Source: an uncultured Chloroflexia bacterium (lineage in GTDB: Bacteria > Chloroflexota > Ktedonobacteria > Ktedonobacterales > JADMIN01). From it: 32,000 nt of DNA. Location of the stretch: positions 960,001 to 992,000 of the forward strand of contig CAVRAI010000015.1 of NCBI GenBank assembly GCA_963718915.1. The letters are read 5' to 3'. Positions within the stretch are counted from its first letter, which is position 1; every line of letters begins with the position of its first letter. Position numbers and translations under genes: made by a program. Positions 1 through 32,000 of the stretch are shown here, one piece after another. The notes under the pieces are model-generated. The model was not told the origin of the DNA. It worked only from the letters and a program-made list of their open reading frames with translations, and made no database searches.

Positions 1-414
1 CCAGAGCTGACCACGGGCGTTCATGCCGAGACCAGTCGCGCCGGTACCCGCGATGACGACAACGCCCGGCTGGGCCTCGGTAGCTCCGGCCCACGCGCCC
101 ACGACATCGTTCTCGATGATGGTTGGGCCGGTATAGCCCAGCGAACGTGCGGCGCGTTGTGGTACGGGCAGATCCAGGTCGGTATCGAATCCGGCGAGGC
201 ACAGCGTAATCGCCGCAATTTGGGCAAGCGGCATGTTGGCGGCAAGCAGCGCGCCGTTGATCGCATGCGCAATATTTGTGCTGGCAGCCTCCATCCCAAC
301 AGAACGTTGGTTGGCGGGTCCACTGGTGGCGGCGCCGACGACCCCGACATTCTCACCAAACACCGCCACGTTCGTCTTCGTTCCGCCGCCATCGACGCCT
401 ATGACATAGCGCAT
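1..414 (-). CDS. BadF/BadG/BcrA/BcrD-type ATPase (N-acetylglucosamine kinase-like), partial; C-terminus runs off the window
   Basis: Manual minus-strand translation from the ATG (cat at 412-414) gives MRYVIGVDGGGTKTNVAVFGENVGVVGAATSGPANQRSVGMEAA...VVVIAGTGATGLGMNARGQLW. The frame is open to position 1. GVDGGGTKT is the ASKHA phosphate-1 motif. The ORF is missing from the track because it has no stop inside the window. Confidence 0.75.
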   Translation of the reverse strand, partial: MRYVIGVDGGGTKTNVAVFGENVGVVGAATSGPANQRSVGMEAASTNIAHAINGALLAANMPLAQIAAITLCLAGFDTDLDLPVPQRAARSLGYTGPTIIENDVVGAWAGATEAQPGVVVIAGTGATGLGMNARGQLW

Positions 415-447
415 GCCGACCTCCCGGGCATCTACCATTTCCGTCGC

Positions 448-1359
448 TCAATCTTCTGTTGCTGTCACCTGTCGTACCTGTATCGTTCCAGCAAATGCCT
501 GCTGTACTACCGCTTCGATATCCTGTTCGTCCAGCGGTTGGCAACTTGCCCTTGCGGCCAGTCTGAGCAGCAGCAGGTATTCGTGGTTGCCATCGCGCCC
601 GGTGATGGGCGACGCAAGCAGTCCGCAGGGTATCAAGCGTCTTCCATCTGTAGCGGCCGTTGCATCACCCGTCACCCACGACAGCAACTCACGCAAGACT
701 CGCCGATGCACCGCTGGCTCACGAATGACGCCGCCGCCACGATTAGCCTCAGCGCGCCCAGCCTCGAATTGCGGCTTCACCAGCGCGACTACCCATCCTT
801 CGGGCTTCACCAGCGTCAAGACGCGCGGCAACACCAGCCGTAACGAGATAAATGACACATCGATGACTGCGCAATCGACGAGTTCTGGCAGTGCCTCGAG
901 ATGGCGGATGTTGGTGCGCTCCATCACTGTCACTCGCGGATCATTGCGCAACGTCCATGCCAACTGGCCATGCCCAACATCCACCGCATAGATGCGCACC
1001 GCGCCGCGCTGGAGCAGCAGATCAGTGAATCCGCCCGTCGAGGCGCCGATATCCGCACAGGTATAGCCGGTGGGGTCGAGGTGAAAGGCATCGAGCGCGC
1101 GCTCCAGTTTGAGGCCGCCTCTGCTGACAAACCGTGACTCGCTGGCGGTGGCGGCCCGCTCAATGGTGGCATCCGCGGCGATAAGCGTTCCGGCTTTTGT
1201 CACCATCTGGCCAGCGACGCGCACCTCACCCGCCATGATGAGTGCCCGCGCTCGTTCGCGGTTTGGCGCAAGCCCACGCGCCACCAGCAGCACATCCAAC
1301 CGCTCGCGCGTAGGTTTCGAACGCGCAGCATCCCAGGATTTCCGCCCCTCAGTGCCCAT
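448..1359 (-). CDS. tlyA: TlyA-family rRNA 2'-O-methyltransferase (S4 domain + FtsJ-like methyltransferase)
   Basis: 303-aa ORF. It has an S4-like N-terminus (RLDVLLVARGLAPNRERARALIMAGEVRV), SRGGLKLERAL, and the SAM-binding motif DIGASTGGFTDLLLQRGA. Confidence 0.85.
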   Translation of the reverse strand: MGTEGRKSWDAARSKPTRERLDVLLVARGLAPNRERARALIMAGEVRVAGQMVTKAGTLIAADATIERAATASESRFVSRGGLKLERALDAFHLDPTGYTCADIGASTGGFTDLLLQRGAVRIYAVDVGHGQLAWTLRNDPRVTVMERTNIRHLEALPELVDCAVIDVSFISLRLVLPRVLTLVKPEGWVVALVKPQFEAGRAEANRGGGVIREPAVHRRVLRELLSWVTGDATAATDGRRLIPCGLLASPITGRDGNHEYLLLLRLAARASCQPLDEQDIEAVVQQAFAGTIQVRQVTATED

Positions 1360-1528
1360 TGTCTTAATCTACTCAATCCGCGATAGTTCTAAATTCAGTA
1401 ATGTGCCAGGCAAGCCGCCACACATCGTAGCGGATGGCGCTCATATCATGCGCCATTGCCCCTTTGTCACGGATTTCAGCCTGGCGCTATTATCACTTTC
1501 GCACATTTCGGTCAATTCAGCGAATGCA

Positions 1529-1867
1529 TTATGTACGGGTGAACCAGAGGTCGGAATCCATCAGTGCGAGGTAATCACCCTCAACGATGTACAGGCCATC
1601 CTGGTAGGCTATCAGGCCATCAATATCATGCGCGATAATGCGTACCCAGAGGTCAAAGTCAGCTCGCACGGCGACCGATGGAGCTGGGTGCTGCCCACGC
1701 GCCACCTGAATCTCGCCCGCGGCAATGACCGCATGGCAGATGCCCTGCTCTCGACCAGAAAATTCATATTGCAGTACCAGTGAACGGTCGCCTGCCGCGG
1801 TAGGCTCAAAGCCTGTTTTCATGGCGAGAAGATAATCATCAATGGTCCGAATCGCCACAGCGTCCAT
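1529..1867 (-). CDS. SCP2 sterol-binding-domain-like small protein
   Basis: The listed ORF 1529..2227 overlaps the divergent RNase H gene. The internal ATG at 1867 gives 112 aa, MDAVAIRTIDDYLLAMKTGFEP...LVLQYEFSG...ADFDLWVRIIAHDIDGLIAYQDGLYIVEGDYLALM. This matches the typical SCP2 pattern. Confidence 0.6.
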   Translation of the reverse strand: MDAVAIRTIDDYLLAMKTGFEPTAAGDRSLVLQYEFSGREQGICHAVIAAGEIQVARGQHPAPSVAVRADFDLWVRIIAHDIDGLIAYQDGLYIVEGDYLALMDSDLWFTRT

Positions 1868-2089
1868 CCTCCCCACTGCCCTCCCGCGATCACAACGCCC
1901 GACGGCGCCACGATTGTCGCATTTCCTCATGTCTACAATAGCTGCCAGAGTTGCAAGACACATTTCCCAGAGGCGCTGGCAAGTCTGCCCTGTTTCAGTG
2001 AGCCATGGTATCATACTTGGGCACACTTGTGTGTACTTGATGTGCATCAAATTTGCATCAAATCTATTCGGAAAGGCGCGAGTACACTG

Positions 2090-2539
2090 GTGAGCGACGA
2101 ATCGACGAAAGACGCCGGAACAGGCGAGCGACTGGTGCTGCGCACTGATGGCGCGTCGCGCGGCAACCCTGGGCCAGCAGCTGCCGGGATCGTCATCGAG
2201 CGCGCGGATGGCGCCATCCTCACACAACTCGGGCAGTATCTGGGTGAGATGCCAAACAACCAGGCAGAGTATCGCGCGCTCATTCTGGGGCTGACTATGG
2301 TGACCGGTTATCAGCCCGCTGTGGTGGATATCTACATGGATAGTGAGCTGGTTGTCCGCCAGATGACCGGCGTGTATCGGGTACGCGACGCGACGTTACA
2401 GCAGCTCTATCGAGAAGCAATGGCGCTGGTAGAGGCGCTGCCTCACGTCACCTTCACCCATATACGGCGCGCCCAAAACGCACTGGCAGACCGATTGGCT
2501 AATCAGGCGCTGAACGAGCAAAGACGCGCGCATTATTAG
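2090..2539 (+). CDS. rnhA: Ribonuclease HI family protein
   Basis: LVLRTDGASRGNPGPAAAGIVI...NNQAEYRALILGL...DSELVVRQMTG...RRAQNALADRLAN is the RNase H fold DEDD pattern. The start is uncertain: GTG 2090 is used here, with TTG 2027 or GTG 2042 as in-frame alternatives. Confidence 0.8.
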   Translation: MSDESTKDAGTGERLVLRTDGASRGNPGPAAAGIVIERADGAILTQLGQYLGEMPNNQAEYRALILGLTMVTGYQPAVVDIYMDSELVVRQMTGVYRVRDATLQQLYREAMALVEALPHVTFTHIRRAQNALADRLANQALNEQRRAHY

Positions 2540-2584
2540 TACGGCTGCTGAGCGCGCCGAATTGCGACGACCGGAAGGAAGTGT

Positions 2585-3682
2585 ATGGCACAAGCACCTG
2601 CCAGTGCGACGCCGACCTGGCCCGCGCCTCGCAAAGGCGTCCAGCCAGCAACCCGCCTCAGCCAATTGCGCCGCCTCGGCATCGTTGCTCTGGTCGTGCT
2701 AGTAGCGCTGCTCAGCATCGTCGGTCTTACGCTCGCACGGTTGAATGCCACGGTGACCAGCTACCCTGGCTCGCACTTCAACCAGGGGAAGAATGCGGTC
2801 TGGCTGGAGCATACATGGGTTGGCGATGTCCATGGTAGCGAGGACTTTGATGCCCTGGCCGACCAGCTCGAGCGCGAGCAGATACACTATGTCTATGCCC
2901 ACGTCGGCCCCATGAAGAGCGATGGGAGCATCCCAGACTCGCTGGCGCCCCAAGCAGCCGCGTTCACGGAACAATTGCATGTGCGACTCCCCAACCTCCA
3001 GGTGCTGGCGTGGATTGGCCAGCTGGAGGTGGCCAGTGGTGAGCCGGACAATGAGACGGTGAACCTCGCCGACTCACAGGTGCGCGCGGGCATTGTGCAG
3101 ACTGCTGTCCGTTTCGTGCGCGACTTCGGCTTCGACGGCGTCCACTACGACATCGAACCGATCACGAATAACAATAGCCATTTCCTCGACCTGCTGAGCG
3201 AGACCCGCGCCGCGCTACCATCTGGAGCGATGCTCTCGATCTCGGCGCAGAAGTGGGCGCCCAACGCGCATATTGCCGACTGGGCGCATGATGTTGGCAA
3301 AGCGGGCGCATGGTGGACCTCGTATTACTTTTCCAGGGTGGCGGAATACGTCGATCAGCTTGTTGTCATGACCTACAATACCGCCATGCCGACGGCGAGT
3401 CTTTATTCGCTGGCGGTGAAGCAGGAAACAGCCAATATTCTGGATGCGGTGCGCACCGCTCATCATGTCCCTCAGGTCTTGATGGGTGTGCCAACCTACA
3501 GTGGTAGCGATTTCTGGTATCACGATTCGGCGGAGCATATGTCTTCGGGCCTGGAGGGCATCACTGCCGGGCTGAATAGCAATCGCGAGACATCCCCATT
3601 TATCGGCGTGGCTATCTACCGCCTGGCGACCACCAGCCAGGCAGAATGGAAAGACTACGAGCGCCTCTGGCTCGGCGATTGA
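2585..3682 (+). CDS. Membrane-anchored glycoside-hydrolase-family-18-like protein
   Basis: 365-aa ORF with an SD (ggaaggaag) upstream and an N-terminal TM segment (LGIVALVVLVALLSIVGLTL). FGFDGVHYDIEP resembles the GH18 DxxDxDxE catalytic motif. The family call is tentative. Confidence 0.55.
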   Translation: MAQAPASATPTWPAPRKGVQPATRLSQLRRLGIVALVVLVALLSIVGLTLARLNATVTSYPGSHFNQGKNAVWLEHTWVGDVHGSEDFDALADQLEREQIHYVYAHVGPMKSDGSIPDSLAPQAAAFTEQLHVRLPNLQVLAWIGQLEVASGEPDNETVNLADSQVRAGIVQTAVRFVRDFGFDGVHYDIEPITNNNSHFLDLLSETRAALPSGAMLSISAQKWAPNAHIADWAHDVGKAGAWWTSYYFSRVAEYVDQLVVMTYNTAMPTASLYSLAVKQETANILDAVRTAHHVPQVLMGVPTYSGSDFWYHDSAEHMSSGLEGITAGLNSNRETSPFIGVAIYRLATTSQAEWKDYERLWLGD

Positions 3683-3840
3683 CCATCGATCAGAGCCAGC
3701 GTCCGGTACTTTTGTCCCGCGTGCATGCATATCGCGCGTAACTATGAGAACCTCTGCAATGAGGAACCCCTATGGATGAGTGGTGACAATTCTGATGCTC
3801 ATCGGCCACCCCGGCCGGTGGGTGTTGTACGAGGTGGAGC

Positions 3841-4956
3841 ATGAGCTGGACATCAGACGGCAACGATAATCAGCAATTCTGGGACGAAGACGCAGCGGAT
3901 GCGGCCAACGACCAGCTACCCGTCGGCAGTGGAGCAGGCGATGGCTCTATCCGGGGGGTAGTCGCGCAGGATTTTTCAACGCGCCGATTGCCCGCGATTA
4001 GTGATACGCAAAAAGCGCCCGTCATTGTCCGCGGGAGCGGTGTCTCGATGGGTAAGCCGTTCATCAAGCGCCGCGAGCGTCCGCTGACACTGCGCATTGC
4101 GGTGCTGACGCTGATGGCATGCATCTTGATCACAGGCATCTTTGCCATTTATCCTCTCGGCACAGGCCAGGCGAGCGGAGGAACCGCGTTCCAGGCATTG
4201 GCCAGTTCCATGATCTGGAACCAGCAGCCAAAGTATTTCTACTACACTACGATCCAGGGCGATACACCTGAAGGCATCGCCAAGAAATTCAAGGTGCAGA
4301 TCGGTGGGTTCTACGAGTTGAATGCTCTCTATGCCGGTGAAGAAATCAGCATCGGTGTCGCCTATAAGATTGCCGAAGACCCCAGCTATGGCAAAGGCTA
4401 TGTGCCGTCTGCTATTCCATACCTCCAGGCGGCCCATTACGGTACCACGCGTTTCGGCCCGAACTGGTGGGACTCGAACGCTGGTGTCGATATCCCCAGT
4501 GAGTCGCTCTGTGGGCCGAACGGTGGCAGCGATCCGCTTGCCTACAAGCTGACCTCGCCAAATTGGAATTCCTACTGGGTGCGTGGCTACATCGTCTATG
4601 GCACATGGGTCTATCATACCGGTGTCGATCTCGCGGCAGCGGAGGGGAATCCAATCCACGCCGCACAGCAGGGGCAGGTCATCTGGGCGGGTTATGATGC
4701 CACGAACGGCCTGGGGTGGTCTGTGAAGATCGACCACTGCAACCACCTCTCAACGGTCTATGGCCACATGGACAAGCTGCTCGTCTCTGTGGGCCAGTAT
4801 GTCACGCAGGGCCAGCCAATTGGACTGGAAGGCTCGACAGGTAACTCAACCGGCCCACACCTGCACTTCATGGTTGAGTGGAACAATCTGTGGCTCGATC
4901 CGATGCTGTACTACGTCAGCAAGTACACCATCTCCCACTACGTTGCCGCGTCGTGA
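3841..4956 (+). CDS. LysM domain + M23 family metallopeptidase (cell-wall endopeptidase), membrane anchored
   Basis: SD gaggtggag precedes the ATG, and there is a TM segment (LRIAVLTLMACILITGIFAI). It has a LysM-like segment (YYTTIQGDTPEGIAKKFKVQIGGFYELN). M23 motifs are HTGVDL (HxxxD) and GPHLHF (HxH). Confidence 0.85.
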   Translation: MSWTSDGNDNQQFWDEDAADAANDQLPVGSGAGDGSIRGVVAQDFSTRRLPAISDTQKAPVIVRGSGVSMGKPFIKRRERPLTLRIAVLTLMACILITGIFAIYPLGTGQASGGTAFQALASSMIWNQQPKYFYYTTIQGDTPEGIAKKFKVQIGGFYELNALYAGEEISIGVAYKIAEDPSYGKGYVPSAIPYLQAAHYGTTRFGPNWWDSNAGVDIPSESLCGPNGGSDPLAYKLTSPNWNSYWVRGYIVYGTWVYHTGVDLAAAEGNPIHAAQQGQVIWAGYDATNGLGWSVKIDHCNHLSTVYGHMDKLLVSVGQYVTQGQPIGLEGSTGNSTGPHLHFMVEWNNLWLDPMLYYVSKYTISHYVAAS

Positions 4957-5096
4957 AGCTCTCGTTGGGTGTGCGATGTGGCCGTTCTCGATGCGTCGCG
5001 CGGTCTATGGCAAGCTGTGGCAACACGCGGCGTCGGTGAGCCGTAGATATGCCAGAGATTTCATGTACTGCGCGAGGTGGGGAATAGAAACGGTCC

Positions 5097-6497
5097 ATGG
5101 CTGAAGAAGTAGACTACTACGCGGTTCTGGGACTTCCTCCAAGTGCTGACGACGCGACGATCCGGCTGGCCTACCGCCGTCTGGCACGACGCTACCATCC
5201 AGATATTGCCGGAGATGAGAACCTGCATCTGATGCAGACGCTCAATCAGGCGTATCGGACACTGAGCGACCCGGAGCGCCGTCGTCTCTATGACGCCAGC
5301 CGCCCCCCTCCCCTGCCAGTGAGCGACCTAGAGCCGCTCCATACCGCGCCACCGCCACTGGAACGGCCACCGCAACAGGCGCGCCCACCGACACAGACTG
5401 CCCGACGTTCCGAATCGGTGACCGCCAGCATTGGCCCATTACGTCGCCTCGCGGTCTTCAACGATGGCCAGGCGGGCGCCGTCGTCTCGGTCGCACTGGC
5501 GCAGGGTGGCGCGGTGACGGCTGTGGGGCATATTGATGGCCAGATCGCGCTCTGGAACAGCACGCAGGATCGCCCGGTGGCGCGGCTGGCGCTGGGTGCG
5601 CCCGGACAAGCAGGCACGCTGAGCGAGGTGCGTCTCTCGGCTGACGCGGCGCTGGTGATGGCGTGGGGATTCGCGCTGGGCCTCGCCGTCTGGCATGTGG
5701 GCGATGGGGCGCGGCGTTGGTCGAGCCAGATGAATGCGCCGTCGGGTCTGATGGATGCCGTCTTTCTGCCCCATCCCGCGGGACTGCTGCGGCTGGCGCT
5801 GCCCGACGCTCCTCAGGCGCTGGCTGATAGCGATCCGTTTTACTGGGCGGATCGTGGGCGGGGCGGCACTGCCATCTATACCCGACCGCTGCCGGCTAGC
5901 GGGCCGATCCATCCGGGATGGGCCACTCCGCTCTGCTGCTACGAGGATGCGTCTGGTCGACAAAAGCATCCCGAGACGGTTCCCTGGCAGATCAGAGAAC
6001 GGGTACTCTCAGTTGATGGCCGTCGGCTCTTGACGTTTTCGACTGGTCGGCCTGAGGGCAGGCCCCGCTCGCAGATTCTGCGCCTGTGGGATATCGAGGC
6101 GCGCTCGCACCGGGGAACCGTCGAGCCACGGCGCATTGCCGAGGTGATCGAGCCTGACGGCAGATTGCTGTTCCCACTGGCGGCTACGCCCGACCTCGCC
6201 GTCGTTGCCCTGGCGGATTTCCTGGGTCACATGCAGATTCGTTCGCTCGACGGGCGCGTGCGCCGCAGTGTAGCGACTGGCCCTGTGCCGATCGATGCGT
6301 TCGCCGCGTTGACATCAGACGCCGCTTTGCTGGCGCTTGCCCATGGGCAGCGCCTTGACCTCTGGGACACTCGAACCGGCCAGCATCTGCAGAACTGGCA
6401 ACTGACCGCGCCACTCACCGCGCTTTCCTTCGCCCCCGTTGCGCACCCCGTGCTGGCGCTTGGTCTGCCCAATGGGCAGACGGAAATGTGGGGCTAG
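5097..6497 (+). CDS. J-domain (DnaJ-like) protein with Pro-rich linker and C-terminal WD40-like beta-propeller repeats
   Basis: The N-terminus DYYAVLGLPPSADDATIRLAYRRLARRYHPDI...LNQAYRTLSDPERRRLYD is a J domain with HPD. The C-terminal part has recurring hydrophobic-W-D/N motifs (IALWNS, LRLWDIEA, LDLWDTRTGQ, TEMWG). Confidence 0.75.
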   Translation: MAEEVDYYAVLGLPPSADDATIRLAYRRLARRYHPDIAGDENLHLMQTLNQAYRTLSDPERRRLYDASRPPPLPVSDLEPLHTAPPPLERPPQQARPPTQTARRSESVTASIGPLRRLAVFNDGQAGAVVSVALAQGGAVTAVGHIDGQIALWNSTQDRPVARLALGAPGQAGTLSEVRLSADAALVMAWGFALGLAVWHVGDGARRWSSQMNAPSGLMDAVFLPHPAGLLRLALPDAPQALADSDPFYWADRGRGGTAIYTRPLPASGPIHPGWATPLCCYEDASGRQKHPETVPWQIRERVLSVDGRRLLTFSTGRPEGRPRSQILRLWDIEARSHRGTVEPRRIAEVIEPDGRLLFPLAATPDLAVVALADFLGHMQIRSLDGRVRRSVATGPVPIDAFAALTSDAALLALAHGQRLDLWDTRTGQHLQNWQLTAPLTALSFAPVAHPVLALGLPNGQTEMWG

Positions 6498-6651
6498 CGC
6501 TCCGTTGCGCCTCTCTCGTCTCTTCCGTCGCTGGCAGCGGCGAGCGGGTGAATGATAGAGTTACAATGTCTAGAGAGGTCAGCATGGGCCAGTATGCAAG
6601 AGCCGTCGCTGGCCTGTGGACAACCGGAAGGCGACGGAAGGAGCAAACGAG

Positions 6652-7161
6652 ATGGCAGATGGCAATCACGCGGCTGGTGGCAAGCCAAAGATTCTTGGAG
6701 TGCCTCACGAGATGACCGATGACGAGGCGGAGGGCATCTCGCAGATGATCCAGGAGGCCCAGCACTCCGCCCGCCAGCAGACGATCCCCGCCGATGACCT
6801 TGCCGAGAGTGCCACAACTAGCATGCGGCCCGAGGTCGAGCGTGTCGTCGCGGCCAGCCATGTGCGCGACATTCTACGCAAGTTCAATCGTGAATTTCTC
6901 TACAGCCAGGGGCGCTTCGACGAGTATGCGGGGGGGCTGTTGCTCAAATGGGGCGACGGCTACTCGCGGAAACACATCTGGATCACCGTCGAAGGCGATA
7001 ACCTTGTCTTCCAGACAAGCCACGAGCGCTCCTGCGGCAAGAGCGTCTGCGCCAATGGTCACCACAGCTATCCGCCGGATATGTGGCGCGATCCACGTGT
7101 CATCAACGAAGAGCTGGCGGAGCAGTTCCGCCGCCCGGTGCAAGAAAGCAGCGACGACTAA
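6652..7161 (+). CDS. Hypothetical protein (acidic N-terminus, Cys/His-containing C-terminal half)
   Basis: The ORF is open from GTG 6616. ATG 6652 is preceded by SD ggaaggag 7 nt upstream. No family was recognised. Confidence 0.5.
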   Translation: MADGNHAAGGKPKILGVPHEMTDDEAEGISQMIQEAQHSARQQTIPADDLAESATTSMRPEVERVVAASHVRDILRKFNREFLYSQGRFDEYAGGLLLKWGDGYSRKHIWITVEGDNLVFQTSHERSCGKSVCANGHHSYPPDMWRDPRVINEELAEQFRRPVQESSDD

Positions 7162-7224
7162 CAGCGTGACGCATGGCCCAGCGTGTATGCTGACGACGTA
7201 TGGCTAACTGAGAGGACAATCGGT

Positions 7225-7647
7225 ATGCGGGAGCCTGGTGAGTCCGCGACATCGTTGAAACCGGTCATACTGCTCGATACCGACCTCTTTTTCGTCGTCA
7301 AGGTGCGCACGACGCTCCAGCACGCGGGCTACGACGTACGTACGGCGCGTTCGCTGGCCGATTTCACGCGGCGACTGGCGGCGGATGCTCCGGTGCTGGC
7401 GCTGGTGAATACCGCTATCGCTGGCGTCGATTGGCGCGCGGCAATCGTGGCAGCGCGTGAGGCGAGACTCCCGGTGATCGCCTTCGGTTCGCATGTCGAT
7501 CTGGAGACGCAGCAGGCGGCGCGCGATGCTGGCGCTACGCGCGTTATCGCGAACTCGAAGCTGGCCGCCGATCTCCCTGGCATCGTGGCGCGGACACTGC
7601 AAGCGTCATCCCCCAGAACCGATTCCGCGCCATCCGCCGAGACGTGA
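7225..7647 (+). CDS. Receiver (REC/CheY)-like single-domain protein, apparently lacking the phospho-acceptor Asp
   Basis: ATG 7225 has SD gagagga upstream. The alpha/beta pattern is VILLDTDLFF...VLALVNTAIAGVDW...PVIAFGSH...RVIANSKL. By-eye alignment to CheY puts Asn where Asp57 would be. Confidence 0.55.
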   Translation: MREPGESATSLKPVILLDTDLFFVVKVRTTLQHAGYDVRTARSLADFTRRLAADAPVLALVNTAIAGVDWRAAIVAAREARLPVIAFGSHVDLETQQAARDAGATRVIANSKLAADLPGIVARTLQASSPRTDSAPSAET

Positions 7648-7735
7648 TCTATTTACGGTCATCTATCGTTTATCGCTGAATCTGCTGGATTCGGCTGATT
7701 TGATTGTTTCGCAGTTCAGGAGGATATCCGAAGCG

Positions 7736-9622
7736 ATGAGTATTACCGCACAGACCGACCCCGCCACGTTGAACCAGTGGCACGAACTGGCGCAACAATT
7801 GCGCGTGGATAGCATCCGCTGCAGCACGCAGGCGGGATCTGGGCACCCAACCTCATCCATGTCGGCGGCTGATCTGATGGCCGTGTTGATGAGCGAGTAT
7901 CTCCACTACGATTTTGCGAATCCCCACAATCCCAACAACGATCACCTCATCTTCTCGAAGGGGCATGCCTCGCCGTTGCTCTACTCAATCTACAAGGCTG
8001 CGGGCGCCGTCTCCGATGAGGAGTTCATGACGCTCCGCCAGCGTGGCAGCCGCATGGAAGGTCATCCGACGCCGGTGCTGCCGTGGGTGGATGTGGCCAC
8101 CGGTTCGCTCGGCCAGGGTCTGCCTATCGGCGTTGGCGTTGGGATTGCGGGCAAGTATCTCGACAAGCTACCGTATCACGTCTGGGTCGTGCTGGGCGAT
8201 AGCGAGATGGCCGAAGGCTCGATCTGGGAGGCGCTGGAACTCGCCGGGCACTACCAGCTCAACAATCTAATCGGGATTCTCGATATGAACCGGCTAGGCC
8301 AGCGAGGCGAGACGATGCTCGGCTGGAATGGCGACGCCTATGCCGCGCGCGCGAAGGCATTTGACTGGTATACCATCGAGATCGATGGCCATGACTTGAG
8401 CCAGATCAACGACGCCTACCAGGAGGCGCTCCAGCAGGCAACCCAGCCGACGCTCATCATCGCCAGAACGGTCAAAGGCAAAGGCTTCCCGGAGATTGAG
8501 AATCAGAATGGCTGGCACGGCAAGGCGTTGCCAAAGGATATGGCTGAGCGGGCGATTGCCGGTCTGGGCGGTGAGCGCGATATCATCGTCAAGGTACACG
8601 CGCCCGACGCGCTTCAGCCCACGGCCCGTCCGAAGACGGAGCCGTTGCAATTGCCGACATATCCCAGTGGCACGCCGGTCGCCACACGCTCCGCCTATGG
8701 GGACGCGCTCAAGGCGCTTGGCGTGGCGCGCGCGGATGTTGTCGCCCTGGATGGCGAGGTCAGCAACTCGACCTATGCCGAGACGTTTGCCAAGGCCTTC
8801 CCCGACCGCTTCTTCGAGCAATACATTGCCGAGCAGCAGATGACCGCCGCAGCGATTGGCCTCCAGGTGCGTGGCTATGTGCCCTTCGCCTCGACCTTCG
8901 CGGCGTTCTTCAGCCGCGCCTACGACTTCATCCGTATGGCGGCGATCTCGCGCGCCAATATCCGCCTCTGCGGCTCGCACGCGGGCGTCTCGATTGGCGA
9001 GGATGGCCCCTCGCAGATGGCGCTCGAAGACCTGGCGATGATGCGCGCAGTGTACGGCAGCACCGTGCTCTATCCCAGCGACGCCAACCAGACAGCGCAA
9101 CTGGTGGCTGAGATGGCCGACCAGAAGGGCATCGTCTACCTGCGTACGACGCGTGAAAAGACGCCAATTCTCTACGGCCCGGATGAGCGCTTCCCGATTG
9201 GCGGCAGCCGGGTGCTGCGGCAGTCGGAGAGCGACCAGGTGACGGTGGTTGGCGCGGGCATCACGCTGCATGAGGCGCTCAAGGCGGCGGATACGCTCAA
9301 GAGTGCGGGCATCAACATCCGCGTGATCGACCTGTATAGTATCAAGCCGGTGGATGTGAAGACGCTCCGTGACGCAGCCAGCGCGACGGGCGGGCGTATC
9401 GTGACGGTGGAAGACCACTGGCGCGAGGGTGGCCTGGGCGCCGCCGTGCTGGATGCCTTCGCCGGAACCGACGAGCAACCGCCCGCCTCGGCTATGCCGA
9501 CGGTCGTCAAGCTGGCGGTGCATCACATGCCCGACTCTGCCACGCCCGACCAGGAGCTTGACGAGGCTGGCATCAACGCACCCGCGATTGTGACAGCGGT
9601 GAAAAAGTTGCTCGGCAAGTAG
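7736..9622 (+). CDS. tkt: Transketolase (single-chain, ~628 aa)
   Basis: The ORF is open from 7493, but ATG 7736 follows SD caggagga. The sequence reads MSITAQTD...QAGSGHPTSSMSAADL...GDSEMAEGSIWEA...EQYIAEQQM. TPP-binding and pyrimidine-binding motifs of transketolase are present. Confidence 0.9.
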   Translation: MSITAQTDPATLNQWHELAQQLRVDSIRCSTQAGSGHPTSSMSAADLMAVLMSEYLHYDFANPHNPNNDHLIFSKGHASPLLYSIYKAAGAVSDEEFMTLRQRGSRMEGHPTPVLPWVDVATGSLGQGLPIGVGVGIAGKYLDKLPYHVWVVLGDSEMAEGSIWEALELAGHYQLNNLIGILDMNRLGQRGETMLGWNGDAYAARAKAFDWYTIEIDGHDLSQINDAYQEALQQATQPTLIIARTVKGKGFPEIENQNGWHGKALPKDMAERAIAGLGGERDIIVKVHAPDALQPTARPKTEPLQLPTYPSGTPVATRSAYGDALKALGVARADVVALDGEVSNSTYAETFAKAFPDRFFEQYIAEQQMTAAAIGLQVRGYVPFASTFAAFFSRAYDFIRMAAISRANIRLCGSHAGVSIGEDGPSQMALEDLAMMRAVYGSTVLYPSDANQTAQLVAEMADQKGIVYLRTTREKTPILYGPDERFPIGGSRVLRQSESDQVTVVGAGITLHEALKAADTLKSAGINIRVIDLYSIKPVDVKTLRDAASATGGRIVTVEDHWREGGLGAAVLDAFAGTDEQPPASAMPTVVKLAVHHMPDSATPDQELDEAGINAPAIVTAVKKLLGK

Positions 9623-9652
9623 GCGGAACAGCCAGAGCCACATATACGTCTT

Positions 9653-9687
9653 AATCGGCAGGAGAGTATATTGCTCCCCTGCCGATT
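9653..9687 (+). terminator. Stem-loop downstream of tkt (possible terminator, no U-tract)
   Basis: aatcggcaggagag / tatattg / ctcccctgccgatt gives 14-nt arms with one mismatch, 31 nt after the tkt stop. It is not followed by a T-run. Confidence 0.35.
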
Positions 9688-9717
9688 CGTCTATGGTGTG
9701 CTGCGAGGGAGGGAGTC

Positions 9718-10191
9718 ATGCGCCGTCGCTGGCTCAAGATCGGTATCGCCGTCTGCGCGCTTGTGGTCGTTCCTCTTGGTGTTCGTTTCCTCGTCGCCCC
9801 TGTCTTCATCGGCCAACCTGATAGCGTACATATTGTCGTGAGCAGGGTGAACAACTATTCTGATCAACACGGATCGGTCATCTTCGACCACGAGTTTTCG
9901 CAACAGGCAGCACCGGTGTATGCGGAACTGGTTACCGGCGGACCTCTCCCCGACATGCCCGCCTCCTGTCCAATCATCTTAGAAAACCGGCCATACTATC
10001 GTTACGAGTTAACGTTCTTTCGCTGGGACATAGTGACGGCTCAAGCAACGGATGATGCGATTGGCTGTATGTATTTCTCGGTCAAGTATCCACTTGGCGC
10101 CACTGAAGGGTACTCCTGGTATCGGGGCGAAGGTCACCCCACATTCTGGGTGCGTCTCTACGAACTCACCAACACGCCTCAGCCGCAATGA
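9718..10191 (+). CDS. Hypothetical membrane-anchored or secreted protein
   Basis: SD gagggaggg lies upstream of the ATG. The N-terminal hydrophobic segment is WLKIGIAVCALVVVPLGVRFLV. No family was recognised. Confidence 0.6.
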   Translation: MRRRWLKIGIAVCALVVVPLGVRFLVAPVFIGQPDSVHIVVSRVNNYSDQHGSVIFDHEFSQQAAPVYAELVTGGPLPDMPASCPIILENRPYYRYELTFFRWDIVTAQATDDAIGCMYFSVKYPLGATEGYSWYRGEGHPTFWVRLYELTNTPQPQ

Positions 10192-10217
10192 CCCTGGTTA
10201 CCCTGTGAGCTTGCCCG

Positions 10218-10769
10218 CTACGTGCTCGCAGTCGGATTAGCGAGGGAGCCGAACATCTCGCCATCGGGATTGCCGGGATGCGGGCCGACGGTCATCCCCA
10301 CCCGGCGCATGACATTCGCCGAGCGTTCATTCTCGCGGAAGCAGACGCTGGTGATACGCCGCACTTTCAGCGTCTCGAAGGCATAGCGCACCACTGCGTC
10401 AGTCGCCTCCTTCATGATGCCTTTATCCCACCATTCGCGCTTCAAACCATAGAACAGCTCGACCTCCGGTGTGGCTAGAGCGCCCTGATCGAGCAGATAG
10501 AACTGCAATCCAACCATGCCGACGAATGCGCCCGTGGCACGCAACACGATTGCCCACTCACCAAAGCCCTCCCACTCGAACTGCGCGATGCGATACGCAA
10601 AGCGCGGACGCCACTCCTCCAGGGTACGGGCGCGTTTGCCGCCGTCTGGCGCCCTTCCAAACCCCATCATGGGAAAGACATCAGGATGCGACATCATCTC
10701 CACGAAATCGGGCAGGTCATCCGTCTCCAGCGGGCGCAGCGTCAGGCGCGCCGTCTCTAACGTCGTCAT
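10218..10769 (-). CDS. GNAT family N-acetyltransferase (RimJ/RimL-like)
   Basis: MTTLETARLTLRPLETDDLPDFVEMM... is typical of Acetyltransf_3. ATG 10769 is preceded by aaggag. The track start at 10784 is a TTG overlapping the upstream stop. Confidence 0.8.
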   Translation of the reverse strand: MTTLETARLTLRPLETDDLPDFVEMMSHPDVFPMMGFGRAPDGGKRARTLEEWRPRFAYRIAQFEWEGFGEWAIVLRATGAFVGMVGLQFYLLDQGALATPEVELFYGLKREWWDKGIMKEATDAVVRYAFETLKVRRITSVCFRENERSANVMRRVGMTVGPHPGNPDGEMFGSLANPTAST

Positions 10770-10780
10770 GCGGTCTCCTT

Positions 10781-11917
10781 TCAAAACATTTTGGCGAGCG
10801 CCTGGAAGAGGCGATCAACTTCCTCATGCGTGTTGTACAGATGCGGCGAGACACGTATCGCGTTGCCGCGAAAACTGACATAGATGCCCTCCGCCGCGAG
10901 TTGCTTGCTCAGGTCCGGCTGTAATGGGGCGCTGGAGCGCAGGCCAATCAGATGGCCAACACGTCGCTCGCCCGGCACAGGATCGAGGCCAACGCGGCGC
11001 GCGCCCTCTTCGATATGCGCTGTCAGTTCGCGTAGGGTCGCGGCAATCTCCTCAACGCGCCACTCCAGCAGTTGCCGCAGTGACGCGATGGCGATGGGCA
11101 TCAGCGCGAAGTTGGAGCGCTCGCCCATGTCATACCGTCGCGTGCCAGGCTGGAATGTATCACGGTAGTTGACGAGTCCGTTGAAGTCTTCGCTCTGCTC
11201 GCGCGTGATCCAGTTGGATTCCAGCGGCACACCCTCTCGCCAGCGGGGAGCAACATAGACAAAGCCCAGGCTATACGGGCCGAGAAGCCACTTATACGTC
11301 ACGGCGACGAGGAAGTCGGGTTGGATCTCTGCCACCGAGAAGGGATGCGCCCCAACCGATTGCGCGCCATCCACCACCAGCGCCGCGCCGACCGACCGCG
11401 CCCGCTCGCCGATGCGCGCCAGATCGATCAGGCTGCCGTCGGTCCAGTGGCAATGCGGGACGGCTACAATACCAGTGCGCTCGTCGATTTGCGCTAAAAG
11501 AGCCGCCGTCCAGTCGAAGTCGGGCGGTCGCAATACCGTGACGATGGTGGCTCCTGCGCGTGCGGCGAGATCGCGCCAGGGATAGACGTTCGAGGGGAAC
11601 TGGTCTTCCAGTAGCACGATGGTCTGTCCGCTGGCGAGGGGCAGATTTGCCGCCGCAAGGCCGATACCATAGCTGGCAGATGGGATAATCGCCACCCCAT
11701 CTCGGTCGCCGCCGATCAATTCGGCGAAGAGGCCGCGCGCCGTCTCAGACTCGCTAAAGAAGTCCTGAGCTGAGATTTTCCACGGCTCCGACTTGCGCGC
11801 CACCCCAGACTGTCCGGCTTCGCGTGAGGCACGTGGCAGGGGCGACATATACGAACAGTTCAAATAGGCGATTTCATCAGGAATATCGAACAGATTCCGT
11901 TGATTGGCCAGTGTCAC
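10781..11917 (-). CDS. Class V aminotransferase-fold PLP-dependent enzyme
   Basis: 378 aa with a GTG start preceded by aaggag. The segment DGAQSVGAHPFSVAEIQPDFLVAVTYKWLLGPYSLGFVYV holds the PLP-lysine context of cysteine-desulfurase/kynureninase-like class V enzymes. Confidence 0.8.
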   Translation of the reverse strand: MTLANQRNLFDIPDEIAYLNCSYMSPLPRASREAGQSGVARKSEPWKISAQDFFSESETARGLFAELIGGDRDGVAIIPSASYGIGLAAANLPLASGQTIVLLEDQFPSNVYPWRDLAARAGATIVTVLRPPDFDWTAALLAQIDERTGIVAVPHCHWTDGSLIDLARIGERARSVGAALVVDGAQSVGAHPFSVAEIQPDFLVAVTYKWLLGPYSLGFVYVAPRWREGVPLESNWITREQSEDFNGLVNYRDTFQPGTRRYDMGERSNFALMPIAIASLRQLLEWRVEEIAATLRELTAHIEEGARRVGLDPVPGERRVGHLIGLRSSAPLQPDLSKQLAAEGIYVSFRGNAIRVSPHLYNTHEEVDRLFQALAKMF

Positions 11918-12078
11918 AAGCGATCTCCTTTATACCATCGTCCACACGGCTTCCGCAGCGAGGCTCTTGAGCGCCATACCTGGAATTATCGCAAGAAAAC
12001 TGCGCAGTTCGCCACCACCAATTGTGCTATGCTGCGCTGGAATGTCTGGTGGAATGCTATAGACCCTGGGAGAATTCA

Positions 12079-13677
12079 GTGGCAGCGGATGCGCGCAGGA
12101 TAGTCGAGCGAGCAATCACGCGGGCGGCGCAGCGACACGCGCTCTGGACGCCGGGCGCGCGGCTGGTCGTCGCGGTCTCAGGTGGAGCTGATTCGCTGTG
12201 CCTGCTTGGCGCGCTGCTGGCGTTGCGCGACCGTGGGCATCGTCTCGCGCCGGGCGAGATCATCGTGGCGCATTTCGATCACGGGCTGCGGGGCGAAGAA
12301 AGCAGCGCGGACGCACGCTTTGTGCAACAGGTTGCCGCCGAAGTTGGCGCTCCATTCGTTCTTGGACAACCTGACGTCCCATACTCGACCGAACTGCGCG
12401 TCGGGATCGAGGATTGGGCGCGGCGAACGCGCTACGCCTTTCTGCGGCGGGTCGCAGTGGAGTATGAGGCCGAGCGCATCGTGACTGGCCACACGCACGA
12501 TGACCAGGCCGAGACGATTCTGTTGCACTGGCTACGTGGCAGCGGGCTGGCGGGCATGCGGGGCATGGCGCCCCTGCGCGGCGATATCGCGCGTCCGCTG
12601 CTCGACGTGACTCACGCGCAGACGATGGCCTACTGCACCGCGCTTGGGTGGACGCCGCGTGAGGATAGCAGCAACGCCGATCCGCGCTTTTTGCGCAACC
12701 GCATCCGCCACGAACTGCTGCCGCTGCTCGAAACCTACAATCCAGGCATCCGCGAACGCCTGGCGCGCAATGGTGAACTGCTGGCGGAGGATGAAGCGTA
12801 TCTGGAGGCACAGACTCAGGTAGCTTGGGCTGATGTGTCGGAGAGGCCATACCGGGGCGGCGTTCGACTGGACCGGAAGCTGACGCCTGAGCTACCGCCA
12901 GCGTTACGTCACCGGCTCTATCGCGCCGCCGTCCGCACGGTGAGCAATGGCGAAGTCACCCTGGAGGCGCGCCATATCACGGGGCTTGATAGGCAACTGT
13001 TGGATGGACATACGGGTAGCTTCCGGCGTCTTCCCGGAGGAATCAGCGCCATCATGAAGTATGACGCTCTGGTATTCCAGCAAGATGCCGCTTCAACTTC
13101 CGCGCGAGTTGGCTCTGGGCAGTCCGCGAAGGCGGACTTTGTGGCCGCAGGCCCTTCAGGCGCGGTTTCAACCGCCCGCGCTGGAAATCTCCCGCAGGCG
13201 TGGCAGCTTCCCGTGCCGGGCGCCGTCGCGTTGCCGGAGCTTGGCTGGCGCATCCGCGCGTGGCGCATCGAGGGCGCGCCGGGAAGCGAAGATGCCAGTG
13301 GATTGCCGCCCGCGCCCGCACTACCGTCACTCTCGTTTGCTGACCGGCCAGCCGAAATTGGCCGCGCTGAGTCACGTGTCTACCTGGATGCATCGACTAT
13401 CGGCGAAACGCTGACCGTGCGCGCGTGGCAGCCCGGCGACCGCTTCCGTCCGCTAGGCATGCGTGGCGAGAAGAAGCTACAAGACTACTTCAGCGACGCC
13501 AAGGCGCCGCGCGAGCTACGGGGGCGGCTGCCGCTTGTCTTCAACGCCGACCATCTGGTCTGGGTAGCTGGTCTGCGCATCGACGACCGCGTCCGCCTGA
13601 CGCCGACGACGCAGGCGGTGGTTGTGCTTCAATTGGAGCCGCTCACTGCTCCATCACACGGCGAAAGTAGCTGGTAA
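12079..13677 (+). CDS. tilS: tRNA(Ile)-lysidine synthetase
   Basis: The PP-loop LVVAVSGGADSLCL is followed by HFDHGLRGEES and HTHDDQAETILLHWLRGSG. The C-terminal TilS substrate-binding region reads WQPGDRFRPLGM...KKLQDYF. A likely start is GTG 12079 after gggaga, though the ORF is open from TTG 12022. Confidence 0.85.
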   Translation: MAADARRIVERAITRAAQRHALWTPGARLVVAVSGGADSLCLLGALLALRDRGHRLAPGEIIVAHFDHGLRGEESSADARFVQQVAAEVGAPFVLGQPDVPYSTELRVGIEDWARRTRYAFLRRVAVEYEAERIVTGHTHDDQAETILLHWLRGSGLAGMRGMAPLRGDIARPLLDVTHAQTMAYCTALGWTPREDSSNADPRFLRNRIRHELLPLLETYNPGIRERLARNGELLAEDEAYLEAQTQVAWADVSERPYRGGVRLDRKLTPELPPALRHRLYRAAVRTVSNGEVTLEARHITGLDRQLLDGHTGSFRRLPGGISAIMKYDALVFQQDAASTSARVGSGQSAKADFVAAGPSGAVSTARAGNLPQAWQLPVPGAVALPELGWRIRAWRIEGAPGSEDASGLPPAPALPSLSFADRPAEIGRAESRVYLDASTIGETLTVRAWQPGDRFRPLGMRGEKKLQDYFSDAKAPRELRGRLPLVFNADHLVWVAGLRIDDRVRLTPTTQAVVVLQLEPLTAPSHGESSW

Positions 13678-14785
13678 TCTCCTCGTCAGTCAGCGCCTCT
13701 GCCGCATCGCCAACGCTCAACTCGAACATCCAGTAGTCGGGCAAGTCAGTCGGCGCCAGCCACGCGAAGAGCGCCACGCTCTCCTCGCGGGCAATCGCGA
13801 GCGCCGCAGCCTTGAGGCGCTCAGGGTCGCCACGCAGGTAGACGTGCATCATGTTGGTCTGTGGCGGGTTCGGCTTGACGATGATGCCTGGAACCGCGCT
13901 CATCGCCTGGGCAATGCGCACCGCTCGTTCGTGATAGCCCGCGAAACGTGTCAGCCGCAGTCGCAATCCCTCACGCGCCGCGATGACATACGGATAGAGC
14001 TGCACCAGATTGCCGCCGTGTCGCCGCTGCCAGACACGCGCCTCCGCGATAACGTCAGCCGGGCCAGCCAGCGCTGCCCCCGCGATGCCGCCGATGCCCT
14101 TGTAGAACGAGACGTAGACGGTATCGAAGAGCGCGGCGATCTCCGCATACGAGCGCCCGTAATACGGCGCCGATTCCCACAACCGCGCCCCATCCATGTG
14201 CATCGCGATGTTGTGCTCGCGCGCCCAGGCCGACTGCGCCTCCAGGTCATCCCAGTTGGGCAACTGACCGCCGATTTCGCGCAGCGGCAACTCCAGTAAC
14301 AGCGCGGCCAGTGGCTCATGGATCGCCTTCACGTCGTCGAGTGTGATAACCTGGCGCGTATTGCCGACCAGGCGTCCGGTCAGCCCGTGCAGCGCCTGAT
14401 ACGCCTTCTGTTCGTGAATTTCCAGGTGACAGGTGGGGTGGAAGCCGACGGTACGACACTGCTTGCGCTCGCTCCAGATGCGCAGGGCAATCTGCTGCGC
14501 CATCGTGCCGCTGGGCATGAAGACAGCGGCGTCTTTCCCCAGCAGGTCGGCGACCTCGCGCTCGAATCGCTCGATGAGTTCGCCCTCGCCATAGCGGTCG
14601 GCCAGCTCATCGGGATCGGTTGCCGCCGCCAGCGCCGCCAGCATGGCATGCGGGCGCGATGGCCCATGCCCTCCAAGGAATCGCTCGCAGCGGCTATATA
14701 CGGCGCGGCGCTCGGCCTCTTCGTCAGGCGTATTGTTAGAGCTGGCAGGCTCAGCGGGTTCGGTGGTCTCGGTATGTGCGGGCAT
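13643..14785 (-). CDS. Threonine aldolase / beta-eliminating lyase family PLP enzyme
   Basis: ATG 14785 is preceded by aaagga. DRYGEGELIERFEREVADLLGKDAAVFMPSGTMAQQIAL fits the low-specificity threonine aldolase family. The 3' end overlaps convergent tilS by 35 nt. Confidence 0.7.
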   Translation of the reverse strand: MPAHTETTEPAEPASSNNTPDEEAERRAVYSRCERFLGGHGPSRPHAMLAALAAATDPDELADRYGEGELIERFEREVADLLGKDAAVFMPSGTMAQQIALRIWSERKQCRTVGFHPTCHLEIHEQKAYQALHGLTGRLVGNTRQVITLDDVKAIHEPLAALLLELPLREIGGQLPNWDDLEAQSAWAREHNIAMHMDGARLWESAPYYGRSYAEIAALFDTVYVSFYKGIGGIAGAALAGPADVIAEARVWQRRHGGNLVQLYPYVIAAREGLRLRLTRFAGYHERAVRIAQAMSAVPGIIVKPNPPQTNMMHVYLRGDPERLKAAALAIAREESVALFAWLAPTDLPDYWMFELSVGDAAEALTDEEITSYFRRVMEQ

Positions 14786-14913
14786 CGCGAGTGATCCTTT
14801 CCGATGTGGATTCTCTGCCGCCGATAATAGCACATCGTATACTTGTGACGCTGCGATACACTGTGATTGTGGAGTCGCCAGAGGCAGCGGTGGCGGGAGG
14901 CGAAGCAGAGCAG

Positions 14914-15564
14914 ATGTCACTGGATGCGCGGAGTGATGAGCAGGAGCGCGAGCGCGGGTTGATTGCGCGCGGTCAGGAGGGTGATCGCGCCGCCTTCAAT
15001 GCGCTGGTCGAGAAATATCAGGGCGCGGCGTACGCGCTGGCGTTCCGCATGCTCGGCGATCCCGATGCGGCGGCTGATGTGACGCAGGAGGCGTTCTTTT
15101 CCGCCTATCGCGCGCTGGGCGCATTTCATGGATCTTCGTTCCGCGCCTGGCTGCTGCGTATTGTCAGCAACGGCTGCTACGATGTCTTCCGCGCGCGCGG
15201 ACGACAGCCGGTGACCTCGCTCGAAGCGATGCTCGAACACGACGATGCCTCATCCAGTGATTCGCGCCTGCCTACCACAATGGTTGACCCTTCATGGGAT
15301 CCAGAGGAATCGATGCTGCGCGCCGAAATGGTTCATTCCATCGAATCAGCACTCCTGCAGTTGCCGCCGGAGCAGCGCCTGGCCGTTGTGCTCTGCGATA
15401 TTCAGGGAATGGCCTATGACGAGGTCGCGCGTATCATGGAGACTCCGCTCGGCACCGTCAAATCGCGTATAGCGCGCGCCCGCGCTCAGCTTCGGGTGCT
15501 GCTCACGCGCGGCGGGGAACTTTCACCACCCACACAACGTCAAGACGCAGAGCGTTCTACATGA
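14914..15564 (+). CDS. ECF-type sigma-70 family RNA polymerase sigma factor
   Basis: Region 2 reads FNALVEKYQGAAYALAFRMLGDPDAAADVTQEAFFSAYRAL. Region 4 reads QRLAVVLCDIQGMAYDEVARIMETPLGTVKSRIARAR. ATG 14914 is taken as the start, though the ORF is open from 14776. Confidence 0.85.
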   Translation: MSLDARSDEQERERGLIARGQEGDRAAFNALVEKYQGAAYALAFRMLGDPDAAADVTQEAFFSAYRALGAFHGSSFRAWLLRIVSNGCYDVFRARGRQPVTSLEAMLEHDDASSSDSRLPTTMVDPSWDPEESMLRAEMVHSIESALLQLPPEQRLAVVLCDIQGMAYDEVARIMETPLGTVKSRIARARAQLRVLLTRGGELSPPTQRQDAERST

Positions 15565-15658
15565 CCGCATGTTGTTTGCGTTATTCACGTTATTCGCGTT
15601 GCTCAGGCCACCAGCATAGCCAGACCATACATGTGAGAACAGAGTCAGAGATATTGAG

Positions 15659-16399
15659 ATGACTGAAGACATCAATCGCAGGTTACACGATTCGCCAGAG
15701 TACCGGCAGGAACAGCTTTCCGCCGCGCTGGATGGGATGCTGGAGCCTGATGAGCAGGCCGCGTTGGATACGCATCTGGCTGGCTGCGAAACGTGTGCGC
15801 GCGAACTGGAGGAGCTACGTCAGGTGCGCCTGCTCTTGCGGGCTGTGCCAGAGCCAGCCCTGCCACGCTCGTTCCTGCTGCCGACCGAGGGCGAGTTGGT
15901 GGCGCCCCGTAGCCCCACGCGCCCCGCCGAGCGCACGCCAGCGACGAACATTACGCCGCTGCGTCAGCCGACACGCACCGCGACGCGCACGCTCCAGGTG
16001 ACACGCTGGATCGGCACGATTGCCGCCGTACTTGGCATGGCGCTCTTCCTCGGTACGCTTCTCATTCACCAAGGAGCCAACTACAGCACTAGCGCGCCAA
16101 ACTCCGGGCAATACGGCGGGCCGAATCCCGCTATCGGTGGCGGGACTGCCAATGGCGGGACGATTCCATCGCCGACGCACACGTTTTCCAGCGGTGGGAC
16201 TCAATCGACAGACAAAGCCGCTACTGCTACATCTTCGCCAACGCTTCCCGCGAAGAGTTCGGGAACTCCAGCGACGACGCTGGTCTCACCGTCGCCCAGC
16301 CCGACGTTCGGAGATATTCTGCGCACGGTGGCGCTCGTACTGCTCTTCGGCGGGATCGTGCTGGCGCTGGCGTCCTTCATCGTGGCGCGGCGGATATAG
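15659..16399 (+). CDS. Zinc-binding (ZAS, HxxxCxxC) anti-sigma factor, membrane protein with Thr/Ser/Pro-rich extracytoplasmic region
   Basis: LSAALDGMLEPDEQAALDTHLAGCETCARELEEL matches the zf-HC2 motif. TM segments are WIGTIAAVLGMALFLGTLLI and a C-terminal VALVLLFGGIVLALASFIV. It lies directly downstream of the ECF sigma gene. Confidence 0.8.
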   Translation: MTEDINRRLHDSPEYRQEQLSAALDGMLEPDEQAALDTHLAGCETCARELEELRQVRLLLRAVPEPALPRSFLLPTEGELVAPRSPTRPAERTPATNITPLRQPTRTATRTLQVTRWIGTIAAVLGMALFLGTLLIHQGANYSTSAPNSGQYGGPNPAIGGGTANGGTIPSPTHTFSSGGTQSTDKAATATSSPTLPAKSSGTPATTLVSPSPSPTFGDILRTVALVLLFGGIVLALASFIVARRI

Positions 16400-16417
16400 C
16401 GGCAGGTGGTTAAGGGC

Positions 16418-16511
16418 AAATTCGCCGTAGCGTGATGAACGTTCACGTTTTCTTCCCACCCCGTCGAGGTGGGGGTGGGGCAGGCCGTAGCATAAACGCT
16501 ACGGCGAATTT
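16418..16511. repeat. Nested inverted-repeat / hairpin cluster
   Basis: aaattcgccgtagcg (16418-16432) is the perfect reverse complement of cgctacggcgaattt (16497-16511). The enclosed sequence holds a 10-bp palindrome tgaacgttca (16436-16445) and a C/G hairpin (cccacc...ggtggg). It also holds a short hairpin gccgtagc-ataaac-gctacggc. Confidence 0.8.
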
Positions 16512-16562
16512 CCGGGGGTCTGCCCAATTCGCCGGGGCCTTCAGGCTCCGGCAGGCTCACCC
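16483..16562 (-). repeat. ~80-bp structured repeat, copy A (inverted relative to copy B at 18811-18892)
   Basis: The reverse complement of this segment aligns to 18811-18892. The first 21 nt gggtgagcc[t/a]gccggagcctg match 20/21. A shared gcgaatt follows, then a variable middle with indels. The last 27 nt attcgccgtagcgttta[t/c]gctacggc match 26/27. Confidence 0.75.
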
Positions 16563-16732
16563 TACTACACGGTTCGGGGTTTATGCGTAACAGTTCATCA
16601 ACCGCCCGCGCTTCTCACCCGTGCGTCTCGCAAACTCCGCGGCACGCGCCAAACAACACCCTTCCCTTCTAGCTGCCGATGGGCTACACTGTGCCTGCAA
16701 GCCATCACGCCGATACGCTGGAGGAAAAGCCG

Positions 16733-18030
16733 ATGACCGCCTATCGCAACGCCTTCGTCAGCCATGCCCATGCCAATAATGCTCAGTGCGATCCCTTTGT
16801 GGCTGCTTTCCAGCGTCGCGGCGTTAGCCTCTACTACGACCGCGCCGACCCACAGGTTGGCCACGACCTTGGCGAAGCATTGGAGCGTGAACTCGAGCGC
16901 GCCACGGCGCTGATCGTCATGGTCACTCCAGCTGCCCTTGCCTCCTTCTGGGTGCGCGAAGAGATCAGCATCTTCTTCGCCCTCATGGCGCGCGATCCCT
17001 CCCGGCTGCTTATCCCGATCAAATTGGAGGCGTGTGAACTGCCGCCACGTCTGGCGGCGCGCTGGTGGGTGGACGCTACAGATCTCGCGCCGAATGATGT
17101 GGTGGATCAGGTAGTTCAGGCGCTTGCAATAGGGGCGCAGGATCCATCTCTCCCGGTATCCTCACCACCGCGTGATACCCTGCCGCCGCTCGGCCCGGCG
17201 CCCGCGCCCGCCAACAGCGCGCCCGCCCACCACCTGACGCCAATGCCGCTCTACACCCTCGGCTTTCGCGGCTACACCATCGCCGGCGTTGAGTGCATCC
17301 TGCCGCCCATCTGCCCCGTGCCTGGCAGCGTCTTCACTATGGGCAGCGACAAGACCCGCGACAAAGAGGCGCGCGACAACGAGACGCCGCAGTATCCGGT
17401 CGAAGTGGACGCCTTCGCTATCGGTCAGCACCCGGTCACCGTCGCCGAGTATGCCTGCGCCGTTCGCGCGAAAGCAGTGCGCGAGCCGCACGACAATGGG
17501 AACATCGATGTAGACTGGGCGAAGCAGCAGACGCATCCTGACCATCCGGTGGTCTGCGTCTCCTGGAACGATGCGCTCGCCTACACGCCTGGCTGGCGAA
17601 GACGACGGGGCAGGGCTGGCGGCTGCCGAGCGAGGCGGAGTGGGAGAAGGCGGCGCGCGGGACAGATGGGCGCATCTATCCCTGGGGCGACGAATTCGAC
17701 AAAGCGCGCTGCAACACCCACGAGAGCGGCATCGGAACGACCACGCCCGTCGGGCGTTATCCCAACGGCGAGAGTCCCTATCATGTCCAGGACATGACGG
17801 GCAACGTCTGGGAGTGGACAAGCAGCCTCTTCCAGCCCTATCCCTACCGCAAAAACGACGGACGAGAGAATCCAAATTCTACTGATAATCGAGTGCTTCG
17901 TGGCGGTTCGTGGTACGGCGGCTCCAGGAACGCGCGCGCGGCCTACCGCCTCGGCGACAGGCCGGACCACTTCTACAACGACGTAGGGTTTCGGCTCGCT
18001 CTGGCGCGTGCGGGGGCTGGTTCAGCATAA
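16733..18030 (+). pseudogene. TIR domain / FGE-sulfatase (C-type-lectin fold) fusion; DGR target gene, interrupted by a 1-nt frameshift near 17588-17590
   Basis: ATG 16733 follows SD ggagga. The TIR-like N-terminus is AFVSHAHANNAQCDPFVAAFQRRGVSLYYD...LIVMVTPAALASFWVREEI, which carries the SxWxxxE motif. The FGE-sulfatase domain follows (PGSVFTMGSDK...ETPQYPVEVDAFAIGQHPVTVAEYA...HPVVCVSWNDALAY). The domain then continues only in the frame offset by 2: WLAKTTGQGWRLPSEAEWEKAARGTDGRIYPWGDEF...MTGNVWEWTSS...[38 protein letters not shown], ending at stop 18028-18030. Confidence 0.85.
17892..18016 (+). repeat. DGR variable repeat (VR) at the 3' end of the TIR/FGE-sulfatase gene
   Basis: This 125-bp segment aligns without gaps to 18370-18494. 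It has 13 mismatches, all opposite adenines of the other copy. It ends in a 31-nt adenine-free G/C-rich block (gggtttcggctcgctctggcgcgtgcggggg), after which the two copies diverge. Confidence 0.9.
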
Positions 18031-18059
18031 TCCTCTGGTTCTGATTTCTGTTTTCCATT

Positions 18060-18065
18060 TATAAT
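18060..18065 (+). promoter_or_regulatory. Candidate -10 box (TATAAT) in the AT-rich spacer upstream of the TR
   Basis: A perfect tataat sits inside a ~70-nt stretch of about 34% GC by my count, in a window of about 60% GC. Only a weak -35 is present (ttctga/ggttct). Confidence 0.3.
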
Positions 18066-18369
18066 AGAATGAACATGATAGTAGAAGTAGAGAGGTGGAA
18101 TGTGTTTCTGGTCGCGCGCAGCGCGGAAAAATTTGGAGAAATCTCACAGCTCGCTATCAGGCGAAAGCCAAGCAATGTATTGCTGGTGGCGTGAACAGGG
18201 ATACCAAAAGCCGCTCTTCAAAGGTATGTTCGTTGCGCATGCGCGCTGTAAAGCCCCGCTAAAGTCCTGCCCATGAACTTGCGGAGCGATCCGCCTCGTC
18301 GTAATGATTGCGGTGAGCGCGCGGGAGGTCGCTCCTCCTTGCGCGCGCTCCGTGGGGCAGACCGAACCC

Positions 18370-18494
18370 AGTGCTTCGTGGCGGTTCGTGGAACAACAAC
18401 TCCAGGAACGCGCGCGCGGCCTACCGCAACGACAACAGGCCGGACAACTTCAACAACAACGAAGGGTTTCGGCTCGCTCTGGCGCGTGCGGGGG
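18370..18494 (+). repeat. DGR template repeat (TR), non-coding, AAC-rich
   Basis: It contains 28 adenines and 10 AAC codons in the VR-equivalent register (aacaacaac, aacgacaac, aacttcaacaacaacgaa). All 97 non-A positions are identical to the VR, while 13 of the 28 A positions differ. The ORFs overlapping it (18273..18572, 18371..18607 and antisense 18218..18565) look like by-products of the repeat. Confidence 0.9.
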
Positions 18495-18705
18495 ATGATC
18501 CAGCGTTTCCGGCCAGTAAATCCGCACGAGTCCCGCTTGCGGGAGATCGACGGACGCGGCCCCATATGCTGAACCAGCGCGGTCTTGTCCCGGCTGAGGC
18601 CAGATGACGCCGTACACGTCCATGTGGCCAGCTAAATATAAAATATGCCTGCCTCCCGCAACCGACTGAAAACGTCGGCAATAACGGCTGTGTGGTGTGT
18701 CACCC

Positions 18706-18735
18706 CTGCCGCGATGCGCGGGGCAGACGCTTTTT
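18706..18735 (+). terminator. Intrinsic-terminator-like hairpin plus T5 run downstream of the TR
   Basis: The stem is ctgccgcg / atg / cgcggggcag, 8 bp with a 2-nt bulge. It is followed after 4 nt by ttttt (18731-18735). Confidence 0.4.
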
Positions 18736-18810
18736 CCTTGTGCGATCCACCTCACCAGGAGTACACCCCGCGCCATCAAAGCGTACCGATTAACTCCGAA
18801 CAGCGTGCTG

Positions 18811-18892
18811 GGGTGAGCCAGCCGGAGCCTGCCAGCGAATTTCCGCCCTCAAGTGACGCTCTGCTCATTCGCCGTAGCGTTTACGCTACGGC
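18811..18892 (+). repeat. ~80-bp structured repeat, copy B (inverted partner of 16483-16562)
   Basis: The sequence is gggtgagccagccggagcctg...gcgaattt...cattcgccgtagcgtttacgctacggc. It contains the internal hairpin gccgtagc-gtttac-gctacggc and the gcgaat/attcgc arms. Confidence 0.75.
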
Positions 18893-18989
18893 TTGCCGCG
18901 CCCGCCACGGCGCATGGTGTTCGGAATAAAACGCCCGCGCTCCTACAACCGCCCGCCCCCGCTCGCCATCACGACGCCTCTGCGTCCCC

Positions 18990-19493
18990 TCACACGATAT
19001 CGGCGTCGCCAGTCAGCACGCGCTCGCCGCGCTGATTCTCGATCCACACATCGGCCTGTCGCGGCTTGTCCGGCTCGGCTGCTCGCAGCACTCCCTTGCA
19101 CGTGAGCGTATCGCCTGGACGCACCATCGCCTGGAAGCGCACCCGCAGCCTCCCCAGCCGTCCGTGGCCTGGAGCGGCTGTGAGCCAGTCGGTCAGCGCC
19201 TGCCCCGCGAACGCCATACTGAGCATGCCGTGGGCAATCGTACCGTCGAGGCCAACCGAACGCGCAACATCAGGGTTGATGTGGATGGGGTTGTGATCGC
19301 CGCTGACATCGGCATAGGCGTCAATCTGCGCCTGCGTCACCGTCTTGATCAGCGCTGGTAATGGCTCGCCCTCGCGCTCCTTCGCCGGTTTGCTGGCTGC
19401 GGTTGCGGTCGCGGCGGTTTCCCCGGCACGATGTCGCGCACGATGATCGTCGCCTTCCCCGTGACCGCGCGCTCGCCCGTGGCGGTATCGCAT
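18990..19493 (-). CDS. MaoC-like (R)-specific enoyl-CoA hydratase / dehydratase hotdog domain
   Basis: VTQAQIDAYADVSGDHNPIHINPDVARSVGLDGTIAHGMLSMAF is the MaoC dehydratase signature. The only in-frame start (ATG 19493) gives an odd Arg/His-rich N-terminus that overlaps the upstream gene by 145 nt, so the true 5' end is doubtful. Confidence 0.7.
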   Translation of the reverse strand: MRYRHGRARGHGEGDDHRARHRAGETAATATAASKPAKEREGEPLPALIKTVTQAQIDAYADVSGDHNPIHINPDVARSVGLDGTIAHGMLSMAFAGQALTDWLTAAPGHGRLGRLRVRFQAMVRPGDTLTCKGVLRAAEPDKPRQADVWIENQRGERVLTGDADIV

Positions 19494-19852
19494 AACTGCT
19501 CGATGGTCATCAGCGCCATGCCACGAGACTGGCGGATGCTGGCGATGCGGTGCCGTACTGTCACTGCGTCGCCCACGCCAATCGGGCGCTCGTACACATA
19601 TTCCTGCTCGCCGTGTAGCACCTGCGAGTGCTCGGTATCCAGACCAGCCTCGGCGAACGAGACAATGAAGCGTGTTACGAAGGTTGGTGGCGCGGGAATC
19701 GTGGTGTATCCGGCGGCGCGGGCGGCGCTTTCATCACGATAGATGGGCGAGCTATCGGCGATGGCGTCGGCGAACTGCTGGACGGCCGTCGCGCTTATGA
19801 CATCGCTTTGTGGCGATGTCTCGTGTCCGACGAGTGAAGGATCGAGCGGCAT
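19349..19852 (-). CDS. MaoC dehydratase N-terminal-type hotdog domain protein (HadA / FAS1 DH N-domain-like)
   Basis: ATG 19852 follows gggggag. The sequence reads MPLDPSLVGHETSPQSDVISATAVQQFADAIADSSPIYRDESAARAAGYTTIPAPPTF...HGEQEYVYERPIGVGD. The listed ORF extends to 19930. Confidence 0.7.
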   Translation of the reverse strand: MPLDPSLVGHETSPQSDVISATAVQQFADAIADSSPIYRDESAARAAGYTTIPAPPTFVTRFIVSFAEAGLDTEHSQVLHGEQEYVYERPIGVGDAVTVRHRIASIRQSRGMALMTIEQLCDTATGERAVTGKATIIVRDIVPGKPPRPQPQPANRRRSARASHYQR

Positions 19853-20055
19853 AGAACTCCCCCTGTGATGTCCGCTAATTTCGGCGGGTCCGGCTGAGCG
19901 ATCCCGCACGAAATCGGTGAGATTTTTCACTGTTGCAGCGCCTGCTTCTCAGGGTAACATATGTGTAGCCTCATGGCGTAGTAGCCAGAGAATATAGAAC
20001 ACCTGCACTACTTCGATGACTTTATCGCTATTTGACAATGGGAGGATCCCCACAC

Positions 20056-21615
20056 ATGTCACCCTTCAGCAAAGTCTCGGCAAAGCAATGGCTCTCGCGC
20101 GAAACGCTCACCAGCGGCGCCGCGTTGATTGCGCTCGTCGCGCTCGTAAAGCTGGTGGCGCACCTGCTGGTGGTCGGCAACTTCGGCTACTTTCGCGATG
20201 AATTGTACTATATCGAGTCCGGGCGGCACTTTCAGACTGGCTACGTAGACTTTGTGCCATTCATCGCGTGGCTCGCGGGTGTCCTCCAGATCGTCGGCGA
20301 TAATCTGGTGGTCCTGCATATCTTCAGCGCGCTCGCCGGGACGGCCCTGGTCGTCGTGACGGGGCTAATGGCGCGCGAGATGGGCGGCGGGCGCGTGGCG
20401 CAGGGATTGGCGGCGCTGGGGACGGCGGTGATGGTTACTTTCCTGGCAACCGGCTCGCTCTTTACGATGGATGTTTTCGACGAACTGTGGTGGGGACTCG
20501 CCGCCTACGTATTCATCCTGCTGGTCAGCCGACAGAATCCAAAATTGTGGCTGCTCTTTGGACTTATCGCGGGCATAGGCGTCTTTACCAAGCTAACGAT
20601 GCTCTTCTTCGGCCTGGGGCTGGTCGTGGGCATGCTACTGACCTCCCGGCGCAACGATTTTCGCACGCGCTGGCCGTGGCTCGGCGGCACGATAGCCTTT
20701 GCCTTTCTCGTTCCCTGGCTCATCTGGGAGTTCGCCAACGGCTGGCCAACAAAAGAGTTCTGGGGCAACTACGGTGGATTCGCCTCTGGCTCACCGCTGG
20801 ATTTCCTCGTCAGCCAGCTCTTCACGATGAACCTGTTCAACCTGCCGCTGGTCATCGCGGGCTTCGTCTTTTACTTCCGCCGACCCGAAGGCAAGCCATA
20901 TCGCGCGCTCGGCTGGCTCTACGTTTTCCTCTTTGTCTTCTTCACGCTGACCCGCGCCAAGTCGTATTTTCTCTCGCCGTCCTATCCTATCCTGTTCGCG
21001 GGCGGCGCTATCGTGCTTGGTCAGGCGTTCACTCGCGTTCCATCGCGGCGCTACGTGGGCATCGCCTATGTGACACTGCTGGTCGCCAGCGGCATCTTCT
21101 TTGGCCTGGGTGTCATGCCCGCGCTGGGACCGCGGACCTATAGCCGCTACTATGGCTGGGTGGCGGCGGTATCCGGCGCCAATCAGTCGGCGGGCGGAGA
21201 GGTGTATCCGCAGATATTGGGTGACCGGCTCGGCTGGGATACAATGACTGCCACTGTTGCGAGCGCTTATGATAAGTTGCCCGCCGACCAGCGCGCGCAG
21301 GCATGCATTCTCACGTTGAATTACGGTGAGGCAAGCGCGCTCAACTTCCTCGGCCCGAAATACGGCCTACCACCATCTATCAGCGGCCACAACAACTACT
21401 ACATCTGGGGGCCAGGTAACTGTAATGGTCAGGTGATTTTGACCGTGGGCTTTGCCCAGGCGGACATGCTCAAGGGCTACGACACCGTGCGTCAGGTGGC
21501 GACGATCACCTGCAAAGACTGCCAGCCGGAGGAGAACAATCTGCCGGTCTATCTCTGCACGCAGCCCCATGCCTCGCCAGTTGACGCCTGGAAAACCGTC
21601 AAGCACTACAACTAA
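20056..21615 (+). CDS. Glycosyltransferase family 39 (ArnT/PMT-like) polytopic membrane protein
   Basis: ATG 20056 follows gggagga. It has many TM segments and the N-terminal loop FGYFRDELYYIESGRHFQTGYVDFVPFIAWL, which is typical of GT39/PMT_2 proteins. Confidence 0.75.
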   Translation: MSPFSKVSAKQWLSRETLTSGAALIALVALVKLVAHLLVVGNFGYFRDELYYIESGRHFQTGYVDFVPFIAWLAGVLQIVGDNLVVLHIFSALAGTALVVVTGLMAREMGGGRVAQGLAALGTAVMVTFLATGSLFTMDVFDELWWGLAAYVFILLVSRQNPKLWLLFGLIAGIGVFTKLTMLFFGLGLVVGMLLTSRRNDFRTRWPWLGGTIAFAFLVPWLIWEFANGWPTKEFWGNYGGFASGSPLDFLVSQLFTMNLFNLPLVIAGFVFYFRRPEGKPYRALGWLYVFLFVFFTLTRAKSYFLSPSYPILFAGGAIVLGQAFTRVPSRRYVGIAYVTLLVASGIFFGLGVMPALGPRTYSRYYGWVAAVSGANQSAGGEVYPQILGDRLGWDTMTATVASAYDKLPADQRAQACILTLNYGEASALNFLGPKYGLPPSISGHNNYYIWGPGNCNGQVILTVGFAQADMLKGYDTVRQVATITCKDCQPEENNLPVYLCTQPHASPVDAWKTVKHYN

Positions 21616-21632
21616 GGATTCCACGCGAGAAG

Positions 21633-21641
21633 TGGTATAAT
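21633..21641 (+). promoter_or_regulatory. Extended -10 promoter element (TGgTATAAT) upstream of pth
   Basis: tggtataat lies about 125 nt upstream of the pth GTG start. No good -35 was seen. Confidence 0.35.
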
Positions 21642-21767
21642 ACAAAACGGTCATTTGTCGTCCGCTGGTGAAGCGGCGGCAGACAATCACAGGGGGGTCG
21701 CGCTGGCGGCCGCCCTTTGTGCTGTGCGCGTGACGGCGAATATCGTTGGTGATAGCGGGGGACGAGT

Positions 21768-22334
21768 GTGAAACTGATCGTGGGACTGGGGAATCCCGGC
21801 ATTCGCTATGCCCGCACGCGCCATAACGTTGGATTCGATGCCGTTGATGTGCTCGCGGATCGCCAGGGGTGGCGCTTCGACGCGACGCGCAGCCATGCCA
21901 GGCTGGCGAGTGGTGTGATCGGGGATGAGAAAGCGCTGCTGGCCAAGCCACAAGCTTTTATGAACAATAGCGGCGTTGTTGTCGGTGACCTCGTCCGCTT
22001 CTACAAGCTCAATCCAGCGCATGATCTGCTCGTCATCTGCGACGATCTCGATCTGCCGCTGGCGCGTATCCGCCTGCGCACACGTGGCGCCGCAGGGGGA
22101 CAGCATGGGTTGGAGTCTATCATCGAGCACCTGTCAACAAGCGCCTTCGTGCGCATTAAAATTGGGATTGGGCGGCCAGCGCACGGTCGCGATGAGAACG
22201 TTGACTTTCTCTTGAGCATGCCGCGTGGTGACGAGCGCATCATGCTCGATACCGCGATTGACCGCGCCGCGGACGCCGCATTCTGCTGGCTCACCGAAGG
22301 CGCGGATGCTGCCATGAACACCTACAACGGCTGA
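21768..22334 (+). CDS. pth: Peptidyl-tRNA hydrolase
   Basis: (GTG)KLIVGLGNPGIRYARTRHNVGFDAVDVLA...FMNNSGVVV...DDLDLPLARIRLR..GGAGGQHGLESI is the canonical Pth signature. Confidence 0.92.
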   Translation: MKLIVGLGNPGIRYARTRHNVGFDAVDVLADRQGWRFDATRSHARLASGVIGDEKALLAKPQAFMNNSGVVVGDLVRFYKLNPAHDLLVICDDLDLPLARIRLRTRGAAGGQHGLESIIEHLSTSAFVRIKIGIGRPAHGRDENVDFLLSMPRGDERIMLDTAIDRAADAAFCWLTEGADAAMNTYNG

Positions 22335-22446
22335 TATTTCTCCCCTCCTTGCTAGGGGGCTGGTATGCGAGGCGTTAGCCTCGGAGCGCGCGAAGAGCGC
22401 GCGTAGTGCCAGCGTCCCAACGGGAGGGGCCGGGGGAGAGGTTCTG

Positions 22447-25959
<3,513 letters not shown>

Positions 25960-25978
25960 AACCAGGTGCTGCGTATGG

Positions 25979-27658
25979 CTATACCCGCTCGTGGATGACT
26001 TGCCCGCCGACGAGGGTCAGATCCACCTGCACGTCCTTTATCGCTTCTGGAGGCAGGTGGAACAGGTCGTCCGAAAGCACGACCAGATCGGCGTGCTTGC
26101 CTGGAGTGAGCGATCCACGGTTCCGCTCGCAGAAGTTGGCGTAGGCGCCTCCCATCGTGTAGGCATAGAGCGCCGTTGGCAGATCTATCGTCTGCTCGGG
26201 TGTCCATACGGCGCCGCCATCGAGACTGCGCCGTGTCAGCGCGGTGTAGATGCCGAGCAGCGGCTCCATCTCGGCGACGTTCCAATCGCTCGAAAACGCC
26301 AGCGGAGCGCCCGCCGCATGGAGACTGCGAAATGGCCATGCCTGACTCCACCGCGCGGAACCCACGGCATTGGCCCAATCGTGCCCCGGCCCAGCAATAT
26401 CAGGCGCACAGTGCCGTGGTTGCATGCAGGCCACCACACCAAGCTCAGCGAAGCGCGAGATATCGTCGGGAGCCAGACACTCTACATGAACCAATTGATG
26501 GCGCGCGTCGCGCGGGCCATTGGCGTTGCGGGCATACTCGATGGCATCAAGAGCGGTGCGAATGCCACGGTCACCGGTGGCATGGGTAAACGTCTGGAAG
26601 CCGCGCCGATCCAGCTCCGTCACCAAGTGTGCGAATTCGTCAGGGGTGTAGAAGGTCTCTCCGCTCCACGCCGCACCATGCGCCGCGTGGTCGCCACTGG
26701 CATCGTTGGCATAGGGAGCCAGAAGCGCGGCGGTATGCGGTTCAACGACATCGTCAATATACAGTTTGATAGGTCCAACACGAAACCGGTCATCGTCGTA
26801 GCGATGGGCCGCGTCGGCGAAGGCATCCAGGTCAGCGGCGGTCGTGCCGCGCGGATGAAACAATGCCGCTATCAGGCGCGATTTCAAGACACCCTCACGT
26901 TGGGCGCGCTCGAAGAGTGGTAGATCGTCGAGTGAGTTCTGCGGCTCCACAATAGTGGTTATCCCACAGGCGGCGGCAAGGCGCAGGCTGTGGAGCAATC
27001 GGCGATAGCGCCGATCTTCGCTGGCCCACGGCACATGGCCGCTGAGCGCGCGTTGGCCGTCGCGCGCAAGTCCTCGAACCGCGAATTCAGTCACGAAGCC
27101 AGTAGGCTCACCAGTAACCGGATCAGCCCGCGCGACCCCAAACGGCAGCGACTGACCGCCAGCATGAATATCCAGGCGTCGCATCGCCTCGGAATTGAGC
27201 CAGATATTGTGCACATCATAGGTGAAGACCAGCGCGGGGTGGCTGCCCGTGATGCTATTGAGGTCAGCGGCGGTCGGCATGCGCCCGTCAGGAATCGCGG
27301 TGTAACTCAGCCCTTCAGCCTCGACCCAGTCTGCCTGCGGATGCTCACGCAGCCAGGCGGTGATGCGCGCGCGAATATCTTCGAGACTTGTGGCGCCCGC
27401 CAGTTGAACGCAGTCCGCGTCTGAGCCAAGCCGAATATGATTGTGACTGTCGATGAAGCCTGGCATGACGAATCGCCCCGCGACATCCAGCACCGTGGTT
27501 TCCGCGCCGATGTGTTCGCCGACTCCCTCATCCTCGCCAATCCAGATGATCTGCCCATGACGGATTGCGATGGCCTGCGCCCAGGGTATCGTAGAATCAA
27601 GGGTGTACGCGCGAGCATGCTGGATAACGAGATCGGCTGGCGGGTGAGATTGGTTCAT
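25979..27658 (-). CDS. Amidohydrolase family (Amidohydro_3, YtcJ-like) metal-dependent hydrolase
   Basis: 559 aa, ATG preceded by aggag. GRFVMPGFIDSHNHI carries the HxH metal motif. The C-terminal GSLTPGKHADLVVLSDD is typical of this family. Confidence 0.8.
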   Translation of the reverse strand: MNQSHPPADLVIQHARAYTLDSTIPWAQAIAIRHGQIIWIGEDEGVGEHIGAETTVLDVAGRFVMPGFIDSHNHIRLGSDADCVQLAGATSLEDIRARITAWLREHPQADWVEAEGLSYTAIPDGRMPTAADLNSITGSHPALVFTYDVHNIWLNSEAMRRLDIHAGGQSLPFGVARADPVTGEPTGFVTEFAVRGLARDGQRALSGHVPWASEDRRYRRLLHSLRLAAACGITTIVEPQNSLDDLPLFERAQREGVLKSRLIAALFHPRGTTAADLDAFADAAHRYDDDRFRVGPIKLYIDDVVEPHTAALLAPYANDASGDHAAHGAAWSGETFYTPDEFAHLVTELDRRGFQTFTHATGDRGIRTALDAIEYARNANGPRDARHQLVHVECLAPDDISRFAELGVVACMQPRHCAPDIAGPGHDWANAVGSARWSQAWPFRSLHAAGAPLAFSSDWNVAEMEPLLGIYTALTRRSLDGGAVWTPEQTIDLPTALYAYTMGGAYANFCERNRGSLTPGKHADLVVLSDDLFHLPPEAIKDVQVDLTLVGGQVIHERV

Positions 27659-27839
27659 GACGATAGACTCCTGTTGCGCATTTGTGAGTCGGTGTAGTGA
27701 GTATGCCGCTGAGACTCATTGACATGTTACTCGTGAATCTCCAAAGTGTGAAGCGACGTTTTCACAAGAGGCTACCACGTCCAGGTAGTTCAGGGCGGTA
27801 AACCTTATTCACCCGCATGCGCACAGGAGATGTTATTCT

Positions 27840-28508
27840 ATGTCTACGACGCGGCTACATTTCATTCGCCACGGCGAATCGTACTCCAATGTGCCGCACG
27901 AAGGCAGAGTCGTCTCGGGCATGCACGGCGATAAGGGGCTGACACCTCACGGCGTTGCCCAGGTGGAGCGGCTGCGCGACCGGCTGCTGGCGACGGATGA
28001 GCTTGCCGCCGATGTTGTGTTGGCGAGCACATTGCCGCGCGCCGGGCAGACCGCCGAGATTCTCGCGCCCGTCTGGGACTCGCCTATCCTCTCCGACGAC
28101 GACTTGCACGAGCTACGTCCCGGCGAGTCGGATGGCCTGCCGGTCGCGGTGGCCCGCGAGCGCTATGGCTATACCGACTTTGCGGAGTGGGCCTATCGCC
28201 CAAAGTCGCCCGGAGGCGAGACCTGGGGCATGTTCGTTTTGCGCGTTGGCACGATGCTCGACCGCGTTACGCGCGACTACGCGGGCAAGACCATCGTGCT
28301 TATCACCTCCGGCGGCGTCATTCATGCGACGTTTCTCGTCTTCTTCGCCCTGCCATCGCTTCAGCCGCCACATGCATGGTTCGCCACCGAAAATGCCAGT
28401 ATCACCAGCTGGGAGCAACGTCCCTGGCGCAATCAGCCGTCCGTCTGGACGCTGCTGCGTTATAATGACACGTCGCACCTGAACGATCAGCAGCGGTATA
28501 TGACATGA
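27840..28508 (+). CDS. Histidine phosphatase (phosphoglycerate mutase) family protein, paralog 1
   Basis: LHFIRHGESYSN carries the RHG catalytic motif. Other family segments are GLTPHGVAQVERLRDRL, ASTLPRAGQTAEIL and TSGGVIHA. Confidence 0.85.
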   Translation: MSTTRLHFIRHGESYSNVPHEGRVVSGMHGDKGLTPHGVAQVERLRDRLLATDELAADVVLASTLPRAGQTAEILAPVWDSPILSDDDLHELRPGESDGLPVAVARERYGYTDFAEWAYRPKSPGGETWGMFVLRVGTMLDRVTRDYAGKTIVLITSGGVIHATFLVFFALPSLQPPHAWFATENASITSWEQRPWRNQPSVWTLLRYNDTSHLNDQQRYMT

Positions 28509-28529
28509 CAGACATGACCAGGGGGTATC

Positions 28530-29261
28530 ATGACGCATCTTTACCTCATTCGCCACGGCGAGGCATACTCCAACATCGAGCTTGATGGCAACGGCACGGT
28601 GCCAGGGCTGCGCGGCGACAAAGGGCTAACCCCACGCGGACGTGCCCAGGCAGAGCGCTTGCGCGACCGGTTGGCCCGCAGCGGCGAGATTCGTGCCAAT
28701 GCGCTACTCGCCAGCACTCTCCCCCGCGCCTGGCAGACCGCCGAGATCATCGCTCCCGCGTTTGGTCTGCCGATCATTCCCGACGACGACCTGCAAGAGA
28801 TGCGCGCGGGCGATGAGGTCGATGGCATGACCGAGCGCGACCTGTTGGAACGCTATACGATCCCCGACTACCGGGAGACGCCCTATGCGCACATTGCTCC
28901 CGACGGCGAGAACTGGGGTGAGTTCATCCTGCGGGTTGGCACGATGTTCGACCGGGTGACGCGCGCATACGCCGACCAGACAGTGGCGCTGGTGACGCAC
29001 GGTGGAGTCATTGACGCCTCGATCATGATCTTCTTCCAGATCCATACGCTTACGGTGCCGCCGTTTGCGCTCTACACGCACAACACCGCGATTACTGAGT
29101 GGGAGTTGGAGCAAAGCGATGGCTTTCGCGAGCGAGCGACCGGGCCGTCTCGCTGGCGGCTGGTACACTACAACGACGACTACCACATCCGCGAGATACC
29201 CGACCATGCTGAGTCGTCTCCGCACTCCGCTGCGGAGGCGATGGAAGGCGGCGATTCCTGA
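28530..29261 (+). CDS. Histidine phosphatase (phosphoglycerate mutase) family protein, paralog 2
   Basis: LYLIRHGEAYSN, GLTPRGRAQAERLRDRL, ASTLPRAWQTAEII and THGGVIDA are collinear with the upstream paralog. Confidence 0.85.
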   Translation: MTHLYLIRHGEAYSNIELDGNGTVPGLRGDKGLTPRGRAQAERLRDRLARSGEIRANALLASTLPRAWQTAEIIAPAFGLPIIPDDDLQEMRAGDEVDGMTERDLLERYTIPDYRETPYAHIAPDGENWGEFILRVGTMFDRVTRAYADQTVALVTHGGVIDASIMIFFQIHTLTVPPFALYTHNTAITEWELEQSDGFRERATGPSRWRLVHYNDDYHIREIPDHAESSPHSAAEAMEGGDS

Positions 29262-29290
29262 TTTCTTGGGGTATAATGAAGGGGTGAATA

Positions 29291-29704
29291 ATGACGCCGC
29301 GCAAGGATGTCGCGGCAGGGAAGGAGTGGTCGTCCATGTATCAGTATCAGGTTCCGATGCATCGCCTGTTCTGGCACGCGCTGCGCCTGCGCTGTCCCTA
29401 TTGCGGGCAGGGTAAGCTGTTCAGCCACGGCTTCACCATGAACGATCACTGCTCGAACTGTGGCTGGATATTCGAGCGCGAGGAGGGCTACTGGACCGGC
29501 GCGGTTGCCGTTAATCTGGTGGTGGCGGAATTCCTGGCGGCGGCAGGCGCTATCCCGCTGGCGATCATGCAAGTATCGCCGCTGCTGGTCATGGGCATCG
29601 GAATTCCGCTGGTGATCGCCATGCCGTTCCTGTTCTACCGCCACTCCAAGAGCTTCTGGATGGCGCTCGATTTCATGATCCACGCGCCTTCAGCCACCCT
29701 CTGA
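29291..29704 (+). CDS. DUF983-like small membrane protein with N-terminal zinc ribbon
   Basis: LRCPYCGQGKLFSHGFTMNDHCSNCGWIFEREEGYWTGAVAVNLVV is followed by TM segments. ATG 29336 is an alternative start. Confidence 0.7.
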   Translation: MTPRKDVAAGKEWSSMYQYQVPMHRLFWHALRLRCPYCGQGKLFSHGFTMNDHCSNCGWIFEREEGYWTGAVAVNLVVAEFLAAAGAIPLAIMQVSPLLVMGIGIPLVIAMPFLFYRHSKSFWMALDFMIHAPSATL

Positions 29705-29909
29705 CATGCCTTGGTACCCCTTTCTTGCTTGCTCTACATAATTGTGGTAGATTGTTTGCATACCGCAGGGCCTGCGGAAATGTACGCCTGTGGAGCGGTG
29801 GCAATAACCAAGTCACCAACGACCGTGTAAGACCAACCGTGCTTGCCTTCGGGTATCTCGGGTGGCAGTGGTCGGCCCAGGAATCTCCCGGCTTTGGCTA
29901 TGGAGAAGG

Positions 29910-30920
29910 TCAAGATCCACCCGGTTTCTTTAACCGAGCGGAACTAGCCGCGCGCTCCGCCTGTACCTTTGCCGCGCGCTCGCGCCCAATCTTGGGAAGC
30001 CGGTTGCGAAAGACTGGCGCGATCACATTCTTGACGAACTGTGCCGAAATTGGCCCGCGGATCTGCGCGGCGAATGGCAACACCGGCACGTCGGCCAATT
30101 GCATCATGGCGACCGTGCCATCGCTATGATATCTGCCGCCATCGCCGTTATCGCGCTGAATTTCGTGCCCGAAGCCACGGGCATACTCGACGTGTACGAC
30201 CCAGCCCGTCGCCGAGAGATCTTCGACCAGAAAGTCACGCTCGATATCCACATCAGGCGAAATCAGATGGGTGGGCATGTGGGTGCGTGGTGAGAGCGCC
30301 ACTCTAATGTCTTTCGTCGCTCCGCCAACCCAGAGCGGCCGCCCATTCTTGTCGGGGACGGACGTTTTCCAGAAGCGGACGTGATCGCGCTCGCGCACGC
30401 TACGGCCAGGCTGCTCGAAGGCGATATCCTGGCGGCGGCCAAAGAGATAGAGGTTGCTGACGGGCGCCGTGCTATATTTGCGCGCTAGCAGCGAATCAAT
30501 CGAGATGCGCAATGCGGTGATGAAGGTGATTTCGTCGGCGCGGTACCAGCCAGCGTTGGCAAAAGCCGCGCCAAGCTGCGTTTCGGACGCCACCACGCGC
30601 ACATTCAAGGGGTCGCCAGGCACGCCGTTGCGGCGAAAGCTGGTGAGTGGTAGCGGATCCTGCTTAGCAGCGGAGATGCGGCGGCCCTCGCGGCCGACAC
30701 TGCGAAGACGGCGCCCAACACGTATCGTGCGCGCCACAAATAGCACGAGCAGTGTGAGGATCAGCGCCAGAGCAATATTGATTGCGATGATAACGGGGGT
30801 AGAGAATCCCTGCATCTGGCTGGGCAGGTCAATGGGGAATGGGAATGCGAACAGCATCATAGCGCCCATAGAATCTCTCCTCTTCCAGGCTAATGAACTG
30901 GCCGTGGATGTTGAAGACAT
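29910..30920 (-). CDS. LssY C-terminal domain-like membrane protein
   Basis: There is an N-terminal TM (VIIAINIALALILTLLVLFV). The segment DPLNVRVVASETQLGAAFANAGWYRADE...YLFGRRQDIAFEQP...RDHVRFW resembles the LssY_C family. The start codon is uncertain. Confidence 0.6.
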   Translation of the reverse strand: MSSTSTASSLAWKRRDSMGAMMLFAFPFPIDLPSQMQGFSTPVIIAINIALALILTLLVLFVARTIRVGRRLRSVGREGRRISAAKQDPLPLTSFRRNGVPGDPLNVRVVASETQLGAAFANAGWYRADEITFITALRISIDSLLARKYSTAPVSNLYLFGRRQDIAFEQPGRSVRERDHVRFWKTSVPDKNGRPLWVGGATKDIRVALSPRTHMPTHLISPDVDIERDFLVEDLSATGWVVHVEYARGFGHEIQRDNGDGGRYHSDGTVAMMQLADVPVLPFAAQIRGPISAQFVKNVIAPVFRNRLPKIGRERAAKVQAERAASSARLKKPGGS

Positions 30921-30956
30921 TGTACAGGCGCAACGCTCGCTCGAAAAGGAGCAAAT

Positions 30957-32000
30957 TCACACTATTTTTGGCGATTGGTGGCGTTTCATATTCGTCTGCT
31001 GTGGCTGTGGCGTCGCCTGCTGATCGCGTACCCGCTGGCGGTGCGCTGCTCGTCGGCGAGCTACGGGCGTGACACGCCACGGCGCGAAGGCCGCGACAAT
31101 CTGCCGTGGCAGCGTGCCCTCGATCAGTGTGCCTGTCTCCTGGGCCTCCTGCCGCATGACATGGCCGCGCCGATGAAACACCTCGACCATATCGCCTCGG
31201 TCGTAGGGTAGCAACACCGTGTAGCGTACCATCTCGTCGGCAAGCACCTCGCTGAGTTTGCGCAAGAGCAGATCAAGATTCGTCCCGGTGCGCGCTGATA
31301 CCGCGACAGCATTGGGATAGAGCGAAAGGTCAACCTCGTCGGGATTATCGAGCAGGTCGACTTTGTTGAGCGCCGTAATACGCGGCTTCTCGGCAGCGCC
31401 TAGCTCGCGCAATACGTCGTCTACCGTCTGGCTCTGCTCGATGGCGTTCTCATGCGTGGCATCCACCACTTCCAGCAGCACATCCGCCTCGACGACCTCT
31501 TCGAGTGTCCCGCGGAACGCCGCGACGAGCGTCGTCGGCAGCTTCTGGATGAAGCCGACGGTATCAGTCAGCAGCACCTCCTGGTGGCTGGGCAGCGTAA
31601 GGTAACGGGTTGTCGGGTCAAGGGTGGCGAAGAGCTTGTTCTCAGCCAGCACCGACGCCGCGGTAAGCTTGTTGAAGAGCGTGGACTTGCCCGCATTGGT
31701 ATAGCCCACCACCGCGACGACTGGAATGGCGCGTGCCTCGCGCTGTTGTCGCTGCAGACTGCGTTGCTGGCGGACTAACCCAAGATCCCGGTGCAGTTCG
31801 GCAATGCGCGCGCGGATTCTGCGGCGGTCAATCTCCAGCTTTGTCTCGCCGGGGCCGCGTACGCCAATCGCGCCGCCAACGCCACCACCGCCAGACCCAC
31901 GCGAGCCACCGCCCAGGCGCGACAACTCGCCGCGCGCGCTACCGGCAAGCCGTGGCAGACGGTACTCGAGTTGGGCCAGTTCAACCTGAAGCTGTCCCTC
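30957..32000 (-). CDS. hflX: GTPase HflX, partial; N-terminus runs off the window
   Basis: G motifs are VVGYTNAGKSTLFNKLT, DTVGF and NKVD. The frame stays open upstream of the listed TTG at 31925 (…EGQLQVELAQLEYRLPRLAGSARGELSRLGGG...), which is typical of the HflX N-domain and linker. Confidence 0.9.
   Translation of the reverse strand, partial: EGQLQVELAQLEYRLPRLAGSARGELSRLGGGSRGSGGGGVGGAIGVRGPGETKLEIDRRRIRARIAELHRDLGLVRQQRSLQRQQREARAIPVVAVVGYTNAGKSTLFNKLTAASVLAENKLFATLDPTTRYLTLPSHQEVLLTDTVGFIQKLPTTLVAAFRGTLEEVVEADVLLEVVDATHENAIEQSQTVDDVLRELGAAEKPRITALNKVDLLDNPDEVDLSLYPNAVAVSARTGTNLDLLLRKLSEVLADEMVRYTVLLPYDRGDMVEVFHRRGHVMRQEAQETGTLIEGTLPRQIVAAFAPWRVTPVARRRAAHRQRVRDQQATPQPQQTNMKRHQSPKIV

Follow-up and report, generated by a model that had tools for sequence, protein, structure and literature searches.

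An Adenine-Specific Template/Variable Repeat Pair beside a TIR–Lectin-Fold Gene: A Diversity-Generating Retroelement Signature without an Adjacent Reverse Transcriptase

Introduction

Does a clean pair of template and variable repeats, differing at adenines only, betray a working diversity-generating retroelement (DGR)? What makes a DGR is its reverse transcriptase (RT); a repeat pair alone is no proof that the retroelement works, since that enzyme may have been lost. The question is raised by a locus within a 32-kb stretch of DNA (the window, by which we mean the whole stretch analyzed) from a contig of 1,044,980 bp. An earlier note on this DNA had read the locus as a DGR and was silent on three of its features: no RT lies near the repeat pair, the reading frame of the target gene is broken some 300 nt upstream of the variable repeat (VR), and inverted repeats of 150 nt surround the cassette. 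RT-less DGR loci, TIR-bearing DGR targets and pairing between primer and IMH are already published. As set out below, the window holds a true DGR signature, qualified by RT loss.

Results

The VR and the template repeat (TR) (Table 1) align without gaps over 125 nt each, and all 13 mismatches (13/13) fall on TR adenines. The TR consists of 28 A, 41 G, 38 C and 18 T, and at its 97 non-A positions the VR is identical (0/97 differ); the exact alignment thus reproduces the pair as first described, and mismatches at non-adenine TR positions, which the earlier note had named as evidence that would overturn its reading, do not occur. The chance of all 13 mismatches landing within the 28 A positions, previously put at about 1e-9, was of the right order of magnitude, with the hypergeometric probability being 2.4e-10. 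From TR to VR, A became G at 7 sites, T at 4 and C at 2; codon position 1 accounts for 8 of these changes and position 2 for the other 5, position 3 being untouched; recounting the in-frame AAC codons gave the number reported before. Both copies end in an adenine-free, GC-rich stretch of 31 nt and then diverge, as had also been noticed: beyond position 125 the VR continues with CTGGTTCAGC and the TR with ATGATCCAGC, which are identical at 7/10 positions. Two of these 3 further differences again lie on TR adenines, and the distinction between the flanks is kept in L001, the closest relative for which context is available. Confinement of the differences to TR adenines, and a GC-rich 3′ end followed by an IMH on the VR side and an IMH* on the TR side, are both DGR hallmarks, and VR and TR form the sole repeat pair of this kind within the 32-kb window.

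Table 1. Features of the locus (positions in the window).
Feature	Position	Strand	Remarks
Inverted repeat, left copy	16441..16590	+	imperfect, ~150 nt; contains hairpin GCCGTAGCATAAACGCTACGGC; 78% identity to reverse complement of 18780-18940
Target gene, 5′ segment	16733..17585	+	start MTAYRN, GGAGGA upstream; TIR_2 (~16754-17086), Pro-rich linker, FGE-sulfatase start (from ~17315)
Frameshift site	17585..17586	+	one base absent relative to homologues (GCCTACA-CGCCTGG); aligned with L001 and L002
Target gene, 3′ segment	17587..18030	+	remaining FGE-sulfatase/CLec domain, VR at end; stop TAA 18028-18030
Variable repeat (VR)	17892..18016	+	13 differences from TR, all on TR adenines; 10 codons altered
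VR 3′ flank (IMH-like)	18016..18029	+	GCTGGTTCAGCATA; perfect complement of 18565-18578
TCTGR-type short repeats	18033..18050	+	CTCTGGTTCTGATTTCTG; directly past stop codon
Filler	18050..18326	+	277 nt in place of RT and Avd; higher A+T; small ORFs only, without family match
Conserved TR 5′ flank	18327..18369	+	equals Avd-TR intergenic region in L001, where homology restarts at 12942, 43 nt before the L001 TR
Template repeat (TR)	18370..18494	+	non-coding; 28 adenines; 10 in-frame AAC; homologous to L001 TR
Structured RNA region	18495..18738	+	counterpart of the Bordetella phage DGR spacer (Sp); 90% identity with L001
Spacer helices	18511-18514/18558-18561; 18521-18524/18551-18554; 18592-18596/18629-18633	+	covariation
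Putative primer block	18565..18578	+	UAUGCUGAACCAGC; complementarity to VR flank; covariation across elements
A-rich motif in spacer	18634-18645	+	
Spacer 3′ end	~18649-18735	+	GC-rich stem, then TTTTT; single-sequence folds
Inverted repeat, right copy	18780..18940	-	pairs with left copy around cassette

The direction of information flow can be read from a comparison with L001. Wherever the TRs of the window and of L001 disagree at a non-A site, the base in each VR is that of its cognate TR (12/12), which means that TR-to-VR transfer, the directional flow characteristic of DGRs, really took place; in addition, a 10-nt indel is common to the VR and TR of the window lineage. Adenine-specific retrohoming is supported by the sequences as the process that made the VR/TR pattern. 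Judged by the adenine-only mismatches, the CLec/FGE-fold target, the RT and Avd beside the homologous L001 TR and a VR that tracks its own TR, the repeats are a genuine DGR TR/VR pair. On these two points, TR/VR origin and adenine-specific retrohoming, the earlier DGR reading holds; the activity that it implied is not supported, with no RT found in the 32 kb and the target frameshifted.

In Pfam searches the target gene shows a TIR_2 domain (E = 7.9e-19) and an FGE-sulfatase domain split over two frames, the 5′ segment covering profile positions 7-105 of 255 (E = 3.3e-14) and the 3′ segment positions 109-254 of 255 (E = 3.5e-32). The profile thus runs to position 254, in agreement with the former assignment of the upstream copy to the C-terminal part of an FGE-sulfatase/C-type-lectin-fold domain. 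The VR makes up the last 41 codons ahead of AGSA-stop, at the extreme C-terminus of this domain and hence where DGR targets of this fold carry it, with the frame interrupted upstream; frame-1 translation of the 3′ segment reads WLAKTTGQGWRLPSEAEWEKAARG... (14 further residues omitted). Protein P0005 matches the 5′ segment at 100% identity. Conserved residues force the shift at 17585/17586, and a slippery heptamer is absent there, so that programmed frameshifting was rejected and the shift is either a deletion or a base-calling error. Among the other genes of the window (~27 scanned) none is split, and they give near-full-length domain matches, including those of 1170, 709 and 559 aa. The TIR–FGE family is abundant in Ktedonobacterales and multi-copy, with at least 2 paralogues on the source contig and 3 loci in one related genome; paralogue P0086, on the same contig as the target, has at least 2 frameshifts, and all frameshifts in both source-contig paralogues are single-base deletions. 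By its predicted domains the target joins a TIR domain to a variable ligand-binding domain, as in TIR conflict systems, and PADLOC returned weak matches to the SAVED_TIR and ThsB TIR models. From the sequence, neither a signal peptide nor a transmembrane segment is apparent, and the protein looks cytoplasmic. Directly 3′ of the IMH no stable DNA hairpin was found (z = -1.3 in the window, +1.7 in L001); TCTGR-type repeats occupy that place, and similar ones follow the VR in L001, L030, L034, L049 and L080.

What the locus lacks becomes clear from its relatives. In L001, whose target protein is 77% identical, the genes run in the order target, RT (IGNQTSQ, YVDD), Avd and TR. Its Avd is itself frameshifted, and when reconstructed matches NF033474 at 85 bits (cut-off 80). 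The same order is found in 12 further relatives, both genomic and metagenomic, and VR and TR lie 1.65-2.2 kb apart in these relatives versus 478 nt in the window. Window positions 16661-18049 correspond to L001 9929-11318 and positions 18327-18738 to L001 12942-13343; the 1.6-kb RT–Avd segment in between (L001 11319-12941) is swapped for 277 unrelated nt, without any homology between this filler and the L001 segment. No RT was found in the 32-kb window (Pfam, tblastn and a clade-specific 117-sequence HMM at maximum sensitivity, six frames), neither a DGR-type enzyme (IGxxxSQ, YxDD) encoded with the TR nor any other, and no Avd, the DGR accessory protein, was found in these 32 kb. The first ~110 nt of the filler resemble the region downstream of L007, an RT-less paralogue, and its ORFs of 55 and 58 aa match no family. 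A by-eye likeness to RT N-termini at 18110-18160 was considered as an RT remnant, and is unsupported by tblastn, the clade HMM at maximum sensitivity and NCBIfam; an RVT_3 match at 2027-2539 is an RNase H domain and not an RT. On the source contig there is no cognate RT among the 120 best RT homologues (at least 60% identity). Since it is the RT that defines a DGR, its absence from the locus together with the frameshifted target leaves the reading as an active DGR unsupported. The RT search spans 32 kb, and an RT may lie elsewhere or in RT-bearing strain variants of the population.

Among the 83 related loci from other genomes that were compared, the window alone has a TR and VR pair without an adjacent RT. 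L002 has lost both RT and TR, and in L011 a VR-by-TR crossover took out RT, Avd and TR. Natural RT loss is seen in 3 lineages other than that of the window. One clade thereby presents a decay series, from complete (L001) through RT and Avd deleted with the TR kept (window) and crossover (L011) to everything lost (L002), and decay is, by these comparisons, recurrent in the clade and follows differing routes. The TIR–FGE paralogues L006 and L010 were examined as remote targets of the TR of a related genome and discarded, as they mismatch that TR at non-A sites; further TR-like matches in L008, L072 and L074 turned out to be second VRs or coding copies from paralogues. The exact TR-flank pattern ATCCAGCGTTTCCGGCCAGTAA gave 0 matches in a metagenome scan.

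The spacer motifs downstream of the TR are conserved across the RT clade. In the spacer helices 91.5% of the cells are paired, compared with 20-46% in slid controls, 6 of the 13 pairs show a compensatory change, and the covariation score was reached by 0 of 500 shuffles. The putative primer block can pair with the VR flank at 14/14 nt and scores 14 with this flank versus 5.5 with the TR flank. In 12 elements of the RT clade (the window and its close relative L001 being taken together as a single element), the sequence ~60-70 nt past the TR contains a block that covaries with the 3′ flank specific to the VR but shows no such covariation with the TR flank. By analogy with Sp C55-A56-G57-C58 of BPP-1 (PMC5703328), we infer that the priming adenosine is A18576, which lies within the conserved C(C/U)AGCGCGG motif. 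For BPP-1, the cDNA-attached RNA primer has been proposed to pair with the IMH and so to set the direction of homing (PMC5703328), and the primer-block covariation lends comparative support to this proposal; the mode of cDNA integration was still being called unknown in 2026 (PMC12875486). No Rfam family reaches its gathering score over the window, and a promoter and terminator scan of 16300-19100 found nothing.

The cassette is bracketed by inverted repeats, and the core of their hairpin occurs twice in the window, both times within these repeats. We considered a transposon; with no target-site duplication at the repeats and no copies of them in the 83 related loci, mobility is unproven.

Discussion

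We think it probable that a Ktedonobacterales-type bacterium carries here, on its chromosome, a DGR cassette whose protein machinery was recently lost. The ancestral unit would have had the order target (N-terminal TIR effector, C-terminal FGE-sulfatase/C-type-lectin sensor with the VR), RT, Avd, and TR with spacer RNA. In this unit the TR RNA would fold, a spacer adenosine would prime reverse transcription at the TR 3′ end, the RT would misincorporate opposite adenines, and RNA-linked cDNA would replace the VR, with pairing of the primer block to the VR-specific 3′ flank positioning it; such homing would have yielded the adenine-only differences at the locus. A deletion or replacement would then have taken RT and Avd and left 277 unrelated nt, the target undergoing a 1-nt deletion, so that the locus would be unable to self-diversify; a young relic is its most likely description. 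The sequences show the repeat statistics, the homology with L001 and the deletion, the passage of TR-specific bases into the VR, the lack of an RT in the window, and the conserved RNA with its match to the VR flank; where priming occurs, that pairing guides integration and that the locus is inactive today we infer. Counting against a relic, identity at 97/97 non-A positions and the perfect 14-nt primer match imply that the last homing was very recent or is still ongoing. Every RNA-level element is intact, as expected of a trans-served cassette. The frameshift, too, could be a long-read base-calling error, yet the ~27 other scanned genes are unsplit.

A possible, though doubtful, alternative is that the VR is diversified in trans, with an RT–Avd from elsewhere in the genome or from coexisting strain variants using the TR and spacer RNA of what would be a non-autonomous satellite DGR. 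RT-less loci diversified in trans, and RT+ and RT- variants within one population, have a precedent in Thiohalocapsa (PMC10907252), but neither on the source contig nor from the same source type is any RT on record that is at least 60% identical to the cognate clade, and the window being the sole RT-less TR and VR pair among the 83 related loci, a TR-bearing satellite layout is no habit of the clade. The RNA parts are all there (TR, 5′ flank, three covarying helices, the 14/14 primer block, terminal stem and U-run) and the 97 non-A positions are free of decay; however, no promoter-like site for a TR RNA was found in the 16300-19100 scan, and with the target frameshifted, diversification would miss a functional protein. 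It is rather unlikely that the window holds a satellite DGR complete in cis (VR and flank, TR, spacer and matching primer block), supplied with RT–Avd in trans and maybe transposable via the 150-nt inverted repeats. If it did, the perfect preservation of the cis elements would reflect function and not youth.

We judge it improbable that the element is intact in the organism, with the RT–Avd gap and the frameshift being assembly or consensus artefacts (for example collapse onto a minority structural variant, or indel errors) of a metagenome-assembled genome (MAG), probably a long-read one. The source contig measures 1.04 Mb and its record type resembles that of the relatives' long-read MAGs; a single-base deletion is the usual long-read error, and it is such deletions that account for all frameshifts in the two paralogues. 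The ~27 other window genes are nevertheless unsplit, and RT has been lost naturally in 3 other lineages. Structural variants of a DGR locus within one population have been published (PMC10907252), but the 277-nt filler has a specific sequence, part of it common to the region downstream of the RT-less paralogue, and is therefore not the product of a simple collapse. A non-DGR origin of the pair, in which a fragment of a paralogous FGE-sulfatase gene would make up the downstream copy and differ at adenines by chance, is refuted to near certainty despite the multi-copy nature of the TIR–FGE family, given the chance probability above, true paralogues that differ at all four bases and an AAC-rich downstream copy whose surroundings lack coding homology and whose orthologue is the L001 TR beside RT–Avd.

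A cassette that has lost its protein machinery, the reading we prefer, has much in common with the prototype, the BPP-1 DGR (mtd-avd-TR-brt). Both show adenine-specific TR-to-VR changes at codon positions 1 and 2 of AAC, a C-type-lectin-fold protein that has the VR at its C-terminus, IMH/IMH* flanks that are nearly the same yet distinct after a GC-rich 3′ end, and a structured spacer RNA after the TR with a CAGC-type priming motif (the priming being putative in the window); in both, the RNA primer would find a better pairing partner in the VR flank than in the TR flank, a preference proposed for BPP-1 (PMC5703328). The two differ in gene order, target-avd-TR-RT in BPP-1 and target-RT-Avd-TR in the clade of the window, and BPP-1 has both RT and Avd whereas the window has neither. 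BPP-1 moreover carries a DNA stem-loop after the IMH as an efficiency element, of which the window VR has no stable counterpart, and diversifies a phage tail fibre, whereas the element in the window is chromosomal and its target a cytoplasmic-looking TIR fusion.

Thiohalocapsa sp. PB-PSB1 has degenerate or remote DGR loci (Doré et al. 2024, PMC10907252), in which the VR is likewise kept and matches its TR at all non-adenine sites, the RT is lacking, MITE-like inverted repeats occur at the loci and the targets bear conflict-system effector domains including TIR (PF13676), all this in a multicellular or filamentous host lineage, as is that of the window. The features by which Doré et al. recognize degenerate, RT-less DGRs (VR equal to TR at non-A sites, RT missing or pseudogenised, often MITE-like repeats) are those found here. 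Unlike the PB-PSB1 loci, the window retains a TR and spacer RNA of its own despite the loss of RT and Avd, and its target is a minimal two-domain TIR–CLec protein without an NTPase or vWA module. A target joining TIR and lectin fold agrees with published work in which DGRs of this sort are seen as diversifiers of putative antigen sensors in filamentous or multicellular bacteria. Treponema denticola TvpA and the FGS DGR variable proteins share with it the FGE-sulfatase subtype of the C-type-lectin fold, and in these as in the window target the VR forms the C-terminal ligand-binding face, with other domains always N-terminal (PMC7159879); TvpA is a surface lipoprotein, whereas the target in the window has an N-terminal TIR partner instead.

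Results and Discussion

Pairwise alignment of the variable repeat (VR) with the downstream template repeat (TR) is ungapped over 125 nt and contains 13 mismatches which, tabulated by TR base, all fall on A, with no difference at the 97 other positions. By chance, all 13 mismatches would land on A (28 positions) with an exact probability of 2.4e-10; the adenine-only pattern described in the earlier note thus holds, as do, on recount, its 28 TR adenines and its 10 AAC codons. In the frame of the upstream gene these AAC codons are in register, 10 codons differ between VR and TR, and the changes lie at codon positions 1 (8 changes) and 2 (5 changes), none at position 3. Similarity ends abruptly on the upstream side; past the 3' end the repeats continue as CTGGTTCAGC and ATGATCCAGC and then diverge, and no further copy was found within the window. 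The pattern is the work of a diversity-generating retroelement (DGR), as the earlier note had read it, and by origin the locus is a DGR cassette; its present state is nevertheless non-autonomous, with reverse transcriptase (RT) and accessory protein (Avd) gone and the target apparently frameshifted.

The closest homologue with genomic context is L001, a Ktedonobacterales MAG whose target protein is 77% identical to that of the window. The window and L001 TRs differ at 12 non-adenine positions, and at all 12 the VR carries the base of its own lineage's TR; likewise, the window VR and TR have in common a 10-nt insertion close to the 3' end that both L001 repeats lack. This concerted change postdates the split of the two lineages and carries the signature of repeated TR-to-VR copying rather than of shared ancestry.

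Coordinates of features in the window and in related loci (L numbers)
Feature	Locus	Position	Remark
Inverted repeats	window	16441-16590; 18780-18940	
Third, partial inverted-repeat copy	window	16418-16433	16 nt
Target gene	window	start 16733	VR is its last 41 codons
VR	window	17892-18016	
VR	L001	11170-11294	end of target
TCTGR-type repeats	window	18033-18050	
TCTGR-type repeats	L001	11300-11330	
TCTGR-type repeats	L030, L034, L049, L080		just after VR
Filler	window	18050-18326	277 nt
58-aa ORF in filler	window	18100-18276	GAGAGGTGGA, Shine-Dalgarno-like, before it
RT	L001	11400-12512	DGR hallmarks IGNQTSQ and YVDD
Avd	L001	12480-12910 region	between RT and TR; reconstructed: NCBIfam NF033474, 85 bits
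TR	window	18370-18494	
TR	L001	12985-13109	
Helices downstream of TR	window	18511-14/18558-61; 18521-24/18551-54; 18592-96/18629-33	
Block complementary to VR flank	window	18565-18578	TATGCTGAACCAGC
VR joined to TR 3' sequence	L011	11130-11420	related MAG
His_Phos_1 paralogues	window	27840-28508; 28530-29261	tandem

The locus is flanked by housekeeping genes (Pfam), upstream an ECF sigma and anti-sigma pair and downstream MaoC-type dehydratases, Pth and Mfd. No RT was found in the window by Pfam scans of all large ORFs, by tblastn with the RT of a relative, or by a six-frame search at maximum sensitivity with an HMM of 117 clade members. The ORF at 2027-2539, matching Pfam RVT_3 ("reverse transcriptase-like") and RNase H, was rejected as a candidate, being of RNase H fold, not a polymerase, and unrelated to DGRs. 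By blastn, window 16661-18049 matches L001 9929-11318 (82.5% identity) on the target side and 18327-18738 matches 12942-13343 (84%) on the TR side, so that 1,623 nt of L001 carrying RT and Avd correspond to 277 unrelated, more A+T-rich bases in the window. Over its first ~110 nt, this filler resembles sequence found downstream of an RT-less paralogue. Its 58-aa ORF, located where L001 has the RT start codon, matches no family and shows no detectable similarity to RT.

The order target-RT-(Avd)-TR recurs in 12 more relatives from genomes and metagenomes with a VR-to-TR spacing of 1.65-2.2 kb, against 478 nt in the window. Among 83 target-related loci of species-representative genomes, TR/VR pairs are restricted to those bearing an RT, the window being the single exception. 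Decay is common in this clade: L002 and L003, syntenic with L001 and with targets 83% identical, have neither RT nor TR, and in L011 the VR is joined directly to sequence normally 3' of TR, at a junction (CTGGTT|CCAGCG) inside short flank homology; this junction arose by crossing-over between VR and TR, with loss of RT, Avd and TR. L001, otherwise complete, may also be decaying. In its short-read assembly a frameshift interrupts the Avd gene, and its VR and TR differ at 2 non-adenine positions. Paralogues in its genome do not match the L001 TR at non-A sites and are therefore not remote targets.

The window's target product (P0005, encoded on a 1.04-Mb contig of 1,044,980 bp) carries TIR_2 (E = 7.9e-19) and FGE-sulfatase domains joined by a proline-rich linker, with the FGE-sulfatase match running up to position 254/255 of the Pfam profile, in agreement with the earlier assignment of the VR to the C-terminus of that fold. 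Proteins combining TIR and FGE-sulfatase domains number in the thousands, the nearest coming from Ktedonobacterales (Chloroflexota). A single base present in homologues is lacking between 17585 and 17586 (GCCTACA-CGCCTGG), an apparent frameshift that places the N-terminal 285 and C-terminal 147 codons in different frames; no slippery sequence is present there, and the reading frame is otherwise open. P0086, a second such paralogue on the same contig, contains two or more single-base frameshifts in the corresponding stretch of its FGE-sulfatase domain; to judge from the read-through tail, its 3' flank may resemble the filler.

Reverse-complemented, the 14-nt block downstream of TR reads exactly as 18016-18029, which comprise the last VR base and its 3' flank. 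Complementarity at the same place, 60-70 nt past TR, is seen in other related loci, although the sequences themselves differ (L001 11/11, L034 12/13, L084 13/14, L097 12/12, L087 9/10, L100 8/8). In a 13 x 13 comparison, own flank against own block averaged 8.6, compared with 5.7 ± 1.3 for cross pairs and 5.4 for the TR's own flank; with the closely related window and L001 treated as one (12 elements), 0 of 20,000 permutations reached the observed total. The block thus covaries with the VR-specific 3' flank, leaving the TR's own flank unmatched. In phage BPP-1 the cDNA-linked RNA primer pairs more extensively with IMH, the VR-type 3' end, than with the TR-type IMH*, proposed to explain directionality (Naorem et al. 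2017, PMC5703328), and the covariation seen here lends this published idea independent comparative support. The conserved C(C/U)AGCGCGG motif, analogous to C55-A56-G57-C58 of the BPP-1 spacer RNA (Sp), suggests A18576 as a candidate priming residue. With A18576 paired to U18496 and C18575 to G18497, cDNA would start opposite A18495, the exact end of VR/TR identity, and primer RNA plus cDNA would resemble the bottom strand of VR and flank. Where BPP-1 has a DNA stem-loop after VR, the window family has short TCTGR-type repeats (e.g. CTCTGGTTCTGATTTCTG), found after the target stop codon in every member; no stable DNA hairpin lies 3' of the window VR.

The 43 nt 5' and 244 nt 3' of TR are 84-90% identical to L001. 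Nine RT-clade elements keep the motifs CCGGCCAGTAAA, GAACCAGCGCGG..TCCYGGCTGAGG and GGCCAGCYAAATAYAAAA downstream of TR, together with three helices showing compensatory changes. The named structure pairs 91.5% of cells, against 20-46% with slid partners; 6 of 13 helix pairs carry changes in both partners, and the observed covariation score was reached by 0 of 500 shuffles. As only nine sequences were compared, the evidence for conserved helices is moderate rather than strong.

Because the 97 non-A positions show no decay, the 14-nt match is perfect and the reading frame is otherwise open, either the loss is recent or homing is ongoing. We favour, with some reserve, a young relic, since target and paralogue are both disrupted, since no RT at least 60% identical is recorded for the source contig among the best 120 RT homologues, and since a TR kept at an RT-less locus does not recur in the clade. 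Service in trans, from a distant RT or from strain variants that carry one, has precedent for RT-less DGR loci (PMC10907252) and appears unlikely here. Less likely still, and improbable, is an assembly artefact behind the missing RT-Avd segment or the frameshift; frameshifts in the target family may be real or sequencing errors, and they concentrate in that family, as ~27 other window ORFs give near-full-length Pfam domain matches with none split.

The locus belongs to a known kind: it follows the BPP-1 prototype in mechanism and the FGE-sulfatase/TvpA type in target fold, and published DGRs (Doré et al. 2024, PMC10907252; Kaur et al. 2020) include TIR-bearing targets, degenerate loci lacking an RT, loci with MITE-like repeats and hosts among the filamentous Chloroflexi. 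Two details are modestly new: the locus has kept a TR and spacer RNA of its own despite the loss of RT and Avd, and covariation supports primer-IMH pairing.

Imperfect inverted repeats of ~150 nt, 78% identical and each containing a 10-bp hairpin (GCCGTAGCRT..ACGCTACGGC), enclose the entire target and TR cassette. They show no target-site duplication, have no copies in the 83 related loci, and may be of the MITE-like kind known from other DGR loci. Elsewhere in the window, the DNA of two tandem histidine-phosphatase genes is recognisably repeated, in blocks of 59-65 nt with 71-77% identity.

Follow-up and report, generated by a model that had tools for sequence, protein, structure and literature searches.

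A TIR-CLec gene family of Ktedonobacterales with its own mutagenic retroelement (DGR), and a copy that reads as frameshifted and lacks RT and Avd

The window analysed here, the whole stretch of 32 kb (32,000 nucleotides), contains a TIR-CLec gene that ends in a variable region (VR), followed by a short segment of unrelated DNA, a template repeat (TR) and a conserved structured region (Table 1). Genes nearby encode an ECF sigma/anti-sigma pair, MaoC dehydratases, a glycosyltransferase, Pth and Mfd; the other genes of the window are intact. Near the cassette we found neither a partner effector nor any known defence gene within the window. The upstream ECF sigma/anti-sigma pair was considered as part of the system and rejected, because the neighbourhoods of the cassette differ in three related loci (L003, L001 and L005; loci are numbered with L throughout). 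An imperfect inverted repeat of about 150 nt brackets the cassette, with a core that occurs twice in the window and in none of the 45 loci examined.

Table 1. Features of the TIR-CLec cassette, with positions in the window
Feature	Position	Strand	Remarks
Left arm of imperfect inverted repeat (~150 nt) bracketing the cassette	16445..16590	+	core GCCGTAGCATAAACGCTACGGCGAAT at 16484-16509
Conserved 5' leader of the target gene	16661..16732	+	TACACT (-10-like) at 16685-16690; GGAGG RBS at 16720-16724
TIR-CLec DGR target gene	16733..18030	+	432 aa after repair of a 1-nt deletion near 17588
TIR domain, aa 6-131	16748..17125	+	Pfam TIR_2; PDB profile matches; Foldseek; conservation of E77
Low-confidence Pro/Ala-rich linker, aa ~132-150	17126..17182	+	pLDDT ~60; <50 at residues 135-140
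FGE-sulfatase / C-type-lectin-fold domain with conserved N-terminal extension, aa ~151-432	17183..18027	+	
Frameshift site	17586..17590	+	1 nt fewer than in intact homologues; DNA alignment with L003 and L001
VR, aa ~388-432	17892..18026	+	repeat with TR; 15 adenine-specific differences
Non-homologous DNA	18050..18326	.	277 bp, 51% GC (lower); sits where related cassettes have RT and Avd
TR 5' flank (18327-18364) and TR (18365-18504)	18327..18504	+	AAC-codon-rich
Conserved structured non-coding region 3' of TR	18505..18745	+	presumed 3' part of the DGR RNA
Inverted repeat bracketing the cassette, right arm	18784..18935	-	core at 18867-18892, minus strand

The reading of the target gene is split: in the ORF list and in a three-frame translation it passes from frame 0 (16679/16733..17797) to frame 2 (..18030). 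Alignment to intact homologues places a deletion at about position 17588, where the window has GCCTACA-CGCCTGG and L003 has GCCTATTGCGCCTGG. The site is not a homopolymer, and the remainder of the ORF shows no stops and no further frameshifts. Public databases hold the truncated 354-aa product of this gene as P0005, on a contig of 1,044,980 bp. As start codon we took ATG 16733, with the GGAGG motif ahead of it, and dropped ATG 16679, which sits within the conserved upstream motif. Homology with L003, L001, L015 and L016 starts at 16661, and the leader motif is kept upstream of many paralogues. Since a scan for consensus promoters and terminators found none, the TACACT motif is regarded as a putative promoter element.

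Comparison of the VR (17892-18026) with the TR (18370-18504) gave 16 mismatches, 15 of which fall on TR adenines, in each case at the first or second position of a codon. With adenine making up 33 of the 140 TR bases, we calculated the chance of such a bias at about 4e-10. The variable residues are Y395, G396 and G397; L407, G408 and D409; and H413, Y415, N416, D417 and V418, in agreement with the list (Y,G,G / L,G,D / H,Y,N,D,V) given in an earlier note on this DNA. Across 83 family members, the VR columns matching TR adenine codons reach 3.4 bits, against 1.24 in the rest of the domain, a hypervariability demonstrated at the level of the family. The VR of the window copy is a record of past diversification. 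Downstream of the TR, the conserved region is 90% identical to that of L003, above the coding sequence (82.5%). It can be aligned over four cassettes, and the structure predicted by RNAalifold has 58 pairs, of which 15 show compensatory changes; a search of Rfam with 16400-19100 gave no match.

Cassettes in related loci follow a common order of target, reverse transcriptase (RT), accessory protein Avd, TR and a structured RNA of about 240 nt. In L003, for instance, the target spans 10001-11314, the RT 11400-12512, an Avd remnant 12511-12833 and the TR 12985-13109. The RT is present in L003, L021, L032, L043, L044 and L045; Avd was found by tblastn with the L032 bAvd in L003, L021 and L032, and is annotated in L043, L044, L045 and a JGI contig. 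In the window, Pfam identified no RVT_1 domain in the large ORFs, tblastn with the L003 RT gave no match over the whole 32 kb, and tblastn with the L032 bAvd found no Avd over the same length. An RVT_3 match at 2027-2539 was rejected as an RT, being an RNase H-type domain. The blastn alignment between the window and L003 ends at 18049 and resumes at 18327, with identities of 82.5% and 84.3% on the two sides, while L003 carries 1,623 bp with RT and Avd between these points. Judging from this alignment, 277 bp of unrelated DNA take the place of the RT-Avd segment (1.6 kb) in the window, and the TR is kept together with the 38 nt 5' of it and the structured RNA on its 3' side. The earlier description of the gene as a DGR target is thus upheld by the adenine pattern between VR and TR, but the window holds no complete DGR, RT and Avd being absent from the 32 kb.

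The TIR-CLec gene is a member of a large, undescribed family of Ktedonobacterales (Chloroflexota) with its own mutagenic retroelement. The family comprises more than 100 sequence clusters, and genomes carry 2-5 paralogues each; the genome scan used the closer full-length alignment A4. Sampling centred on the RT placed 7/7 RTs of the clade directly downstream of a TIR-(TPR)-FGE target, with bAvd after the RT and an NTPase in 0/7, and the longer relatives in the family carry TPR repeats and no NTPase. Sampling centred on the target found an RT within 8 kb of only two of the 16 TIR-FGE genes in representative genomes; therefore, most TIR-CLec copies either serve as remote targets or have ceased to be diversified. 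In a metagenome scan, neither RT nor Avd was seen in any of 10 loci, most of them on contigs too short to be informative on linkage. We considered whether solo paralogues in genomes with an RT (DATBIB01, CP126532) could be remote targets of the TR of their own genome and found no support for this, as they showed many non-adenine differences or no match. DGR linkage holds at the level of the family.

With RT and Avd replaced, the target reading as frameshifted, and the TR and RNA intact, the local unit is therefore a DGR in decay or, at best, one that is non-autonomous. The same applies to the reprogrammable receptor that the earlier note had proposed: family-level DGR linkage speaks for it, but the window copy has lost RT and Avd and its target reads frameshifted, so that this copy would at best depend on an RT from elsewhere and may be dead. 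The word decaying is possibly too strong, since the contig carries another paralogue, P0087, with a +1 frameshift some 25 nt past the site in the window, in a G-rich stretch, and many frameshifts occur in related long-contig MAG loci bearing MFD isolate names. The frameshift in the window may accordingly be an assembly error.

An alternative that we find possible, though on the doubtful side, is a live non-autonomous unit in which target, TR and RNA are functional, RT and Avd act in trans from elsewhere in the genome, and the frameshift is an error of sequencing or assembly. Such a unit would be consistent with the loss of two protein genes and yet the sparing of the TR along with the 38 nt 5' of it and the structured RNA 3' of it, with the better conservation of this RNA (90%) than of coding sequence (82.5%), and with a target ORF otherwise free of stops and frameshifts. 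It is also favoured by the two same-contig paralogues frameshifted about 25 nt apart in a G-rich stretch, by the abundance of frameshifts in related long-contig MAG loci and by the intactness of the rest of the window's genes. However, the deletion near 17588 lies outside any homopolymer, and we found no case in this family where an RT works in trans on a separate TR. Moreover, none of the best 120 RT relatives lies on a contig of 1,044,980 bp, a result that holds for this one contig and for an RT in frame.

Turning to the protein, the repaired product of 432 aa matches Pfam TIR_2 with 68.1 bits (E 1.3e-18, aa 8-118). Profile searches against PDB sequences matched its TIR domain to AbTir, PdTIR, Cat1, TcpB and SARM1, and a Foldseek search of the PDB with the AlphaFold model of this domain alone (pLDDT 90.8) returned a top 50 made up almost entirely of TIR structures, with TM up to 0.8 (AbTir, SPARTA, SARM1). 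The candidate catalytic E77 (codon gag, 16961-16963) lies within S71-x-W73-V74-x-x-E77, where the W-x-x-x-E motif reads W73-V-R-E-E77; in the alignment its counterpart is the Glu of the AbTir motif WTNYE, and the SARM1 match covers the region corresponding to this motif. E77, F8, G30 and V74 are invariant across 83 homologues, and S71 is kept in at least 90%. In TIR domains the conserved Glu is necessary for NAD+ cleavage and insufficient by itself, and the domain in the window, a bacterial TIR of the AbTir/TcpB-like type, is a candidate NADase. In these bacteria the same TIR module is also fused to WD40, beta-helix and PQQ propeller domains, and such variety in binding or repeat partners fits a design of output plus sensor. 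PADLOC gave only weak matches at the level of the TIR domain (ThsB, with E about 5e-5, and SAVED-TIR), and the protein was therefore filed under no known defence system.

The C-terminal part matches Pfam FGE-sulfatase with 180.5 bits (E 6e-53, aa 195-423). In the whole-protein AlphaFold model (pLDDT 92.4), Foldseek recovers FGE-fold structures including FGE, ToxD, PvdO and TvpA, a DGR variable protein (2y3c, E 1.9e-14). An N-terminal TIR domain with E77 in its motif, then a linker and an FGE/CLec domain with a C-terminal VR is the order read by the earlier note, and both the order and the two assignments in the TIR domain are borne out. Its Pro/Ala linker, on the other hand, shrinks to the low-confidence residues of about 132-150, as residues 150-195 form a conserved, confidently modelled N-terminal extension that is part of the FGE fold. 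The reading that no NTPase intervenes also stands, there being no Pfam NTPase match in the repaired protein and only about 70 residues between TIR and FGE. A search for signal peptides and membrane segments found none in the protein (Kyte-Doolittle maximum 1.54, within a TIR strand), and TIR-CLec proteins are predicted from their sequence to be soluble and cytoplasmic. Residues 385-432 contain no cysteine, and the catalytic cysteines of FGE are absent.

Taken together, we lean towards the view, as somewhat probable, that the gene encodes a DGR-diversified TIR-CLec sensor of Ktedonobacterales with a TIR domain activated by clustering, and that the copy in the window is decaying or non-autonomous. 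Mechanistically, adenine-specific mutagenic retrohoming would rewrite 11 codons on the surface of the lectin fold, whose hypervariable face would bind a ligand inside the cell, in the likeliest case an invader protein that is oligomeric or multivalent. Clustering driven by the ligand would then bring the TIR domains into head-to-tail assemblies, which, to our knowledge, all characterised TIR NADases require. The resulting cleavage of NAD+ would lead to growth arrest or abortive infection, or to a cADPR-type signal, with no NTPase switch. The NADase activity, the clustering, the immune role and the cytoplasmic ligand are inferences; that a monomeric lectin fold should drive TIR oligomerisation without an NTPase counts against the mechanism.

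The TIR domain might instead produce a signalling nucleotide, a cADPR isomer or the like, for an effector encoded separately, as ThsB does in Thoeris, or serve only as an adaptor or scaffold, and so not be a self-contained NAD-depleting effector. Its score against Pfam ThsB_TIR lies just above the cut-off (21.7 vs 21.2 bits), the weak PADLOC matches are to ThsB and SAVED-TIR, and its closest solved relatives are AbTir, TcpB and PdTIR, which are producers of cADPR isomers or adaptors. We consider this unlikely, as no conserved ThsA-like, SLOG, SIR2 or other effector gene lies beside the cassette in the window, L003, L032 or L043-L045, and the invariant Glu speaks against a purely structural role.

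A purpose other than antiviral defence, namely self/non-self or developmental signalling in the filamentous, multicellular Ktedonobacteria (kin recognition, programmed cell death), appears less likely still. It would account for the 2-5 paralogues per genome and for housekeeping surroundings outside any defence island, and it agrees with the enrichment of such DGRs in multicellular bacteria (PMC10907252) and with the regulatory reading of cyanobacterial DGR targets (PMC7517822). However, recognition between cells is improbable for a protein predicted to be cytoplasmic and lacking an export signal, and an arms race is a better match for a hypervariable binding surface than a developmental ligand that stays fixed.

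Public annotations name members of this family 'SUMF1/EgtB/PvdO family nonheme iron enzyme', 'formylglycine-generating enzyme' or hypothetical protein. That the window protein is an FGE/EgtB/PvdO-family enzyme is extremely improbable despite the strong Pfam FGE-sulfatase match and a fold that matches FGE, EgtB and PvdO: the NCBIfam equivalogs score far under their cut-offs (EgtB 112 vs 360, PvdO 83 vs 500), the C-terminal region, where FGE has its two active-site cysteines, contains none and is instead a hypervariable DGR target, and the EgtB match is limited to profile positions 268-413, the C-terminal part that resembles FGE, with the TIR domain in the place of the metal-binding domain that EgtB carries N-terminal to it. 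The FGE/EgtB-type and hypothetical names are very probably wrong.

DGR-diversified CLec sensors joined to conflict-system domains, TIR included, have already been published (PMC10907252, PMC7159879, PMC7517822), and for this reason the novelty is lower than the earlier note assumed. The published targets share with the window family an FGE-type CLec domain with a C-terminal VR fused to conflict domains (the target of PB-PSB1 DGR2 combines CHAT, TIR and CLec), several DGRs or paralogues per genome, multicellular hosts and a proposed sensor role. They are set, however, in ternary systems of the STAND-NTPase or MoxR-vWA type with peptidases and adaptor domains, whereas the target of the window family consists of TIR and CLec only, or of TIR, TPR and CLec, and neither the gene nor its surroundings hold an NTPase, vWA, MoxR or peptidase. 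The published work on ternary conflict-system targets makes no mention of Ktedonobacterales, and the NTPase-free two-domain TIR-CLec form is a new variant among such sensors.

Other known proteins resemble one half of the molecule. The bacterial TIR NADases AbTir, PdTIR and BtpA/TcpB and the CRISPR-associated Cat1 give the best profile matches of all solved structures (E 2e-14 to 1e-10) and share the TIR fold and the W-x-x-x-E motif, but their partners are coiled coils or a CARF-type sensor, and none is known to be joined to a lectin fold or diversified by a DGR. TvpA of Treponema denticola (2y3c) combines an FGE-type CLec domain, extended by beta structure at its N-terminus, with a DGR VR at the C-terminus; unlike the window protein, predicted to be cytoplasmic and carrying a TIR domain, it is an exported lipoprotein, not known to carry a TIR or another output domain. 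STAND (Avs-type) receptors likewise have an FGE-like C-terminal sensor in an intracellular effector-sensor protein, but there a central STAND NTPase drives oligomerisation and DGRs go unmentioned (PMC13581612), whereas the window protein is NTPase-free and its sensor DGR-diversified. Cyanobacterial DGR variable proteins are multidomain cellular targets, with TIR-like among their rarer N-terminal domains, and remote variable proteins with no adjacent RT have been described for them; this set, from another phylum, has mostly kinase or orthocaspase domains, is interpreted as regulatory tuning and has no dedicated TIR-CLec clade (PMC7517822). Thoeris differs in that the window has no ThsA, SIR2 or SLOG gene and matches ThsB_TIR only marginally.

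The window copy itself is an example of DGR decay or possible trans-dependence, and not a working system. The roles of cellular DGR targets are still largely obscure, and the candidates put forward in the literature belong to large conflict systems of many proteins, difficult to reconstitute. A soluble protein of about 430 aa, with an assayable candidate output (NAD+ cleavage) and a variable surface of 11 codons, would be a far simpler test bed. With TIR-CLec proteins it could be learnt whether a lectin fold diversified by a DGR works as a programmable sensor inside the cell, and whether clustering by a ligand alone, with no NTPase, activates a TIR domain. More tentatively, we propose that Ktedonobacterales harbour a DGR clade whose sole targets are NTPase-free TIR-(TPR)-CLec proteins, that ligand binding switches their TIR NADase, and that the modules without RT are satellites reprogrammed in trans. 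If this were true, TIR-CLec would be the simplest prokaryotic case known of a variable receptor joined to an enzyme of cell death or signalling.

A single pair of 140-nt direct repeats is conspicuous in the window, with its first copy at the 3' end of the TIR-FGE target gene (Table). The core of the two copies holds 16 differences, 15 of which are at adenines of the downstream copy, and all 15 fall at codon positions 1 or 2 of AAC, GAC or GAA codons. With adenine making up 33 of the 140 bases, the chance of this 15-adenine pattern is ~4e-10 by our own arithmetic. The pair is a genuine variable region/template repeat (VR/TR) of a diversity-generating retroelement (DGR), and the variable residues listed in the earlier note, together with their VR/TR origin, are confirmed. 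Across 83 family members, the 11 columns matching TR-adenine codons show a mean entropy of 3.4 bits, against 1.24 bits in the rest of the FGE domain and 1.29 bits in the non-adenine VR columns, indicating that the whole TIR-FGE family has been shaped by DGR mutagenesis.

A search of 5.8 billion proteins revealed more than 100 clusters of ~430-aa TIR_2 plus FGE-sulfatase proteins (45–83% identity), and all clusters with a taxon name are labelled Ktedonobacterales or Ktedonobacteraceae. Species-representative genomes contain 26 loci, all except one weak match in Ktedonobacterales or 'Chloroflexia' MAGs, with 2–5 paralogues per genome; in some genomes TIR-FGE genes are in tandem, or accompanied by a second TIR gene (L010, L007). 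The check proposed earlier, whether homologous TIR-CLec genes lie beside DGR reverse transcriptases (RTs), came out in favour when viewed from the RT: each RT of the clade inspected (7/7 loci) has a TIR-containing FGE target directly upstream, and none of these seven targets contains an NTPase. Viewed from the target, however, an RT lies within 8 kb at only 2 of 16 TIR-FGE loci (L003, also recorded as L006, and L021). Paralogues in RT-bearing genomes showed no match to that genome's TR.

The coupling to a DGR claimed for the target stands at the level of the family, but is incomplete at the window locus itself, which lacks RT and accessory protein (Avd) and reads frameshifted. Neither gene was found anywhere in the 32-kb window by Pfam on the large ORFs or by tblastn with the cognate RT and a related Avd. 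By Pfam the large ORFs are housekeeping genes, among them those for Pth, Mfd, TilS, MaoC dehydratases, a PMT_2 glycosyltransferase and an ECF sigma/anti-sigma pair. An ORF considered as the missing RT matches RVT_3 ('Reverse transcriptase-like') plus RNase_H, but it encodes an RNase H-type protein and was rejected as the DGR RT. Elsewhere in the window, two adjacent histidine-phosphatase (His_Phos_1) paralogues with 59-65-nt direct repeats of 71–77% identity are a tandem gene duplication, and another ORF shows an unusual pairing of an N-terminal DnaJ domain with weak WD40/beta-propeller matches.

The closest complete cassette, L003 (Ktedonobacterales MAG GCA_036557205.1), aligns with the window at 82.5% identity over 16661-18049 and 84.3% over 18327-18738. 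Between these parts, the 1,623 bp of L003 that carry RT and Avd are replaced by 277 bp of DNA unrelated to them, whose GC content is 51%, against 64% in the target gene. RT-Avd has thus been excised from the window DGR, and what is left is the TR with 38 nt of 5' flank and ~240 nt on its 3' side; the loss is structural and real. The non-coding ~240 nt directly 3' of the TR are 90% identical to L003, above the coding sequence, and can be aligned in four cassettes whose RTs are only ~65–67% identical to that of L003. Their consensus structure has compensatory changes in 15 of 58 pairs, and no Rfam family matches the segment, which is probably the structured 3' part of this clade's DGR RNA.

An imperfect ~150-nt inverted repeat, whose core GCCGTAGCRTAAACGCTACGGCGAAT is itself a hairpin, flanks the target-TR cassette; its only two copies in the window have no counterpart in the 45 related loci examined, and it may be the mark of a rearrangement, of an insertion site or of a mobile element. 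The closest intact homologue (L001, 83% identity) has an MFS transporter upstream and DUF1501 downstream, as at L003. In this shared neighbourhood (compared with L003 10001-13343), L001 carries neither RT nor Avd nor TR, so the DGR parts have been lost, or else acquired, in independent events at orthologous sites. In L015, the MAG with the TIR domain closest to that of the window (93% identity), an 82% match to the post-TR segment directly follows the VR, with no separate TR or RT nearby. This layout would be the expected remnant of VR/TR recombination deleting the genes between.

Table. Positions of features in the window and in related loci (own coordinates), with target architectures.
Locus	Feature	Position	RT and accessory protein
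Window	RVT_3/RNase_H ORF	2027-2539 (+)	
Window	DnaJ-WD40 ORF	5097-6497 (+)	
Window	Inverted repeat	16445-16590 (+), 18784-18935 (-)	
Window	GATG(n)TACACTG	16679-16692	
Window	GGAGG	16720-16724	
Window	Target gene, TIR-FGE	16733-18030 (+)	absent
Window	VR / TR	17887-18026 / 18365-18504	
Window	Post-TR segment	18505-18745	
Window	His_Phos_1 pair	27840-28508, 28530-29261 (+)	
L001	TIR-FGE	10001-11305	absent
L003	Target TIR-FGE, 437 aa	10001-11314	RT 11400-12512; Avd remnant (tblastn) 12511-12833
L003	TR	12985-13109	
L003	Post-TR segment	13105-13343	
L007	Tandem arrangement	10534-10848	
L010	Tandem arrangement	8001-9245, 9460-10737	
L015	Post-TR match	9296-9393	
L017	TIR + predicted membrane anchor + WD40 propeller	8001-9527	
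L020, L022, L023, L024	TIR + right-handed beta-helix repeats		
L021	Target TIR-FGE, frameshifted in the assembly		RT (frameshifted); Avd by tblastn
L021	Post-TR segment	~11180-11400	
L029	TIR + membrane anchor + PQQ-type propeller	7980-9686	
L032	Target TIR-TPR-FGE, 824 aa		RT-bAvd
L032	Post-TR segment	~9700-9920	
L043	Target TIR-FGE, 699 aa		RT-bAvd
L044	TIR-TPR and FGE, in two gene calls		RT-bAvd
L045	Target TIR-TPR-FGE, 637 aa		RT-bAvd
JGI 3300045391	Target TIR-FGE, 671 aa		RT-bAvd

The ORF list and three-frame translation show the target gene split, with frame 0 opening at ATG 16733 and stopping at 17797, and frame 2 encoding the remainder up to the stop codon 18028-18030. DNA alignment with two intact homologues places one missing base at ~17588 (GCCTACA-CGCCTGG in the window, GCCTATTGCGCCTGG in L003), and the repaired product has 432 aa. 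ATG 16733 is the actual start, given the GGAGG ahead of it and the agreement with the N-termini of homologues. An alternative ATG at 16679 was rejected, as it sits within a conserved non-coding motif common to many paralogue upstream regions. In the upstream alignment this motif, GATG(n)TACACTG, is kept ~45-55 nt ahead of TIR-FGE start codons, with GGAGG coming after it; it resembles a -10-type promoter element, but was not called by a consensus promoter scan.

The lesion may be real, may reflect a mutational hotspot or may be an artefact of assembly. A second TIR-FGE paralogue on the same 1,044,980-bp contig (P0087) has an apparent +1 frameshift after ..WLAKT, its inserted base deduced from the protein reading, ~25 nt downstream of the window-equivalent site in the same G-rich stretch; this proximity favours an assembly artefact or a hotspot over two random lesions that arose separately. 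Related loci in MFD-named long-contig MAGs (L015, L016, L019, L021, L026, L030) also carry frameshifts, scattered over many positions as error-prone assemblies would have them. Decay of the target would be in keeping with its frameshift and with the missing RT-Avd; against it, the remaining target ORF is free of other lesions, the RNA part is preserved and the other window genes appear intact.

In the repaired protein, Pfam finds TIR_2 at aa 8-118 (68.1 bits, E 1.3e-18) and FGE-sulfatase at aa 195-423 (180.5 bits), with no match between them. AlphaFold2 modelled the whole protein from the 83-sequence alignment with a pLDDT of 92.4, and Foldseek matches this model to proteins of the FGE fold, among them TvpA, a variable protein of a DGR (2y3c, E 1.9e-14). 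Modelled alone, aa 1-130 (pLDDT 90.8) match almost exclusively TIR domains, at TM ~0.8 to AbTir, SPARTA TIR and SARM1. Both domains first read from the sequence, with the VR at the C-terminus, and the absence of an intervening NTPase are therefore upheld. The proposed linker survives only in part: residues ~135-150, the only poorly defined ones, agree with it, but residues 150-195 are conserved and confidently modelled within the lectin-fold domain. Searched as a profile in PDB sequences, the TIR region matched AbTir, PdTIR, Cat1 and TcpB/BtpA (E 2e-14 to 1e-10), with SARM1 and plant TIRs at lower scores. E77, the proposed catalytic residue, falls on the W-x-x-x-E glutamate in these alignments (AbTir ..DWTNYEL..) and is invariant in the 83 members, as are F8, G30 and V74; S10, H11, H13, W34, D36, G43 and S71 are kept in at least 90%.

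That the target is an FGE-type enzyme is effectively excluded, since its last 48 residues have no cysteine and the FGE active-site cysteine pair is thus absent. Relatives are publicly named 'SUMF1/EgtB/PvdO family nonheme iron enzyme' or 'formylglycine-generating enzyme', names very probably wrong given that the NCBIfam equivalogs EgtB, SenA and PvdO score far under their cut-offs. No hydrophobic segment able to span a membrane was found in the target protein. In Ktedonobacterales relatives, the TIR module (FVSHAHxDN...WYD...SFWVxxE) is also joined to other C-terminal domains, behaving as a portable N-terminal output module on varied binding domains. The anchored forms (L017, L029) would place the TIR in the cytoplasm and the repeat domain outward, in a Toll-like-receptor-like layout.

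The target joins a cytoplasmic TIR domain with a catalytic-type Glu to a DGR-diversified lectin fold, without an NTPase. The VR is the binding surface in TvpA and Mtd, from which we infer that the variable CLec face would bind ligand. To our knowledge, the characterised TIR NADases (SARM1, AbTir, plant TNLs, SPARTA, TIR-SAVED, Cat1) need ordered self-association to become active. On this behaviour, the simplest model is that an oligomeric or multivalent ligand would cluster the receptor and switch on NAD+ cleavage, leading to growth arrest or a nucleotide signal. Rival readings make the TIR a signal generator or adaptor, or give the protein a role in kin recognition or development.

A DGR-diversified CLec sensor with TIR is an already published concept: diversified FGE/CLec domains occur with conflict-system modules, TIR among them, in cyanobacteria, purple sulfur bacteria and others (PMC7159879, PMC7517822, PMC10907252), and a 2026 paper describes STAND NTPases that bear FGE-like sensors (PMC13581612). 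The Thiohalocapsa DGR2 target in the first set combines CHAT, TIR and CLec, whereas the window target has TIR and CLec only. The literature searched, with incomplete coverage, contained no NTPase-free two-domain TIR-CLec form, dedicated RT clade or Ktedonobacterales DGRs. Among testable models of an intracellular receptor programmed by a DGR, the simplest is the one that the TIR-CLec family provides.

Follow-up and report, generated by a model that had tools for sequence, protein, structure and literature searches.

In the DGR of Bordetella phage BPP-1, mtd with its VR is followed by avd, TR, and brt, all in cis on the phage, and cDNA synthesis by bRT-Avd requires RNA both upstream and downstream of TR (bioRxiv 10.1101/2023.10.23.563531; PMC6182149). 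The DGR of Trichodesmium erythraeum IMS101 is arranged differently: TR makes up a self-contained non-coding RNA of ~265 nt, VRs in at least 12 genes are apparently targeted, only two of them shown adjoining TR, and a stop codon interrupts the RT gene itself (PMC4143802). Closest to the case considered here is Thiohalocapsa sp. PB-PSB1, for which incomplete DGR loci, MITE-like replacement of DGR parts, and probable service in trans have been reported (Dore et al. 2024, PMC10907252), and the incomplete DGR locus type is thus already described in other bacteria.

Here, we analysed a 32-kb stretch of DNA (the window, 32,000 nucleotides in all) from an uncultured Chloroflexia bacterium, which contains a single pair of 125-nt direct repeats. 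The repeats and the end that distinguishes them are as follows, L001 (GCA_036557205.1) being the related locus to which the window is compared throughout:

17892..18016, plus strand: VR, encoding the final ~42 residues of the target and differing from TR by mismatches at adenines
18017..18049, plus strand: IMH-like end of VR, stop codon, and conserved post-VR segment, placed by repeat alignment and by L001 homology reaching 18049
18370..18494, plus strand: TR, rich in AAC codons and with 28 adenines, placed by repeat alignment

All 97 non-A template positions are the same in the two repeats (97/97), and each of the 13 mismatches (13/13) falls at a TR adenine, so that 13 of the 28 template adenines are altered in VR; in the frame of the target these changes are confined to codon positions 1 or 2 and lie mostly in AAC codons. 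A 57-nt A-masked pattern finds two sites in the window, VR and TR, against a chance expectation of 0, while the A-masked VR/TR pattern has no match in the genome or metagenome contig collections, to which the source contig does not belong. VR and TR share a 32-nt GC-rich identical run followed by related, differing ends, CTGGTTCAGCATAA in VR and ATGATCCAGCGTTT in TR, on a reading of the sequence alone; the IMH-like end is CTGGTTCAGC in VR, and the matching end in TR is ATGATCCAGC. Because the mismatches are restricted to template adenines and the pattern is unique to both sites, this is a genuine DGR repeat pair. The absence of an RT is the sole support for regarding the repeats as simply duplicated DNA, or as a coincidental match, unrelated to any DGR, and that reading, to which we assign a negligible probability, is refuted by the adenine-only mismatches at codon positions 1 and 2 and by the homology of repeat and flanks to TR modules that adjoin RT and bAvd in relatives.

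VR lies at the end of the gene that the DGR targets:

16679..18030, plus strand: DGR target gene with TIR_2 and FGE-sulfatase (C-type-lectin-fold) domains, from Pfam matches

The annotated start codon is probably M19, at 16733, and the FGE-sulfatase domain extends to the C-terminus (Pfam, E = 4.7e-32), with VR inside the domain at its end. The TIR part bears a weak resemblance to defence TIRs (e.g., ThsB and SAVED-TIR). Identity to the L001 target is 82.5% for DNA and 77% for the reconstructed protein, which has many relatives in Ktedonobacterales MAGs, and the source contig carries at least one further TIR-FGE paralogue, P0086, in whose read-through tail the post-VR segment recurs. The target frame is broken at 17588 by a 1-nt deletion relative to L001, L002, and L012, which sits at a CCTGG motif; the source's own shortened gene call of the target, P0005, is 100% identical. 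We consider this frameshift to have probably arisen in long-read assembly, and place little weight on it, because MaoC next to it, a single gene of 287-289 aa in relatives, has the same kind of 1-nt deletion in the window (near 19430), because broken genes are found in P0086 (likewise read out of frame) and in related 'MFD' MAG contigs whose names suggest long-read assemblies (the target in L012 and UvrC in L095), and because of the CCTGG motif at the site. Pseudogenisation from the 17588 frameshift was set aside on the same grounds (the MaoC deletion, the split genes in similar MAGs, and the motif).

The first-pass annotation of this DNA had described a TR without a neighbouring RT or Avd and with no RT-like ORF elsewhere in the 32 kb, and our searches bear this out, having found neither RT nor Avd in the whole window. 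Thirty ORFs that tile the window were scanned against Pfam without an RVT_1, bAvd, or 23S_rRNA_IVP match, the families present being those of housekeeping genes (among them Mfd, TilS, Pth, HflX, transketolase-like, an ECF sigma/anti-sigma pair, and MaoC). Six [YF]xDD tetrapeptides occur in the six frames of the window, in surroundings without RT-like features, and tblastn of the window gave a best E of 0.18 with the L001 RT and of 0.12 with both halves of the L001 Avd. An RT ORF overlooked within the window, which the annotation had named as the finding that would overturn its interpretation, was thus seen neither in the Pfam ORF scans nor among the six-frame [YF]xDD contexts nor by tblastn. 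The VR-TR spacer is indeed 353 bp long (18017-18369) and holds, as had been claimed, a 58-aa ORF at best (18100-18276). This ORF has no significant Pfam match (best E = 0.2), and among 1.84 billion representative proteins it found three matches, each internally repetitive and judged spurious; on these two grounds we ruled out that it is a shortened Avd or a novel accessory protein. More widely, Pfam assigned no family to the ORFs across the VR-TR spacer or the flank of TR. The statement that only short ORFs follow TR was too strong as worded, since mechanical ORFs of 86-115 aa exist over and after TR (18273-18572 and 18645-18929 on the plus strand, and three more on the minus strand), and was right in substance, as none of them has a family match and their DNA is homologous to the non-coding TR flank of relatives.

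Complete loci in relatives indicate where the missing genes belong. L001 has, in this order, the target with its VR, an RVT_1 gene, an Avd-like gene, TR, and a conserved non-coding stretch, and the succession from target through RT and bAvd (PF22296) to TR is also found in L088, L089, and L091-L094; the order in this clade therefore places the genes missing from the window in the 353-bp spacer, not after TR. Homology between the window and L001 extends over 16661-18049, which comprises the target, VR, and 19 nt past the stop (82.5% identity), and over 18327-18738, which comprises TR with 43 nt on its upstream side and 244 nt on its downstream side (84% identity for the block as a whole). Between these two blocks lies the following segment:

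18050..18326, no strand: filler of 277 bp in the place of RT and avd, unmatched DNA that contains the 58-aa ORF

The filler has a GC content of 51%, compared with 62% for the window, and shows no DNA match to the 1623-bp RT-avd interval of L001 or to other compared loci, nor was any repeat structure or homologue detected in it; blastn and tblastn ruled it out as a remnant of RT or avd. Because L001 homology covers both sides and the filler between them is without similarity, the alignment shows that the 1.6-kb RT-avd block has been replaced by 277 bp of unrelated non-coding DNA. The breakpoints lie just beyond L001-conserved sequence, which is the target plus 19 nt past its stop to the left and the TR module to the right.

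The TR module that has been retained includes, in addition to TR, two flanks with predicted RNA structure:

18327..18369, plus strand: 5' flank of TR with a small hairpin, homology to L001 and L088 starting at 18322-18327
18495..18738, plus strand: structured RNA domain 3' of TR with nine predicted helices, from RNAalifold and homology

The 5' hairpin is located ~40 nt upstream of TR and has the form GGGAGG-UCGCU-CCUCC (18323-18338), for which L001 has GAUGG-UCGCU-CCAUC, a compensatory difference on direct reading. The 3' domain is 90% identical to that of L001 and 84% to that of L088, and L091 aligns more distantly. RNAalifold predicted 72 pairs in this domain, with 92% of cells paired; 17/72 pairs are changed on both sides, compared with 5.9 ± 2.1 in column shuffles (0/500 reach 17) and 1-5 in slid controls, and this covariation, as it comes from an alignment of only four sequences (window, L001, L088, and L091), is supportive, not proof. 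The window keeps 69/72 predicted pairs, the RT-linked L001 and L088 keep 70/72 each, and L091 keeps 50/72. Homology and predicted pairing thus show the TR module of the window to be intact. By analogy with BPP-1, the 3' domain is likely the counterpart of the 'spacer' RNA needed by RT-Avd, and the flanks of TR would serve the RNA requirement of RT-Avd at this locus too. Rfam has no family at gathering score at the TR module, its sole match being a sub-threshold one to symR at 18297-18349, and a conserved 20-mer of the 3' domain has no match in metagenome or viral contig collections. A scan found neither an intrinsic terminator nor a sigma-70 promoter after the domain, and what looks like a terminator hairpin after TR is the helix that closes the conserved RNA domain. 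The ~500 bp that follow TR, in which the first-pass annotation had seen only short ORFs, are not featureless, ~245 nt of them being the conserved structured RNA of the TR module.

The chromosomal setting was compared in orthologous regions identified via the anti-sigma protein. In all three of L085, L086, and L087, the anti-sigma gene is directly followed by MaoC, PMT_2, Pth, and Mfd, and the site is empty (3/3), the gap between anti-sigma and MaoC genes measuring 48 bp in L085 and 189 bp in both L086 and L087; L085 shares its ENA assembly record with the MFD05502.bin.2.92 contig L004/L006, L086 comes from the MAG of L001, and L087 from a JGI sample. Similarity of the window to these relatives ends at 16400 and restarts at 18946 (L086) or 18994 (L085). 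Because the orthologous site is empty in these three regions, synteny shows the 2.5-kb segment 16401-18945 to be a lineage-specific insertion between the anti-sigma and MaoC genes. The DGR of the L001 genome lies elsewhere, flanked by MFS and DUF1501 genes, unlike that of the window. Each end of the inserted segment is formed by a palindromic element:

16401..16660, no strand: left flank, palindromic MITE/REP-like element, from inverted repeats, the fold z-score, and the end of synteny at 16400
18739..18945, no strand: right flank, inverted palindromic copy, from inverted repeats and synteny resuming at 18946/18994

The two flanks share inverted arms of ~150 bp (16446-16589 and 18784-18933) that are about 70-79% identical, and the palindrome core is GCCGTAGCnnnnnnGCTACGGC. 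Both are palindromic in themselves: the left element, whose fold as DNA scores z = -4.6, carries a perfect 16-bp inverted repeat (16418-16433 / 16496-16511), and in the right element a hairpin occupies 18871-18892. No further copy of the palindrome was found in the window or in 95 compared loci. It is plausible that the flanking elements mobilised the cassette.

Divergence at 4-fold sites between the window and the L001 organism is 0.25-0.35 for housekeeping genes (Mfd, Pth, PMT, and anti-sigma, compared through L086, which shares its MAG with L001) and 0.32 for the target gene relative to the L001 target; since the target diverges as housekeeping genes do, it looks vertically inherited. The 3' RNA domain has diverged between window and L001 by 0.098, i.e., ~3-4 times more slowly than 4-fold sites, and a similar fraction of the neutral rate is seen between L001 and L088, both of them complete (0.126 in the 3' domain vs 0.45 at 4-fold sites). 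Relaxed constraint on the TR module of the window was considered and rejected: a distance estimate hinted at a longer branch, but a site-by-site relative-rate count with L088 as outgroup gave no support, with 23 lineage-specific changes in the window and 23 in L001 over the whole module, and 10 in the window against 5 in L001 in the 3' domain (p = 0.30). For the VR/TR pair itself, we infer a 95% upper bound on divergence of ~0.03, which is looser if the sites are constrained and would amount to less than roughly one-tenth of the neutral window-L001 distance. The count of 97 identical non-A positions on which the first-pass annotation had relied for recent activity, or its recent loss, proved correct, and 0/97 differences, set against a neutral divergence of 0.27-0.35 per 4-fold site to the nearest relative, mean that homing either continues or stopped very recently.

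Loss of DGR components is, going by the loci compared, common in this clade. L002 has the synteny of L001 but retains the target only, without RT or TR, and L095 likewise has the target only. In L012, VR is joined within its IMH to the TR 3' flank (CTGGTT joined to CCAGCG), a fusion with the appearance of the product expected of homologous recombination between VR and TR. The avd gene of L001 is itself read in two frames. In related genomes, neither an RT nor a TR lies within 10 kb of most TIR-FGE paralogues, and the TR of the L001 genome is not matched by that genome's remaining target paralogues.

The reading that we put forward, with about even confidence, is that the locus is a degenerate DGR cassette of target and TR module, which is unable to diversify alone and was very recently orphaned. 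Its ancestor, as the relatives show, possessed a TIR-FGE target with a C-terminal VR, an RT, bAvd, and a TR with the 5' hairpin and the ~240-nt 3' structured RNA. Following established DGR biology, RT-Avd would have bound the structured RNA around TR and copied TR into cDNA, placing random bases across from its adenines, and the mutagenised cDNA would have replaced VR by IMH-directed homing. The target and TR module came to the new site between the anti-sigma and MaoC genes, bracketed by palindromic MITE-like repeats, and the RT-avd block of 1.6 kb was swapped for the 277 bp of unrelated non-coding DNA. The last homing event was presumably recent, because VR and TR agree at every non-A position; lacking its cognate RT-Avd, the locus would since have been frozen, and would resume only if RT-Avd were supplied in trans.

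Between service in trans and recent loss of RT and avd, the alternatives that the first-pass annotation had offered for its orphan TR, neither has fallen, and relatives now show which block is missing here. Beyond the window, an RT was sought in a protein database with the L001 RT as query, covering the best 120 matches (to ~59% identity). Scaling RT against 4-fold-site divergence, a cognate RT orthologue would be expected to be ~85-90% identical to the L001 RT; among the best 120 matches, none is on the source contig, and none at ~85-90% identity comes from NCBI/ENA (the sources of the source-contig proteins P0005, P0086, and P0244), the best besides L001's own being 74-78% identical and on short contigs (Logan, ENA, JGI, NCBI). 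Because these best 120 matches include no close RT orthologue from the source assembly, they slightly favour a relic over service in trans and argue against a cognate RT in the assembly, while an RT may also be more distant, unassembled, on another contig, or broken by indels. A relic is in turn made less probable because the TR module looks fully functional (69/72 pairs vs 70/72), because it has evolved no faster than that of L001, and because the breakpoints fall just outside L001-conserved sequence; moreover, a relic would have to have been caught in a period shorter than ~1/10 of that elapsed since the nearest sequenced relative diverged, which is improbable a priori. Much of this speaks for the possibility, appreciable if clearly the lesser, that the locus is a still active satellite whose TR RNA is used by the RT-Avd of a complete same-class or related DGR elsewhere in the genome: all 97 non-A positions are the same beside 13 adenine-specific changes, the intact TR module is under the same constraint as RT-linked copies, with its 3' domain diverging ~3-4 times more slowly than 4-fold sites, and the deletion took RT and avd exactly and nothing more. 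There is also precedent, as avd, TR, and brt function in trans from a plasmid (PMC5758913), purified bRT-Avd works on DGR RNA supplied separately (PMC6182149), and incomplete loci of Thiohalocapsa PB-PSB1 were diversified, some apparently in trans by a complete DGR located elsewhere in that genome (PMC10907252), which makes the split architecture less unusual than had first been supposed. Set against this, in addition to the RT search, is the extent to which the RNA domain shifts between RTs that are 75% identical (50/72 pairs in L091), such that a distant RT may not recognise this TR. The TIR-FGE paralogue P0086 on the source contig counts in favour of service in trans, but its VR is unfit for this TR, being one codon longer and having non-A differences, just as the other target paralogues of the L001 genome mismatch its TR.

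Two further readings concern the population and the inserted segment as a whole. We think it rather unlikely, although less so than the population reading discussed below, that 16401-18945 is a non-autonomous mobilisable cassette in which a target and its private TR module, bracketed by MITE-like elements, borrow a distant RT-Avd; such a cassette, if real, would by analogy be a 'satellite' of a master DGR as a MITE is to its parent transposon. It is improbable, in our judgement, that the window represents one structural variant of a polymorphic population in which strains with RT and avd coexist and diversify in cis. Long reads have revealed just this at two Thiohalocapsa DGR loci (PMC10907252), L001 and L002 differ in the presence of RT, avd, and TR at one locus in organisms with the same sigma-MaoC intergenic sequence across the 235 bp that were compared, and the source is, by analogy with related MFD MAG records, probably a metagenome-assembled genome. 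Yet the 277-bp filler is no simple deletion scar, and the best 120 protein matches to the L001 RT contain no NCBI/ENA orthologue.

If the locus is a recently orphaned relic, as we tentatively prefer, it would offer a snapshot of the death of a DGR in which the enzyme genes are lost first and the RNA template and target outlast them, the sister loci representing other stages of decay, i.e., the target alone or VR and TR collapsed by recombination; it would also help annotators, who now find DGRs via RT. If it is served in trans, the TR module with its flanking RNA would be a portable unit separable from RT, which would bear on how one RT may run several cassettes and on the engineering of multi-template DGRs. 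Either way, the ~240-nt RNA 3' of TR, which is without an Rfam match, is usable as a marker for RT-less TRs in Chloroflexota.

Compared with the systems described so far, the locus agrees with BPP-1 in the adenine-specific transfer from TR to VR, in a VR that ends a C-type-lectin-fold protein, and apparently, going by sequence, in the asymmetry of IMH-like ends, and differs from the all-in-cis phage arrangement of BPP-1 in being chromosomal and having no RT or Avd, the norm of its clade being RT and avd upstream of TR. With T. erythraeum IMS101 it has in common a TR that forms a discrete non-coding RNA unit; there, however, TR adjoins the RT gene and one TR is paired with many VRs, whereas here a private TR is stranded beside its own VR. 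The complete DGRs of Ktedonobacterales (L001, L088, and L091-L094) are nearest by descent, with a homologous or orthologous TIR-FGE target, the same type of VR, and a TR, 5' hairpin, and 3' structured RNA homologous to those of the window, but they carry an RT (358-370 aa, RVT_1) and bAvd (PF22296) between VR and TR where the window has its 277 bp of unrelated DNA, and they sit at other chromosomal loci. Thiohalocapsa PB-PSB1 offers the nearest likeness in kind: a chromosomal DGR with a C-type-lectin-fold target (some Thiohalocapsa targets also having TIR domains), missing machinery, a VR that matches TR at every non-adenine site, and MITE-like palindromes tied to the loss, with the question of trans activity or relic raised there as well (PMC10907252). 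In Thiohalocapsa, however, MITE-like arrays replace RT, the genome is known to contain a complete same-class DGR elsewhere, and diversification has been measured in natural populations, whereas here the MITE-like elements flank the cassette around a filler without detected repeats, the case is made from sequence, and the locus, in a Ktedonobacterales-like Chloroflexota bacterium, retains a complete TR module of its own.

The MFS...DUF1501 locus occurs in two forms, one containing the RT-avd-TR block and one lacking it: the block is present in the closest complete DGR relative (L001, 10001-13420; GCA_036557205.1) and absent from L002 (10001-11500), a relative's decayed TIR-FGE target locus. Because the sigma-MaoC intergenic regions of these two organisms are also identical over the 235 bp compared (L086 vs L087), their sequences suggest that the block is a presence/absence polymorphism among close relatives. 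In another relative (MFD00031.bin.2.123, contig_48616; L012 11150-11400), the VR is joined within the IMH to the TR 3' flank with no intervening sequence, and the target gene is fragmented into several ORFs; judged from this junction, the locus looks like a DGR that collapsed through recombination between VR and TR. In L001, 11 of the 13 mismatches between VR and TR fall at adenines and the DGR is otherwise complete, while its Avd-like gene (12510-12900) changes reading frame once, near 12640. The shift is present despite k141-style contig names, which suggest that GCA_036557205.1 is a short-read assembly.

The features of the window considered here are as follows.

16401-16660 and 18739-18945: palindromic MITE/REP-like elements, inverted relative to each other
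18495-18738: structured RNA domain 3' of the TR (L001 13100-13343; L088 3010-3243; L091 about 6690-6960, the last two being further RT-linked DGR loci)
18990-19930, minus strand: MaoC-like dehydratase gene, with a 1-nt deletion near 19430

The palindromic pair brackets the inserted cassette, and no further copies of the element were found in the window or in 95 related loci.

Within the cassette, the frame of the DGR target is shifted by a 1-nt deletion at 17588, at a CCTGG motif; the source's own annotation of the target (P0005, 354 aa) follows the wrong frame and ends at the stop at 17797. A second TIR-FGE paralogue on the same 1,044,980-bp source contig, P0086, reads out of frame from 'WLAKT' on, across the VR and beyond the normal stop; its post-VR tail is similar to window 18031-18075, and its VR, one codon longer than the window TR, does not fit that TR. 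The MaoC-like gene, a single gene of 287-289 aa in relatives, is split in the window into two overlapping ORFs by its deletion (on the gene's strand, 'CCGGG-GAAACC' vs CTGGGAGAAACC in L086 and CCAGGAGAAGCC in L085, two cassette-free regions), which is probably a long-read assembly indel. L085 also carries an IS605 OrfB/TnpB-type gene (6049-7182) between its lyase and sigma-factor genes; the window lacks this gene.

The RNA domain 3' of the TR is ~240 nt long and comprises nine helices. Ktedonobacterales DGRs share it as a conserved element that displays covariation and has no match in Rfam. It is a candidate TR marker for this clade.
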